This document shows positions 1 to 46,363 of a stretch of DNA of 46,363 nt, piece after piece. Source of the DNA: Planctomycetota bacterium (GTDB taxonomy: Bacteria; Planctomycetota; MHYJ01; WSZJ01). Numbering within the stretch: position 1 is the stretch's first letter; every line of letters begins with the position of its first letter. The translations under genes were made by a program, and so were the position numbers. The notes under the pieces are model-generated. The model saw only the letters and a program-made list of their open reading frames with translations, was not told the DNA's origin and searched no databases. The DNA lies in contig JBBTCT010000041.1 of NCBI GenBank assembly GCA_038060895.1, positions 1 to 46,363 on the forward strand, written 5' to 3'.

Positions 1-140
1 GGCGAGCGGGCGAGCGGGCGAGCGGGCGAGCGGGCGAAAAAACAACAGCCGCCGAACTTGGAGAGTCACTTTGTCGTTCGCCCGCCCGCCCGCCCGCCCG
101 CCTGCCCGCCTGCTCGCCTGCCCGCCTGCCCGCCCGCCCA
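1..140. repeat. (GGCGAGCG)n arm, ~40-nt spacer, then inverted (CCCG/CCTG)n arm downstream of bamA
   Basis: 1-36 is tandem GGCGAGCG ending cgggcgaa; 77-140 begins ttcgcccg and continues as degenerate CCCG/CCTG/CTCG tetramers (reverse complement of the left arm). Confidence 0.85.
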
Positions 141-145
141 CAGGC

Positions 146-2716
146 CTAGAACCCGAAGTCGAATCCAATATGAATGGCCTGCCGCTCGTCCCCATCCTGC
201 TTCCTCAGCGGAATTCCCCAGTCGATCGTCAGCGGAATGACCTGCGGCCCCAGCGGGATCTGGAGCCGCACCCCGATCCCGACCGACCAGCGGAAGTAGC
301 CAAAGTCACGCGTGTGCGCGACGACCGTTCCCCAGTCCGTGAAAACCGCACCCCGCAGGACGTCGACGTCTCTTCCCCCGATCTCCGGCCGGATGATCGG
401 CCAGGTGATTTCCGCAGAAGCGAGTGCCTTGATGTTCCCGCCGATCGGATGGCGTCCTTCTTTCGGGCTGATGGTTCGCGGTTCGAAGCCGCGCAGACTG
501 GTGCCACCGGCGTAGTACCGCTCGAAGATCGGGAGCGAGAGGCTGTAATAGTGTTCCTGGGCAAATCCCCCCGCCAGTTCCGTCTCGAAGATGACCTTGC
601 CGCCGGCGAGCGGGCCGGCGGGGAATGTCCAGAGCGTGGAAAACGCCTGGTGGCGGTAGTTGAACTTCCAGAAATCGAAATCGCCGCCGATCGGGTACCC
701 GGCGTACTCATAGCTCATCGAAGACACGAACCCCTGGGTCGGGAAAACCGTGCTGTTCCGGCGGTCGAGCGAGACATGAACGGTGACGCTGGAAAGATAG
801 TTGAGCCCTTCGACTTCCCGCAGGTCGGTCGGCCCGTCGTCATCCACGTCGAGGATGTTGATCCGCGCCAGCCGGTATCCCACGCCCACCGCGTAGTTTC
901 GCTTCCAGAAGTCGTCCACGCTGTACCCGCGCACGACATGGTCGTCGAACACGTGGTACACGGGGATGTGGATCGCCGCATACGAGATTCCCTGCAGGAT
1001 GCCGCCCAGAAACGTGCCGGTCAGGTCGTCATCCAGCTTCCCGGGCGGCGGCGCCACGAAGTCGTTCCAGCGGTGGCCGAAGTCGATCTCACCGCCGAGC
1101 CGGCGCTCCCGATAGAAGCGCTGGTCGATGTCGAAGAAGGAGCCTGCTACCGTCATGGAGACCGGGTAGTCGAACAGCCAGGGCTCCGTGAACGATACCG
1201 AGTAGCTGCTCCGCTGAAACCCCGGCTGGAGGTCGATCGAGGCAATCTGGCCTCCCCCGGCGAATCCATCGCCGTCGAAGAGCTCCGAGAGACTCTTCGG
1301 CAGATCGAACAGGTCGAAGTTGTTCTGCGTCACGGCGAGCTTGCCGCTGAACCCGCCTTCATCGCTGTACGTGCCGCCGAACTGGAGATTTCCCGTTCGC
1401 CCCTCCTGCACGTGGATCAGCAGGTCCCGCTCGTCCTTTTCGCGCCCGGGCGTCACTTCCACCACGATGACCGGGTCGCGCACCGGGCCCCAGGCGCGGG
1501 CGAAGAGCTGCTGGTTCGTCGGTTCGAAGTAGCGCAGTCCCTTCAGCCGTTCCATTCCCGCGTCGAGGTAGAGCTTGTTGAATTCTTCACCGGGCAGGAG
1601 GAGCATTTCGCGGCGGAGGACTTTCTCGCGTGTGCGGTGGTGTCCGACGAAATCGACGCGCCCCACGTAGACCTTCGTGCCCTCGCGGATTTTCCACGTG
1701 ATCTTCACGTGGCCCCTTTCGACGAGGTACTGCGGCACGGCGACGGCCTCGGCGTCGATGTAGGCCTTCTCCCGGTACTTGTCGACCATCCAGAGTTCGT
1801 CCCGGTCCACCGCGTGAAGCGCGTACGGCTCGCCCGGGCGCACCTTGAGCCCCTGGTAGAGCTCGTTCACGCCGAAGAGGCTCGCGCCCTCGATCTCGAT
1901 GGAATCCACGACGTACCGGAGGCCTTCCTCGATCTGGATATGGACGTCAACCCAGTGCCGGTCCGCGTCCCAGACGAGTTCGCGGATGTAGACTTTTGCA
2001 TCCTGGTAACCCTCGTTTCGGACGTACCGGAGGAGGGCCTTCACGTCGGCTTCGAGTACCGATGCGATGTAGTTCGGAGGCGACACGAGATTCCACAGGT
2101 CCCACTCGTCCGTCTGCATCGTCTTCGCCAGCTTCCCCGCGTCCAGCCCCGATACCCCGTGAAAGACAATGTCGCTGACGCTGACTCGCGGCCCTTCCCT
2201 CACCGTCATCGTCACGATCGCCCCCTTGCCCGTCGAGGCCTCCGCGGGGGTCACCTTCACAAACGCATATCCTTCGGCGAGGTACTTGTCACGGATGCGA
2301 TCCGCGTCGAGCCGGACCTTCCACGGCGCGAAATACTCCGCCGGCTTCAGGATCGCGCCCGTCGCGAGATCCTCGTTGTTGAACTTCCTGTTGCCGACGT
2401 AGCGGACCTCACGCAGGACGTCGTTTTCGAGGACCTCGAGCACGATGACCACCGCCTCCGGGCCGGCCTCGATGCATCGCGCCGAGCGCTTCACGTCCGC
2501 AAACCAGCCGGTCCCGAAGAGCCTCCGGATGTCCTGGTCGAGCGCCTCGCTCGAGTACGGACGGCCGACGTGCGTGGACATCTTCTGCCGGACCTCGTCC
2601 GGCGTGTGGATCCGCAGCCCCTCGATCTCGACACGCTTCACCACCGGCGCGTCCTGCGCCCGTGCGATGGCCGCCGCCAGGAAAAACAGGGCGGCAAAGA
2701 AGCGCTGGACCTGCAT
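146..2716 (-). CDS. bamA: Outer membrane protein assembly factor BamA (Omp85)
   Basis: Signal peptide, repeated POTRA-like segments (e.g. VGRVDFVGHHRTREKVLRRE), FTEPWLFD, YYAGG-LRGF loop-6 motif, C-terminal IGFDFGF. Confidence 0.93.
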   Translation of the reverse strand: MQVQRFFAALFFLAAAIARAQDAPVVKRVEIEGLRIHTPDEVRQKMSTHVGRPYSSEALDQDIRRLFGTGWFADVKRSARCIEAGPEAVVIVLEVLENDVLREVRYVGNRKFNNEDLATGAILKPAEYFAPWKVRLDADRIRDKYLAEGYAFVKVTPAEASTGKGAIVTMTVREGPRVSVSDIVFHGVSGLDAGKLAKTMQTDEWDLWNLVSPPNYIASVLEADVKALLRYVRNEGYQDAKVYIRELVWDADRHWVDVHIQIEEGLRYVVDSIEIEGASLFGVNELYQGLKVRPGEPYALHAVDRDELWMVDKYREKAYIDAEAVAVPQYLVERGHVKITWKIREGTKVYVGRVDFVGHHRTREKVLRREMLLLPGEEFNKLYLDAGMERLKGLRYFEPTNQQLFARAWGPVRDPVIVVEVTPGREKDERDLLIHVQEGRTGNLQFGGTYSDEGGFSGKLAVTQNNFDLFDLPKSLSELFDGDGFAGGGQIASIDLQPGFQRSSYSVSFTEPWLFDYPVSMTVAGSFFDIDQRFYRERRLGGEIDFGHRWNDFVAPPPGKLDDDLTGTFLGGILQGISYAAIHIPVYHVFDDHVVRGYSVDDFWKRNYAVGVGYRLARINILDVDDDGPTDLREVEGLNYLSSVTVHVSLDRRNSTVFPTQGFVSSMSYEYAGYPIGGDFDFWKFNYRHQAFSTLWTFPAGPLAGGKVIFETELAGGFAQEHYYSLSLPIFERYYAGGTSLRGFEPRTISPKEGRHPIGGNIKALASAEITWPIIRPEIGGRDVDVLRGAVFTDWGTVVAHTRDFGYFRWSVGIGVRLQIPLGPQVIPLTIDWGIPLRKQDGDERQAIHIGFDFGF

Positions 2717-2805
2717 GAGGGGCGGAGGATACGGGGGAGGCGGGGCGGAGGCAAGGAGGCGAATTCCCTTCTCGGCCCGCCGATTCCTGCGATAACGGGC
2801 GCCCC

Positions 2806-4011
2806 ATGAAAATCAAGCTCCTGCCCGAGGACTTCGTCGTCGAGGAGCTGGCGGACATTCCGGCCGGAAGCGGCTCGATCGCGATCTACACGCTCGAGAA
2901 GTCCGGGATCACGACGCTCGACGCTCTCGCCGCGGTCGCGCGGGCGTTCGACCTCCCCCGCAAGGTCGTCCGCCACGCCGGGCTCAAGGACCGCCACGCG
3001 GTGACGACACAGCACCTCTGGATCGAGGGCGGCCCCGCGAAGTCGATCGAGGAAAAAGGGCTCGCACTTCGCTTCCTGAAAAAAGCCGGCGGTCCGCCCG
3101 TATCACGCGGCAACCGCTTCCGCATCGTGCTGCGGGACCTGGATCCCGTGGAAGCGCCGCGGCTGGCGGGGGCGGCGGACTCCGTTGCGGCCGACGGCGT
3201 CCCGAACTACTTCGACTCGCAGCGCTTCGGCTCGTCGCGCCACGGCGAGGGCTTCGTAGGCAAGAAAGTCCTGCTGCGGAACTGGGAAGAGGCGCTGAAG
3301 CTCGCGCTCGCGAAGCCGTCGCGGTTCGACACGGAATCCCGGCAGAAGAGGATGCAGTCGTTCAAGAGGCACTGGGGCCAGTGGGAGATGTGCCTCGAGC
3401 GGTCGGGGACGCGGACGGAGGCGCACATCTTCGGGTACCTGATGCGCCGCCGCGGGGACTTTTCGGGGGCGCTGAAGCTGATCGAGCGGCCGATGCTTGC
3501 GATGTACATGCACGCGTACCAGTCGTGGCTCTGGAACGAAGCGGTGTCGCGCTTCCTGAAGCACGCGCTGCCGTCGGACGTCCTGATGGCGGCGCGCTAT
3601 CTTGGCGGGTACCTCTGGTTCCACCGGTTCGTGCCGGCCGATCTCTCGTCGAAATGGCGCCGCATGACCGTGCCGCTTCTCGCGTACCGCACGCGATTCG
3701 AGGACGGCGGTGTTTCGCTCGCGTACGAGGAGATCCTCCGGGCGGAAAAACTCGAGCAGGGGGACTTCAAGCCGGCGGGCCACAATCTTCCCTACATGAA
3801 GGGGGAAGAGCGGTCTCTTCTGCTGATCCCGGCGAAGATGAAGGCAGGCGCCATCGAGGATGACGACAAGTACGCGGGACGGAAGAAATCGGTGATCGAG
3901 TTCGAGCTGGGAAGAGGCGGCTACGCCACGCTGATCGTGAAGAAGTTGAGGCTGATGATTTCAGAAGGGAAGGACGGTGTGGATGAGGTGGAGGCAGCGG
4001 AGGAGGAGTGA
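2806..4011 (+). CDS. truD: tRNA pseudouridine(13) synthase TruD
   Basis: K..PEDFVVEE, AGLKDRHAVTTQ, GNRFRIVLR, VPNYFDSQRFG, HAYQSWLWN, FELGRGGYAT motifs. Confidence 0.95.
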   Translation: MKIKLLPEDFVVEELADIPAGSGSIAIYTLEKSGITTLDALAAVARAFDLPRKVVRHAGLKDRHAVTTQHLWIEGGPAKSIEEKGLALRFLKKAGGPPVSRGNRFRIVLRDLDPVEAPRLAGAADSVAADGVPNYFDSQRFGSSRHGEGFVGKKVLLRNWEEALKLALAKPSRFDTESRQKRMQSFKRHWGQWEMCLERSGTRTEAHIFGYLMRRRGDFSGALKLIERPMLAMYMHAYQSWLWNEAVSRFLKHALPSDVLMAARYLGGYLWFHRFVPADLSSKWRRMTVPLLAYRTRFEDGGVSLAYEEILRAEKLEQGDFKPAGHNLPYMKGEERSLLLIPAKMKAGAIEDDDKYAGRKKSVIEFELGRGGYATLIVKKLRLMISEGKDGVDEVEAAEEE

Positions 4012-4054
4012 GTGGGGAGGCGAGAGTATTGAGTAGGGAGGAGTGGGGAGTGGG
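4010..4054. repeat. Purine-rich 7-nt-period repeat (GAGTRNN-like)
   Basis: gagtggg gaggcga gagtatt gagtagg gaggagt ggggagt at a convergent junction. Confidence 0.6.
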
Positions 4055-4074
4055 TCGGGAGCAGGAACGGCCTC

Positions 4075-4437
4075 TTAGCCCACGAAGAAACTGGTGCCCC
4101 ACGTCGAAACCCGGCAGACCAGGAACACGCACGCAAGACCTCGGTGCATCGGTCTCCCCGTTCCCCTGCGCGCCAGCTTTGTGCCCGTCACCGTCATTGC
4201 CGTGTACAGCAGAAGCGCCGAAAGTGCGAACGCGATGTGCACCATGAGAATGGTCGTCGGCTCCGCGGCCGCTTTCTGCACCGCGTTCCGCTGCACCTGC
4301 AGGTAGACCACGCTCCCAAGGTCCAGCGCGAACGCGCCCAACATGATCGGGATATGGATCCGGCGCCTGCGCCGGAAGGCCAGCCCCGCCGCGATGAGCG
4401 CGAGCACCACCGTCGAATAGAGCTGGACCGGCGTCAC
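4075..4437 (-). CDS. Small integral membrane protein, DUF420-like
   Basis: C-terminal 120 aa of track ORF 4075..5175; GTG start overlaps the upstream TGA (GTGA); about 4 hydrophobic helices with His residues (IHIPIM, MVHIAF, MHRGLA). Confidence 0.7.
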   Translation of the reverse strand: MTPVQLYSTVVLALIAAGLAFRRRRRIHIPIMLGAFALDLGSVVYLQVQRNAVQKAAAEPTTILMVHIAFALSALLLYTAMTVTGTKLARRGTGRPMHRGLACVFLVCRVSTWGTSFFVG

Positions 4438-6662
4438 GCGGTCGTCGCCCCGGGTGGCGCCTCCGCCACGGTCGGCGCCTTCGAGTCGCCCTGGACGCGC
4501 GCGCAGTTGCGCCCGGCGGCCTTGGCGGCATAGAGCGCGGTGTCCGCCGCCTTCACGAGCAGCTCCGGCGTGTCGCCGTGCTCGGGGAACGCCGACACTC
4601 CGATCGACACCGTCACCTGCCCGAATTCCAGCCCCTTGATCGGCAGCACGATCCGGCGCGTCGCCTCCAGGATGCGCTCCGCCGCGATCCGCGCCTGGTT
4701 CAGGCCCGTCTCCGCGAGCAGCACCGCAAATTCCTCCCCGCCGTACCGCACCATGACGTCGCTTCCGCGCGCGGTGGCCTGAAGCGATTTCGCGAACTCG
4801 CGCAGGACGACGTCGCCGGCGTCGTGGCCGTACGTGTCGTTGAATTTCTTGAAGTGGTCTATGTCGATCATGAGAACGCCGAGCAGGTGGTGGAAGCGCT
4901 TGGCCTGGGCGACCATGGCGCGCGCGGTCGTGTCGAAGTGGCGGCGGTTGTACAGGCTCGTGAGCGGGTCGCGGACCGCGGCCTGGGAAACGAGAGCGAG
5001 GTAGCGCTTCGCCTGCACCGACGCGGAAGCGGAACGGATGAGCTCGAGCGCAAGTTCCACGCGGGCCGGATCCGGGTTCGGGGACTGGAACTCGAGGTGG
5101 ATCGTTCCTTCGACCTTGCCGCCGACCGAAATCGGCGCGCACAGGAAGCCGCCGGGGGAAATTCGCCCGAGGCACGGCTGCACGCGCTCGTCGCAGGTCC
5201 GCGGGTCCACCGGTTCGCCCGTCTCCAGCACCGGGCAGATCCCGGGATTCGCAATCACGGGCGCTTCGAACCCTGGCTCCGGCCGCAGCCCCGTCGTCCG
5301 CTCCGCCCGCAGCCGGTCGCTCCCGGGCCTCTTCAGGAAAATGTTGATGCTCTGCGGCTGCAGGACCGCCTCCAGGTGGTAGTTCAGCCGCCGCAGGACC
5401 TCATCGTCGTCCTTGGCCTCCTGCATCTCCGCGGCCAGCTTGTTCTTCACCGTCAGCGCAAAATCGCGCGCCCGCATCGTGTCTTCCCACTCGCGCTGCT
5501 TCGACATGTCGCGGTGAACCGCGACGGCGCCGATCACGTTTTTGTCCTGGTCGAAGAGCGGCGCCGCGGTGATCGAGAGGGGAATGAAGAGGTTCTCGCG
5601 CTGGGCGCAGAGGTCGTCGGAAGAGACTTTCGTCTTCTTCGATATCGCCTGCGCCACGGGCAGGTTCGCGGGATCGACGTCATGCCCGTCCGGCTTGACG
5701 AGTTTCGGCTCGGAGCCCAGGAGCAATTCCCCGGCGGCGTTGACCATCAGCGTCTCGCCCTCCGCCCCCGCAAGCACAACGCTTTCGTCGAGGCTGTCGA
5801 GAATCGTGAACAGCTTTCCGCGCTCGCGCCGTTCCACGCCGGCCAGCGCTTCGACCTCCTTCGCCATCCGGTCGACCTCGAGGGCCCTGGCTTCCAGACG
5901 TGCGCGGTCAACCACTCCGCGCCGGCGCGCGACGACGTAGCCGCCGAGCAGAAGGGCCGAAAGGACGACGATGGACGCGACGAGGGCCTGCGACTTGGAA
6001 AGCTCCTGCGAGTCCTCGCGAACGTGCAGAGTCCAGGTGAGGCCCGGCAACGAGAGTTTGACCCTCAGCTTCGCCTCGCCCGCGGGCTCCCGGGACACGG
6101 GCTTCCGTCCCCGCGAATCCGTGAGCACGAACGGTGAGTCTTCGCCCGCGGAAGCGTTGACGGCGTCTCCGACGAGCCGGTCGAGCCGGAAGACGCCCGC
6201 GACCGCGCCGCCGTTCGCCGGCGCCCAGATCACGACGACGGTTTCCTGGTTCGGGGCCGAGGCAGGATCGTCGACCGCCGTGGTGCCCGCGAGCGCCGCG
6301 CGGCACGCGGGCGTCGTGGAGACCAGACGCGTCGCACCCGAGTCAAATCCGCGGACGTCCGCCGAAAACTCCGCCTTCCCGTCCGCGCCGAACCGCGCCA
6401 CCCCGGCCAGCGCAGGGAAGACCTGCCCGATGGATTCCGCCCGCTCCCGCTCGGCGTCCGGCCCGCCTTTGACCGGGCTCCCCAGGTGCCGCACCGCTTC
6501 CACATGGCGCAGGATCGACCCCGTCACCAGCCCGCGCACCCGCTCCGCCTCCGTCGAACGCCGCGAGGCCGCCAGCTCCTCGAAATACCACACCATCGCC
6601 GCGTCGCCCGCGGCGAGCACGAGCGCGAAGATCAGAGAAGCGCCGAGGATCGACTTCTTCAG
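4434..6662 (-). CDS. Membrane sensor diguanylate cyclase (extracytoplasmic sensor-TM-PAS-GAF-GGDEF)
   Basis: DPLTSLYNRR, DIDHFKKFNDTYGHDAGD, RGSD I-site 5 aa before GGEEF, ADTALYAAK. The track starts at 6620, but the frame extends to a CTG at 6662 that completes the first TM helix. Confidence 0.9.
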   Translation of the reverse strand: MKKSILGASLIFALVLAAGDAAMVWYFEELAASRRSTEAERVRGLVTGSILRHVEAVRHLGSPVKGGPDAERERAESIGQVFPALAGVARFGADGKAEFSADVRGFDSGATRLVSTTPACRAALAGTTAVDDPASAPNQETVVVIWAPANGGAVAGVFRLDRLVGDAVNASAGEDSPFVLTDSRGRKPVSREPAGEAKLRVKLSLPGLTWTLHVREDSQELSKSQALVASIVVLSALLLGGYVVARRRGVVDRARLEARALEVDRMAKEVEALAGVERRERGKLFTILDSLDESVVLAGAEGETLMVNAAGELLLGSEPKLVKPDGHDVDPANLPVAQAISKKTKVSSDDLCAQRENLFIPLSITAAPLFDQDKNVIGAVAVHRDMSKQREWEDTMRARDFALTVKNKLAAEMQEAKDDDEVLRRLNYHLEAVLQPQSINIFLKRPGSDRLRAERTTGLRPEPGFEAPVIANPGICPVLETGEPVDPRTCDERVQPCLGRISPGGFLCAPISVGGKVEGTIHLEFQSPNPDPARVELALELIRSASASVQAKRYLALVSQAAVRDPLTSLYNRRHFDTTARAMVAQAKRFHHLLGVLMIDIDHFKKFNDTYGHDAGDVVLREFAKSLQATARGSDVMVRYGGEEFAVLLAETGLNQARIAAERILEATRRIVLPIKGLEFGQVTVSIGVSAFPEHGDTPELLVKAADTALYAAKAAGRNCARVQGDSKAPTVAEAPPGATTA

Positions 6663-7291
6663 AGCAACCCCTTTCGATTCACCGCGTCGTCACGATACCT
6701 CTCTTCCTTCCATGGGTCGCCACGCATGTGATACCCGCGTTCCTCCCAGAATCCCGCTTTGTCCTCCGCCAGAAACTCGACCCCCGTCGCCCACTTCGAG
6801 CTCTTCCAGAGGTACAGGTGCGGAATCAGGTCCCGCAGCGGCCCGCCGTGCGGCACCGGCAGAGGCGCGCCTTCGTGCTCGTACGTGAACATCGTGTCGG
6901 GGCGCGCGAAGTCGGCCATCGGGACGTTCGTCGAGTACCCGGGTTCGCCGAGAATGAGCGCAAAGCGCGCCTCAGGCCTCGGCTTGCAGCGCTTCAGGAT
7001 CTCCGTGTGCAGCACTCCGCGAAACGTCTGGTCGAGTCGTGACCAGGTCGTGACGCAGTGGAGGTCGCACTTCATGGAGACCGACGGAAGCGCGACGAAC
7101 TGATCCCACGAATAATCGAGCGGGTTTTCGACCAGGCCGCCGACGGTGAAGAAGAACTGTTTTTTCGTGATGAAGGGCGTCTGTCCGGCGGTGAGGACGG
7201 GCCAGCCGCTGACGAGTTTCTGTCCGGGCGGGACGCGATCGGACTTGCGCAGCGTGTCGGGGTGGATGATGGCGGCTGCGGCGGCGGGCAT
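6659..7291 (-). CDS. Sulfite oxidase-like molybdopterin-binding oxidoreductase (YuiH/MsrP-like)
   Basis: RVPPGQ, WPVL, DLHCVTTWS (Mo-ligating Cys), HGGPLR, YLWKSSKW, GFWEERGYHMRGDPW; ATG at 7291. Confidence 0.9.
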   Translation of the reverse strand: MPAAAAAIIHPDTLRKSDRVPPGQKLVSGWPVLTAGQTPFITKKQFFFTVGGLVENPLDYSWDQFVALPSVSMKCDLHCVTTWSRLDQTFRGVLHTEILKRCKPRPEARFALILGEPGYSTNVPMADFARPDTMFTYEHEGAPLPVPHGGPLRDLIPHLYLWKSSKWATGVEFLAEDKAGFWEERGYHMRGDPWKEERYRDDAVNRKGLL

Positions 7292-7410
7292 GACTTGGAG
7301 TGTAGGCCGATGGGAAGGGAGCGCGAAGAAGGAGTTACCGGGTCCTCCGCAGCGGGACAAGCCGATAATCCCGTGCTAGCATTATTGGAGATTCCAACAG
7401 GAGATCCGGC

Positions 7411-7629
7411 ATGCCCACGATCATCTACGGCAAGGAAGGCTGACCCTATACCAACGCCGCCCGTGAGGATTTCGGCAAAAAAGGAAAGGTCAGCTATTTC
7501 GACGTGAAGAAGGACGCAGCACAGCTCGACGCCATGCTCAAGGCTTCCGCCGGAGCGCGCCGCGTGCCCGTCATTGTCGAGGACGGCGGCAAGGTGACGG
7601 TCGGCTACAACGGGTCCTGAGGGGTCTGA
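7411..7629 (+). CDS. Glutaredoxin-like selenoprotein with two predicted Sec (UPYT and C-terminal UGV*), not in ORF track
   Basis: RBS AGGAG, then ATG 7411. Translation MPTIIYGKEG-U-PYTNAAREDFGKKGKVSYFDVKKDAAQLDAMLKASAGARRVPVIVEDGGKVTVGYNGS-U-GV*, with TGA at 7441 and 7618 and stop at 7627. Grx hallmarks are continuous across the first TGA. Confidence 0.88.
7456..7476 (+). promoter_or_regulatory. Candidate SECIS hairpin 1
   Basis: GCCG-c-CC[GTGA]GG-attt-CGGC starting 12 nt after UGA 7441-7443. Confidence 0.6.
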
Positions 7630-7635
7630 AGCGCC

Positions 7636-7652
7636 GCCGGCCGTGAGCCGGC
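7636..7652 (+). promoter_or_regulatory. Candidate SECIS hairpin 2
   Basis: GCCGGC[CGTGA]GCCGGC starting 15 nt after UGA 7618-7620; same CCGTGAG core as hairpin 1. Confidence 0.6.
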
Positions 7653-7672
7653 TCCACGAAAGCGCCCCGACG

Positions 7673-7702
7673 AAAAAGGGCCGGCGGTTTCCCGCCGGCC
7701 CT
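7673..7702 (-). terminator. Intrinsic terminator of nrdJ (possibly bidirectional)
   Basis: aaaaAGGGCCGGCGG-tttc-CCGCCGGCCCT: perfect 11-bp stem with U-tract on the minus strand. Confidence 0.85.
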
Positions 7703-7732
7703 CGACTTTCGACCTTTGACCTTCGACGGCTG

Positions 7733-10513
7733 TTAGCTGCACCCGCTCGTCCCGCCGCAGTTATCGCACCGGTAGCAGGCCGCGTAGCGCGTCATGATCG
7801 TGCCGCACTCAGGGCAGGGCGGCGCGTCAGCCTGGTTGATGAAGACCTGCTTCTCCCGCCTTTCGATCGAGCTAATCCGCTCCACCGAAAGAACCTGCAC
7901 CGGCGCCGGCTTCGGCGCGGCAACCGCCGCCGCCGCGGCTTTCTCGATGATCGACGTGTCCGAATCCTTGCCGATCGCGGCCTGGAACTCGGGCTTGAGG
8001 AACTTCAGCGAGAGCCAGCGGAAGATGTAGTCCGTGATCGACTTCGCAAACCGGATCGCCGGGTTGCTCGTGATCCCTTGTGGTTCATAGCGGCTGTGAC
8101 TGAACTTCGTCACCAGCACTTCGAGCGGCACCTGGTACTGAAGCGCGATCGAGATCGACGTCGCGAACGAGTCCATCAGGCCGGAGATCGTCGATCCTTC
8201 CTTCGCCATCGTGACGAAGATCTCGCCCGGGCTGCCGTCCTCGAACAGGCCGACCGTGACGTACCCGTCGTGCCCCGCGATCGAGAACTTGTGCGTGATC
8301 GCCTGGCGCTCGTCCTGCAGGCGGCGGCGAAGCGGCTTGGCGGGCTCGGCGGCCGCTTTCTTCTTTTCCGCGTGCTCGGACTTGGACGTCCCGAGAGGCT
8401 GGATGCGCTTTGAGTTCTCGCGATACACCGCTACGGCCTTGATCCCGAGCTTCCACGACTCCATGTAGGCCGTCTGGATCTCGTCGATCGTCGCGTGTTC
8501 GGGGAGGTTCACCGTCTTGGAGATGGCGCCCGACACGAACGGCTGGACGGCGGCCATCATGCGGATGTGGCCCATGTAGTGAATGAAGCGGCTTCCGTTG
8601 GCGGCCTTGAACGCGCAGTCGAAAACGGACAGGTGTTCGGGGCGAAGGTGCGGCGCGCCCTCGATCGTCTCCTTCTCGTCGATGAACTTGACGATCTCGG
8701 AGATCTGGGCCCGGGCGTAACCGAGTCTCTCCAGCGCTTCCGGCACCGTCTGGTTCACGATCTTGAGCATTCCGCCGCCGACCAGCTTCTTGTACTTCAC
8801 GAGCGCGAGATCCGGCTCCACGCCGGTCGTGTCGCAGTCCATCATGAAGCCGATCGTGCCGGTGGGCGCGATGACGGTGACCTGGGCGTTCCGGTAACCG
8901 TGCTCACGACCGAGCTCGAGCGCCTGGTTCCAGGCGCGCCGGGCCGCTTCAAGCAGCGCGCTCGGCACGTTTTTCGGGTCGATGTTGGCGATATTGGCGC
9001 GGTGCTTCTCAATCACGCGCAGCATCGGCTGGCGGTTCTTCATGTACTCCTCGAACGGACCGAGCTTCTCGGCGATGACGGCGGACATCTTGTAGGCGAC
9101 GCCGCACATCAGGGCCGTGATGCCCGCCGCGTAGTCGCGGCCTTCCTGGCTGTCGTACGCGAGGCCGCGCGCCATCAGGACGGCGCCGAGGTTCGCGAAG
9201 CCCAGGCCGAGCGTCCGGAACTTGTGCGACATCGTCGCAATCCGGTCCGTCGGGTACTTCGACCCGCCGACGATGATCTCCTTCGCCAGCGTCATCATCG
9301 AGCACGCATGGCTGAGCGCCTTGATGTCGAGCTCGCCGTCCGGCTGGCGGTACTTCATCAGATTCAGGCTCGACAGGTTGCACGCCGTGTTGTCGAGGAA
9401 CATGTACTCGGAGCACGGGTTCGAAGCGTGGATCTTGTCCGTGTTCGAGCAGGTGTGCCAGTCGTTGATCGTCGTGTCGAACTGCATCCCGGGGTCGCCG
9501 CAGAACCAGGTCTCCTCGGCGATGGCGCGGAACACGTCCCGCGCGCGGTACTTCGCGATCACCCGGCCGTCCACCCTGGCCTTGGTTCCCCACTCCTTGT
9601 CGTCCAGCACCGCGCGCATGAACTCATCGGACACGCGCACGGAGTTGTTCGAGTTCTGGAAGAACACCGAGCTGTACGCCTCGCCGTTCACGCTTCCGTC
9701 ATACCCCGCGTCGATCAGCGCGTGCGCCTTTCGCTCTTCGGAGCCCTTGCAGTGGATGAATTCGAGGATGTCGGGGTGATCGACGTCGAGGATCACCATC
9801 TTGGCCGCGCGGCGGGTCTTCCCGCCTGACTTGATGACGTTGGCGAAGGCGTCGAAGCCGCGCATGAACGAAACCGGGCCGCTGGGCTTGCCGCCGCTGG
9901 AAAGGCGCTCCTTGGCGCTGCGAAGCGGCGACAGGTTGGTGCCGGTGCCGGAGCCGTACTTGAAGAGCATCCCCTCGGTGCGCGCGAGCGTGAGGATCGA
10001 GTCCATTGAGTCTTCGATCTGGTTGATGAAGCACGCCGAGCACTGGGGGTGCTTCTCGATGCCGACGTTGAACCAGACCGGGCTGTTGAACGCGGCTTTC
10101 TGGTTGACGAGGAGGTGCGAAAGTTCCGCGTAGAACGCCTGCGCGTCCTCCGGGCTCGCGAAGTATCCGCCCAGCTCACCCCAGTTGGTGATCGTCCGCG
10201 CGACGCGCTCGACGAGTTGCTTGACCGAGTGTTCCCGGTCCGGGCCGTCTACGGCGCCGCGGAAGTACTTGGAGACGACGACGCTGGTCGCAAGCGCGGA
10301 CCAGAACTTGGGGACCTCGACGTTCTTCTGCTCGAAGATGACGTCGCCCTTGTCGTTGGTGATCGAGGCTGTCCGGAGATCCCATTCGAGTTCGTCGAAG
10401 GGGTGGACCTCCGTTTTTGAGAAGAGGCGTTCAATGTGGAGACCGCCGTAGCGTTTGGTTTGGGGCTGTGTCGAGGCAGGCACTTGTGCCGTAGCCTGGC
10501 TGGCCTGAATCAT
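7733..10513 (-). CDS. nrdJ: Adenosylcobalamin-dependent (class II) ribonucleotide reductase
   Basis: AFNSPVWFN, QCSACF, GGKTRRAAKM, SNPCSEY, ACNL, IAPTGT, C-terminal domain with CPECG..CDNCG; ATG 10513 preceded by GGAGGT. Confidence 0.96.
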   Translation of the reverse strand: MIQASQATAQVPASTQPQTKRYGGLHIERLFSKTEVHPFDELEWDLRTASITNDKGDVIFEQKNVEVPKFWSALATSVVVSKYFRGAVDGPDREHSVKQLVERVARTITNWGELGGYFASPEDAQAFYAELSHLLVNQKAAFNSPVWFNVGIEKHPQCSACFINQIEDSMDSILTLARTEGMLFKYGSGTGTNLSPLRSAKERLSSGGKPSGPVSFMRGFDAFANVIKSGGKTRRAAKMVILDVDHPDILEFIHCKGSEERKAHALIDAGYDGSVNGEAYSSVFFQNSNNSVRVSDEFMRAVLDDKEWGTKARVDGRVIAKYRARDVFRAIAEETWFCGDPGMQFDTTINDWHTCSNTDKIHASNPCSEYMFLDNTACNLSSLNLMKYRQPDGELDIKALSHACSMMTLAKEIIVGGSKYPTDRIATMSHKFRTLGLGFANLGAVLMARGLAYDSQEGRDYAAGITALMCGVAYKMSAVIAEKLGPFEEYMKNRQPMLRVIEKHRANIANIDPKNVPSALLEAARRAWNQALELGREHGYRNAQVTVIAPTGTIGFMMDCDTTGVEPDLALVKYKKLVGGGMLKIVNQTVPEALERLGYARAQISEIVKFIDEKETIEGAPHLRPEHLSVFDCAFKAANGSRFIHYMGHIRMMAAVQPFVSGAISKTVNLPEHATIDEIQTAYMESWKLGIKAVAVYRENSKRIQPLGTSKSEHAEKKKAAAEPAKPLRRRLQDERQAITHKFSIAGHDGYVTVGLFEDGSPGEIFVTMAKEGSTISGLMDSFATSISIALQYQVPLEVLVTKFSHSRYEPQGITSNPAIRFAKSITDYIFRWLSLKFLKPEFQAAIGKDSDTSIIEKAAAAAVAAPKPAPVQVLSVERISSIERREKQVFINQADAPPCPECGTIMTRYAACYRCDNCGGTSGCS

Positions 10514-10681
10514 CTTCTGGACCTCCGAGCGTTCGATTTTATAAAGCATGAAATGTAAAGGAGCCGTAAGGCGACCGGGCAGTCATTGCGTGAAAAGGGC
10601 TGAGGAGACCGCCGGCCCGGCGTGGGCCGGACGAAGTGGAACACCCCTAAGCGCGACCCGTAGACGAAACCCCCCGTTGCT

Positions 10682-10728
10682 CCACTACTGGTTGTGGAGC
10701 GAGCCTCAACCACCCCAATATCGGCGGC
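10682..10728. promoter_or_regulatory. Tandem NrdR-box candidates
   Basis: ccaCtActggTtGtgg (10682-10697) and a half-matching cccCaAtATcggcggc (10713-10728), 31 bp apart, versus consensus acaCwAtATaTwGtgt. Confidence 0.6.
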
Positions 10729-10790
10729 GCACGCCGCCCCCTTATCACAAAAGAGTAATCCACAAGGATTTGTATGTCAATCGGAAATTG

Positions 10791-10806
10791 ACCCCATATT
10801 TGGTAG
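10791..10806. promoter_or_regulatory. NrdR-box candidate
   Basis: accCcAtATtTgGtag matches all core consensus positions; upstream of nrdJ. Confidence 0.65.
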
Positions 10807-10975
10807 TGCCTAACATTGTTAGGTAAAGCCTTGAAACCATTGGACTTGCGGGTTTAGATCCCCAACTTCTCCACAACTTGTCCACCGGACCCCAAAAATA
10901 TTTCCCGAATTTCTGGCCGAAATCGCCCTCCTGACAAGCTGTTCAAGGCCGAAATCCAACCCCATAATCCCGCCC

Positions 10976-11644
10976 ATGCCCCCTTCCGCCCTTATCTTCG
11001 ACTTCAACGGCGTCCTCGTCGACGACGAACCCGTCCATTGCGAACTCTTTCAGGCCGTTCTCTCCCAACACGGCATCACCCTCACACGCGACGACTACTT
11101 CCAGCGGTACTTCGTGTTCGACGACGCCGGCGTCTTTCGCCAGGTCTTCGCCGACGCCGGCCGCCCCATCTCCGATCCCGATGTCCGCTCGCTCTGCGAT
11201 ACCAAGGCCGCCCGCTACGCCGCACTCCCCGCTTCCCGCTTCACCTACTACGAAGGTTCGGAAGCGCTCGCCCGCGATGCTTCCCGGACCGTCCCCGTGG
11301 GGATCGCCAGCGGGGCGCGCGGCGCAGAAATCCACCGGCACCTGGAGCTCCGCGGCCTCAAGGATGTTTTCAGCGCGGTGGTCTCGATCGACGACGTCTC
11401 GAAGGGGAAACCGGACCCCGAGCCGTTTCTCAAGGCCGCGCGGCAGCTCGGCGTCCCGCCGGCCGGTTGCGTGGCCATCGAGGATTCTCCCGGAGGCGTC
11501 ACTTCCGCGAAATCGGCAGGCATGCGCGTCGTTGCCGTCACGCACAGCGTGACGCGCGACCGCCTCTCCGCCCACCTTGTTTTCGACACGCTGGCCGGCA
11601 CCACCTGGGCAGGACTCCTTGCCGAACTCAATCGTCCACGGTGA
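10976..11644 (+). CDS. HAD-superfamily phosphatase (beta-PGM/CbbY-like)
   Basis: IFDFNGVLVD motif I, IASG, GKPDPEPF, AIEDSPGGV..AKSAGM. Confidence 0.9.
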   Translation: MPPSALIFDFNGVLVDDEPVHCELFQAVLSQHGITLTRDDYFQRYFVFDDAGVFRQVFADAGRPISDPDVRSLCDTKAARYAALPASRFTYYEGSEALARDASRTVPVGIASGARGAEIHRHLELRGLKDVFSAVVSIDDVSKGKPDPEPFLKAARQLGVPPAGCVAIEDSPGGVTSAKSAGMRVVAVTHSVTRDRLSAHLVFDTLAGTTWAGLLAELNRPR

Positions 11645-11726
11645 CGACAAGATTTATTTTCGCCGGTCCGGAATTCCGGGGCCGCCGAAACGGAAAAACG
11701 GTGCGAATCCCGATATCATCCGCGCC

Positions 11727-12560
11727 GTGAACACGCGAATCCTGACTCAGGCCACCTTCGCCACCCTCGGGCACCTCCCGGACGACCAGCTCGACCTCGT
11801 CCTCGCCAACGTCCTCATCGCCCAGGAAGACAACCCGGCCCTCCGCCTCTCCGACGTCGCCGCCCGTTTCGCCGACCTCGCCGCCCGCGCCCCCCGCCTC
11901 GAAGCGGCGTCCAACCGGAACCGCGCCGAAGCGCTCTCCGTCTACCTGTTCCAGGAAGAAGGTTTCCGCGCGAACCAAAAGGCCTACTACGACCCGCGAA
12001 ATTCCTTCGTCAGCCACGTCCTCGAGCGCAAGGTCGGCATCCCGATCTCGCTCACGCTCATCCTCCTCGAAGTCGCCCGCCGCTGCGGCATCCCCCTCGC
12101 CGGCGTCGGTTTCCCGGGCCGCTTCCTCGCCGGCCTCCCCGGCGACGGCGATTTCTTCATCGATTCCTTCGGCGGCGGCCGCGTGCTGAACGCGAAGGAC
12201 TGCGAAGCCATGTTCCGCGAACAGACGGCCGGCAAAGGGAAGTGGTCCCCGGATTTCCTCGCGACGGTTTCGCGAAAGCAGACTCTTCAGCGCATGCTCC
12301 GCAACCTGAAGGAAATCTACCTCTATCGCGAGGACGTCCCGCGCTGCCTGCGCGCCGCGGAGAAACTCTCGGCGCTGTCTCCGGACGACCTCGAGGAGAT
12401 CCGCGATCGGGGCGTACTGTCACTCCACGGAGGCGCGTTCGTGCGGGCGCTGTCAGACCTGGAAACATACCTCGCCGGACGCCCGGAGGCCGACGACGCG
12501 GAGCTGATTCGGACGCATGTCAAAGTCCTGAAGCAGCACCTGGGGGCGGGAGTCCGTTGA
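11727..12560 (+). CDS. SirB1-family transglutaminase-like/TPR protein
   Basis: YYDPRNSF..VLERKVGIPISL, GVGFPGRFL, RMLRNLKEIY, EIRDRG..ALSDLETYL; GTG start at 11727 is inferred. Confidence 0.85.
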   Translation: MNTRILTQATFATLGHLPDDQLDLVLANVLIAQEDNPALRLSDVAARFADLAARAPRLEAASNRNRAEALSVYLFQEEGFRANQKAYYDPRNSFVSHVLERKVGIPISLTLILLEVARRCGIPLAGVGFPGRFLAGLPGDGDFFIDSFGGGRVLNAKDCEAMFREQTAGKGKWSPDFLATVSRKQTLQRMLRNLKEIYLYREDVPRCLRAAEKLSALSPDDLEEIRDRGVLSLHGGAFVRALSDLETYLAGRPEADDAELIRTHVKVLKQHLGAGVR

Positions 12561-12655
12561 AACCTCGGAAGTTGCTTCAGCGGTTGGCCGGCGGCTCGGT
12601 CAAGGCCCTGAAGCTGATTGAGAGCTACAATCTGGAACTGCCGCGAAACCCATGA
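12557..12655 (+). pseudogene. hicA: Internally deleted HicA-type toxin remnant (32 aa)
   Basis: TTG-started MKPRKLLQRLAGGS-VKALKLIESYNLELPRNP* resembles both termini of HicA and lacks the GSH core; ATGA overlap with hicB. Confidence 0.6.
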
Positions 12656-12879
12656 AAACGCCCAGCTACCACATCAACATCTTCTTCAGCGCCGAGGACC
12701 GGGGCTTCGTCGCCGACATCCCGGACCTCGTCCACTGCTCCGCGTTCGGCGCGACTCCGCAAGCGGCGCTGGAGGAAGTGGTTCGAGCTCGCGATGCATG
12801 GTTGTTGGCCGCGAAACGCGCTGGCAAGTCGACTCCGAAGGCCAGATATCGGCCGGCGATCTACCAGGTCGCGAAGTAG
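12652..12879 (+). CDS. hicB: HicB-family antitoxin (short form)
   Basis: YHINIFFSAEDRGFVADIPDL..CSAFGATPQAALEEV..A..AWL. Confidence 0.9.
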   Translation: MKTPSYHINIFFSAEDRGFVADIPDLVHCSAFGATPQAALEEVVRARDAWLLAAKRAGKSTPKARYRPAIYQVAK

Positions 12880-12960
12880 TTCCCGCGCAATGGCCTGGAG
12901 CGCGGTCGCACCACGGCGGAGCGTTCGTGAGGTAGCGCCCCGGCATCCGAGGGAAGGCCG

Positions 12961-13533
12961 ATGAGCCTGCGATTCGGATCTACACGCTTGAACTGGTACG
13001 GCATTGTGCTTCTGTGCATCGCTGCGGCCGTTGTCTACGGCATCGTTCACGACCAGGTCACGGCGCGCGTCTGCATCGAGTACTTCACGATAGCTCACCC
13101 GCCGATGGTGAAATCCCAATCGCCCACGGTCCTCGGGTTCGCGTGGGGCGCGGCGGCGACCTGGTGGGTGGGGGCGCTCCTCGGCGTGGTGCTTGCGACG
13201 TGCTGCGACGCGGGATCGTGGCCGAAGATCTCGCCGCGCGAACTCGTGACGCCGATTCTGATCATGCTCGTGCTGATGGCCGTCCTGGCCACAACCGCCG
13301 GCTTCATCGGCTACTACGTCGGCATCGGCGAGGAACAGACGGAGTGGTGGATCCTCGAAGGGATTCCCGAAAAGAAAATGGCCCGATTCTCCGCCGACGC
13401 GTGGGCGCACCTCGCTTCGTACTCGTTCGGCGCACTGGGTGGCATCGTCCTCTGGACCTGGGCGATTCTGCATCGTCGCAAGCTGGCGCATGACTTGCCT
13501 GCCCGCCCGCCCGCAAGCCCGCCCGCCCGCTAG
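12961..13533 (+). CDS. Hypothetical multi-pass membrane protein
   Basis: 190 aa, about 4 TM segments, HDQVTARVCIEYFTIAH; preceded by GGAAGG. Confidence 0.75.
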   Translation: MSLRFGSTRLNWYGIVLLCIAAAVVYGIVHDQVTARVCIEYFTIAHPPMVKSQSPTVLGFAWGAAATWWVGALLGVVLATCCDAGSWPKISPRELVTPILIMLVLMAVLATTAGFIGYYVGIGEEQTEWWILEGIPEKKMARFSADAWAHLASYSFGALGGIVLWTWAILHRRKLAHDLPARPPASPPAR

Positions 13534-14045
13534 CCCTTCTTCAGCCAATACCTCTGCCACTCATCCATATGCGTCAGCGTCGTCAGCTCCTTCATACGGT
13601 CGAAATACAGCACGCCGTCCAAGTGATCCACCTCGTGCTGAATGACCCGCGCGAAAAACTCCGTCGCCTCGAACTCGATCGGCCTCCCCTTCCGGTCCAG
13701 CGCTTTCACTCCGATGTGCCGGAACCGCGGCACCTGCCCGCGCAGGTTGCCGATCGACAGGCACCCCTCCCAGTCGTCCGCCCTCTGCTGCGAGAGCGGC
13801 TCGATCACCGGGTTCACCAGCGGCGTCGCTTCCTTCCACGGCGCGCCTTTCACCGCCTCGATGATGCAGACCCGCTGCGACGCATGCACCTGCGGTCCCG
13901 CCAGCCCGATTCCCTGGTACTCCTTCATCGTCTCGATCATGTCGTCGAGAAGCCGCTGTACGTCCGCCGCGGCCGGCTCCTTGACTGACACGGCCTTCTT
14001 CCGCAACACGGGATTCCCCAGCATCGCCACCTTCAAGATCGCCAT
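13530..14045 (-). CDS. def: Peptide deformylase
   Basis: GIGLAGPQ, EGCLS and QHEVDHLDG motifs; ATG 14045 preceded by AGGGA. Confidence 0.96.
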   Translation of the reverse strand: MAILKVAMLGNPVLRKKAVSVKEPAAADVQRLLDDMIETMKEYQGIGLAGPQVHASQRVCIIEAVKGAPWKEATPLVNPVIEPLSQQRADDWEGCLSIGNLRGQVPRFRHIGVKALDRKGRPIEFEATEFFARVIQHEVDHLDGVLYFDRMKELTTLTHMDEWQRYWLKKG

Positions 14046-14056
14046 GGTGTCCCTCT

Positions 14057-15508
14057 TTAGGCCAGCCGCTCCAGAAAGCGCTTCGACATCGCCCCGAACG
14101 TGTCCGCTTCTGCTCCGAGTTTTTCCAGCAGCTCCGCGAGGCCGTATTGTCTCCCGAGGTTCCACGCCGCCACGAGGAATTTTCCGGTCTCGACGTTGCG
14201 GTGCCAGGTTTCGAAGCGCGACTCGAGGAGGTTGGCGAGAGAAGCGGCGGCGGCGGCGGCGCGGAGGCGGTGTGCGGTCGCGAACCAGGCCGAGGCCGTC
14301 TCGAGGAGGAGGCCGGGCTGGAAGCGGGCCAGGGTGGCGCTGGTGAGCAATTCGGCAGCCTCGCTCGTCGTGGATCCGGTGGCCAGGTCGATTTCCGCTT
14401 CCAGCAACCCCGCGAGGTGGCGGGTCGCGGCGAGGTGTAGGGTCTGGATCTCGCGGGCGGCGTCCTTGGACTTGGCGAAGTCGAGGACGCGGGAGATCCA
14501 GTCGCGCTCGAGGGGCGCCAGCGCGAGGAGCGCGGCCCACGCCAGCGGCACGGAAGGGTCACCCAGGACGCGATGCTCCATGGGCAGCGTTGCCGGCGTC
14601 CACGCCGCGGCCAGGGCCCGCCCCCACTCGCCGAGCGCCTCGGCCCATGCCGGCACGCCGTCCTCGAGATGCAGCAGGAAGTGAACTTCTCCCGGGACTT
14701 TCCGCCGGGCGACCACGCAGGGCGGCGCCGCGGCCGCGCCGCGATGCAGTTTCCCGTGAGCGGTCGCGTCCAGACCCATCCATTTCAGGGCGCCCTCGAG
14801 GATTTTCGACATCCGGTCGCGCGGGGCGGGCAGCGTTCGGCGGAATTCGTGGCGCGCCCAGTCGATGTCGTGGGCCTCCGCGGATTCGAGGCTGGCGTCA
14901 TGCCGCTTGAGCAACCAATCGAGATTCTCGCGGTACGCGTCGCGCGTCGCCTCGAGAAACCGGCGCGCGTCGGCGGCGACCTTCGAGAGTTCGATTCCCT
15001 CGAAACGCTCGAAAACTCCCCGCACGTCCTTCGCGCCGCGCCGCTGCGCTTCCTCGTGCCTGCGCCGCGCCATTTCCACCCGGCCGTCCGCGACCGCGGC
15101 GGCCGCTTCGGCCATCGCACGCTCGCCCGCCGCCCTCGCCGCCCGCACCGGCGCACGATCGCGCATCTGGCAGAGCGCCGACCACCCGGCCGAAGCGCCG
15201 TCGGGGAGCTTCGCGGCGCTTCGCCCCAGCCGGTCCTCCGCCTCCGCGAGGCCTTCCCGTTCCTCGAAGCGGAAGCGTGCCCAGACAATCCCCGCCCGGA
15301 GCGCCCTGTGCCGCTGCAGAAGTCCCGGGTTGCCCCTTGCCTCCGCCGCCGTCACCGCGTCCTCGGCGGCCTGCTCGCTGTCGGCGGACAGCGCTTTCGG
15401 GAAGCGTGCCGCGAGGGCGACAGGATCGGTGTTTCGCACGGCCGCGAATTCCGTTTCCCCAAGCCAGCCTTCGAGCTGTCGGCGGATGTCTTCGAGCATG
15501 CGCCGCAC
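14057..15508 (-). CDS. M3/M32-like zincin homologue lacking Zn ligands
   Basis: VPGEVHFLL..GV..WAEALGEWGRALAAAW..LPMEHRVLGDPSV resembles the HExxH region of M3-like peptidases, but the ligands are replaced. Confidence 0.55.
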   Translation of the reverse strand: MRRMLEDIRRQLEGWLGETEFAAVRNTDPVALAARFPKALSADSEQAAEDAVTAAEARGNPGLLQRHRALRAGIVWARFRFEEREGLAEAEDRLGRSAAKLPDGASAGWSALCQMRDRAPVRAARAAGERAMAEAAAAVADGRVEMARRRHEEAQRRGAKDVRGVFERFEGIELSKVAADARRFLEATRDAYRENLDWLLKRHDASLESAEAHDIDWARHEFRRTLPAPRDRMSKILEGALKWMGLDATAHGKLHRGAAAAPPCVVARRKVPGEVHFLLHLEDGVPAWAEALGEWGRALAAAWTPATLPMEHRVLGDPSVPLAWAALLALAPLERDWISRVLDFAKSKDAAREIQTLHLAATRHLAGLLEAEIDLATGSTTSEAAELLTSATLARFQPGLLLETASAWFATAHRLRAAAAAASLANLLESRFETWHRNVETGKFLVAAWNLGRQYGLAELLEKLGAEADTFGAMSKRFLERLA

Positions 15509-15608
15509 TCTAGCGGATCCCGGGCTTTCATGGGGCGTTCACCCGGCATCCCAAAACTCCCGTCACTATCCCCTCGCCTTCTGGAGCGACCTCGCTATAG
15601 TGCTGCCA

Positions 15609-16838
15609 ATGCACCCGCGGATCACCATCGCTGGAGTAGGGACTGTTGCGCCCCAGGGAGTAGGAAATAAGCGGTATCTCGACGCTCTTCTATCGGGAGA
15701 AAGCGGTGTCCGGGCGATTTCGCACTTCGACACCACCGGGCTCTCGGTCCGTATCGCGGGGTTCGCGAAGGACTTCGACCCGACGAAATACGTCGACGAG
15801 CACACGCTCAAGCACGTCGGCCGCGTCGTGCCGATGTCGATCGCCGCTTCGATGGAGGCGTTTGCTGAAGCGGGGATCGACCATACGAAACTGACCCTGG
15901 ACGAGCGGCGGCGGTTTGCGGTGGTGATCGGGTCGGGCGGCGGGGCGATGGAGTTCGTCGAGAGGCAGTACGACCTCTGGTACAAGGGGACGATCAAGAA
16001 GGCGTCGGTGTACGTCGTGCCGTCCGGAACGATGGGGAACATGGCGAGCGAAGTCTCGATGGCGTTCGGGCTGCGCGGGCCGAGCCACGTGATCACGACC
16101 GGGTGCACTTCGTCGTCCGACGCGCTGGGCTACGCGATGATGCTCCTGCGCGACAATCGCGCGGACCGGGTGCTGGTCGGAGGGGCGGACTGCACGGTGA
16201 CGCGGGGGATGATGGAAGGGCTCTGCCTGATGGGGATTCTCGCATCGAAGTATCAGAGCGAGCCCGCGCGGGCGTGCCGTCCGTTCGACGGACACCGTGA
16301 CGGGTTCGTGCTGTCCGAGGGTGCGTGGATGATGGTGATGGAGCGGGAAGGGAAGAAGGCGGTCGCGGAGATGGGTGGCCACGGCGGGACGTGCGACGCG
16401 CACCACCGCGTGCGGATGGCGGAAGACGGCATTGAACCCGCTCGGTCCATGCAGCTGGCTTGCGAGGACGCGGGCGTGAAGCCTGACGAGATCGACGCCG
16501 TCTGGCTGCACGGCACGGGCACGCAGTTGAACGACCGCATCGAATCGCGGGCCGTGAAGATGTTCCTGGGCGAGCGTGCGAAGAAAGTGCCGATGACGGC
16601 CGTGAAATCCATGATCGGGCATCCGCAGGGCGCGTGCGGTTCCGCGGCGGCGGTCGGCGCGATCCTCGCCATGCACGCCGGAGCGATTCCGCCTACGATC
16701 AACCTGGAGAACCCTGACCCCGAGTGCGACCTCGATTACACGCCGTTGCGGGCGAAGGATTGCCACGCGCGCACGGTCATGATTTCGACCCTCGGTTTCG
16801 GAAGCAAGAACGCGGCCATCGTCATCCGGAAGGCCTGA
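15609..16838 (+). CDS. fabF: Beta-ketoacyl-ACP synthase II (FabF-like)
   Basis: Cys-His-His triad: TTGCTSS, HGTGT, GHPQGA; PFDGHRDGFVLSEG; GFGSKNA; ATG 15609. Confidence 0.9.
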   Translation: MHPRITIAGVGTVAPQGVGNKRYLDALLSGESGVRAISHFDTTGLSVRIAGFAKDFDPTKYVDEHTLKHVGRVVPMSIAASMEAFAEAGIDHTKLTLDERRRFAVVIGSGGGAMEFVERQYDLWYKGTIKKASVYVVPSGTMGNMASEVSMAFGLRGPSHVITTGCTSSSDALGYAMMLLRDNRADRVLVGGADCTVTRGMMEGLCLMGILASKYQSEPARACRPFDGHRDGFVLSEGAWMMVMEREGKKAVAEMGGHGGTCDAHHRVRMAEDGIEPARSMQLACEDAGVKPDEIDAVWLHGTGTQLNDRIESRAVKMFLGERAKKVPMTAVKSMIGHPQGACGSAAAVGAILAMHAGAIPPTINLENPDPECDLDYTPLRAKDCHARTVMISTLGFGSKNAAIVIRKA

Positions 16839-16935
16839 ACGGCCCCGGCCAGCCTGCCAGCGCAAAGCCTTGCGCATGCACGCCTTGGAAGCGCAAACCT
16901 CCGCCGGATTACGCCACAACGCTCCTTCTAATTCG

Positions 16936-16964
16936 TTGACAGCCCCCAAGCCATCCGATATGAC
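16936..16964 (+). promoter_or_regulatory. Candidate sigma70 promoter
   Basis: TTGACA-N17-TATGAC upstream of the lipoprotein gene. Confidence 0.45.
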
Positions 16965-17024
16965 TTCCACCTCGACATCGGTTCCGGAACGAGTTCCACA
17001 TTCTCAGGTTTCTAAGGAGGGGAA

Positions 17025-17351
17025 ATGAAGAAGCTCAGCCTCGCAGCCCTGCTCGCCCTGCCGCTCTTCGTCGGTTGCTCCGGCGGCTTCCCGATGCCTG
17101 CCGACGGCCTGCTGTTCAGCTCGGTCCGCGCGCCCGGTTGGTATCCCGGCGTGACGAACGAAGTTGGCGGCGCGAAGACGGGTCACTCGGAAGCGGTCGG
17201 CTTCGTCGGCCTCATCGCGGTTGGCGATGCGTCCGTGGAGAAGGCAGCCGAAGAGAACGGGATCAAGAAGATCCACAGCATCAGCCACAAGTGGACCAAG
17301 ATCCTCGGCGGGCTGTACTGGAAGTTTGAAACTGACATCACGGGCGAGTAG
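17025..17351 (+). CDS. TRL-like family lipoprotein
   Basis: RBS TAAGGAGG; lipobox FVGC; GLIAVGDASVEKAAEENGIKKIHSISH..ITGE. Confidence 0.8.
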   Translation: MKKLSLAALLALPLFVGCSGGFPMPADGLLFSSVRAPGWYPGVTNEVGGAKTGHSEAVGFVGLIAVGDASVEKAAEENGIKKIHSISHKWTKILGGLYWKFETDITGE

Positions 17352-17372
17352 ATTTAACAGCTGGACTGAATG

Positions 17373-17407
17373 AGCGGGGAGGCGACAAGCCTTCCCGCTT
17401 TTTTTTG
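17373..17407 (+). terminator. Intrinsic terminator
   Basis: AGCGGGGAGGC-gacaa-GCCTTCCCGCT followed by T-run. Confidence 0.85.
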
Positions 17408-17446
17408 TTGTTTGTGGATCGTCCGGGGTGAGTCCCGTCGGCGGGG

Positions 17447-17544
17447 AAGGACAAATCCCAACCCCAACTCCAAATCCCAAAACGACCCTCGAACGAAGGC
17501 TGTTTTGGGACTTGGAGTTGGGGTTGGAGTTGGGACTTGTCCTT
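17447..17544. repeat. Inverted repeat built from hexamers (CCCAAC/TCCAAC)
   Basis: aaggacaaatcccaaccccaactccaaatcccaaaac ... gttttgggacttggagttggggttggagttgggacttgtcctt; 18-nt spacer; right arm has one extra hexamer. Confidence 0.85.
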
Positions 17545-17559
17545 GAACCCGCTCTCCGG

Positions 17560-18285
17560 CTACTTCCCCCGCGCCAGCGCCCGGATGGCGCGCACTTCCG
17601 CCGCCGTCAGCATCCTGCACTTCCCGACCTCCAGCCCCCCCAGCTCCACGGGCCCTACCCTCGTCCGCGTCAGCCTGACGACCTTGTGCCCGATCGCCCG
17701 CCCCATTCTTCTCACCTGCCGGTTCTTGCCCTCGCGGATCGTCAGCTCGATCCAGGTCGTGCCCTCTTTCGACGGCATCGTCCGGCACTGGGCCGGGCGC
17801 GTGAGCGTGCCGTCCTCGAGACGGACGCCCTTCTGAAGCGCCTCCACGTCCGCCTGTGTCAGCTCACCCTTCAGCTTCACCTCATAAGTTTTCGGGACCC
17901 CGACATCCGGGTCCGTGAGCGCCTGTCCGGCGACCGAGTCGTTCGTGAAGAGCAGGAGTCCTGAAGTCGGCCCGTCGAGACGGCCGACGGGGAAGATCCA
18001 CGAAGGGATGCCGCGCGGAAGGAGGCCGTAGACGGTCGGGCGTCCTTCCGGGTCGTGCGCCGTCGTCAGAACCCCGGCGGGTTTGTGCATCGCGAGGTAG
18101 ACCGGCGCGGCGCCCGTCACAGGCCGTCCGTCGAGCTCGATCTGGTCGCTCCCCTGATCAATCGCCGCTCCAGGATCGCGGGTGACGCGGCCGTTCACCG
18201 AAACGCGCCCGGAGGCGACCAGCTCCGTGGCCTCGGTCCGGGAAGCCACTCCCATCTTCGAGAGAACGCGCGCCAGGCCGCGCAT
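17560..18285 (-). CDS. rRNA pseudouridine synthase, RsuA/RluB family
   Basis: S4 domain (GVASR..GRVSVNG), HKPAGV, PVGRLD..TSGLLLFTND, EGKNRQVRRM. Confidence 0.93.
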   Translation of the reverse strand: MRGLARVLSKMGVASRTEATELVASGRVSVNGRVTRDPGAAIDQGSDQIELDGRPVTGAAPVYLAMHKPAGVLTTAHDPEGRPTVYGLLPRGIPSWIFPVGRLDGPTSGLLLFTNDSVAGQALTDPDVGVPKTYEVKLKGELTQADVEALQKGVRLEDGTLTRPAQCRTMPSKEGTTWIELTIREGKNRQVRRMGRAIGHKVVRLTRTRVGPVELGGLEVGKCRMLTAAEVRAIRALARGK

Positions 18286-18902
18286 CAGCGTCCCGTGGCC
18301 CGCGCGTAGTCTTCCGGCGTGTCGAGGTCGAGGACCGTTTCCTCGCCCGCCGGGACCTCCTCGACCTCCGCCGCATGGCGCTCGACGACCGCGCGCGGCA
18401 CTTCATCCGGTTTCAGCGCCAGCAGTTCCGCCGCGTACGCCCGGTCGAACAGCACCGGGTGCCCGCGCCGCGACGCCTTCGGGATCACAATCGGCTGGCG
18501 ACGGTTCTGCCGGAGAATCCAGAAGCGCATGCCGAGCTCGCTCACGGCTTCCGCCGCGACGAGCGGCAGGTCCACCGGCCAGACCAAAAACCCTTCGGAG
18601 TCCCCGGGAAGCGCCCTCAGCCCGGCCTGCAGACTCGACGTCATTCCCCGGGACCAGTCGGGGTTTCGCACAACCGTCGCGCGCCCGAGGGCGCACCCTT
18701 TCTCGATTTCATCGGCGCCGCTTCCCAGCACGACCACGGGCCTGCCGAATCCGGCGCAGGTGTCGAGCACACGGTCGAGGGCGGTCCTGCTGCCGAATTG
18801 AAGAAGAGCCTTGGGGGAGCCCATGCGCGAAGAAGCGCCCGCGGCGAGAACGATGGGCGTGAGGAGGTGGTTCAAGAGCGGGATTGTAGCCAGCGTGGAC
18901 AC
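18285..18902 (-). CDS. MocA/YgfJ-like nucleotidyltransferase
   Basis: LAAGASSRMGSPKALL, NPDWSRGMTSSL, PVDLP, RGHPVLF, DLDTPEDY. Confidence 0.88.
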   Translation of the reverse strand: MSTLATIPLLNHLLTPIVLAAGASSRMGSPKALLQFGSRTALDRVLDTCAGFGRPVVVLGSGADEIEKGCALGRATVVRNPDWSRGMTSSLQAGLRALPGDSEGFLVWPVDLPLVAAEAVSELGMRFWILRQNRRQPIVIPKASRRGHPVLFDRAYAAELLALKPDEVPRAVVERHAAEVEEVPAGEETVLDLDTPEDYARATGR

Positions 18903-18919
18903 CCGCGTCAGCCCGGCGG

Positions 18920-19339
18920 TTAGCCCCGGTCCATGGCCTCGAGCGCCCGGCGGACTCCCTCTTCGAACTGCGCCGCCATTTTCGGAGAGTCGGCGCCGTG
19001 GTAGCGCGACTCCCGTTCTTCACGAAGTTCGGCCTCAAGCTCCAGTCGCGCCGCGAGTTTCGTCACGCGCTTCAGCGTCTCGGTAGTCCACGTCTGGAAC
19101 ACGTCCTCGCTTCCTCCGGGCGAGTGAGTCGTCCATACGAAGTAACAGCCGCACGAGATGCAATGGAAGAGCCTCGTCTTCGACCCGGGGCTGCGCACGA
19201 GGAGCTCGTTGACCGGCCGCAGGTGCCGCGCGGCTGCGGGGCGCGACTTCTCCTTCGCGGGATCACGCAAATCCTGGACTTCGCAATCGTCGCCGAGAGG
19301 ACCGCAGTCGGGGCACGGCCCGGGGGCTGCTTCGCTCAT
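18920..19339 (-). CDS. Hypothetical Cys-motif protein (CPDC...CISC)
   Basis: C-terminal 139 aa of track ORF 18920..20032; ATGA overlap with the upstream hydrolase stop. Confidence 0.65.
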   Translation of the reverse strand: MSEAAPGPCPDCGPLGDDCEVQDLRDPAKEKSRPAAARHLRPVNELLVRSPGSKTRLFHCISCGCYFVWTTHSPGGSEDVFQTWTTETLKRVTKLAARLELEAELREERESRYHGADSPKMAAQFEEGVRRALEAMDRG

Positions 19340-20568
19340 TCGCAGTCGAACTCCATTTCCCACGCGAACGTCCGAAGCCGGTCCTTTCGCCGCGCCGACG
19401 ACTCGAGCATCGTCTTGACGGACCTCGCGGGAACGCCCTTCCAGGCCGGCTTTCCATTGATCTTGATCAGGACTTCCTGGTCCATGTCTACCATTCCGTC
19501 GGCGAGGCCCACGCGGATCTGTTTCACGGACTTCTCGTGGATCGAGATTTCCTGTCCCTTGATTTCCGCCTGTACGTGGAACGGGAAGGCGGGGATGTGC
19601 CGCGTGACCCACCGGGTCGAGGATTCGATCTTCAGCTCTTTCGTCTCGATCCCGTCCTTGAGAACCTCGATCCAGTAGTGCGACCGCCCGAGGTCCGCGC
19701 CGCCGTAGTACACGAGCTTCGCCGGGTAGCGCGCGCGCCTGAGCTCGCTGGACCACGCGAGAAGCCCTTCCGCCAGGTCGTCGAACGACTCGTGCCCGCG
19801 CTTCTCCAGCACGTCGAGCTGCGCAGGAATCTCGAAGCGCTTCGCAACTCCCTGTCCTTTCTTCGCCATCGCGGTGATCTCGTCGTCGTCGGCGCCGACG
19901 GTCGCCCGGAAAGGGAGATCGTGCGTGTTTTTCAGGTAGACCTCGCTCATGGCGATGAGGATGCGCCCCGGCGAGCCGGACACCGGCATCATCGCTGCCC
20001 ACGCGTCGCTGCGCATCGCCCCCGCGATCCACGTCGCATGCCCGCCGACCGACACCCCCGTGCAGTAGAGACGGTCAAAGTCGATGTTCACGCGGCGCGA
20101 CAACTCCCAGAGCTGTTCCCACACGACGTCCGACGTCCGCGGGTCCTGCCATGCTTCGACTTTCCACGGGTAGAGCGTGATGTAGCCCCGAAGCGCCGCC
20201 GCGGTTTCCCACCCCTCGCTGAGCCCGTTCAGGCCGACGAGTACGGGCGTGGGGCGGTCGGGGTCGTACTTCGCGGGGATCTGGAGATTCCCGACGATGG
20301 ATTCTCCGGGTTTCGCGTACCTCCGCCCGCGCCGGACGACGGCTTCCACGGCGTGAAAGGGGAGCTTGGTGTCCTCGACGGCCTTGAGATGGTCGCGCCG
20401 TTTCTCGGAAAGCTCCGCGTCGAAGAACGCGTTGACGCTGTCTTCCAGCGCGGCGATCGCTTTGGTGTCGGCGAGGTCTTCCTCATCGAGCTCGGGGTAG
20501 CGGCGCTGAAGCGCGTCGTCGGCGACTGCGGCCGAGGCGATTGCGAGGGAAAGGAGAAGCACGCGCAT
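19336..20568 (-). CDS. Exported alpha/beta hydrolase (esterase/peptidase-like)
   Basis: Signal peptide; IPAKYDP..PTPVLVGL, IDFDRLYCTGVSVGG (GxSxG), GADD, RGHE. Confidence 0.8.
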   Translation of the reverse strand: MRVLLLSLAIASAAVADDALQRRYPELDEEDLADTKAIAALEDSVNAFFDAELSEKRRDHLKAVEDTKLPFHAVEAVVRRGRRYAKPGESIVGNLQIPAKYDPDRPTPVLVGLNGLSEGWETAAALRGYITLYPWKVEAWQDPRTSDVVWEQLWELSRRVNIDFDRLYCTGVSVGGHATWIAGAMRSDAWAAMMPVSGSPGRILIAMSEVYLKNTHDLPFRATVGADDDEITAMAKKGQGVAKRFEIPAQLDVLEKRGHESFDDLAEGLLAWSSELRRARYPAKLVYYGGADLGRSHYWIEVLKDGIETKELKIESSTRWVTRHIPAFPFHVQAEIKGQEISIHEKSVKQIRVGLADGMVDMDQEVLIKINGKPAWKGVPARSVKTMLESSARRKDRLRTFAWEMEFDCE

Positions 20569-20616
20569 GCCGGCATTGTAGGGCAGGCGGTGACGCCGAA
20601 GCGGCTTTGGGGTGAT

Positions 20617-21270
20617 CTAAGCGCTCGCCTGCACCACCATCTTCGCTGCTGCCTTCCCCTTCGCGTAGTACGTCTCCGCGTCTCCGCGCTTCACGTCGCT
20701 AAACCCCGCTTCGCGCAGAAGCTCCTCCAGTCGTCCGAACCAAAACCCGTTCTTGTGCGTGTCGCTCCGCCGCTGGTCGCCGTAGTCTTCCTGGTTGCCG
20801 AAGACGCTCTTCAGCCAGCGCGACGGCGTGATGCGGGCCTTGCCGCCGCACCTTTTGCATTTCGGGTCGGCTTCCCAGGCGTCGACGCAATCGCACTGGA
20901 GGGGGAACCAGGAGGCGAGGACTTCCATGTCGGGGCAGCCGGAGAGCCAGGCGCCGCCTTTCCTGAGGACGCGACGGCATTCGTGGAGGAGGTGCGGGAG
21001 GTCGGGGTGGGGGATGTGCTCGATGAATTCGAGGGAGAAGACTTCGTCGAAGGCGCCGTCCTTGAACGGAAACGGACGCTCGAGGTTTGCGAGGAGGGTG
21101 ACGCCGGGGGCGGCGCGCAGGTCGGCGACCACGACGGACTTGCGGCAGGCGCGGACGATCTCCGCGTTGTCGCCTGCGCCGCCAAGAAGCAGGGTGCGCG
21201 CGGCGCCGGGGTCGGGGTAGTTCACAGGCTCTTTGAGTTCGCGGCCGGTCAGCTTTTTCCAGAGGCTCAT
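20617..21270 (-). CDS. SAM-dependent methyltransferase-like protein with Cys4 insert
   Basis: PFPFKDGAFDEVFSLEFIEHI, ECRRVLRKGG, CPD, LLREAGF; insert CDC..CKRC. Confidence 0.75.
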   Translation of the reverse strand: MSLWKKLTGRELKEPVNYPDPGAARTLLLGGAGDNAEIVRACRKSVVVADLRAAPGVTLLANLERPFPFKDGAFDEVFSLEFIEHIPHPDLPHLLHECRRVLRKGGAWLSGCPDMEVLASWFPLQCDCVDAWEADPKCKRCGGKARITPSRWLKSVFGNQEDYGDQRRSDTHKNGFWFGRLEELLREAGFSDVKRGDAETYYAKGKAAAKMVVQASA

Positions 21271-21980
21271 TTTTCAACCGCCGGCTCGACCGCGGCGACC
21301 GCTTCCATCGCGAACGTCTCCCGCACGCGGGCGGGGAGGGCGCTCATCGCAACGCGCGCCCAGCCTGCCGGCCAGCCCCAGCGGGAGTAGCGGACCCACT
21401 CCTTGGCGATGCGGAAGCCGCCGTCGGCGAGCGCCTTGCGGAAGGTCTTCAGCGAGAAGGTCGCCTTGTGCGTCGGGTCGCCGGTGTAGTCCATACCTTC
21501 GACTCCGTGGTCCGATGCCCGGCGTGACTTGCGCCGCCGCCCGCTCCAAGACTCCGCGATCGGAACGTGCAGCACGAGGCGCCCGCCGGGGGCGAGCCAG
21601 CGGCGCGCGGTCCTGAGGAACTTCTGCTGCTCGCCGCGGCCAAAATGCTCGAAGACGGAGAGCGCGAGGGCGAGATCGAATTTGCCGGCGGGGCGGAACG
21701 CGAGCGCGTCCGCCGATTCAAACGTGATGTTCTTCGCGGCCGTCGCGGCGCGCGCTTCCTCAATCGCATGATTCGACAAGTCGATCGCCGTGACGTGCGC
21801 GACTTCTCCCGCCAGCGCGCGGCTCAGCCCTCCGAGCCCACAGCCGACCTCCAGCACGCGCATCGCCGGCCCGAGCTTCACGACGCGCTTCAGTTTCGCC
21901 ATCGTCCGCGGCACGTGCTCCTCGTTCGCCGCGGACATCCGGCGCGCGGCGAAGTACTCCGGGCCGTATTTCGATGCCAT
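21267..21980 (-). CDS. Class I SAM-dependent methyltransferase
   Basis: VLEVGCGLG, IDLS, FDLAL..VFEH, LAPGGRL. Confidence 0.9.
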   Translation of the reverse strand: MASKYGPEYFAARRMSAANEEHVPRTMAKLKRVVKLGPAMRVLEVGCGLGGLSRALAGEVAHVTAIDLSNHAIEEARAATAAKNITFESADALAFRPAGKFDLALALSVFEHFGRGEQQKFLRTARRWLAPGGRLVLHVPIAESWSGRRRKSRRASDHGVEGMDYTGDPTHKATFSLKTFRKALADGGFRIAKEWVRYSRWGWPAGWARVAMSALPARVRETFAMEAVAAVEPAVEK

Positions 21981-21983
21981 GAG

Positions 21984-23051
21984 CTACCGGGCGTCGTCCA
22001 TCAGCGCTTTCTCGAGCATCCCGTAGTCCCGCGCCTGCTTGATGAACTTCCCCTCGGGGTCGAAGAGAAACACCGTCGGCTCGCCGGCGACTCCCCAGGT
22101 CTTCACGGTCCCGTCGACCTCGGCGTCCAGCAGGAGCGGGAACGGCACGTCATGCGGTTTCCAGTGGAGCTCTCCGTGCGTGGCAAGCTTCTCCTCCATC
22201 TCCTGGAACGTCTTCGCCGTCGCGTCGTGGTACGCGAGGATCTGGTAGTTCTTGTAGAGGCCCTTCAGCCGCTCGTTGAACTCGATCAGGGTCGGGATCC
22301 ATTGCGTCGAGCTCGTGTTGCACCAGGAGCCCCAGAAGAGCACCAGCACCCACTTGCCCTTGTAGTCGGCGATCTGCAGGTCGGGCTTGCCGCCGCGGAC
22401 GAAGCCGGCCTTGAAGGGCGGCATGGTCTTGCCGAGGCCGACGGCGACCGGCGTGGGCTGCAGTTTCAGCACGCCGAGGTCGAGCTCTGCGCGCGGTCCC
22501 GCTTCGATTTCCATGTCAACGGGGCGGAACAGCTCGTTCGCCCACTTGAGCTTGTACTTCCCGGGCGGCAGGCGAAACGCGAGGCCCTTGTCGCCTCCCT
22601 TGACGCGCAGGATGTCCACGTTTCCCTCGATGGTCGCGACGGTCATCGTCACGTCCGCCGGAAGCGGCACGAGCGGGTCGCCCGTGGCGAGCTTAGCCTT
22701 GATCTTCACCAGCGGTCCGAGGCGCACGGTGAGAGGCTTTTTCGAGGCCTCGTCGTTGACGGCCAGCAGGCAGCCCTTTTCGCGCCTTTCGTCGTACGCC
22801 ACCACCAGCAGCCCGCCTGGCCATTTCTTGAAGAGGTGCTGGAATTGTCCCTTCGCGTCGGCCTTGATTCCGCCGACGGATTTTGCGATCCCGTTTTCCC
22901 AGCTCCACTGAAGGGCGAGCTCGGCGCCCGGCTGGAGGACGTTCGAGGCGTCGGCGACGACGCCCTCGATCTTCCTCGACGGCGGGGGCTTGTCCTCCGC
23001 GAGCGCGGCGACGGCGGCGAGCATGATGGCGATGGTGGCGAACTTCTTCAT
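21984..23051 (-). CDS. Exported TlpA/redoxin-domain protein (CxxS)
   Basis: Signal peptide, Ig-like N-terminal region, DYKGKWVLVLFWGSWCNTS, GEPTVFLFDPEGK. Confidence 0.8.
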   Translation of the reverse strand: MKKFATIAIMLAAVAALAEDKPPPSRKIEGVVADASNVLQPGAELALQWSWENGIAKSVGGIKADAKGQFQHLFKKWPGGLLVVAYDERREKGCLLAVNDEASKKPLTVRLGPLVKIKAKLATGDPLVPLPADVTMTVATIEGNVDILRVKGGDKGLAFRLPPGKYKLKWANELFRPVDMEIEAGPRAELDLGVLKLQPTPVAVGLGKTMPPFKAGFVRGGKPDLQIADYKGKWVLVLFWGSWCNTSSTQWIPTLIEFNERLKGLYKNYQILAYHDATAKTFQEMEEKLATHGELHWKPHDVPFPLLLDAEVDGTVKTWGVAGEPTVFLFDPEGKFIKQARDYGMLEKALMDDAR

Positions 23052-23150
23052 GAGGCCCTCGCTTTGCCTGGAAGTGAGGCGGGAGTGTACCGAAATCCTG
23101 ATTGGGATGGGCTTGGGTCAAAGCCCGGAATTGCTTTGCCGCATTGGCTG

Positions 23151-23316
23151 TATCTGCGCCTTTCCGCGTCAATCGTGTTTTATCAGCGCGAGAGACTTTT
23201 ACGAGTCGGAGTGCGCTCGAGGACGGTGGGAGCACGAGACGGTCGAGGCGGGGCTCTCGATGACCAGGAAATGCGTCGCGCAGATAAAAGGTGATCGACG
23301 CAGATTCGCGCAGATC
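23151..23316. repeat. Imperfect 40-bp inverted repeat (CGCAGAT-type units)
   Basis: Arms 23151-23190 and 23277-23316 match at 30/40 positions by manual alignment; 86-nt spacer. Confidence 0.75.
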
Positions 23317-23461
23317 TCACCCGCTGCCAGGCCAACTGCTGAGTTCGGCTGGCGCCGATGGGATTTCTCTGTGGCCATGCCGTTGTCGCCGTCTACAACC
23401 GTCCCGTTCACTCTCGGGTGTCTTGCACCCTACACACCCCCTCATCACAATGCCCGCCCGC

Positions 23462-25606
23462 ATGCGCGACCTCTTCCCCGACCCCAACGCCGCTTCCGAC
23501 ACGCTCGAAGGCATTCTCGAGCGCTTCACGTTTGTGAACGAAGAAAACGGCTGGTCGGTCGTGCGCCTTATCGTCGAGGGGGAAACCGACCTCGTCACCG
23601 CGGTCGGTTCCCTCGTCGGGGTGCGCATCGGCGAATCCGTGCGCATGACGGGCGCGTGGGTCGAGGACCGGCGCTACGGGCGGCAATTCAAGGTCGCGAC
23701 GTACACGCCGGTGCTGCCGTCGACGGAAGCGGGGATCGCGAAGTACCTGGGGAGCGGCGTGATCCCGGGCGTCGGGCCGAAGACGGCGGAGAAGATCGTC
23801 GCGGCGTTCGGCGCGAAGACGCTCGACGTTCTCACCGATGAACCCGATCGGCTGCGCGCGATCCCCGGGATGGGCCGCAAGGCGAAGGCGATCGCCGATG
23901 GATGGGCGGAGCAGCGCGCGATTCACGAGACGATGACGTTCCTGCACTCGCTGGGCCTAGGGACCGCGCTGGCCGTGCGGGTCTGGAAGAAGTACCTGGG
24001 ACGGACGACCGACGTGGTGAAGAGCGACCCGTACCGTCTTGCGGCGGAGGTGACGGGGATCGGGTTTCTCACGGCCGACCGGATTGCAGCGGGCCTCGGC
24101 ATTCCGCCGTCGGCCCCCGAGCGCGCGGAAGCCGGTGCGATGCACGTCTTGCGCGAATCGCAGTCGGAAGGGCACTGCTACCTGCCGCGCGAGGAACTCG
24201 CCGACAAGGCCGGCGAGCTGCTCGGGCCGGAAGGGGCGTCCGCGCCGGAAGCCATCGACCGTCTGGCGGAGAAGAGTCTCGTCGTCATCGAAAACGGCGG
24301 CGTCTACGCGCTCGACCTTCACCAGGCCGAGGTCGACGCCGCCGAACGCCTGAGGGCGCTTCTCGACGCGCCCCCCGTGGACGTCCCGATCGACGCCACC
24401 CGCGCGCTCGCGTGGTTCGAGGGGCAGGCGAAGATCACGCTCGCCGAAGGTCAGCGGCAGGCGATCCTCTCCGGAATCCGGAACAAGGCGACCGTGATCA
24501 CAGGCGGCCCCGGGACCGGAAAAACGACGCTCGTGCGTGGCCTGACCGAGATCTTCGACGTGAAAGATCTCCGGCTTGCCCTCTGCGCCCCGACCGGGCG
24601 CGCCTCGCGGCGCCTCGAGGCCGCTTCCGGACAGCAGGCGAAAACGATCCACCGCATGCTGGAGTGGAACCCGAAGGTCGGCGCCCCGCAGCGCAACCTG
24701 GCGCACCCGCTCGAGGCCGACGTCGTCATCGTCGACGAAGCGTCGATGCTCGACATCGCGCTCTTCCGGATGCTTCTCGACGCCATTCCTCCCTCTGCGA
24801 GGCTGATCCTCGTCGGCGACGCCGACCAGCTTCCCTCCGTCGGCCCGGGCAGCGTCCTGCGCGACATCATCGCTTCCAGGTCCGTCGAAGTCGTCCGCCT
24901 CACCGAGATTTTCCGTCAGGATGCGCGCTCGCTCATCGTGACCAACGCGTACGCCGTGTTGCAGGGCGAGATGCCGGAGCTCGCAGGGGCGGATTTCCAG
25001 TTCGTGGAGAAGGAAGTTCCGGAGGAAGCGCTGGCGTCGATCGTCGAGCTGGCGTCCCGCGAACTCCCGCGGCGGCTCGGCCTGACGCCCGCCGACGTGC
25101 AGGTCCTTGTCCCTATGCACAAGGGAACGCTCGGCGCGATCTCGCTCAACAACTCCCTGCAGGAGCGGCTCAACCCGAACGGCGCCCGTGCCGTCCCGCT
25201 GCGCAATCTCAAAATCGGCGACAAGGTCATGCAGGTCAAAAACGACTACGAGCTCGACGTCTTCAACGGCGACCTCGGCCAGGTCACCGAAGTCGATGCG
25301 GCCGACGGCACCGTCACCGTCGTCTTCGATGGAAAGAAATGCGCCTTCAACGCCGACAACCTCGACACCCTCGAACTCGCCTACGCCTGCACGATTCACA
25401 AGTCACAGGGCAGCGAGTACCCCGCCGTGGTCATCGCGCTTCACACGCAGCACTTCCCGATGCTCCAGCGCAACCTGCTCTATACCGCGATCACGCGCGG
25501 GAAACGGTTTGTGGCGATCGTCGGGTCGAAGCGCGCGCTGCGGACGGCCATCGCGAACGACAAGGAGCGGCTGCGGTGGACGCGGCTGGCGGAGAGGTTG
25601 AGGTAG
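23462..25606 (+). CDS. recD2: ATP-dependent RecD2 helicase
   Basis: ERFTFVNEENGW, YGRQF, HhH (GVGPKTA), GIGFLTAD, GGPGTGKTT, VDEASM, GDADQLPSVG, TIHKSQGSEY, YTAITR; start at 23450 or 23462. Confidence 0.95.
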   Translation: MRDLFPDPNAASDTLEGILERFTFVNEENGWSVVRLIVEGETDLVTAVGSLVGVRIGESVRMTGAWVEDRRYGRQFKVATYTPVLPSTEAGIAKYLGSGVIPGVGPKTAEKIVAAFGAKTLDVLTDEPDRLRAIPGMGRKAKAIADGWAEQRAIHETMTFLHSLGLGTALAVRVWKKYLGRTTDVVKSDPYRLAAEVTGIGFLTADRIAAGLGIPPSAPERAEAGAMHVLRESQSEGHCYLPREELADKAGELLGPEGASAPEAIDRLAEKSLVVIENGGVYALDLHQAEVDAAERLRALLDAPPVDVPIDATRALAWFEGQAKITLAEGQRQAILSGIRNKATVITGGPGTGKTTLVRGLTEIFDVKDLRLALCAPTGRASRRLEAASGQQAKTIHRMLEWNPKVGAPQRNLAHPLEADVVIVDEASMLDIALFRMLLDAIPPSARLILVGDADQLPSVGPGSVLRDIIASRSVEVVRLTEIFRQDARSLIVTNAYAVLQGEMPELAGADFQFVEKEVPEEALASIVELASRELPRRLGLTPADVQVLVPMHKGTLGAISLNNSLQERLNPNGARAVPLRNLKIGDKVMQVKNDYELDVFNGDLGQVTEVDAADGTVTVVFDGKKCAFNADNLDTLELAYACTIHKSQGSEYPAVVIALHTQHFPMLQRNLLYTAITRGKRFVAIVGSKRALRTAIANDKERLRWTRLAERLR

Positions 25607-25680
25607 TCAGGGGGGACGAACGACAAGGAATACGCGGATGAAGGCGGATGCCGCGGAAACGGCCGCGGATACGGACCGGA

Positions 25681-27288
25681 TCAGCGGACCTCCGCCCCTT
25701 CCTTCGGTCGGCCCGCCGGCTTGTCGCACGGCAGGAAGTCTGAGTGGCCTCCGCCGATCTTCGCGAGGTTCTGGAGGATCACCTTCTTTGTCGCGGCGTG
25801 CGTGTGGTAGAGGCAGTTGATGACGATGTTCTCGTCGTCGTGGATGAAGCGCCCGCGGAAGTAGAGGTCCTTTTCGTCGTTGGGGTAGGTGTCGGTGATG
25901 AGGACCATGCGTTTCCGCGGCACGCGCGACCAGTCGAGCATGAGAGAAACCTGGAGGGCCTTCTCGGCAGCCGAGCCCTCGCCCGCGTTGCCCCCGGAGA
26001 AACCGAGGTGCATCATGTAGTCGCGCACCTTTTCGATGTCGCGCGTGAAGAAGAGGACATCGGTGAGGTACTGCTGGCCGTAGTCGCGGAAGGCGATGAA
26101 GGAGAAGCGGAAATCGCTGGCGAGGTCGCGGTACATGAAGCGTTCCTCAACGAGCTTCTTGATGCACTCCTTCGCGTCGGTCATGGTCAGCGTGGTGTCG
26201 CAGATGTAGGCGAGATCCTCGCCGGCTTCGTCGCGTTCGTACGGCGGCGGCGCCTTGCGCTCCTCCTCGACCGGCTCCTGCGTCTCCGCCGGGCGATCCG
26301 GCTCCTGCACGGTGGTATCGCTCCCGCCCGGGCCGGCGGCCGGCTTCTTGCCCGGCTGGGGTTTCGGCGGGGCGGGGGGCGCCGGCGGCGCCGCGTTGCG
26401 CTGCGCGATCGACTGCGCGAGCGCGCGCTTTGCGATCCGGACGAAAATCTCGTTGCGCCAGTACGTGATCTCGAGGTGCGTGTCGCGCGGGTCCGCTTCG
26501 CGCTTCGACGCCTTCTGCAGGCACGCCGTCGCTTCCGCCCCGCCGATCCGGCCGAGGGCGAGCATCGATTCGCACTGCACGTCGAGGTCCTTGTCGTCGA
26601 CGGCCTTGAGGAGGTGCGGGACGCCCGCGCCGTCCCCGGCCTGGCCAAGCGCCTCCGCGGCCGCGGTGCGCAGCTCCCATTCCGGGTAGTGGAGGGCCTC
26701 GATGAGCGCGTCGACGGCCTCCTGGGTCGCGACCCGGCCGAGGGCGCGGATGCACAGCGCGCGGACGAGGATCTTCGACCACGTCTGCGCGCCCGCGTCG
26801 GCGCCGACCCGGTGCTCCGGCTCGAATCCCGCGATTCCCTTGCGCATTCCCTCGATCAGGTTCGCGACGGCGTCCTTGCTCTTCGACTTCCAGACCAGGT
26901 GCGCGCCGGCGTTGAGGTACTTTTTGGGAGCGCTCGAAGTGCACAGCCGGGCCGCGAACAGGGGAGCCTTGGGGTGTTCGCGGCTGAAGAGGCCGTTGAT
27001 GGCGGTGAGGCGGACGTTGGGGTGGGAGTCGTCGTGAGCGACCATCTGAAGATAGAGGTCGGCGGACTTGTCGAGGACCTCCACGAACAGCTTCACGGCG
27101 GCGCAGCGCTGGACGTCGTCCTCGGTGTCGTAGAGTTTCCGGGCGGCATTGATCGCCGGGCCGACGCCTTCCGGAAGGTTGGGTTCCGGCGGAGGAAGCG
27201 GGACCGGCCGGTTACCGCCGGCGAATGCAGGAATGGCCAGAACGAGGGCAAGGAGAGCCGAGAGGTGGAGGCGCATGGGGGACTGCAT
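25681..27288 (-). CDS. Exported HEAT-repeat + VWA-domain protein
   Basis: Signal peptide; PBS-lyase-like HEAT repeats (ALGRV, AAEALGQ, ALGRIG); Pro-rich linker; VWA with DTTLTM, FRDY, ITD. Alternative start 27276. Confidence 0.8.
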   Translation of the reverse strand: MQSPMRLHLSALLALVLAIPAFAGGNRPVPLPPPEPNLPEGVGPAINAARKLYDTEDDVQRCAAVKLFVEVLDKSADLYLQMVAHDDSHPNVRLTAINGLFSREHPKAPLFAARLCTSSAPKKYLNAGAHLVWKSKSKDAVANLIEGMRKGIAGFEPEHRVGADAGAQTWSKILVRALCIRALGRVATQEAVDALIEALHYPEWELRTAAAEALGQAGDGAGVPHLLKAVDDKDLDVQCESMLALGRIGGAEATACLQKASKREADPRDTHLEITYWRNEIFVRIAKRALAQSIAQRNAAPPAPPAPPKPQPGKKPAAGPGGSDTTVQEPDRPAETQEPVEEERKAPPPYERDEAGEDLAYICDTTLTMTDAKECIKKLVEERFMYRDLASDFRFSFIAFRDYGQQYLTDVLFFTRDIEKVRDYMMHLGFSGGNAGEGSAAEKALQVSLMLDWSRVPRKRMVLITDTYPNDEKDLYFRGRFIHDDENIVINCLYHTHAATKKVILQNLAKIGGGHSDFLPCDKPAGRPKEGAEVR

Positions 27289-27430
27289 TGCATCGCCCGT
27301 GCCACCGCCGCACTGTTAACGTAAAACGTTGTCCCACAATAAGTTGAGACGATTCATAGAATTTGACTCGCCGTTAAAATCAAGGGCGCATTGACACTTC
27401 AAGCAAACGCCTTTGACACCCATTGAACCA

Positions 27431-27492
27431 ACCTACTCCCTACCTCCTACTCAATCCTCAATCCTCAACACTCCGTACTCAGCACCCCCGCC
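27431..27492. repeat. 7-nt-period pyrimidine-rich repeat arm
   Basis: cctactc cctacct cctactc aatcctc aatcctc aacactc cgtactc agcaccc. Confidence 0.75.
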
Positions 27493-27494
27493 CC

Positions 27495-28088
27495 TCAAGC
27501 AACGGTCATCCCCCCAACCTCCCACCTCTTCGCATACGGCGGCTCCTTCGGCAGCGAATCCAGCCCACGTTGCTCGCCCATCAGTTGCTCAAACTGACGC
27601 CGCTTCCACCACGCTCCCACAGCGATCGTGGCGCCCATAAACGCGAACGCGAGCCCGAGGAGAATCGCCTCCCAGAGCGGCTCTTCCGCCACGATGAACG
27701 ACTCCGCGGGATTCGCCGGGTTGTAGTGCACCCGGCAGGCGCCGGTGCGAAGCGACCGCAGCGCGTTCTCGCGCAGCGAGTACGTGAATCCCATTGTGGG
27801 GATCGCGATCGACTGCTCCGCGGTCACGGGCTTTTCGTCGAGCAGGAACACGTACGTCGCGACGCGCGAGCTGGCAGCGCTTCCGGCGACGACCCGGTCG
27901 GCGCGGTTTTCGACCTCGAGCACGACACCGTCCGCGACCGGCCAGTCCTCGCGTTCGAGCGTGCGTTGAACGTCCCGCACGCCGAGTCCCGCGATCCAGA
28001 GACCGGTCAATGCCCCGATCGAGCCGGCCACGATGGCGAAGGTCCAGACTTCGAAGCGGCGTACGGCGAGCCAGCGGTTCAGGCGCAT
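27495..28088 (-). CDS. DUF3592-like membrane protein (array copy D)
   Basis: TM, WPVADGVV, Y.F, VHYNPANPAES, TM. Confidence 0.75.
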   Translation of the reverse strand: MRLNRWLAVRRFEVWTFAIVAGSIGALTGLWIAGLGVRDVQRTLEREDWPVADGVVLEVENRADRVVAGSAASSRVATYVFLLDEKPVTAEQSIAIPTMGFTYSLRENALRSLRTGACRVHYNPANPAESFIVAEEPLWEAILLGLAFAFMGATIAVGAWWKRRQFEQLMGEQRGLDSLPKEPPYAKRWEVGGMTVA

Positions 28089-28115
28089 GGGTGTCTCCTG
28101 GGGGGCCAGCTTAGC

Positions 28116-28173
28116 AGGGGGTAGGGGGTAGGAGGTAGTGGGTAGGCAGGGCAGAGTCAGGGCTGGGAGTGAG
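28116..28173. repeat. 7-nt-period purine-rich repeat arm (inverse of 27431-27492)
   Basis: gggggta gggggta ggaggta gtgggta ggcagg...; GTAGGAGGTAG is the reverse complement of CTACCTCCTAC in the left arm. Confidence 0.65.
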
Positions 28174-28193
28174 ATGCCCCAAAGTTGCGGCCG

Positions 28194-28793
28194 TCACGCG
28201 GATTGCGGGTGCCGCCTGCGAGAGATGTGTAGTCCTTCCATGAGCCAGAGGCCTGCCAGGGTCAACCCGACGGTGGCCACCAGGGCGAAGGTCCAGGTTG
28301 CTCCCGCCACCGTTGTCTCCAAAGCGCAGTCGGAGGGGTCGGCCGGATTGAAGCGGACTTGGGCGCGCCTCCCGGCGGGATAGCGAAGCGCTGCTTCACG
28401 GGCGCCCTGGCGCGCCGCCGGACCAGACTCGACGCCGAAGCGCAGGCGTGAGCCCTCGAAGCGTTGCCCGTCCCGCTCGAAAGTGTAAGTGAGTGCAAGG
28501 ACCTCGCACGGGTGCTGCGCGCTTCGGCCTTTCGTCTGGACGAGATGCGAGGAGGTCACGACGCCCGGGCTCGTCGGCCAATGGCGGGATTGCGTCGCAT
28601 GAAAGAAGACGGGAAAAGCCTGGGTGGCGCCGAAGAACCCGATGGCCGCGAAGAGGAGCGCAGCTGCAAAGTGGCCGAACGCGCCGAGCCGGGAGGAAGG
28701 GGCGTTGGAGTCGAACGGGCAGAGGAGAGCTGCGGCGACGTCGATTGGGAGCGCGACGGAGCGGCGGGTTTCTGGAGGGAGGATAGGAAGCAT
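28194..28793 (-). CDS. DUF3592-like membrane protein (copy C)
   Basis: WPTSPGVVTSS, YTFERDGQRFEG, YPAG..VRFNPADPSDC; start uncertain. Confidence 0.8.
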   Translation of the reverse strand: MLPILPPETRRSVALPIDVAAALLCPFDSNAPSSRLGAFGHFAAALLFAAIGFFGATQAFPVFFHATQSRHWPTSPGVVTSSHLVQTKGRSAQHPCEVLALTYTFERDGQRFEGSRLRFGVESGPAARQGAREAALRYPAGRRAQVRFNPADPSDCALETTVAGATWTFALVATVGLTLAGLWLMEGLHISRRRHPQSA

Positions 28794-28922
28794 GGGAGGA
28801 GACAGACACAAATCAGGGGCCGGGGGGTGGAGGAGCGACTTCGACGCAAGTCTATTGACAACAACATCTTGTGACTACTGACGCGGGCCGGCTTCCGTTC
28901 AGACCAGCACCCTCGCGTTCAG

Positions 28923-29435
28923 TTACGCGCTTCCAGGCGCTCCCCGCTGCCACCAGTTCGCAAAACCCAGCCCCAGCGCAAGCGCCAGCATGAGCGCCCC
29001 AATCCCCGAGAAGACCCATTGCAGGACACCCATCTCCGGCCGCAGGCATGACTCGACCGGGTCCTCCGGGTTGTAGTACACGTCGCACGCCGCGCCCGGC
29101 GAGTACCGCTTCAGGTCCTCGTACGGCCCGCTCCCCGAGGTGTACACCACGATCGGTTCGAGCTTGTCTCCCGTGAAGCGCTTCCCGCCCGTTTCGAATT
29201 CGTACTTCACGATGCAGGCGCGCGTGCTGTTGCCCTTCTTCGAGCTCGATGTCTGGATGGAGCTTTCGAGGATCTTCCCCGGCGTAGTCGGCCAGCGCGA
29301 GGCGCGGATGCAGGGAACACTCATGCCGACGCCGACGCCGCCGAAGACGAGGGCGAAGAGGCCGAAGAGGAGGGCGACGCCCCAGGGGGTTTTCAGCCGG
29401 CCGCCGGGGACCGTGCCTGTTTTTATTTCGAACAT
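28923..29435 (-). CDS. DUF3592-like membrane protein (copy B)
   Basis: WPTTPGKILESS, YEFETGGKRFTG, YSPG..VYYNPEDP.ESCL. Confidence 0.85.
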   Translation of the reverse strand: MFEIKTGTVPGGRLKTPWGVALLFGLFALVFGGVGVGMSVPCIRASRWPTTPGKILESSIQTSSSKKGNSTRACIVKYEFETGGKRFTGDKLEPIVVYTSGSGPYEDLKRYSPGAACDVYYNPEDPVESCLRPEMGVLQWVFSGIGALMLALALGLGFANWWQRGAPGSA

Positions 29436-29454
29436 GAAGCGCTCCCTCGGACCG

Positions 29455-29961
29455 TCAGAGGCGGCCCAGCCCCATAAACACCCGCGCGAAGCTGAAACCG
29501 CACGCGAGCACCATGACCATGCCGACTAGGACGAAGATCCAGCCGACCGTCGTCGTGCCCATCTCGAGGCAGTTCACGGCCGGGTCGGCCGGGTCGTAGT
29601 GAACCGTGCACGGGCCGCCGCGCGGGTACTCGAGAAGATGGTCGTGGGCCGCGGAGCTCGATTCGTTCTGGTTGCCGGTCGGATCCAGCTTGTCCCCGGC
29701 GAAGTGGGTTCCGTTGACGCTGAAGTGGTACTTCACTTCGCACCGATACGACGTCTTGCCGCGCCGGCCCCGGCTGGTGACGATCTTCGCGTCGTCGACC
29801 ACGCCCTGGACGACAGGCCACTTCTCCGCAGCCGAGACGCGGTGGTGATGCCAGATCCCGAAGCAGATCGCGCCGATCCCGAGAACAAGCCCGAGGCCGC
29901 TTCCGACCAGCTTTCCGAAGACCTGACCGCGGTTTCGGCGGGTGAGAAGACGCACCGGCAA
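29455..29961 (-). CDS. DUF3592-like membrane protein (copy A)
   Basis: WPVVQGVV, YHFSVNGTHFAG, YPRG..VHYDPADP..NCL. Confidence 0.85.
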   Translation of the reverse strand: MPVRLLTRRNRGQVFGKLVGSGLGLVLGIGAICFGIWHHHRVSAAEKWPVVQGVVDDAKIVTSRGRRGKTSYRCEVKYHFSVNGTHFAGDKLDPTGNQNESSSAAHDHLLEYPRGGPCTVHYDPADPAVNCLEMGTTTVGWIFVLVGMVMVLACGFSFARVFMGLGRL

Positions 29962-30006
29962 TCTCCTGAGTTTCGAGGAGCGGGATTGTAAGGCGGCCGG
30001 GGGGGA

Positions 30007-31689
<1,683 letters not shown>

Positions 31690-32013
31690 GGTGGGAGCTC
31701 AATGTGGCGAAGAGTTCACGTTAACCGATCCGTTCGGGTTGGGAAGTGTTGGACCCGGCGGCTGAGGAGCACCTCACCAGGGCGCTGGACCTGGCCGGGA
31801 CAGGAAACGATTCTGCGGAGCCGACCTGCCGTACGCGGCTGACCCTCCCCGATCCCTGTTACGCCACCGAACGCTTCCCGGAAGCCGATTCCTTCGCGGG
31901 CCGAGCAGTCCGGCCTGGAGTTCGAAGCGCGCAAGTAGTCTTGCGTGATGTCTTCGAATGGCGGCGGCAGTTTCCGGCTCAAATTCCGTGCGACTTCGGC
32001 ACAATTCTCCCCC

Positions 32014-32736
32014 GTGCCTGAACTACCCCACAATCCTTCCGGTGTCGGATTCCCGGAGACCCTCTGGTCCAAGGTCGCCTCCGCGGGCCAGGGCTCCGAC
32101 GCAGCCCTCAGCCTGCTTTCCCGCTGGTACCGGCCCGTCATCCTCAAGCTCGTGACCTGGTACCTCGACTCCCACGACCGCCGGAGGCACGATCCTGAGG
32201 ACCTCACGCAGGAGTTTTTCCTGCACCTGCTCGAGCATCGCCTCGATGTCTTCGGCGCCGCCAACCCGGAAAAGGGTCGCTTCCGCGCCTGGTTGCGCAC
32301 CTGCCTGAAGTACTGGCTTCACAACTGGAGCGACCGCGAGCGGGCGCAGAAGCGGGGAGGCGACCTCGTAGTCGCCTCGCTCGACGAGAGCGAAGTCTCC
32401 GTCGCGGCGCCCGGGAGCCTGGAGAGTGAGTTCAACCGGCGGTGGGCCGAGGGCGTCATGGCCCGCGCCGACGGCAAGCTCCGGGAGGATGCCTCTGCCC
32501 GGCGGCTGGAGAAGCACGACCTGGACGTCTGGGATCTGAAGCTGGGGCCCGAGGCGCCCTCCGACCGCGAGATCGCAGAGCGCCTGGACCTCAAGGAGAA
32601 CGAGGTCGTGGTTTCGCTCCGGCGCTCGCGGCGGCGCTTCGAGGATCACCTCCGGAAAGAAGTCTCCTCCACGGTGTCCTCGGCAGGAGAGATTGACGAA
32701 GAGATCACTGAGCTGATGCGCTGCCTGGGAAAGTGA
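32014..32736 (+). CDS. ECF sigma-70 factor (FPxTxWS type)
   Basis: FPETLWS, EDLTQEFF, KGRFRAWL, AQKRGG, region-4 HTH (REIAERLDL..R.RRRF); start uncertain (31945-32014). Confidence 0.88.
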   Translation: MPELPHNPSGVGFPETLWSKVASAGQGSDAALSLLSRWYRPVILKLVTWYLDSHDRRRHDPEDLTQEFFLHLLEHRLDVFGAANPEKGRFRAWLRTCLKYWLHNWSDRERAQKRGGDLVVASLDESEVSVAAPGSLESEFNRRWAEGVMARADGKLREDASARRLEKHDLDVWDLKLGPEAPSDREIAERLDLKENEVVVSLRRSRRRFEDHLRKEVSSTVSSAGEIDEEITELMRCLGK

Positions 32737-32781
32737 GGACCCGGACAGGTCCGGCTCACCGCGCCGCGTGGCGCAGGACTG

Positions 32782-32824
32782 AAAAAAGACCGGACCCGCC
32801 GTGAGACGGCGGGTCCGATCGGTC
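32782..32824. terminator. Intrinsic terminator between convergent genes
   Basis: aaaaaagacc-GGACCCGCCGT-gag-ACGGCGGGTCC. Confidence 0.8.
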
Positions 32825-32835
32825 GCTCCTGTTCG

Positions 32836-33288
32836 CTACTTTTTCTTTTCGTCGTCGTCGATCCCGTCGTCGTCGACCACCGGGTCAGCCCCGTGCGCTC
32901 CCCCGCCGTTGCCGGGATTGTCCTCGTCGTCGTGATCTTCGTTGTTGCCGTGGCCCTTGTTGTCCTTTCCGTCTTCCGCGAGGGGCTCCTCGGCCGGCTG
33001 CTCCTCGACGACCGGGGGCTCCTCAGCGGGCTGGTCCTCGACCACCGGCGCCGGGGGGGGCGTTTTCTTCTTGGGCGCCTCGCTCTTTCCCGACTTCTTT
33101 TCGACCACGGGCGGCTTGGTCACTTCGGACTTCGCTTTCTTCACAGGCGCCACTTTCGGGCAGGCCGGCGCCTTGGCAGCCGGGATCTTGTCGGTGTCGA
33201 AGCCAGGGGCCGAGGTCCCGCCCGCTTCGCACATGACCGTGGAGACGACAAGGAAGAGGGCAGCGACGATCAGCGTGAGTGTCTTCAT
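32836..33288 (-). CDS. Secreted low-complexity protein with GHGNN-D-NPG tail
   Basis: RBS AGGAGG; signal peptide MKTLTLIVAALFL; Lys/Pro-rich then acidic repeats (EDQPAEEPPVV/EEQPAEEP); DNKGHGNNEDHDDEDNPG. Confidence 0.75.
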   Translation of the reverse strand: MKTLTLIVAALFLVVSTVMCEAGGTSAPGFDTDKIPAAKAPACPKVAPVKKAKSEVTKPPVVEKKSGKSEAPKKKTPPPAPVVEDQPAEEPPVVEEQPAEEPLAEDGKDNKGHGNNEDHDDEDNPGNGGGAHGADPVVDDDGIDDDEKKK

Positions 33289-33471
33289 GATGGGCCTCCT
33301 GGGGGGTGAGCGTTCGTCTGACTTGTCTTCGGCAAACACCCCTAAAGCGAATCCCCGGGTTTCTGACGAACTATCCCGGAATTCTCTTGCCCGCGGCCGT
33401 TCAACCGACAGGAACCTCAAAACTGCCTTGCGCGCCGCCGGCTGCGGGGATCTCGGAGAAGGGAGCGGGGG

Positions 33472-33509
33472 CACAAAAAAAGACCGGGGCAGGTGCCCCG
33501 GTCTTTGTG
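33472..33509. terminator. Intrinsic terminator
   Basis: cacaaaaaAAGACCGGGGC-aggt-GCCCCGGTCTTtgtg. Confidence 0.85.
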
Positions 33510-33521
33510 GATCACGTTCCG

Positions 33522-35012
33522 TTACTTTTCGCCGAGAAGCGTCAGCAGCCGCTCCGCCTGGAGCCGCACCGCCATCGCCTCGACCTTCGGGTCGTCTGAG
33601 CCGAGCTTCATGCGAAGCTCCTGTGTCGACCAGAACTTCTTCGACGGCGCGCCGTCCTCGCCGAGCTTCTTCAGCACGTCCTGCGGGATCGAGCCGTCGA
33701 GAAACGTCTCCGGCTTCGCGAACGCCGCGGCGCCGTACGCCCGGAACACCAGGTCCGCGGCCCCGCCGAAGCCCTCACGCACGCCGTCCCCGCTCATCGC
33801 GTCGCTCTCCTTCATGTCCGCAAGCGCCCTCGAGAGTAGCTGAAGCGACGCCTTGATCCGGTCGCCCGCCTCGCGGTCGAGCACGGCCTGCTGCTCCTTG
33901 TCCAGCCTGTGGCGCACCCGCGCCGGCTCAGATCCCTCCCCGACGAACTCGAGCAGGCGGTCGCAACCGACCTCGAGCAGGTCCGACCGCATCTCGTTCT
34001 CGGGCGCACCCACCGACGACGCGGCTTCCTTCCAGAGCTGGGCGCGCAATTGCGCCGCAGCGATTGCCGTCTTCACCTGCCGCTGGTCCACCGCGCGCCA
34101 CTCGTCGATCGCCGTCCAGGTCGCCGAGCGCGCTTCGTCGACATCCGCCGTCGGGTCGCCCGGCGCGACCGGCGAGAAAATCGCATGCAGCTTGCGGAGC
34201 TCCGCTTCCAGCTCGCCCCGGCGCTGCGCGAGATCGCGAAGCTGCGAGGCACGCTCCTGGAAGCGCCAGAAGAGGACTTCAAGACGCGTTCCGGACGGCT
34301 CTTCGCCGAGCTCCGGAATCTCCGTCGAGAACCTCGCGTCGCTGGCCTTCAGGCCGTCGAACATCGGCCTGAAGCGGGCCGTGCCCAGCGCCTCGCGGTT
34401 CGCGGCGCGGCGGTCGTCGTACTTCTTCGCGAGCTCGTTGCGCTCCTCGTCCGTCACTAACCGAGCCTGGATGTCGAGATGAAGGAGCGCGCGGGCCTTG
34501 TCGAAGACGATCATCCCGTCCAGCTCCATGCCCTTGCGCAGCGACGCGACCCGCCTCGCAAACTCCGCCTTCTCCAGCCGCAGGGCAGCGATCTGCCCGG
34601 GGCGAAGCGGCGTCCCGGACTTCATGGCCGCTTCGAGCGCCGCGATCGGGACCACGATCGCAAGCTCGCGGGTCTTGACGACGTCCTTCGATTTCCAGAT
34701 CGCGACCAGTTCCGTCGCGGCGTCGATCGCGGTCGTCGGGAACGATTCCGCGAGGTGGTCGCGCTTCCAGGCCGCGCGAAGAACCTCGAGTGCCGCTTCC
34801 GGCGTCGCGAACATCTCGTCCAGCGACTTCCTCTCCGCGGCCAGCGTGTCGCGCATGTCGCGAAGCTCGGCTTTGGACTCGGAAGCGGTCATGACGAACG
34901 GCGACGGGCGGGGGAGGGTGGTTTTCTCTTCGGCCGTCGCGCGGTTGGTGATGATGGCGGACGCGGCGAGGCCAAGAATGAGGGTGAGGGCGATGTTTCG
35001 GATGCTCAACAT
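33522..35012 (-). CDS. Exported helical/coiled-coil hypothetical protein
   Basis: RBS TAGGAG; signal peptide; Ala/Glu/Arg/Leu-rich helical sequence; own terminator. Confidence 0.75.
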   Translation of the reverse strand: MLSIRNIALTLILGLAASAIITNRATAEEKTTLPRPSPFVMTASESKAELRDMRDTLAAERKSLDEMFATPEAALEVLRAAWKRDHLAESFPTTAIDAATELVAIWKSKDVVKTRELAIVVPIAALEAAMKSGTPLRPGQIAALRLEKAEFARRVASLRKGMELDGMIVFDKARALLHLDIQARLVTDEERNELAKKYDDRRAANREALGTARFRPMFDGLKASDARFSTEIPELGEEPSGTRLEVLFWRFQERASQLRDLAQRRGELEAELRKLHAIFSPVAPGDPTADVDEARSATWTAIDEWRAVDQRQVKTAIAAAQLRAQLWKEAASSVGAPENEMRSDLLEVGCDRLLEFVGEGSEPARVRHRLDKEQQAVLDREAGDRIKASLQLLSRALADMKESDAMSGDGVREGFGGAADLVFRAYGAAAFAKPETFLDGSIPQDVLKKLGEDGAPSKKFWSTQELRMKLGSDDPKVEAMAVRLQAERLLTLLGEK

Positions 35013-35204
35013 GGGAGGAGTCTCCTAAGAGTTGAGCGTATGAGAAGCAACTGAAAGGCCCGTCAGGGTTGTGGGTGCGAGAACGATGTAAACTGCTGTA
35101 TATATTGGAGTTGCGCCTGTGAATCAGGTCGGATACAGCGTTCCAATTCAAGTGTCTTGCGTACGATAAACATTCAGGTCCTCGACGCGACCCATCCGAA
35201 CGCG

Positions 35205-35370
35205 CCGACGCAAGCACGTTCAGGAAATCCCGTGGCCGCACGATCCGCACGCCCCGGGAATCCTTGAGATCCAGCAGGTGGCGGTCGCCGCTGACGAGGA
35301 AGGACGCCTGGCCGTGGAGCGCAGCCGCGACGTCCTTGTCATCGTCGGAATCCGCCTCGACGATCCGCTC
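35205..35370 (-). pseudogene. C-terminal fragment of a PIN-domain toxin
   Basis: ADSDDDKDVAAALHGQASFLVSGDRHLLDLKDSRGVRIVRPRDFL matches the D-DD...vsGD-HLL..P..FL end of PIN toxins; no N-terminal half, no nearby stop. Confidence 0.65.
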
Positions 35371-35482
35371 GCCGGCCTCGCCTTCCGCCAGCACGCCGAG
35401 GTGGGCGACACGCGCCCGTCAGGACGTTGGGCGGCCTTGACGCGCCGCGTCAGTTCGAGCCGGGCCTGGTCCCCCGTGCGGC

Positions 35483-36727
35483 TTACTTCCCCTTCTTCGT
35501 CAGCGCCTCGTCCACCGACCCTTCCAGCGCCCCGCCACGGCACGCCTGCCCGACGGCGAGAATCTCGCCGGTGTCGCCGTCAATGAGGTAGCAGGCCGGG
35601 ATGGAATGGATGCCATAGATCTGCGCGATCTCGGCCTTCCAGCCTCCGCCGTCGTAGACGTGGGGCCAGGTCATCTTCTTCTCCGCGCAGACCTCCTTAA
35701 TCTTCTTCTCCGCGTTCGGCTGGTCGAGCGAGACGCCCAGGACCTCGAAGCCGCGGCCCTTGTACTTCTCGTACGCCGCGACGAGCCCCGGGACCTCCTT
35801 CATGCACGGCCCGCACCACGTCGCCCAGAAGTCGAGGAGGACGACCTTGCCCTTGTAGTCGGAAGGGAACTTCACGATCCGGCCGTCGAGCAATTTCGCC
35901 TCGAACGGCGTGATCGGCTGGCCGGCGGAATGATCCGGGGGCGTCGAGCCCTCGGGGACTTCCTCGGTGGATTTCGCCATCGCGAAGCTGCCGCCGTCCT
36001 TCGTCATGCCCGAGATCTCCCAGGCGGTGCCGGCCACGTTAAAGGGCTTGCGGATGTCGAAGCGCTCCGTGGCCGCGTCGAACTTCCCGTTTGCGTTGAT
36101 GTCGACGAGGAAGAGCACGCCGCAGCGGCCCCCATCGGTTGCGGGCTGGACGCCGCGGAAGTCGCCGCAGCAGATGACGTCGGCGAGCGCGACGTGGTAG
36201 GCCTTGTCGCCGAGCTTGAGCTCACCCTCGCGGGCGTAGTCGGCGGCGTAGAAGAGGCCATCCTTCGCGGCCGGGTCCTTCTTGTCGGACGCGAAGAGCG
36301 CGACGGTCACGCTCACAGCGGCCTCCTTCGTCCCGATGTTCAGCTTCGCAGAGCCGGCCATACCCGGGAACTTCGTCTTCTCCTTCGACGGCTTCCAGTC
36401 CGCCGCCGGGTCGTCCGTCAGGTCACCGTTCCCGTTCGCGTCCACCCAGAGCTTCGACGTCTTGCCCGCGGGCTCGTCCAGGAGGACGTGGAACGTCGCC
36501 CCCTCCGGCCCCGCCAGCCGCAGCACGCCGAACCGCGGCGCGGCCAACCCTGCCGGCACCTTCGTCACCGTCGCTGGCTGGTCCGCCGACAGCTTCGCGT
36601 CCTGCGGCGTCCAAACGCCGATCCGGGCGCGCTCGCCGTTGGGGAGGAGCTTCAGCTTGATGTCGTCAGCCGCGGCGGTCGAGGCGGCGAGGAGGGCGGC
36701 GGCGAGCACGGAGGCGCGGGGGATCAT
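35483..36727 (-). CDS. Exported TlpA-family disulfide reductase with N-terminal extension
   Basis: DYKGKVVLLDFWATWCGPC, GVSLD, SIPACYLIDG; DANGNGDLTDD and DINANGKFD motifs. Confidence 0.9.
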   Translation of the reverse strand: MIPRASVLAAALLAASTAAADDIKLKLLPNGERARIGVWTPQDAKLSADQPATVTKVPAGLAAPRFGVLRLAGPEGATFHVLLDEPAGKTSKLWVDANGNGDLTDDPAADWKPSKEKTKFPGMAGSAKLNIGTKEAAVSVTVALFASDKKDPAAKDGLFYAADYAREGELKLGDKAYHVALADVICCGDFRGVQPATDGGRCGVLFLVDINANGKFDAATERFDIRKPFNVAGTAWEISGMTKDGGSFAMAKSTEEVPEGSTPPDHSAGQPITPFEAKLLDGRIVKFPSDYKGKVVLLDFWATWCGPCMKEVPGLVAAYEKYKGRGFEVLGVSLDQPNAEKKIKEVCAEKKMTWPHVYDGGGWKAEIAQIYGIHSIPACYLIDGDTGEILAVGQACRGGALEGSVDEALTKKGK

Positions 36728-36967
36728 GGAGCATCCTTCCTATGGGAGTGATCGGGAATCACTGTGCAGGAGTATACGCACAAGGGGCCCGGAGTGTTCC
36801 CGCGTGGACATTCCCGGGAGCTTTTTCATGTCCACGAACCGTGCCCGTCCAGGCCACGCCTGCGGCGGGATGTTTCTTGCGCATCACTCGGCGCGAGGGC
36901 GCGCCCCTGAACGCCCCCAACGCAATACACCCCCCGCCCGTTTTTTGCCTTGGGTATCATCCGTCGG

Positions 36968-39172
36968 ATGAGATTCCTCCCAGCGCTCCTTCTCTTTCTG
37001 GCCTCAGGATCGGTCGTAGCGGATCAGCCTGCCTGGGAACCCGACGCGAAAGCGCTTCTTGAAGGCGTGAAAGAAATCGCCGGCCCTGGCGCGCCCGGCA
37101 CCGTCGCCACGTGGGGGCCGAAGGCGTTCCCCGTCGTCCTCGCCGGCGACGCCTGGGAAAAGGTGCCCGTCGTCGCGGCGGCGCAGTTCGGGCGGGGGCG
37201 GGTCGTGGCGTTCGCTCACGACGGGTACGGCTCGGCGGACGCGATGGAAAAGGCCGACACGGGAACGCTCATGCTCAACGCCGTCCGATGGGCGGCGGGA
37301 ACGGCGCGGAAGCTGAAGGTCGGGGTTGTGGGAAGCGACCTCGCCGCGTTCCTGAATGCGAAATCGATCGAAGCTGTGAAGATCGAGCCGGCGAAGGCGG
37401 CGCTTTCCCTGGGCGGTCTCGACGTCGTCTGCGTGTTTCATTCCGACCTCGGTCCTGCGGCGATCGAAGCACTGGATCGCTTCATTGCCGACGGCAACGG
37501 CCTGGTCGCCGGGGTGACGGGGTGGGGGTGGTCGCAGGTGCACGGCGGCGCCGACGTCCGCACGAACCCACTGAACCGGCTCATCGCGCCCGCTGGGCTG
37601 GCGTGGACGGCGGATTTTGCGAAGAAGACGAGCGGCGACGGGTTCGCGGCCGGCGAGGTCCCCGACGGGTTGTCGCACGCCGGCATCGCGATCGACACGC
37701 TGGAGTGGTTCGTGGAGAAGTCTGAGGGCGGGTTCCCCGCCGGGCAGCTGGCCCAGGCCGAAGCTGCCGCCCTCGCCGCGGTGCGCGTGCTTCCCGCCGA
37801 AGCATCCGACCTGCGTGCGCGGCTCTCACGACTTTCCCGCGACCGCGCCACGCATCTTGTTCCGACCGAGAAGACGCCGCTCACCGTCCTCGACGGCCTC
37901 GATCGCTTTCTCCTGACGGCGCAGGTCGAAGACGCCCGCCTCCAGCCACCGGAAAAAGTCCCCGCCCTTGCCGCCGCCGCCGCGTTTCCCGGCGCCGTGC
38001 CGAAGGACGCCCGCCCCGTCGAGCGCGACCTGGCAATGGATGCCGCCGTTCCCGACTGGCACTCCACCGGTCTTTACGTGCCCCCCGGGCAGCCCGTGAC
38101 CGTCACCGTCCCCGACGCCGCGGCCGCCGCGAAACTCGTGCTTCGCATTGGAGCTCATTCGGACACTATCTTCCACGTCAAGCAGTGGACGCGCGCTCCC
38201 GACGTCACCGCCGAATTCCCTATCGCCGCCGTCCGGACCACGGTCGCCTCTCCCTTCGGCGGCCTCCTCTACCTCGTCGTCCCCGACGGCTGCGCGCTCG
38301 GAAAATTCTCGATCCACGTGTCCGGCGCGGTCGAAGCGCCCTTCTACATCCTGGGCAAGACGACGCTGGATTCCTGGAAGCGGCTCCGGTCGGCGCCCGG
38401 GCCGTGGGCGGAACTGGGATCGGAGAAGGTCATCCTGACGGTGCCCTCCTCGTGCATCCGCGACCTCGACGACCCGAAGTCGCTCATGGAATTCTGGGAC
38501 CGCGTCCTCGACGCGGCCGCGGACCTCGCGAGGATCCCGAAAGAGCGCAAGCGCCCGGAGCGCTACGTCGCCGACATCGAGATTAGCGCCGGGTACATGC
38601 ACGCCGGCTATCCAATCATGACGCACCTCGACGCGGCGCCGCGAATGGTGAGCCTCGCGAAGATGCAAAAGGGCGACTGGGGGCTCTTCCACGAACTCGG
38701 TCACAACCACCAGGTCAGCGACTGGACCTTCGAGGGCACGGGCGAAGTCACCTGCAACCTCTGGTCGCTCTACCTTTCCGAAACGCTCTGCAACCTCAAG
38801 CCGGAGGAGGCGCACGAAGCGCTGAAGGACCGCGAAAAGCGCGCGCGCGAGCACTGCCGCAACGGCGCCGATTTCGCGAAATGGAAAGACGACCCGTTTC
38901 TCGCGCTCATGATGTACGTGCAGCTCAGGGAGCAGTTCGGGTGGGAGCCTTTCAAGGAGGCCTTCGCGGCCTACCGGGCGCTCCCCGCGGCGGAGCGCCC
39001 GCTGACCGACCAGGAAAAGCGCGACCAGTGGTTGGTCCGGTTCAGCCGTGCGGCGAAGAAAGACCTTGGGCCGTACTTTGATGTGTGGGGAGTCCCGACG
39101 TCTGCCGAGGCCCGTGAATCGCTGAAGAAATTGCCGCGATGGATGCCGGCGGATTTTCCCGGGCGTAAGTAG
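36968..39172 (+). CDS. Secreted M60-family metallopeptidase (TCAF/FAM115-like)
   Basis: Signal peptide; WHSTGLY.PPG, PFGGLLY, PWAEL, ISAGYMHAGYP, WGLFHELGHN and GEVTCN. Confidence 0.92.
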   Translation: MRFLPALLLFLASGSVVADQPAWEPDAKALLEGVKEIAGPGAPGTVATWGPKAFPVVLAGDAWEKVPVVAAAQFGRGRVVAFAHDGYGSADAMEKADTGTLMLNAVRWAAGTARKLKVGVVGSDLAAFLNAKSIEAVKIEPAKAALSLGGLDVVCVFHSDLGPAAIEALDRFIADGNGLVAGVTGWGWSQVHGGADVRTNPLNRLIAPAGLAWTADFAKKTSGDGFAAGEVPDGLSHAGIAIDTLEWFVEKSEGGFPAGQLAQAEAAALAAVRVLPAEASDLRARLSRLSRDRATHLVPTEKTPLTVLDGLDRFLLTAQVEDARLQPPEKVPALAAAAAFPGAVPKDARPVERDLAMDAAVPDWHSTGLYVPPGQPVTVTVPDAAAAAKLVLRIGAHSDTIFHVKQWTRAPDVTAEFPIAAVRTTVASPFGGLLYLVVPDGCALGKFSIHVSGAVEAPFYILGKTTLDSWKRLRSAPGPWAELGSEKVILTVPSSCIRDLDDPKSLMEFWDRVLDAAADLARIPKERKRPERYVADIEISAGYMHAGYPIMTHLDAAPRMVSLAKMQKGDWGLFHELGHNHQVSDWTFEGTGEVTCNLWSLYLSETLCNLKPEEAHEALKDREKRAREHCRNGADFAKWKDDPFLALMMYVQLREQFGWEPFKEAFAAYRALPAAERPLTDQEKRDQWLVRFSRAAKKDLGPYFDVWGVPTSAEARESLKKLPRWMPADFPGRK

Positions 39173-39295
39173 AGGCTGGCAGAGGCTGCGGAGGCTGGCA
39201 GAGGCTGCGGAGGCTGCGGAGGCTAAGCGGCTTGCGAGGGAGTTGGTCTGGACCAGGCGCGCAGTTCAGATGAGGTCGTTAGCCTCCTCCAGCCT
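39171..39295. repeat. 9/10-nt GAGGCTG repeat with inverted partner
   Basis: About six GAGGCT units at 39172-39226 ending ggaggctaa; ttagcctcctccagcct at 39279-39295. Confidence 0.75.
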
Positions 39296-39821
39296 AGCTC
39301 CGTCTAGCGGGCTCCATGGGCTTGCTGCGCTTCCCATCAATCGACAGCAGCTTCGCTTTGTCCCAGATGAATTCCTGCCGCGTCGTGCCGACCGGGAAGT
39401 ACTCCTCGACGAGCTCGATCGCTTCGCAGGGACAGGCTTCCTCGCAGAAGCCGCAGTTGATGCAGCGCAGGAAGTTCAGCTCGAAGGTGGCGGGGCGCTT
39501 GTCGCGGTCTTTCCACTCGCCCGGCGCGGGCTCGGCGACGATGCGGATGCACTCGGCGGGACAGGCGGTCGCACAGAGGAAGCAGGCGACGCACTTCTCT
39601 CGATTCTGCGAATCCTTCGTCAGTCGAATGATCCCCCGGTAGCCCGCCTTCAGGCCCTTCTTCTCCTCCGGGTACTGGATCGTGAACGACTTCCCGAAGA
39701 GCGAATTCACCATGTGCTTCATGGTGTGCCCCAGCCCGCGCGCGATCTCCGGCAGGTAGAGCTTCTCCCAGAAGGACTCGCCGGGGGCGGTGACGGGTTC
39801 GTGCGCGGGGGCGTGACTCAT
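39294..39821 (-). CDS. nuoI: NADH-quinone oxidoreductase subunit I
   Basis: TIQYPEEK..YRG; two 4Fe-4S motifs CVACFLCATACP and CINCGFCEEACP. Confidence 0.92.
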   Translation of the reverse strand: MSHAPAHEPVTAPGESFWEKLYLPEIARGLGHTMKHMVNSLFGKSFTIQYPEEKKGLKAGYRGIIRLTKDSQNREKCVACFLCATACPAECIRIVAEPAPGEWKDRDKRPATFELNFLRCINCGFCEEACPCEAIELVEEYFPVGTTRQEFIWDKAKLLSIDGKRSKPMEPARRS

Positions 39822-39934
39822 GGGAAAAGAAGGCTAGCAGCGGGGTGGGGAAGAGGCAACAAGCGGGGCATCAAAGGGTGCATGGCCGGTCTTGCAAGGT
39901 CTGACGATCGCCCGGGTCGGAGAGATTCCGTGTC

Positions 39935-40035
39935 CCTCCGTTCTCCGTGTTCATGCCGCTCTTTCCGCCCCCTGAGAGCACCCCCCCGTAGTCATTGCAA
40001 TAGCAACGTACACGGAAAACACGGAGGAACGGAGG
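39935..40035. repeat. Inverted repeat of (C/A)ACGGAG units
   Basis: cctccgttctccgtgtt (from 39935) versus aacacggaggaacggagg (to 40035). Confidence 0.7.
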
Positions 40036-40047
40036 CACCACCCGGCA

Positions 40048-40539
40048 TCAAGTCATGGGCCAGAGCGTCGGTGAATCGCGCCGCTCGAGTTCGAGGAGTT
40101 TTTTCTTCCGCGGCAGCCCGCCTCCGAATCCCGTCAGCGAACCGTCGGCGCCGATGACGCGGTGGCAGGGGACGACGATCGCGATCGGGTTCGCGCCGTT
40201 GGCGAGGCCGACGGCGCGAAAACCTTTCGGGCTGCCGACGTACTGCGCGATGTCCGCGTAGGAGCGGGTTTCGCCGTAGGGGATCTCGCGAAGCGCTTCC
40301 CAGACCTTGAGCTGGAAGGGCGTGCCTTGCGGGGCGAGGGGGAGGTCGAAACGAGTGCGGGCGCCGATGAAATACTCCTCGAGCTGCTTTTTCGCCTTTC
40401 GAAGGACCGGCGCGCGGTCGTCGCGCTTCCAGTCCCGGGAGATCGTGGCCGGGGCCATGTGGAGTCCGGTCAGCGCGCTTCCGTCGGTCGTGAGAGTGAG
40501 GTCGCCGATCGGGGATTTCATGGTCGTGTAGCTCGTCAT
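40048..40539 (-). CDS. ogt: Methylated-DNA--protein-cysteine methyltransferase
   Basis: SPIGDL, GTPFQ..VW..L.EIPYGET.SY, RAVG.ANGANP, VPCHRVIG. Confidence 0.96.
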   Translation of the reverse strand: MTSYTTMKSPIGDLTLTTDGSALTGLHMAPATISRDWKRDDRAPVLRKAKKQLEEYFIGARTRFDLPLAPQGTPFQLKVWEALREIPYGETRSYADIAQYVGSPKGFRAVGLANGANPIAIVVPCHRVIGADGSLTGFGGGLPRKKKLLELERRDSPTLWPMT

Positions 40540-41939
40540 GGTTTCTCCAGTCCTTGCCAGAGCGCGATCGCGGCGTAGGCGCGCCAGGGGCGCCATTTTT
40601 CCGCGATCGCGAGGATTTTCACAGGGTTGTCGGTGCGCAGTGCGCGACGGATGCCGAGGTCGGTGTGGGGGAAGGCGTCGGGCCAGGCGAGGGTGCGCAT
40701 CGCGATGTACTCCGCGGTCCAGGGGCCGATTCCGGGAATGGAGCAGAGGCGCGCCCTCGTTTCCTCGACGTCGCTCCCGGGTGCGAGGCGGATCCGGCCG
40801 CCCCGAATCGCGCGGGCGAGGGCGACGATGCAGCGCGCGCGTTGCGACACGATCCCGAGCGACGCGATGCGCGACGGACGGAGGGCGGCGACGCGGGCGG
40901 CGGTGGGCCACGCATGAGTGAGCGCTGCGTGCGGCGTCTCGACGGGCTCGCCGAACGCCCGCACGAATCTCCCCGCGAGCGTCGTGGCCGCGCTCACCGT
41001 GACCTGCTGGCCGAGCACCGCACGCACTGCGACTTCGAACCCCTCGAACGCTCCCGGGACCCGCAGACCGGGAAGCGCGAGTCTTCCGAGCTGCGAAGCG
41101 ATGCGCCGCGGCTCCGCGCCGAGATCGAAAAGCCGCTTCACCCCGCCGAGGATGGCCGGAAGCGCCGGCGTCAGCGACGCTGCCATCTCGACCCGCAGCG
41201 TGCGCCGCCGCGCGTCGTGGCCAACTGCGATCCAGCCGGCACCGACGGTGCGCAGGAACCGCCCGTCCTGCACGGCTTCCGCACCCGCTGCCGTGCGGCG
41301 CCCGAGGAACCGGAGCAGCCCGTCCCAATCGAGCGGCGGGCGGTAGGCGAGGTCGCAAGTCAGGGCCGCGGACGGCGCGATTCTGTGCCGGCGAATGTCA
41401 CGAGGCTTCAGTCGATACCGGGACTTGAAAAGTGCATTGAAGCGCCGCAGGCTCCCGAAGCCGCTCGAGAAGGCCACCTTCGTCATCGACAGGGAAGAGT
41501 CGGTCAGCAGCCGCTTCGCCAGCAGAAGCCGCTGCGTCTGGGCCAGCTCGACCGGCGACACGCCGAATTCCGCTTCGACGACGCGGCGAAGGTGGCGCCC
41601 GGTGATCCCGAACTCGCGGGCCAACCGTTCGACGCTCTGCCCCGACAACGCCCCTTCTTCAATCCGCCCCGCCGCTGCCACCGCGATCCGGCTGGCGGCA
41701 TCGACCGGCGCATTTCCTGGCGCGAGTTCGGGCCGGCAGCGCAGGCACGGCCGGTACCCCTCGCGCTCCGCTGCCGCAGCGGCCGGGAAGAACTCGCAGT
41801 TGCGCCTCAGCGGCGTGCGCGCCGGGCAGACCGTGCGGCAGTAAACGCCGGTCGACTTTACGCCGACGAAGAAGACGCCGTCGAAGCGCGGGTCGTGCGC
41901 CGTGAGCGCGCGGTAGCAGTGTTCGGGGGCGAGGTCCAC
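40536..41939 (-). CDS. alkA: Ada Zn-binding/AraC-AlkA fusion (3-methyladenine glycosylase II)
   Basis: STGVYCRTVC..RPCLRCRP, AraC HTH, VLGQQV, GIGPWTAEY..DAFP..D; ATGA overlap with ogt. Confidence 0.93.
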   Translation of the reverse strand: MDLAPEHCYRALTAHDPRFDGVFFVGVKSTGVYCRTVCPARTPLRRNCEFFPAAAAAEREGYRPCLRCRPELAPGNAPVDAASRIAVAAAGRIEEGALSGQSVERLAREFGITGRHLRRVVEAEFGVSPVELAQTQRLLLAKRLLTDSSLSMTKVAFSSGFGSLRRFNALFKSRYRLKPRDIRRHRIAPSAALTCDLAYRPPLDWDGLLRFLGRRTAAGAEAVQDGRFLRTVGAGWIAVGHDARRRTLRVEMAASLTPALPAILGGVKRLFDLGAEPRRIASQLGRLALPGLRVPGAFEGFEVAVRAVLGQQVTVSAATTLAGRFVRAFGEPVETPHAALTHAWPTAARVAALRPSRIASLGIVSQRARCIVALARAIRGGRIRLAPGSDVEETRARLCSIPGIGPWTAEYIAMRTLAWPDAFPHTDLGIRRALRTDNPVKILAIAEKWRPWRAYAAIALWQGLEKP

Positions 41940-42038
41940 GCGCCAGTTGTAGCGGAGCGGGGACGGCGCGTCTCGCCGTTTTCGGACATCACAAACGGAA
42001 AGGCTGTTTCACGGGGACGACGAAATTCCCGTCGCAGT

Positions 42039-42464
42039 TCATTTCTCGAGCGCCGCCGCGCGGGTTGCGATCTCGTTCGGCGTGAGATTCTCGATGTGCG
42101 TGTGGATGTACCACTGGTTGCCGCAGGGGTCCTTCACCGCGCCGCTGCGGTCGCCGTAGAACTGGTCTGCAGGTTTGCGCACGACCTTTCCGCCGGCCTT
42201 CACCGCGCTCCGGAACACCGCATCACAGTCCCGGACGTAGAGGCAGAGCGTCGAAGGACGGCCTTTGGGATCCTCGCCCATCATCACCATCGAGTCGCCG
42301 ATCTTCACCTCGGCATGCATCACCGTCCCGCGTGGGCCGTCCACCACGTCGATCGGCCTCGCGCCAAACGCCTTCTGCACGTACGCAAGGAGCTTGCGCG
42401 AGCCCTTCACGGCGAGATAGGGCGTTACGGTGTGATATCCCTTCGGAATCGGGCGCACGGCCAT
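42039..42464 (-). CDS. VOC/PhnB-like glyoxalase family protein
   Basis: PKGYHTVTPYL, HAEVKIGDS, DQFYGDRSG.VKDP.GNQW. Confidence 0.92.
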   Translation of the reverse strand: MAVRPIPKGYHTVTPYLAVKGSRKLLAYVQKAFGARPIDVVDGPRGTVMHAEVKIGDSMVMMGEDPKGRPSTLCLYVRDCDAVFRSAVKAGGKVVRKPADQFYGDRSGAVKDPCGNQWYIHTHIENLTPNEIATRAAALEK

Positions 42465-42506
42465 GGGAGGGTCCTCACGAGTAACGGGAGGCCGGGTATT
42501 CTAGTC

Positions 42507-43373
42507 TTACTTTCCCCGCGTCGCCGCTTCCACGAACTCCGCAATCGCCGCCCGGAGCGGCTTCCCGCCCGATTCCCCAATGTCGTTGTGACGGCAATTC
42601 AACTCGTAGAACTTTTTCGGCTCCGGCGCCGCCTCGAAGACCGCCCGGCCGTGCGCGAAGGGAATCACTTCGTCGCGGTTGCCGTGCACGACGAAAAGCG
42701 GGCACCTCAGCCGCGCCACGTTGCCGGCCGTGTCTATTTTCCCCTTCACGAGAATCGACGTCGGTAGCCACGGGTAGTGAAAATCAGCGATCGCCTTGAG
42801 ATTCCTGAAGGGCGCTTCGAGCACGAGGCACGCGGGCGGCTCGGCTGCGGCGAGCTCGCTGGCGAACCCGCAGCCGAGCGACTCGCCGTGATAGACGAGC
42901 TTCTTGCCCTCTACGTCGGGGCGCTTGCGGAGCCATTCGAGCGCGGCGCGCGCGTCGAGGTAGATGCCCTGCTCGTCGGGCGAGCCCGCGCTGTCGCCGT
43001 AACCGCGGTAGCCGAGCAGGAGGAGGCCCCAACCCTGGTCGGAGCAGTCATGGAGACGGTCGCTGCGGTCGGCGATGTTCCCCGCGTTGCCCTGGAAATA
43101 GAGCACCGTCGGCCGCCCCGGCTTTGGCGGGAGCCACCAGCTCACGAGCCTCACGCCGTCGCTCGCGCTGAACTCGACCCGCTCGACGGACGGGATCTGC
43201 ACCTTCGGCGGCGGCGGGAGGCCGCGGTCGGGGTAGAAGAGCAGCTTGTTCTGGAGGAAGTAAAACAAGAGGAGGATGGTGACCAGCGACACCGCGAGAG
43301 TGACCGCGGCCGTTCTCAGGATGCGCATCAGGAGTCGCGGTTTCTTCACAGGCGCGTCGGGCACGGCTTTCAT
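42507..43373 (-). CDS. Membrane-anchored alpha/beta hydrolase (ABHD13/Bem46-like)
   Basis: TM, Q..LLFYP, GNAGNI, YRGYGDS.G.P.E.G, GESLG, HG..DEVIP, HND. Confidence 0.9.
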   Translation of the reverse strand: MKAVPDAPVKKPRLLMRILRTAAVTLAVSLVTILLLFYFLQNKLLFYPDRGLPPPPKVQIPSVERVEFSASDGVRLVSWWLPPKPGRPTVLYFQGNAGNIADRSDRLHDCSDQGWGLLLLGYRGYGDSAGSPDEQGIYLDARAALEWLRKRPDVEGKKLVYHGESLGCGFASELAAAEPPACLVLEAPFRNLKAIADFHYPWLPTSILVKGKIDTAGNVARLRCPLFVVHGNRDEVIPFAHGRAVFEAAPEPKKFYELNCRHNDIGESGGKPLRAAIAEFVEAATRGK

Positions 43374-43450
43374 TGTACCCCTCTTGGCATGCGTGCCGGC
43401 TTCCCGGCTAAGATGTCGCCGCTTCCAGATCACTCACGGGATTCCACACC

Positions 43451-46306
43451 ATGGCAAAACCCAGCCCCGTCCGCGCCATCGCCGTCGCCATCGGCCTCCT
43501 TCTCGCCCTGCTCCTGCCTCTGTTTGCCCTCCGGTGCAATTCCGCCGTGCGGCGGCCGGACGGCGACGACGACATCACGCTCAAGGCGAAGGAACTCGGG
43601 TTCGATGTGGGGAAGTGCATCGCGTTCGTGGACGACGAGGTGAAATACGAGTCCTACCCGGGATTCCTGCGCGGTCCCACCGGTACGCTGTGGGCCGCCT
43701 CCGGAAGCGACGCCGACCGAGCCGCGCTGCTCAAGGCGCTTCTGGAGCGGTGCGGAGCCGAAGCGGAATTCACGGGCGGACCGTCGTGGGGGGTGCTCGC
43801 CAAAGTGAAAGGCAAGAAACTCCTCATTCCGTGCGGCGAGCGGGGCGCACAAACGGGCGCGGCGAAGGAGCCCGACGCTTCGGAGTTCCCTCTCATCAAG
43901 TTCAGGCTCGGAAGCGGGACAACCTGGATCGAGAAGGAGTGGCGTGTCGCCGACCTTGCGACGGGACAGGTGCTCGTGGTTTTCGACGAGAAAGGGGAGT
44001 CGGCCGGGATCTCCGTCGTCGGGGCCGACGGCGAGCGCGGGAATGCCGGAAGCGGGCGGCTGCCGGTGGCCGGGCTCAAGCGGCTCGACCTCGTGATCGA
44101 GTGCCGTTCCGTGACGGGAACGGTGACGACGCGGACGCGCGAGATTTTCACGCGCGAGTTCGAGGGAACGCCGGCGCGCGTCCACGCCGACAACGTGTAC
44201 TCCATTTTCGTCACGGCCGGCTGGATCCCCGATTACGCCCGGGAGCGCGACAACACGCGCACGAAGAAATGGAAGGACCGCGTTGCCGCCTTCCATCGCC
44301 GCACCGCCTTCAGCTTCCTCGCCCGCTCGGACGCTTTCGCCCGCCAGGCCGCCGCGGGCCTCAAGGTAACGGCCCGTTTCGAAGCGCCCCGGGTCACGAT
44401 CGTCTCCAGCGAGCGCGACGAGGACCGAGTCGTGGTTTCCATCGACCTCCGCAAGAACGACATCCGCTGCGACGGCCCCGCGGAAGCTCGCATCGCGTTC
44501 AACTCGGTGAGGAGCCTTCACGACGGCTCGCTCGAGTCGCAAGTCATCCAGGAAGCCACCGGTGCGGCCGCGACGTCGGCGAACGACCTGCTTGCCAACG
44601 CGTTCACCGGAACGGGAGCAACGCTTTCCGAGCGCCAGGGCAGGATCGAGGCGGCGATTCAGCGAATGTTGACGGAAGCGCCGGCCGGAAGCGTGCTGCG
44701 GGTTACTTGCGGGACGGTGCAACTCGCCATCCGAAAAAACGCGACCGGGGTCGCCATCTGGCTTTCGACTCCAGGCTCTCCCGAAAAAGTGATCGCCGAT
44801 GCACCAGGCCTCGAAGAAATTGCCTCCGCCGTCGTCGCCGAGCTCGCCTCGGGCAACCGGCCGGATGCGCCCCTTCACCTCGACTACTCCGAGCGCGAAG
44901 TTGACCGCTGGTACAAGAACTGCCGCCTCTTCTACCTCTGGGGCGCAGAAAGCCGGCTTGAGTTCGAGAAGCAGTTCACTGCTTTCGAGCCGGCGCTCGA
45001 AATCGTCTCGATCGATTACTACGACCAGATGAGCGAGAAGTGGCTCGACTCGCCCTGGCGCGGGACCTGCTACGTCGCGAAGGAGGATCTGGAGAAGGCC
45101 GACACCTTCACGATCTGGCACATGAACCTGTCGCCGCAGCCGGTCGGGTACACGATCGACATGTTGAGCCGCAGCGCCTTTCGCGAACTGAAGGAAAAGG
45201 GAAGCGTCGTGCTGAAAGTCATCGGCGCCAACGAGGAGAAGCTCGAGCCGATCCGGTTTTTCCTCATGTCGAAACAGCAGCTTTCGATTCCGGTGAACAG
45301 CGAGCCTCGGTCCTTCGACGTCCTGTGGATCGAGGGCGAGTACGAGTCGAAGAACCCGAAGATGCCGAAGGACGGGAAGACTTTCCCCGGGGTCAAGGAC
45401 TCGAAGGGGTTCCTGGTCAGCAACCACTACGTTCTGGACGACCCGGATTACCCGTTCTTCATTCCGTGGACCGGGTTCATCCAGACCTCGGTGCAAGGGA
45501 GGGTCGTCGATGCGGCGACAGGGCACGGGTTGGAGGGCGCGCGGGTCTTCCTTAAGGGGCCGGACGTCACCGGCGTCTCGTGGCCGGGGGGCACCTTCAC
45601 GTTTCCGACGTTCCGGACGCCTTTCGCCGAATTCGAGGTGCGCGCGGAGGCCGACGGGTACGAGCCGTTCGTGACCCGGATCGATTTCCGCGATTCGAAC
45701 GTCTTCCCGCTGCGGCTCGAGCTCATGCCGCTTCGGCAGGGAGAGCCGTTCGCGTTCGTGACGAAGGACACGCTGGCCTCCCTCGCGGACCTCGCGATCG
45801 AGGAGCACTCGAAGTCTCTCATCCGTGCCGCGATCAGCGAGCGGCCGCAGGTCGTCGCGATCGTTCCGCGCTTCGCCGTCGCCGGCGACGCCGGCCCCGT
45901 GGATGCCTGGATGGAGCTCGACGCTTCGACGGGCGAGATTTACGGGCGTATGCAGGACGGCCTGTACGGCGCGTCCTCAGGCGCCGGCTGGAACATCAGC
46001 AACGTCCAGAAGCCGTTCAGGATGCAGCGCAAGGTCCTCAACTACTACTTCGGCCGCATCGCCGCGTGGTACCTGTTCGCGGCCGGCGCGCTCGACTCGG
46101 TGGAGAAGGCGATGGACAATCCCGCGATGACGCTGAAGCAGATGCACAGGAATGCGGCGAAGGTCGCGCGTGATCTCGCGAAGATGTACGACTCGTGGGT
46201 GCTGAATGTTCCCGGCAACCCGATCACCGATCCTTCGTTCCTGAAAGGCCTGAAAGACGGATTGGACTGGGCGGAAAAGTTCTACGGGGAAGCCTGGAAG
46301 GACTGA
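43451..46306 (+). CDS. Large exported multidomain protein (transglutaminase-like N-terminus, carboxypeptidase-regulatory-like domain)
   Basis: N-terminal TM; YESYPGFLRGPTGTL..GSDADRAALLKALL; VQGRVVDAATGHGLEGARV..ADGYEP. Confidence 0.75.
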   Translation: MAKPSPVRAIAVAIGLLLALLLPLFALRCNSAVRRPDGDDDITLKAKELGFDVGKCIAFVDDEVKYESYPGFLRGPTGTLWAASGSDADRAALLKALLERCGAEAEFTGGPSWGVLAKVKGKKLLIPCGERGAQTGAAKEPDASEFPLIKFRLGSGTTWIEKEWRVADLATGQVLVVFDEKGESAGISVVGADGERGNAGSGRLPVAGLKRLDLVIECRSVTGTVTTRTREIFTREFEGTPARVHADNVYSIFVTAGWIPDYARERDNTRTKKWKDRVAAFHRRTAFSFLARSDAFARQAAAGLKVTARFEAPRVTIVSSERDEDRVVVSIDLRKNDIRCDGPAEARIAFNSVRSLHDGSLESQVIQEATGAAATSANDLLANAFTGTGATLSERQGRIEAAIQRMLTEAPAGSVLRVTCGTVQLAIRKNATGVAIWLSTPGSPEKVIADAPGLEEIASAVVAELASGNRPDAPLHLDYSEREVDRWYKNCRLFYLWGAESRLEFEKQFTAFEPALEIVSIDYYDQMSEKWLDSPWRGTCYVAKEDLEKADTFTIWHMNLSPQPVGYTIDMLSRSAFRELKEKGSVVLKVIGANEEKLEPIRFFLMSKQQLSIPVNSEPRSFDVLWIEGEYESKNPKMPKDGKTFPGVKDSKGFLVSNHYVLDDPDYPFFIPWTGFIQTSVQGRVVDAATGHGLEGARVFLKGPDVTGVSWPGGTFTFPTFRTPFAEFEVRAEADGYEPFVTRIDFRDSNVFPLRLELMPLRQGEPFAFVTKDTLASLADLAIEEHSKSLIRAAISERPQVVAIVPRFAVAGDAGPVDAWMELDASTGEIYGRMQDGLYGASSGAGWNISNVQKPFRMQRKVLNYYFGRIAAWYLFAAGALDSVEKAMDNPAMTLKQMHRNAAKVARDLAKMYDSWVLNVPGNPITDPSFLKGLKDGLDWAEKFYGEAWKD

Positions 46307-46307
46307 A

Positions 46308-46363
46308 CGGCGAGCGGGCGAGCGGGCGAGCGGGCGAGCGGGCGAGCGGGCGAGCGGGCGAGC
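46308..46363. repeat. (GGCGAGCG)n tandem repeat running off the window end
   Basis: About seven perfect 8-mer units right after the stop codon; same unit as 1-36. Confidence 0.9.

Follow-up and report, generated by a model that had tools for sequence, protein, structure and literature searches.

A predicted two-selenocysteine redoxin of UXX-star family 1 in a planctomycete genome, with a putative SECIS element beyond the stop codon

Introduction

Positions 7411 to 7629 of a planctomycete contig raise a simple question: can a 72-codon frame that contains two in-frame UGA codons be a gene and, if it is, what do these codons encode and what might the product do? The DNA analysed, referred to below as the window, is a stretch of 46,363 nucleotides (contig JBBTCT010000041.1 of assembly GCA_038060895.1). 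A preliminary description, made from the letters alone, had proposed a small protein of glutaredoxin fold, probably a redoxin with two selenocysteine (Sec) residues. This proposal for a predicted protein is now supported by the Sec machinery of the genome, by the alternation of TGA with Cys and by conservation downstream of the first TGA, and the gene product is very probably a two-Sec redoxin as predicted. The family to which it belongs, UXX-star family 1, is already curated and in print, and the gene is an ordinary member of this family, not a discovery.

The gene and its coding frame

The gene comprises the following features.

7374..7382, plus strand: extended -10-like promoter motif TG-n-TAGCAT, inferred from comparison within the genus
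7400..7404, plus strand: ribosome-binding site AGGAG, read directly from the sequence, 6 bases 5' of the ATG at 7411
7411..7629, plus strand: coding sequence of the UXX-star gene, 72 codons and stop, from its translation and its NF041114 score
7441..7443, plus strand: UGA codon 11, a predicted Sec codon that occupies the attacking position in U-P-Y-T
7618..7620, plus strand: UGA codon 70, predicted to be read as Sec, third residue from the C-terminus (U-G-V-stop)
7627..7629, plus strand: true stop codon TGA, which varies between TGA, TAG and TAA in relatives

Read from 7411, the frame gives MPTIIYGKEG-U-PYT at its start, RRVPVIV further on and VGYNGS-U-GV at its end, where the codons after the UGA of codon 70 are GGG (Gly), GTC (Val) and a third TGA. 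The ribosome-binding site with its ATG, the UGA in YGKEG-U-PYT at the attacking position of glutaredoxins, and the continuation of the fold through RRVPVIV and VGY to a second UGA followed by Gly-Val-stop had all been pointed out in the preliminary description, and all are present. The gene had also been said to escape the open reading frame track, and it is indeed absent from the table-11 listing of the window.

A GGAG motif also precedes the UXX-star gene in same-genus relatives. A motif resembling TG-n-TAnnAT is found at the equivalent site, about 30 nt upstream, in five of the eight same-genus loci compared, and the copy at 7374..7382 may act as a promoter. A scan of 7200-7800 for consensus promoters and terminators gave no match.

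Contigs from two independent DNA studies have no base differences at this locus: one (X3) spans 7000-7552 and 7618-8200, the other (X4) spans 7392-7579, and the bases are identical in both. RNA libraries of two studies provide one contig for each half of the gene (X12, 7601-7746; X20, 7417-7569), one of the two being chimeric and DNA carry-over being possible. One RNA-library contig, which derives from a relative, has three listed differences within the gene, all of them at third codon positions. The RNA-library contigs are a weak hint that the gene is expressed and that selection acts in this frame. The frame is a real gene.

Family membership

For scoring against NCBIfam and Pfam models, U was replaced by C in the 72-residue product. 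The NCBIfam equivalog NF041114, 'UXX-star selenoprotein family 1', matches with 107.1 bits against a cut-off of 72 (E = 4e-31), and residues 4-72 align with profile positions 2-70 of 70. Its parent, NF041212 ('Uxx-star family glutaredoxin-like (seleno)protein'), gives 81.1 bits against a cut-off of 66, and the Pfam Glutaredoxin model 33 bits against 22.9. A 'Uxx-star' family of NCBI had been named in the preliminary description, and this name was correct. A six-frame search of the genome with NF041114 found a single locus, of 92.4 bits, with two TGA codons inside.

In addition to its full-length score above the cut-off, the product has the U-x-x-stop end and the UxxT motif (U11-P-Y-T14) of the family, together with two predicted Sec residues, and this copy differs from UXX-star family 1 in no respect that was found. 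At the first site, about a quarter of the sampled relatives carry Cys, and this copy has Sec. The NCBIfam models for UXX-star families 2 and 3, Grx3, NrdH and mycoredoxin all score the product far below their cut-offs. For NrdH redoxin (TIGR02194), the score is 15.2 bits against 85.75; for glutaredoxin 3 (TIGR02181), it is 28.5 bits against 90, and the CPYC dithiol is absent, residue 14 being Thr.

For the other UXX-star families, the source cited is Haft & Tolstoy 2025 (mSystems). Family 1 is listed in the table in section 7 of a 2026 review as 'Distant Grx-like protein 1', with the motif UxxT and two Sec (PMC13188914), so that the suspicion that the family might already be named was well founded. 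The review traces the family to the GOS selenoproteome paper (PMC13188914), which has general Grx-like rows (PMC2398784). Across the full text of the literature searched, the name 'UXX-star' was found only in the review (PMC13188914).

Selenocysteine machinery and the genetic code

The host assembly consists of 47 contigs and is 86.5% complete. The preliminary description had suggested that the Sec machinery be sought in it, and tRNA-Sec, selA, selB and selD are all present. The tRNA-Sec scores 71.7 bits against 47 with Rfam, and ARAGORN reports it as tRNA-SeC with anticodon tca. The matches to selA (541 bits), selB (344 bits, over two stretches of one frame) and selD (364 bits) are above their cut-offs. 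The selD match (G000 contig C2:48628-49548, locus L019) has one in-frame TGA inside it, and the SelD of this genome is therefore probably a selenoprotein itself.

TGA is not generally reassigned in this DNA. It is otherwise an ordinary stop codon, and ends 23 of the 40 open frames of at least 350 codons in the window.

Conservation of the two UGA codons

When 61 related genomes were searched in all six frames with NF041114, 25 loci scored above the cut-off. The 24 relatives are 49-96% identical across the whole length, including the part that follows the first TGA. At site 1 (codon 11), TGA is present in 19 of the 25 relatives and TGC or TGT (Cys) in the other six; within the genus of the window, the numbers are three TGA and five Cys. 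At site 2 (codon 70), all 25 have TGA. The two residues after site 2 are GV in 23 relatives, AI in one and SI in one, and the stop codon that follows U-x-x is TGA in 13, TAG in nine and TAA in three. The sequence past the true stop is not conserved among the relatives. Only TGA or Cys occurs at the two sites in close relatives.

A scan of one genome per species confirmed 117 relatives, of which 80 loci were kept; it finds Cys-11 forms only, because its pattern had Cys at site 1. These loci come from Planctomycetia (the closest, 72-78% identical), Acidobacteriota, Myxococcota/Deltaproteobacteria/Thermodesulfobacteriota and Bacillota records. All except one (79 of 80) end in U-x-x-stop with TGA at site 2, and the deviating locus (L133) was left out of later counts.

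In protein collections, most records of the UXX-star family end at the residue that directly precedes site 2. Both sites are Cys in one close relative (P0015). Three public calls (P0013, P0019 and P0020) have Trp at both TGA sites, and the same is true of nine cluster representatives. This is the result of pipelines that use a TGA=Trp code, which hides the selenoprotein. Site 2 was classed in the best-scoring 150 cluster representatives (50% identity) from 1137 hits at E <= 0.001. Among these 150, the record ends at profile position 69 in 50, reads W in nine, has Cys in 15 and another residue in three, and 73 are not classable; 15 Cys forms thus stand against 59 that end at TGA or read it as W. 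Since there are Cys forms at site 1 and at site 2, Cys/Sec pairs exist at both sites.

The preliminary description had expected homologues with Cys or TGA at both sites, and conservation past the first TGA. The first expectation agrees with the 19 TGA and six Cys forms at site 1, with TGA throughout the 25 relatives at site 2 and with the distant Cys forms there; the second agrees with the whole-length identity of the 24 relatives. Judged from these codons, conservation is far stricter for the predicted C-terminal Sec than for the predicted N-terminal one.

Candidate SECIS elements

A hairpin lies downstream of each UGA codon.

7456..7476, plus strand: SECIS-like hairpin 1, GGA loop at 7467-7469, within the coding sequence
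7636..7652, plus strand: candidate SECIS hairpin 2, stems 7636-7641 / 7647-7652, CGUGA loop at 7642-7646

Folded singly, the two hairpins do not exceed shuffled sequences in stability (z about -0.2), and for this reason the case for SECIS elements rests on comparison and not on energy. No Rfam family matches either hairpin in a search of the window at gathering thresholds.

The loop of hairpin 2 begins 24 nt past the U of the second UGA, and the hairpin lies wholly in the 3' UTR. Across the 25 relatives, 84% of cells in the alignment are paired, compared with 32-46% when the partners are slid, and both sides vary in six of the seven pairs. The covariation score of 0.606, compared with 0.13-0.17, was reached by none of 500 shuffles. 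A covariance model (R1) built from the 25 relatives finds the hairpin in the window at 7618-7668 with 41.6 bits; its second-best hit there, at 10601-10647 (12.3 bits, E = 0.38), was taken as chance. When 80 other loci (827 kb, both strands) were searched with the same model, there were 39 hits at E <= 0.01, all of which start exactly at the second UGA, with none elsewhere; five of the 80 loci are Planctomycetota records that are probably not independent of the model. In the alignment fitted by the model, pairing reaches 92.5%, compared with 36-49%.

A plain hairpin scan gave, for 103 of 104 loci, a stem of at least five pairs after the second UGA. The distance from the U of this UGA to the start of the loop is 18-26 nt in 96 of the 104 loci, with a peak at 21, compared with 82 of 520 loop starts in this range for shuffled tails. 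At least one of the first two loop bases is G in 101 of the 103 hairpins. The stop TGA at 7627-7629 is 9 nt nearer hairpin 2, which gives a loop offset of 15; this is outside the range of 18-26, and the codon would terminate for this reason. On this comparative proof, which goes beyond the family label, hairpin 2 is identified as a predicted 3'-UTR SECIS element.

The loop of hairpin 1 begins 26 nt past the U of the first UGA. Its pairing is 74.9%, compared with 23-50% when slid, and its covariation, which 13-21 of 500 shuffles match, is modest because the hairpin is located in conserved coding sequence. Pairing is seen in 109 of 133 cells for the TGA-bearing sequences and in 22 of 42 for the Cys-bearing ones. 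Of the 19 TGA forms, 17 have CGT, with a synonymous third base T, as the Arg codon in the stem; none of the six Cys forms does. In the window's own copy, five of the seven positions pair. By this comparison, TGA forms retain the putative element while it decays in Cys forms, and the support for hairpin 1 as a SECIS element is weaker than that for hairpin 2.

These results bear on the possibility that the locus does not encode a selenoprotein at all, but is a glutaredoxin gene decayed by nonsense mutations, a gene read with a code in which TGA is a sense codon, or a product of sequencing error. The W found at TGA in P0013, P0019 and P0020 could be cited in its favour, and shows only that another code was applied. 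Decay would have to be reconciled with TGA codons kept at precisely these two positions across phyla, alternating with Cys only and followed by hairpins at a fixed distance, in a genome with the full Sec machinery. A code with TGA as sense disagrees with the 23 of 40 long frames in the window that TGA stops, and an error disagrees with the identical bases of independent assemblies. This explanation is extremely improbable. The best explanation, held with high confidence, is a 72-residue glutaredoxin-fold protein of UXX-star family 1 in which both UGA codons are predicted to be Sec directed by SECIS elements.

Predicted structure and proposed redox chemistry

An AlphaFold2 model made on the 25-sequence alignment has a pLDDT of 87.3 and a pTM of 0.73. 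Its elements follow in the order strand 3-7, helix 12-24, strand 27-31, helix 36-45 and strands 54-56 and 62-64, and the resulting beta-alpha-beta-alpha-beta-beta topology is that of the glutaredoxin/NrdH fold. In Foldseek searches of the PDB, the model matches the E. coli Grx3-glutathione mixed disulfide (TMq 0.73), BC3987 (TMq 0.77) and NrdH proteins (TMq 0.71-0.74). All E-values are above 1e-3, as expected because the query has only 72 residues.

Like this protein, E. coli Grx3 (CPYC) has its active-site residue at position 11, with Pro-Tyr after it, and forms its cis-Pro loop from Val-Pro at 52-53; the fold is also shared. We take residue 11 and the Val52-Pro53 loop to occupy the positions of Cys11 and Val52-Pro53 in Grx3. 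The UXX-star protein differs in having Sec for the first Cys, Thr for the second and an added C-terminal arm, Gly-Ser-Sec-Gly-Val, and Grx3 models score it at 21-28 bits against cut-offs of 90-129. NrdH and the thioredoxin-like protein BC3987 of B. cereus have in common with it a length of about 75 residues and a minimal fold. The NrdH motifs CVQC and WSGFRP are absent from its sequence. A further likeness to NrdH exists in this genus, where the UXX-star gene adjoins a ribonucleotide reductase gene, although the reductase here is of class II and not class Ib.

With Thr at residue 14, there is no local resolving thiol. In the model, the cis-Pro loop is formed by Val52-Pro53. DSSP assigns strand or bridge to residues 51-52 and 70-71, and the remaining strands are already part of the four-stranded sheet. 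Residues 51-52 are the sole unpartnered strand residues left, and the C-terminal arm would therefore pair just before the cis-Pro. In glutaredoxin complexes, the cysteine of glutathione sits at the residues that precede the cis-Pro. Such pairing would thus place Sec70 beside Sec11. The preliminary description had suggested, from the Thr at the resolving position, that the C-terminal Sec may resolve the N-terminal one through a diselenide, and a Sec11-Sec70 diselenide would be consistent with the model.

The following mechanism may be proposed. SelA, SelB, SelC and SelD of the genome would read both UGA codons as Sec, each directed by its own hairpin, hairpin 1 within the coding sequence and hairpin 2 beyond the stop. 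The third TGA, six bases past Sec70, would be too near hairpin 2 and would terminate translation. Residue 11, Sec here and Cys in many relatives, would correspond to the attacking Cys of the glutaredoxin CPYC motif, and the Gly-rich C-terminal arm would carry Sec70 into the groove beside the cis-Pro loop, where it could make and break an Se-Se bond with residue 11 (Se-S in Cys11 forms). The protein would then be a small carrier of electrons, with a selenolate arm that swings. For this chemistry between residues 11 and 70, and for the role as an electron carrier, the chances are roughly even.

Parts of this arrangement are seen in other selenoproteins. Mammalian thioredoxin reductase has a Gly-Cys-Sec-Gly C-terminal arm, in which Sec pairs with the adjacent Cys of a large flavoenzyme, and the flexible arm exchanges electrons with a buried redox centre. 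This enzyme has reportedly been expressed in E. coli with a SECIS element placed just past the stop codon. The UXX-star protein resembles it in having a predicted Sec on a Gly-rich C-terminal arm and a candidate SECIS in the 3' UTR after the stop; it differs in that Sec would pair with residue 11 of a protein of only 72 residues, and in that bacteria have this arrangement naturally. SelL, with its UxxU diselenide, has two Sec residues three positions apart in one motif. The likeness here lies in two Sec residues, a possible diselenide and a thioredoxin-type fold, whereas the two Sec of the UXX-star protein are 59 residues apart.

Gene neighbourhood

Downstream of the UXX-star gene, nrdJ, which encodes a B12-dependent class II ribonucleotide reductase, lies at 7733-10549 on the minus strand (1430 bits). 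The two genes are tail to tail and 104 nt apart, with one structure in between.

7677..7702, no strand assigned: strong GC hairpin, possibly a two-way terminator, between the convergent UXX-star gene and nrdJ

This hairpin has a folding energy of -28.1 kcal/mol (z = -3.4), which is matched by none of 200 shuffles, and was missed by the terminator scan because it has no T run. It is followed, up to 7730, by a short run of direct repeats of the CGAC/TTT type. The C-terminus of NrdJ (7733-7820, minus strand) is rich in Cys: it contains two CxxC pairs and ends in a Gly-rich stretch that holds one more Cys; it presumably resembles the zinc-finger tail by which class II reductases receive electrons. 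The gene nrdJ adjoins the UXX-star gene in six of eight same-genus loci. It is absent within 1.5 kb in the 17 relatives from outside the genus, and over 97 loci it lies within 6 kb in only four, all of Planctomycetota.

Upstream, a divergent gene on the minus strand (6659-7360) encodes a PF00174 molybdopterin-binding oxidoreductase domain (109 bits). The protein has 233 codons at most and little beyond the domain, and its true start is probably downstream of the listed TTG. The PF00174 gene is beside the UXX-star gene in seven of eight same-genus loci (here and in six of the seven others). Beyond it are genes for a GGDEF protein and TruD. In one other planctomycete family, 13 loci have a true moaA (388.5 bits; its cut-off is 284) upstream on the same strand, with an end 23-58 nt (133 nt in one locus) from the UXX-star gene. 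In loci L051-L059, L061, L062 and L065 of that family, the UXX-star start codon follows the moaA stop by a few bases, and the ribosome-binding site of the UXX-star gene overlaps the end of moaA. The spacing suggests that moaA and the UXX-star gene may be co-translated in that family.

Other lineages have other neighbours. In Acidobacteriota, 41 of 56 loci have a tandem ThyX-like gene (PF02511, 125 bits) at a distance of up to 6 kb, on one side or the other and on either strand; this gene of 535 residues (e.g., L073:6243-7850) stays near the UXX-star gene through at least six gene orders. The ThyX-like gene of the host genome is on a different contig from the UXX-star gene. The ndk gene is found within 800 nt downstream in five loci, directly adjacent in four; four of the five are labelled Deltaproteobacteria/Thermodesulfobacteriota and one is unlabelled, and an HhH-GPD gene lies upstream in three. 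In the Bacillota loci L080 and L117, the UXX-star gene is flanked by gpsA and spoIVA. Pfam scans of the neighbours in Myxococcota and other planctomycete families gave unrelated genes or no family, with nothing recurrent, and clustering of neighbours over the 97 loci found no partner common to all lineages. In the literature searched for ThyX and for NrdJ, no title or abstract opening listed bears on UXX-star family 1. The related genomes behind these counts are not independent of one another, and the phylum labels were taken from record titles. The lineage-specific neighbours point to deoxynucleotide synthesis or to the molybdenum cofactor, and are leads to a partner rather than evidence for one.

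Both leads correspond to a different view of what the protein does. Two selenolates, or a selenolate and a thiolate, could be ligands of a soft metal or of a cofactor metal such as molybdenum, which would make the protein a binder of metals or metalloids; the Planctomycetota neighbours tied to the molybdenum cofactor (moaA in 13 loci, PF00174 in the same genus) would suit such a role. The fold and the U/C-P-Y-T motif are nevertheless those of a thiol-disulfide oxidoreductase, a metal-binding domain is absent, and the molybdenum-linked neighbours are confined to one phylum, with none in 74 loci that are from other phyla or unlabelled. Metal binding is therefore regarded as unlikely. Somewhat less likely again is an NrdH-like reductant dedicated to deoxynucleotide synthesis, which would donate electrons to NrdJ or to a ThyX-like enzyme. 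This would account for the tail-to-tail nrdJ here and in six of eight same-genus loci, the nearby ThyX-like gene in 41 of 56 Acidobacteriota loci and the nucleoside diphosphate kinase gene in five loci, and the best structural matches include NrdH and BC3987. The nrdJ link may, however, be plain synteny, because it is found in one genus only and the genes are convergent. The host's own ThyX-like gene is on another contig, the NrdH model gives only 15.2 bits against 85.75, the neighbours are unrelated in Bacillota (GpsA, SpoIVA) and other lineages, and counts from related genomes are not independent. A more specific form of the same idea, in which family 1 proteins would be selenium-dependent donors for deoxynucleotide synthesis (to class II ribonucleotide reductase and/or a ThyX-like enzyme) through a Sec11-Sec70 diselenide arm, is slightly more doubtful still.

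Significance

Ordinary gene calling misses UXX-star family 1 genes or truncates them. The usual statement, as given in the review, is that bacterial SECIS elements are in the coding sequence (PMC13188914), and a 3'-UTR SECIS at a fixed distance, as predicted here, would be an exception to this placement. If the reading as a deoxynucleotide donor with a diselenide arm were true, the near-obligatory C-terminal Sec would reflect chemistry beyond that of Cys. The candidate 3'-UTR SECIS, the stricter retention of the predicted C-terminal Sec and the lineage-specific neighbours go beyond the family label, and could guide a functional experiment.
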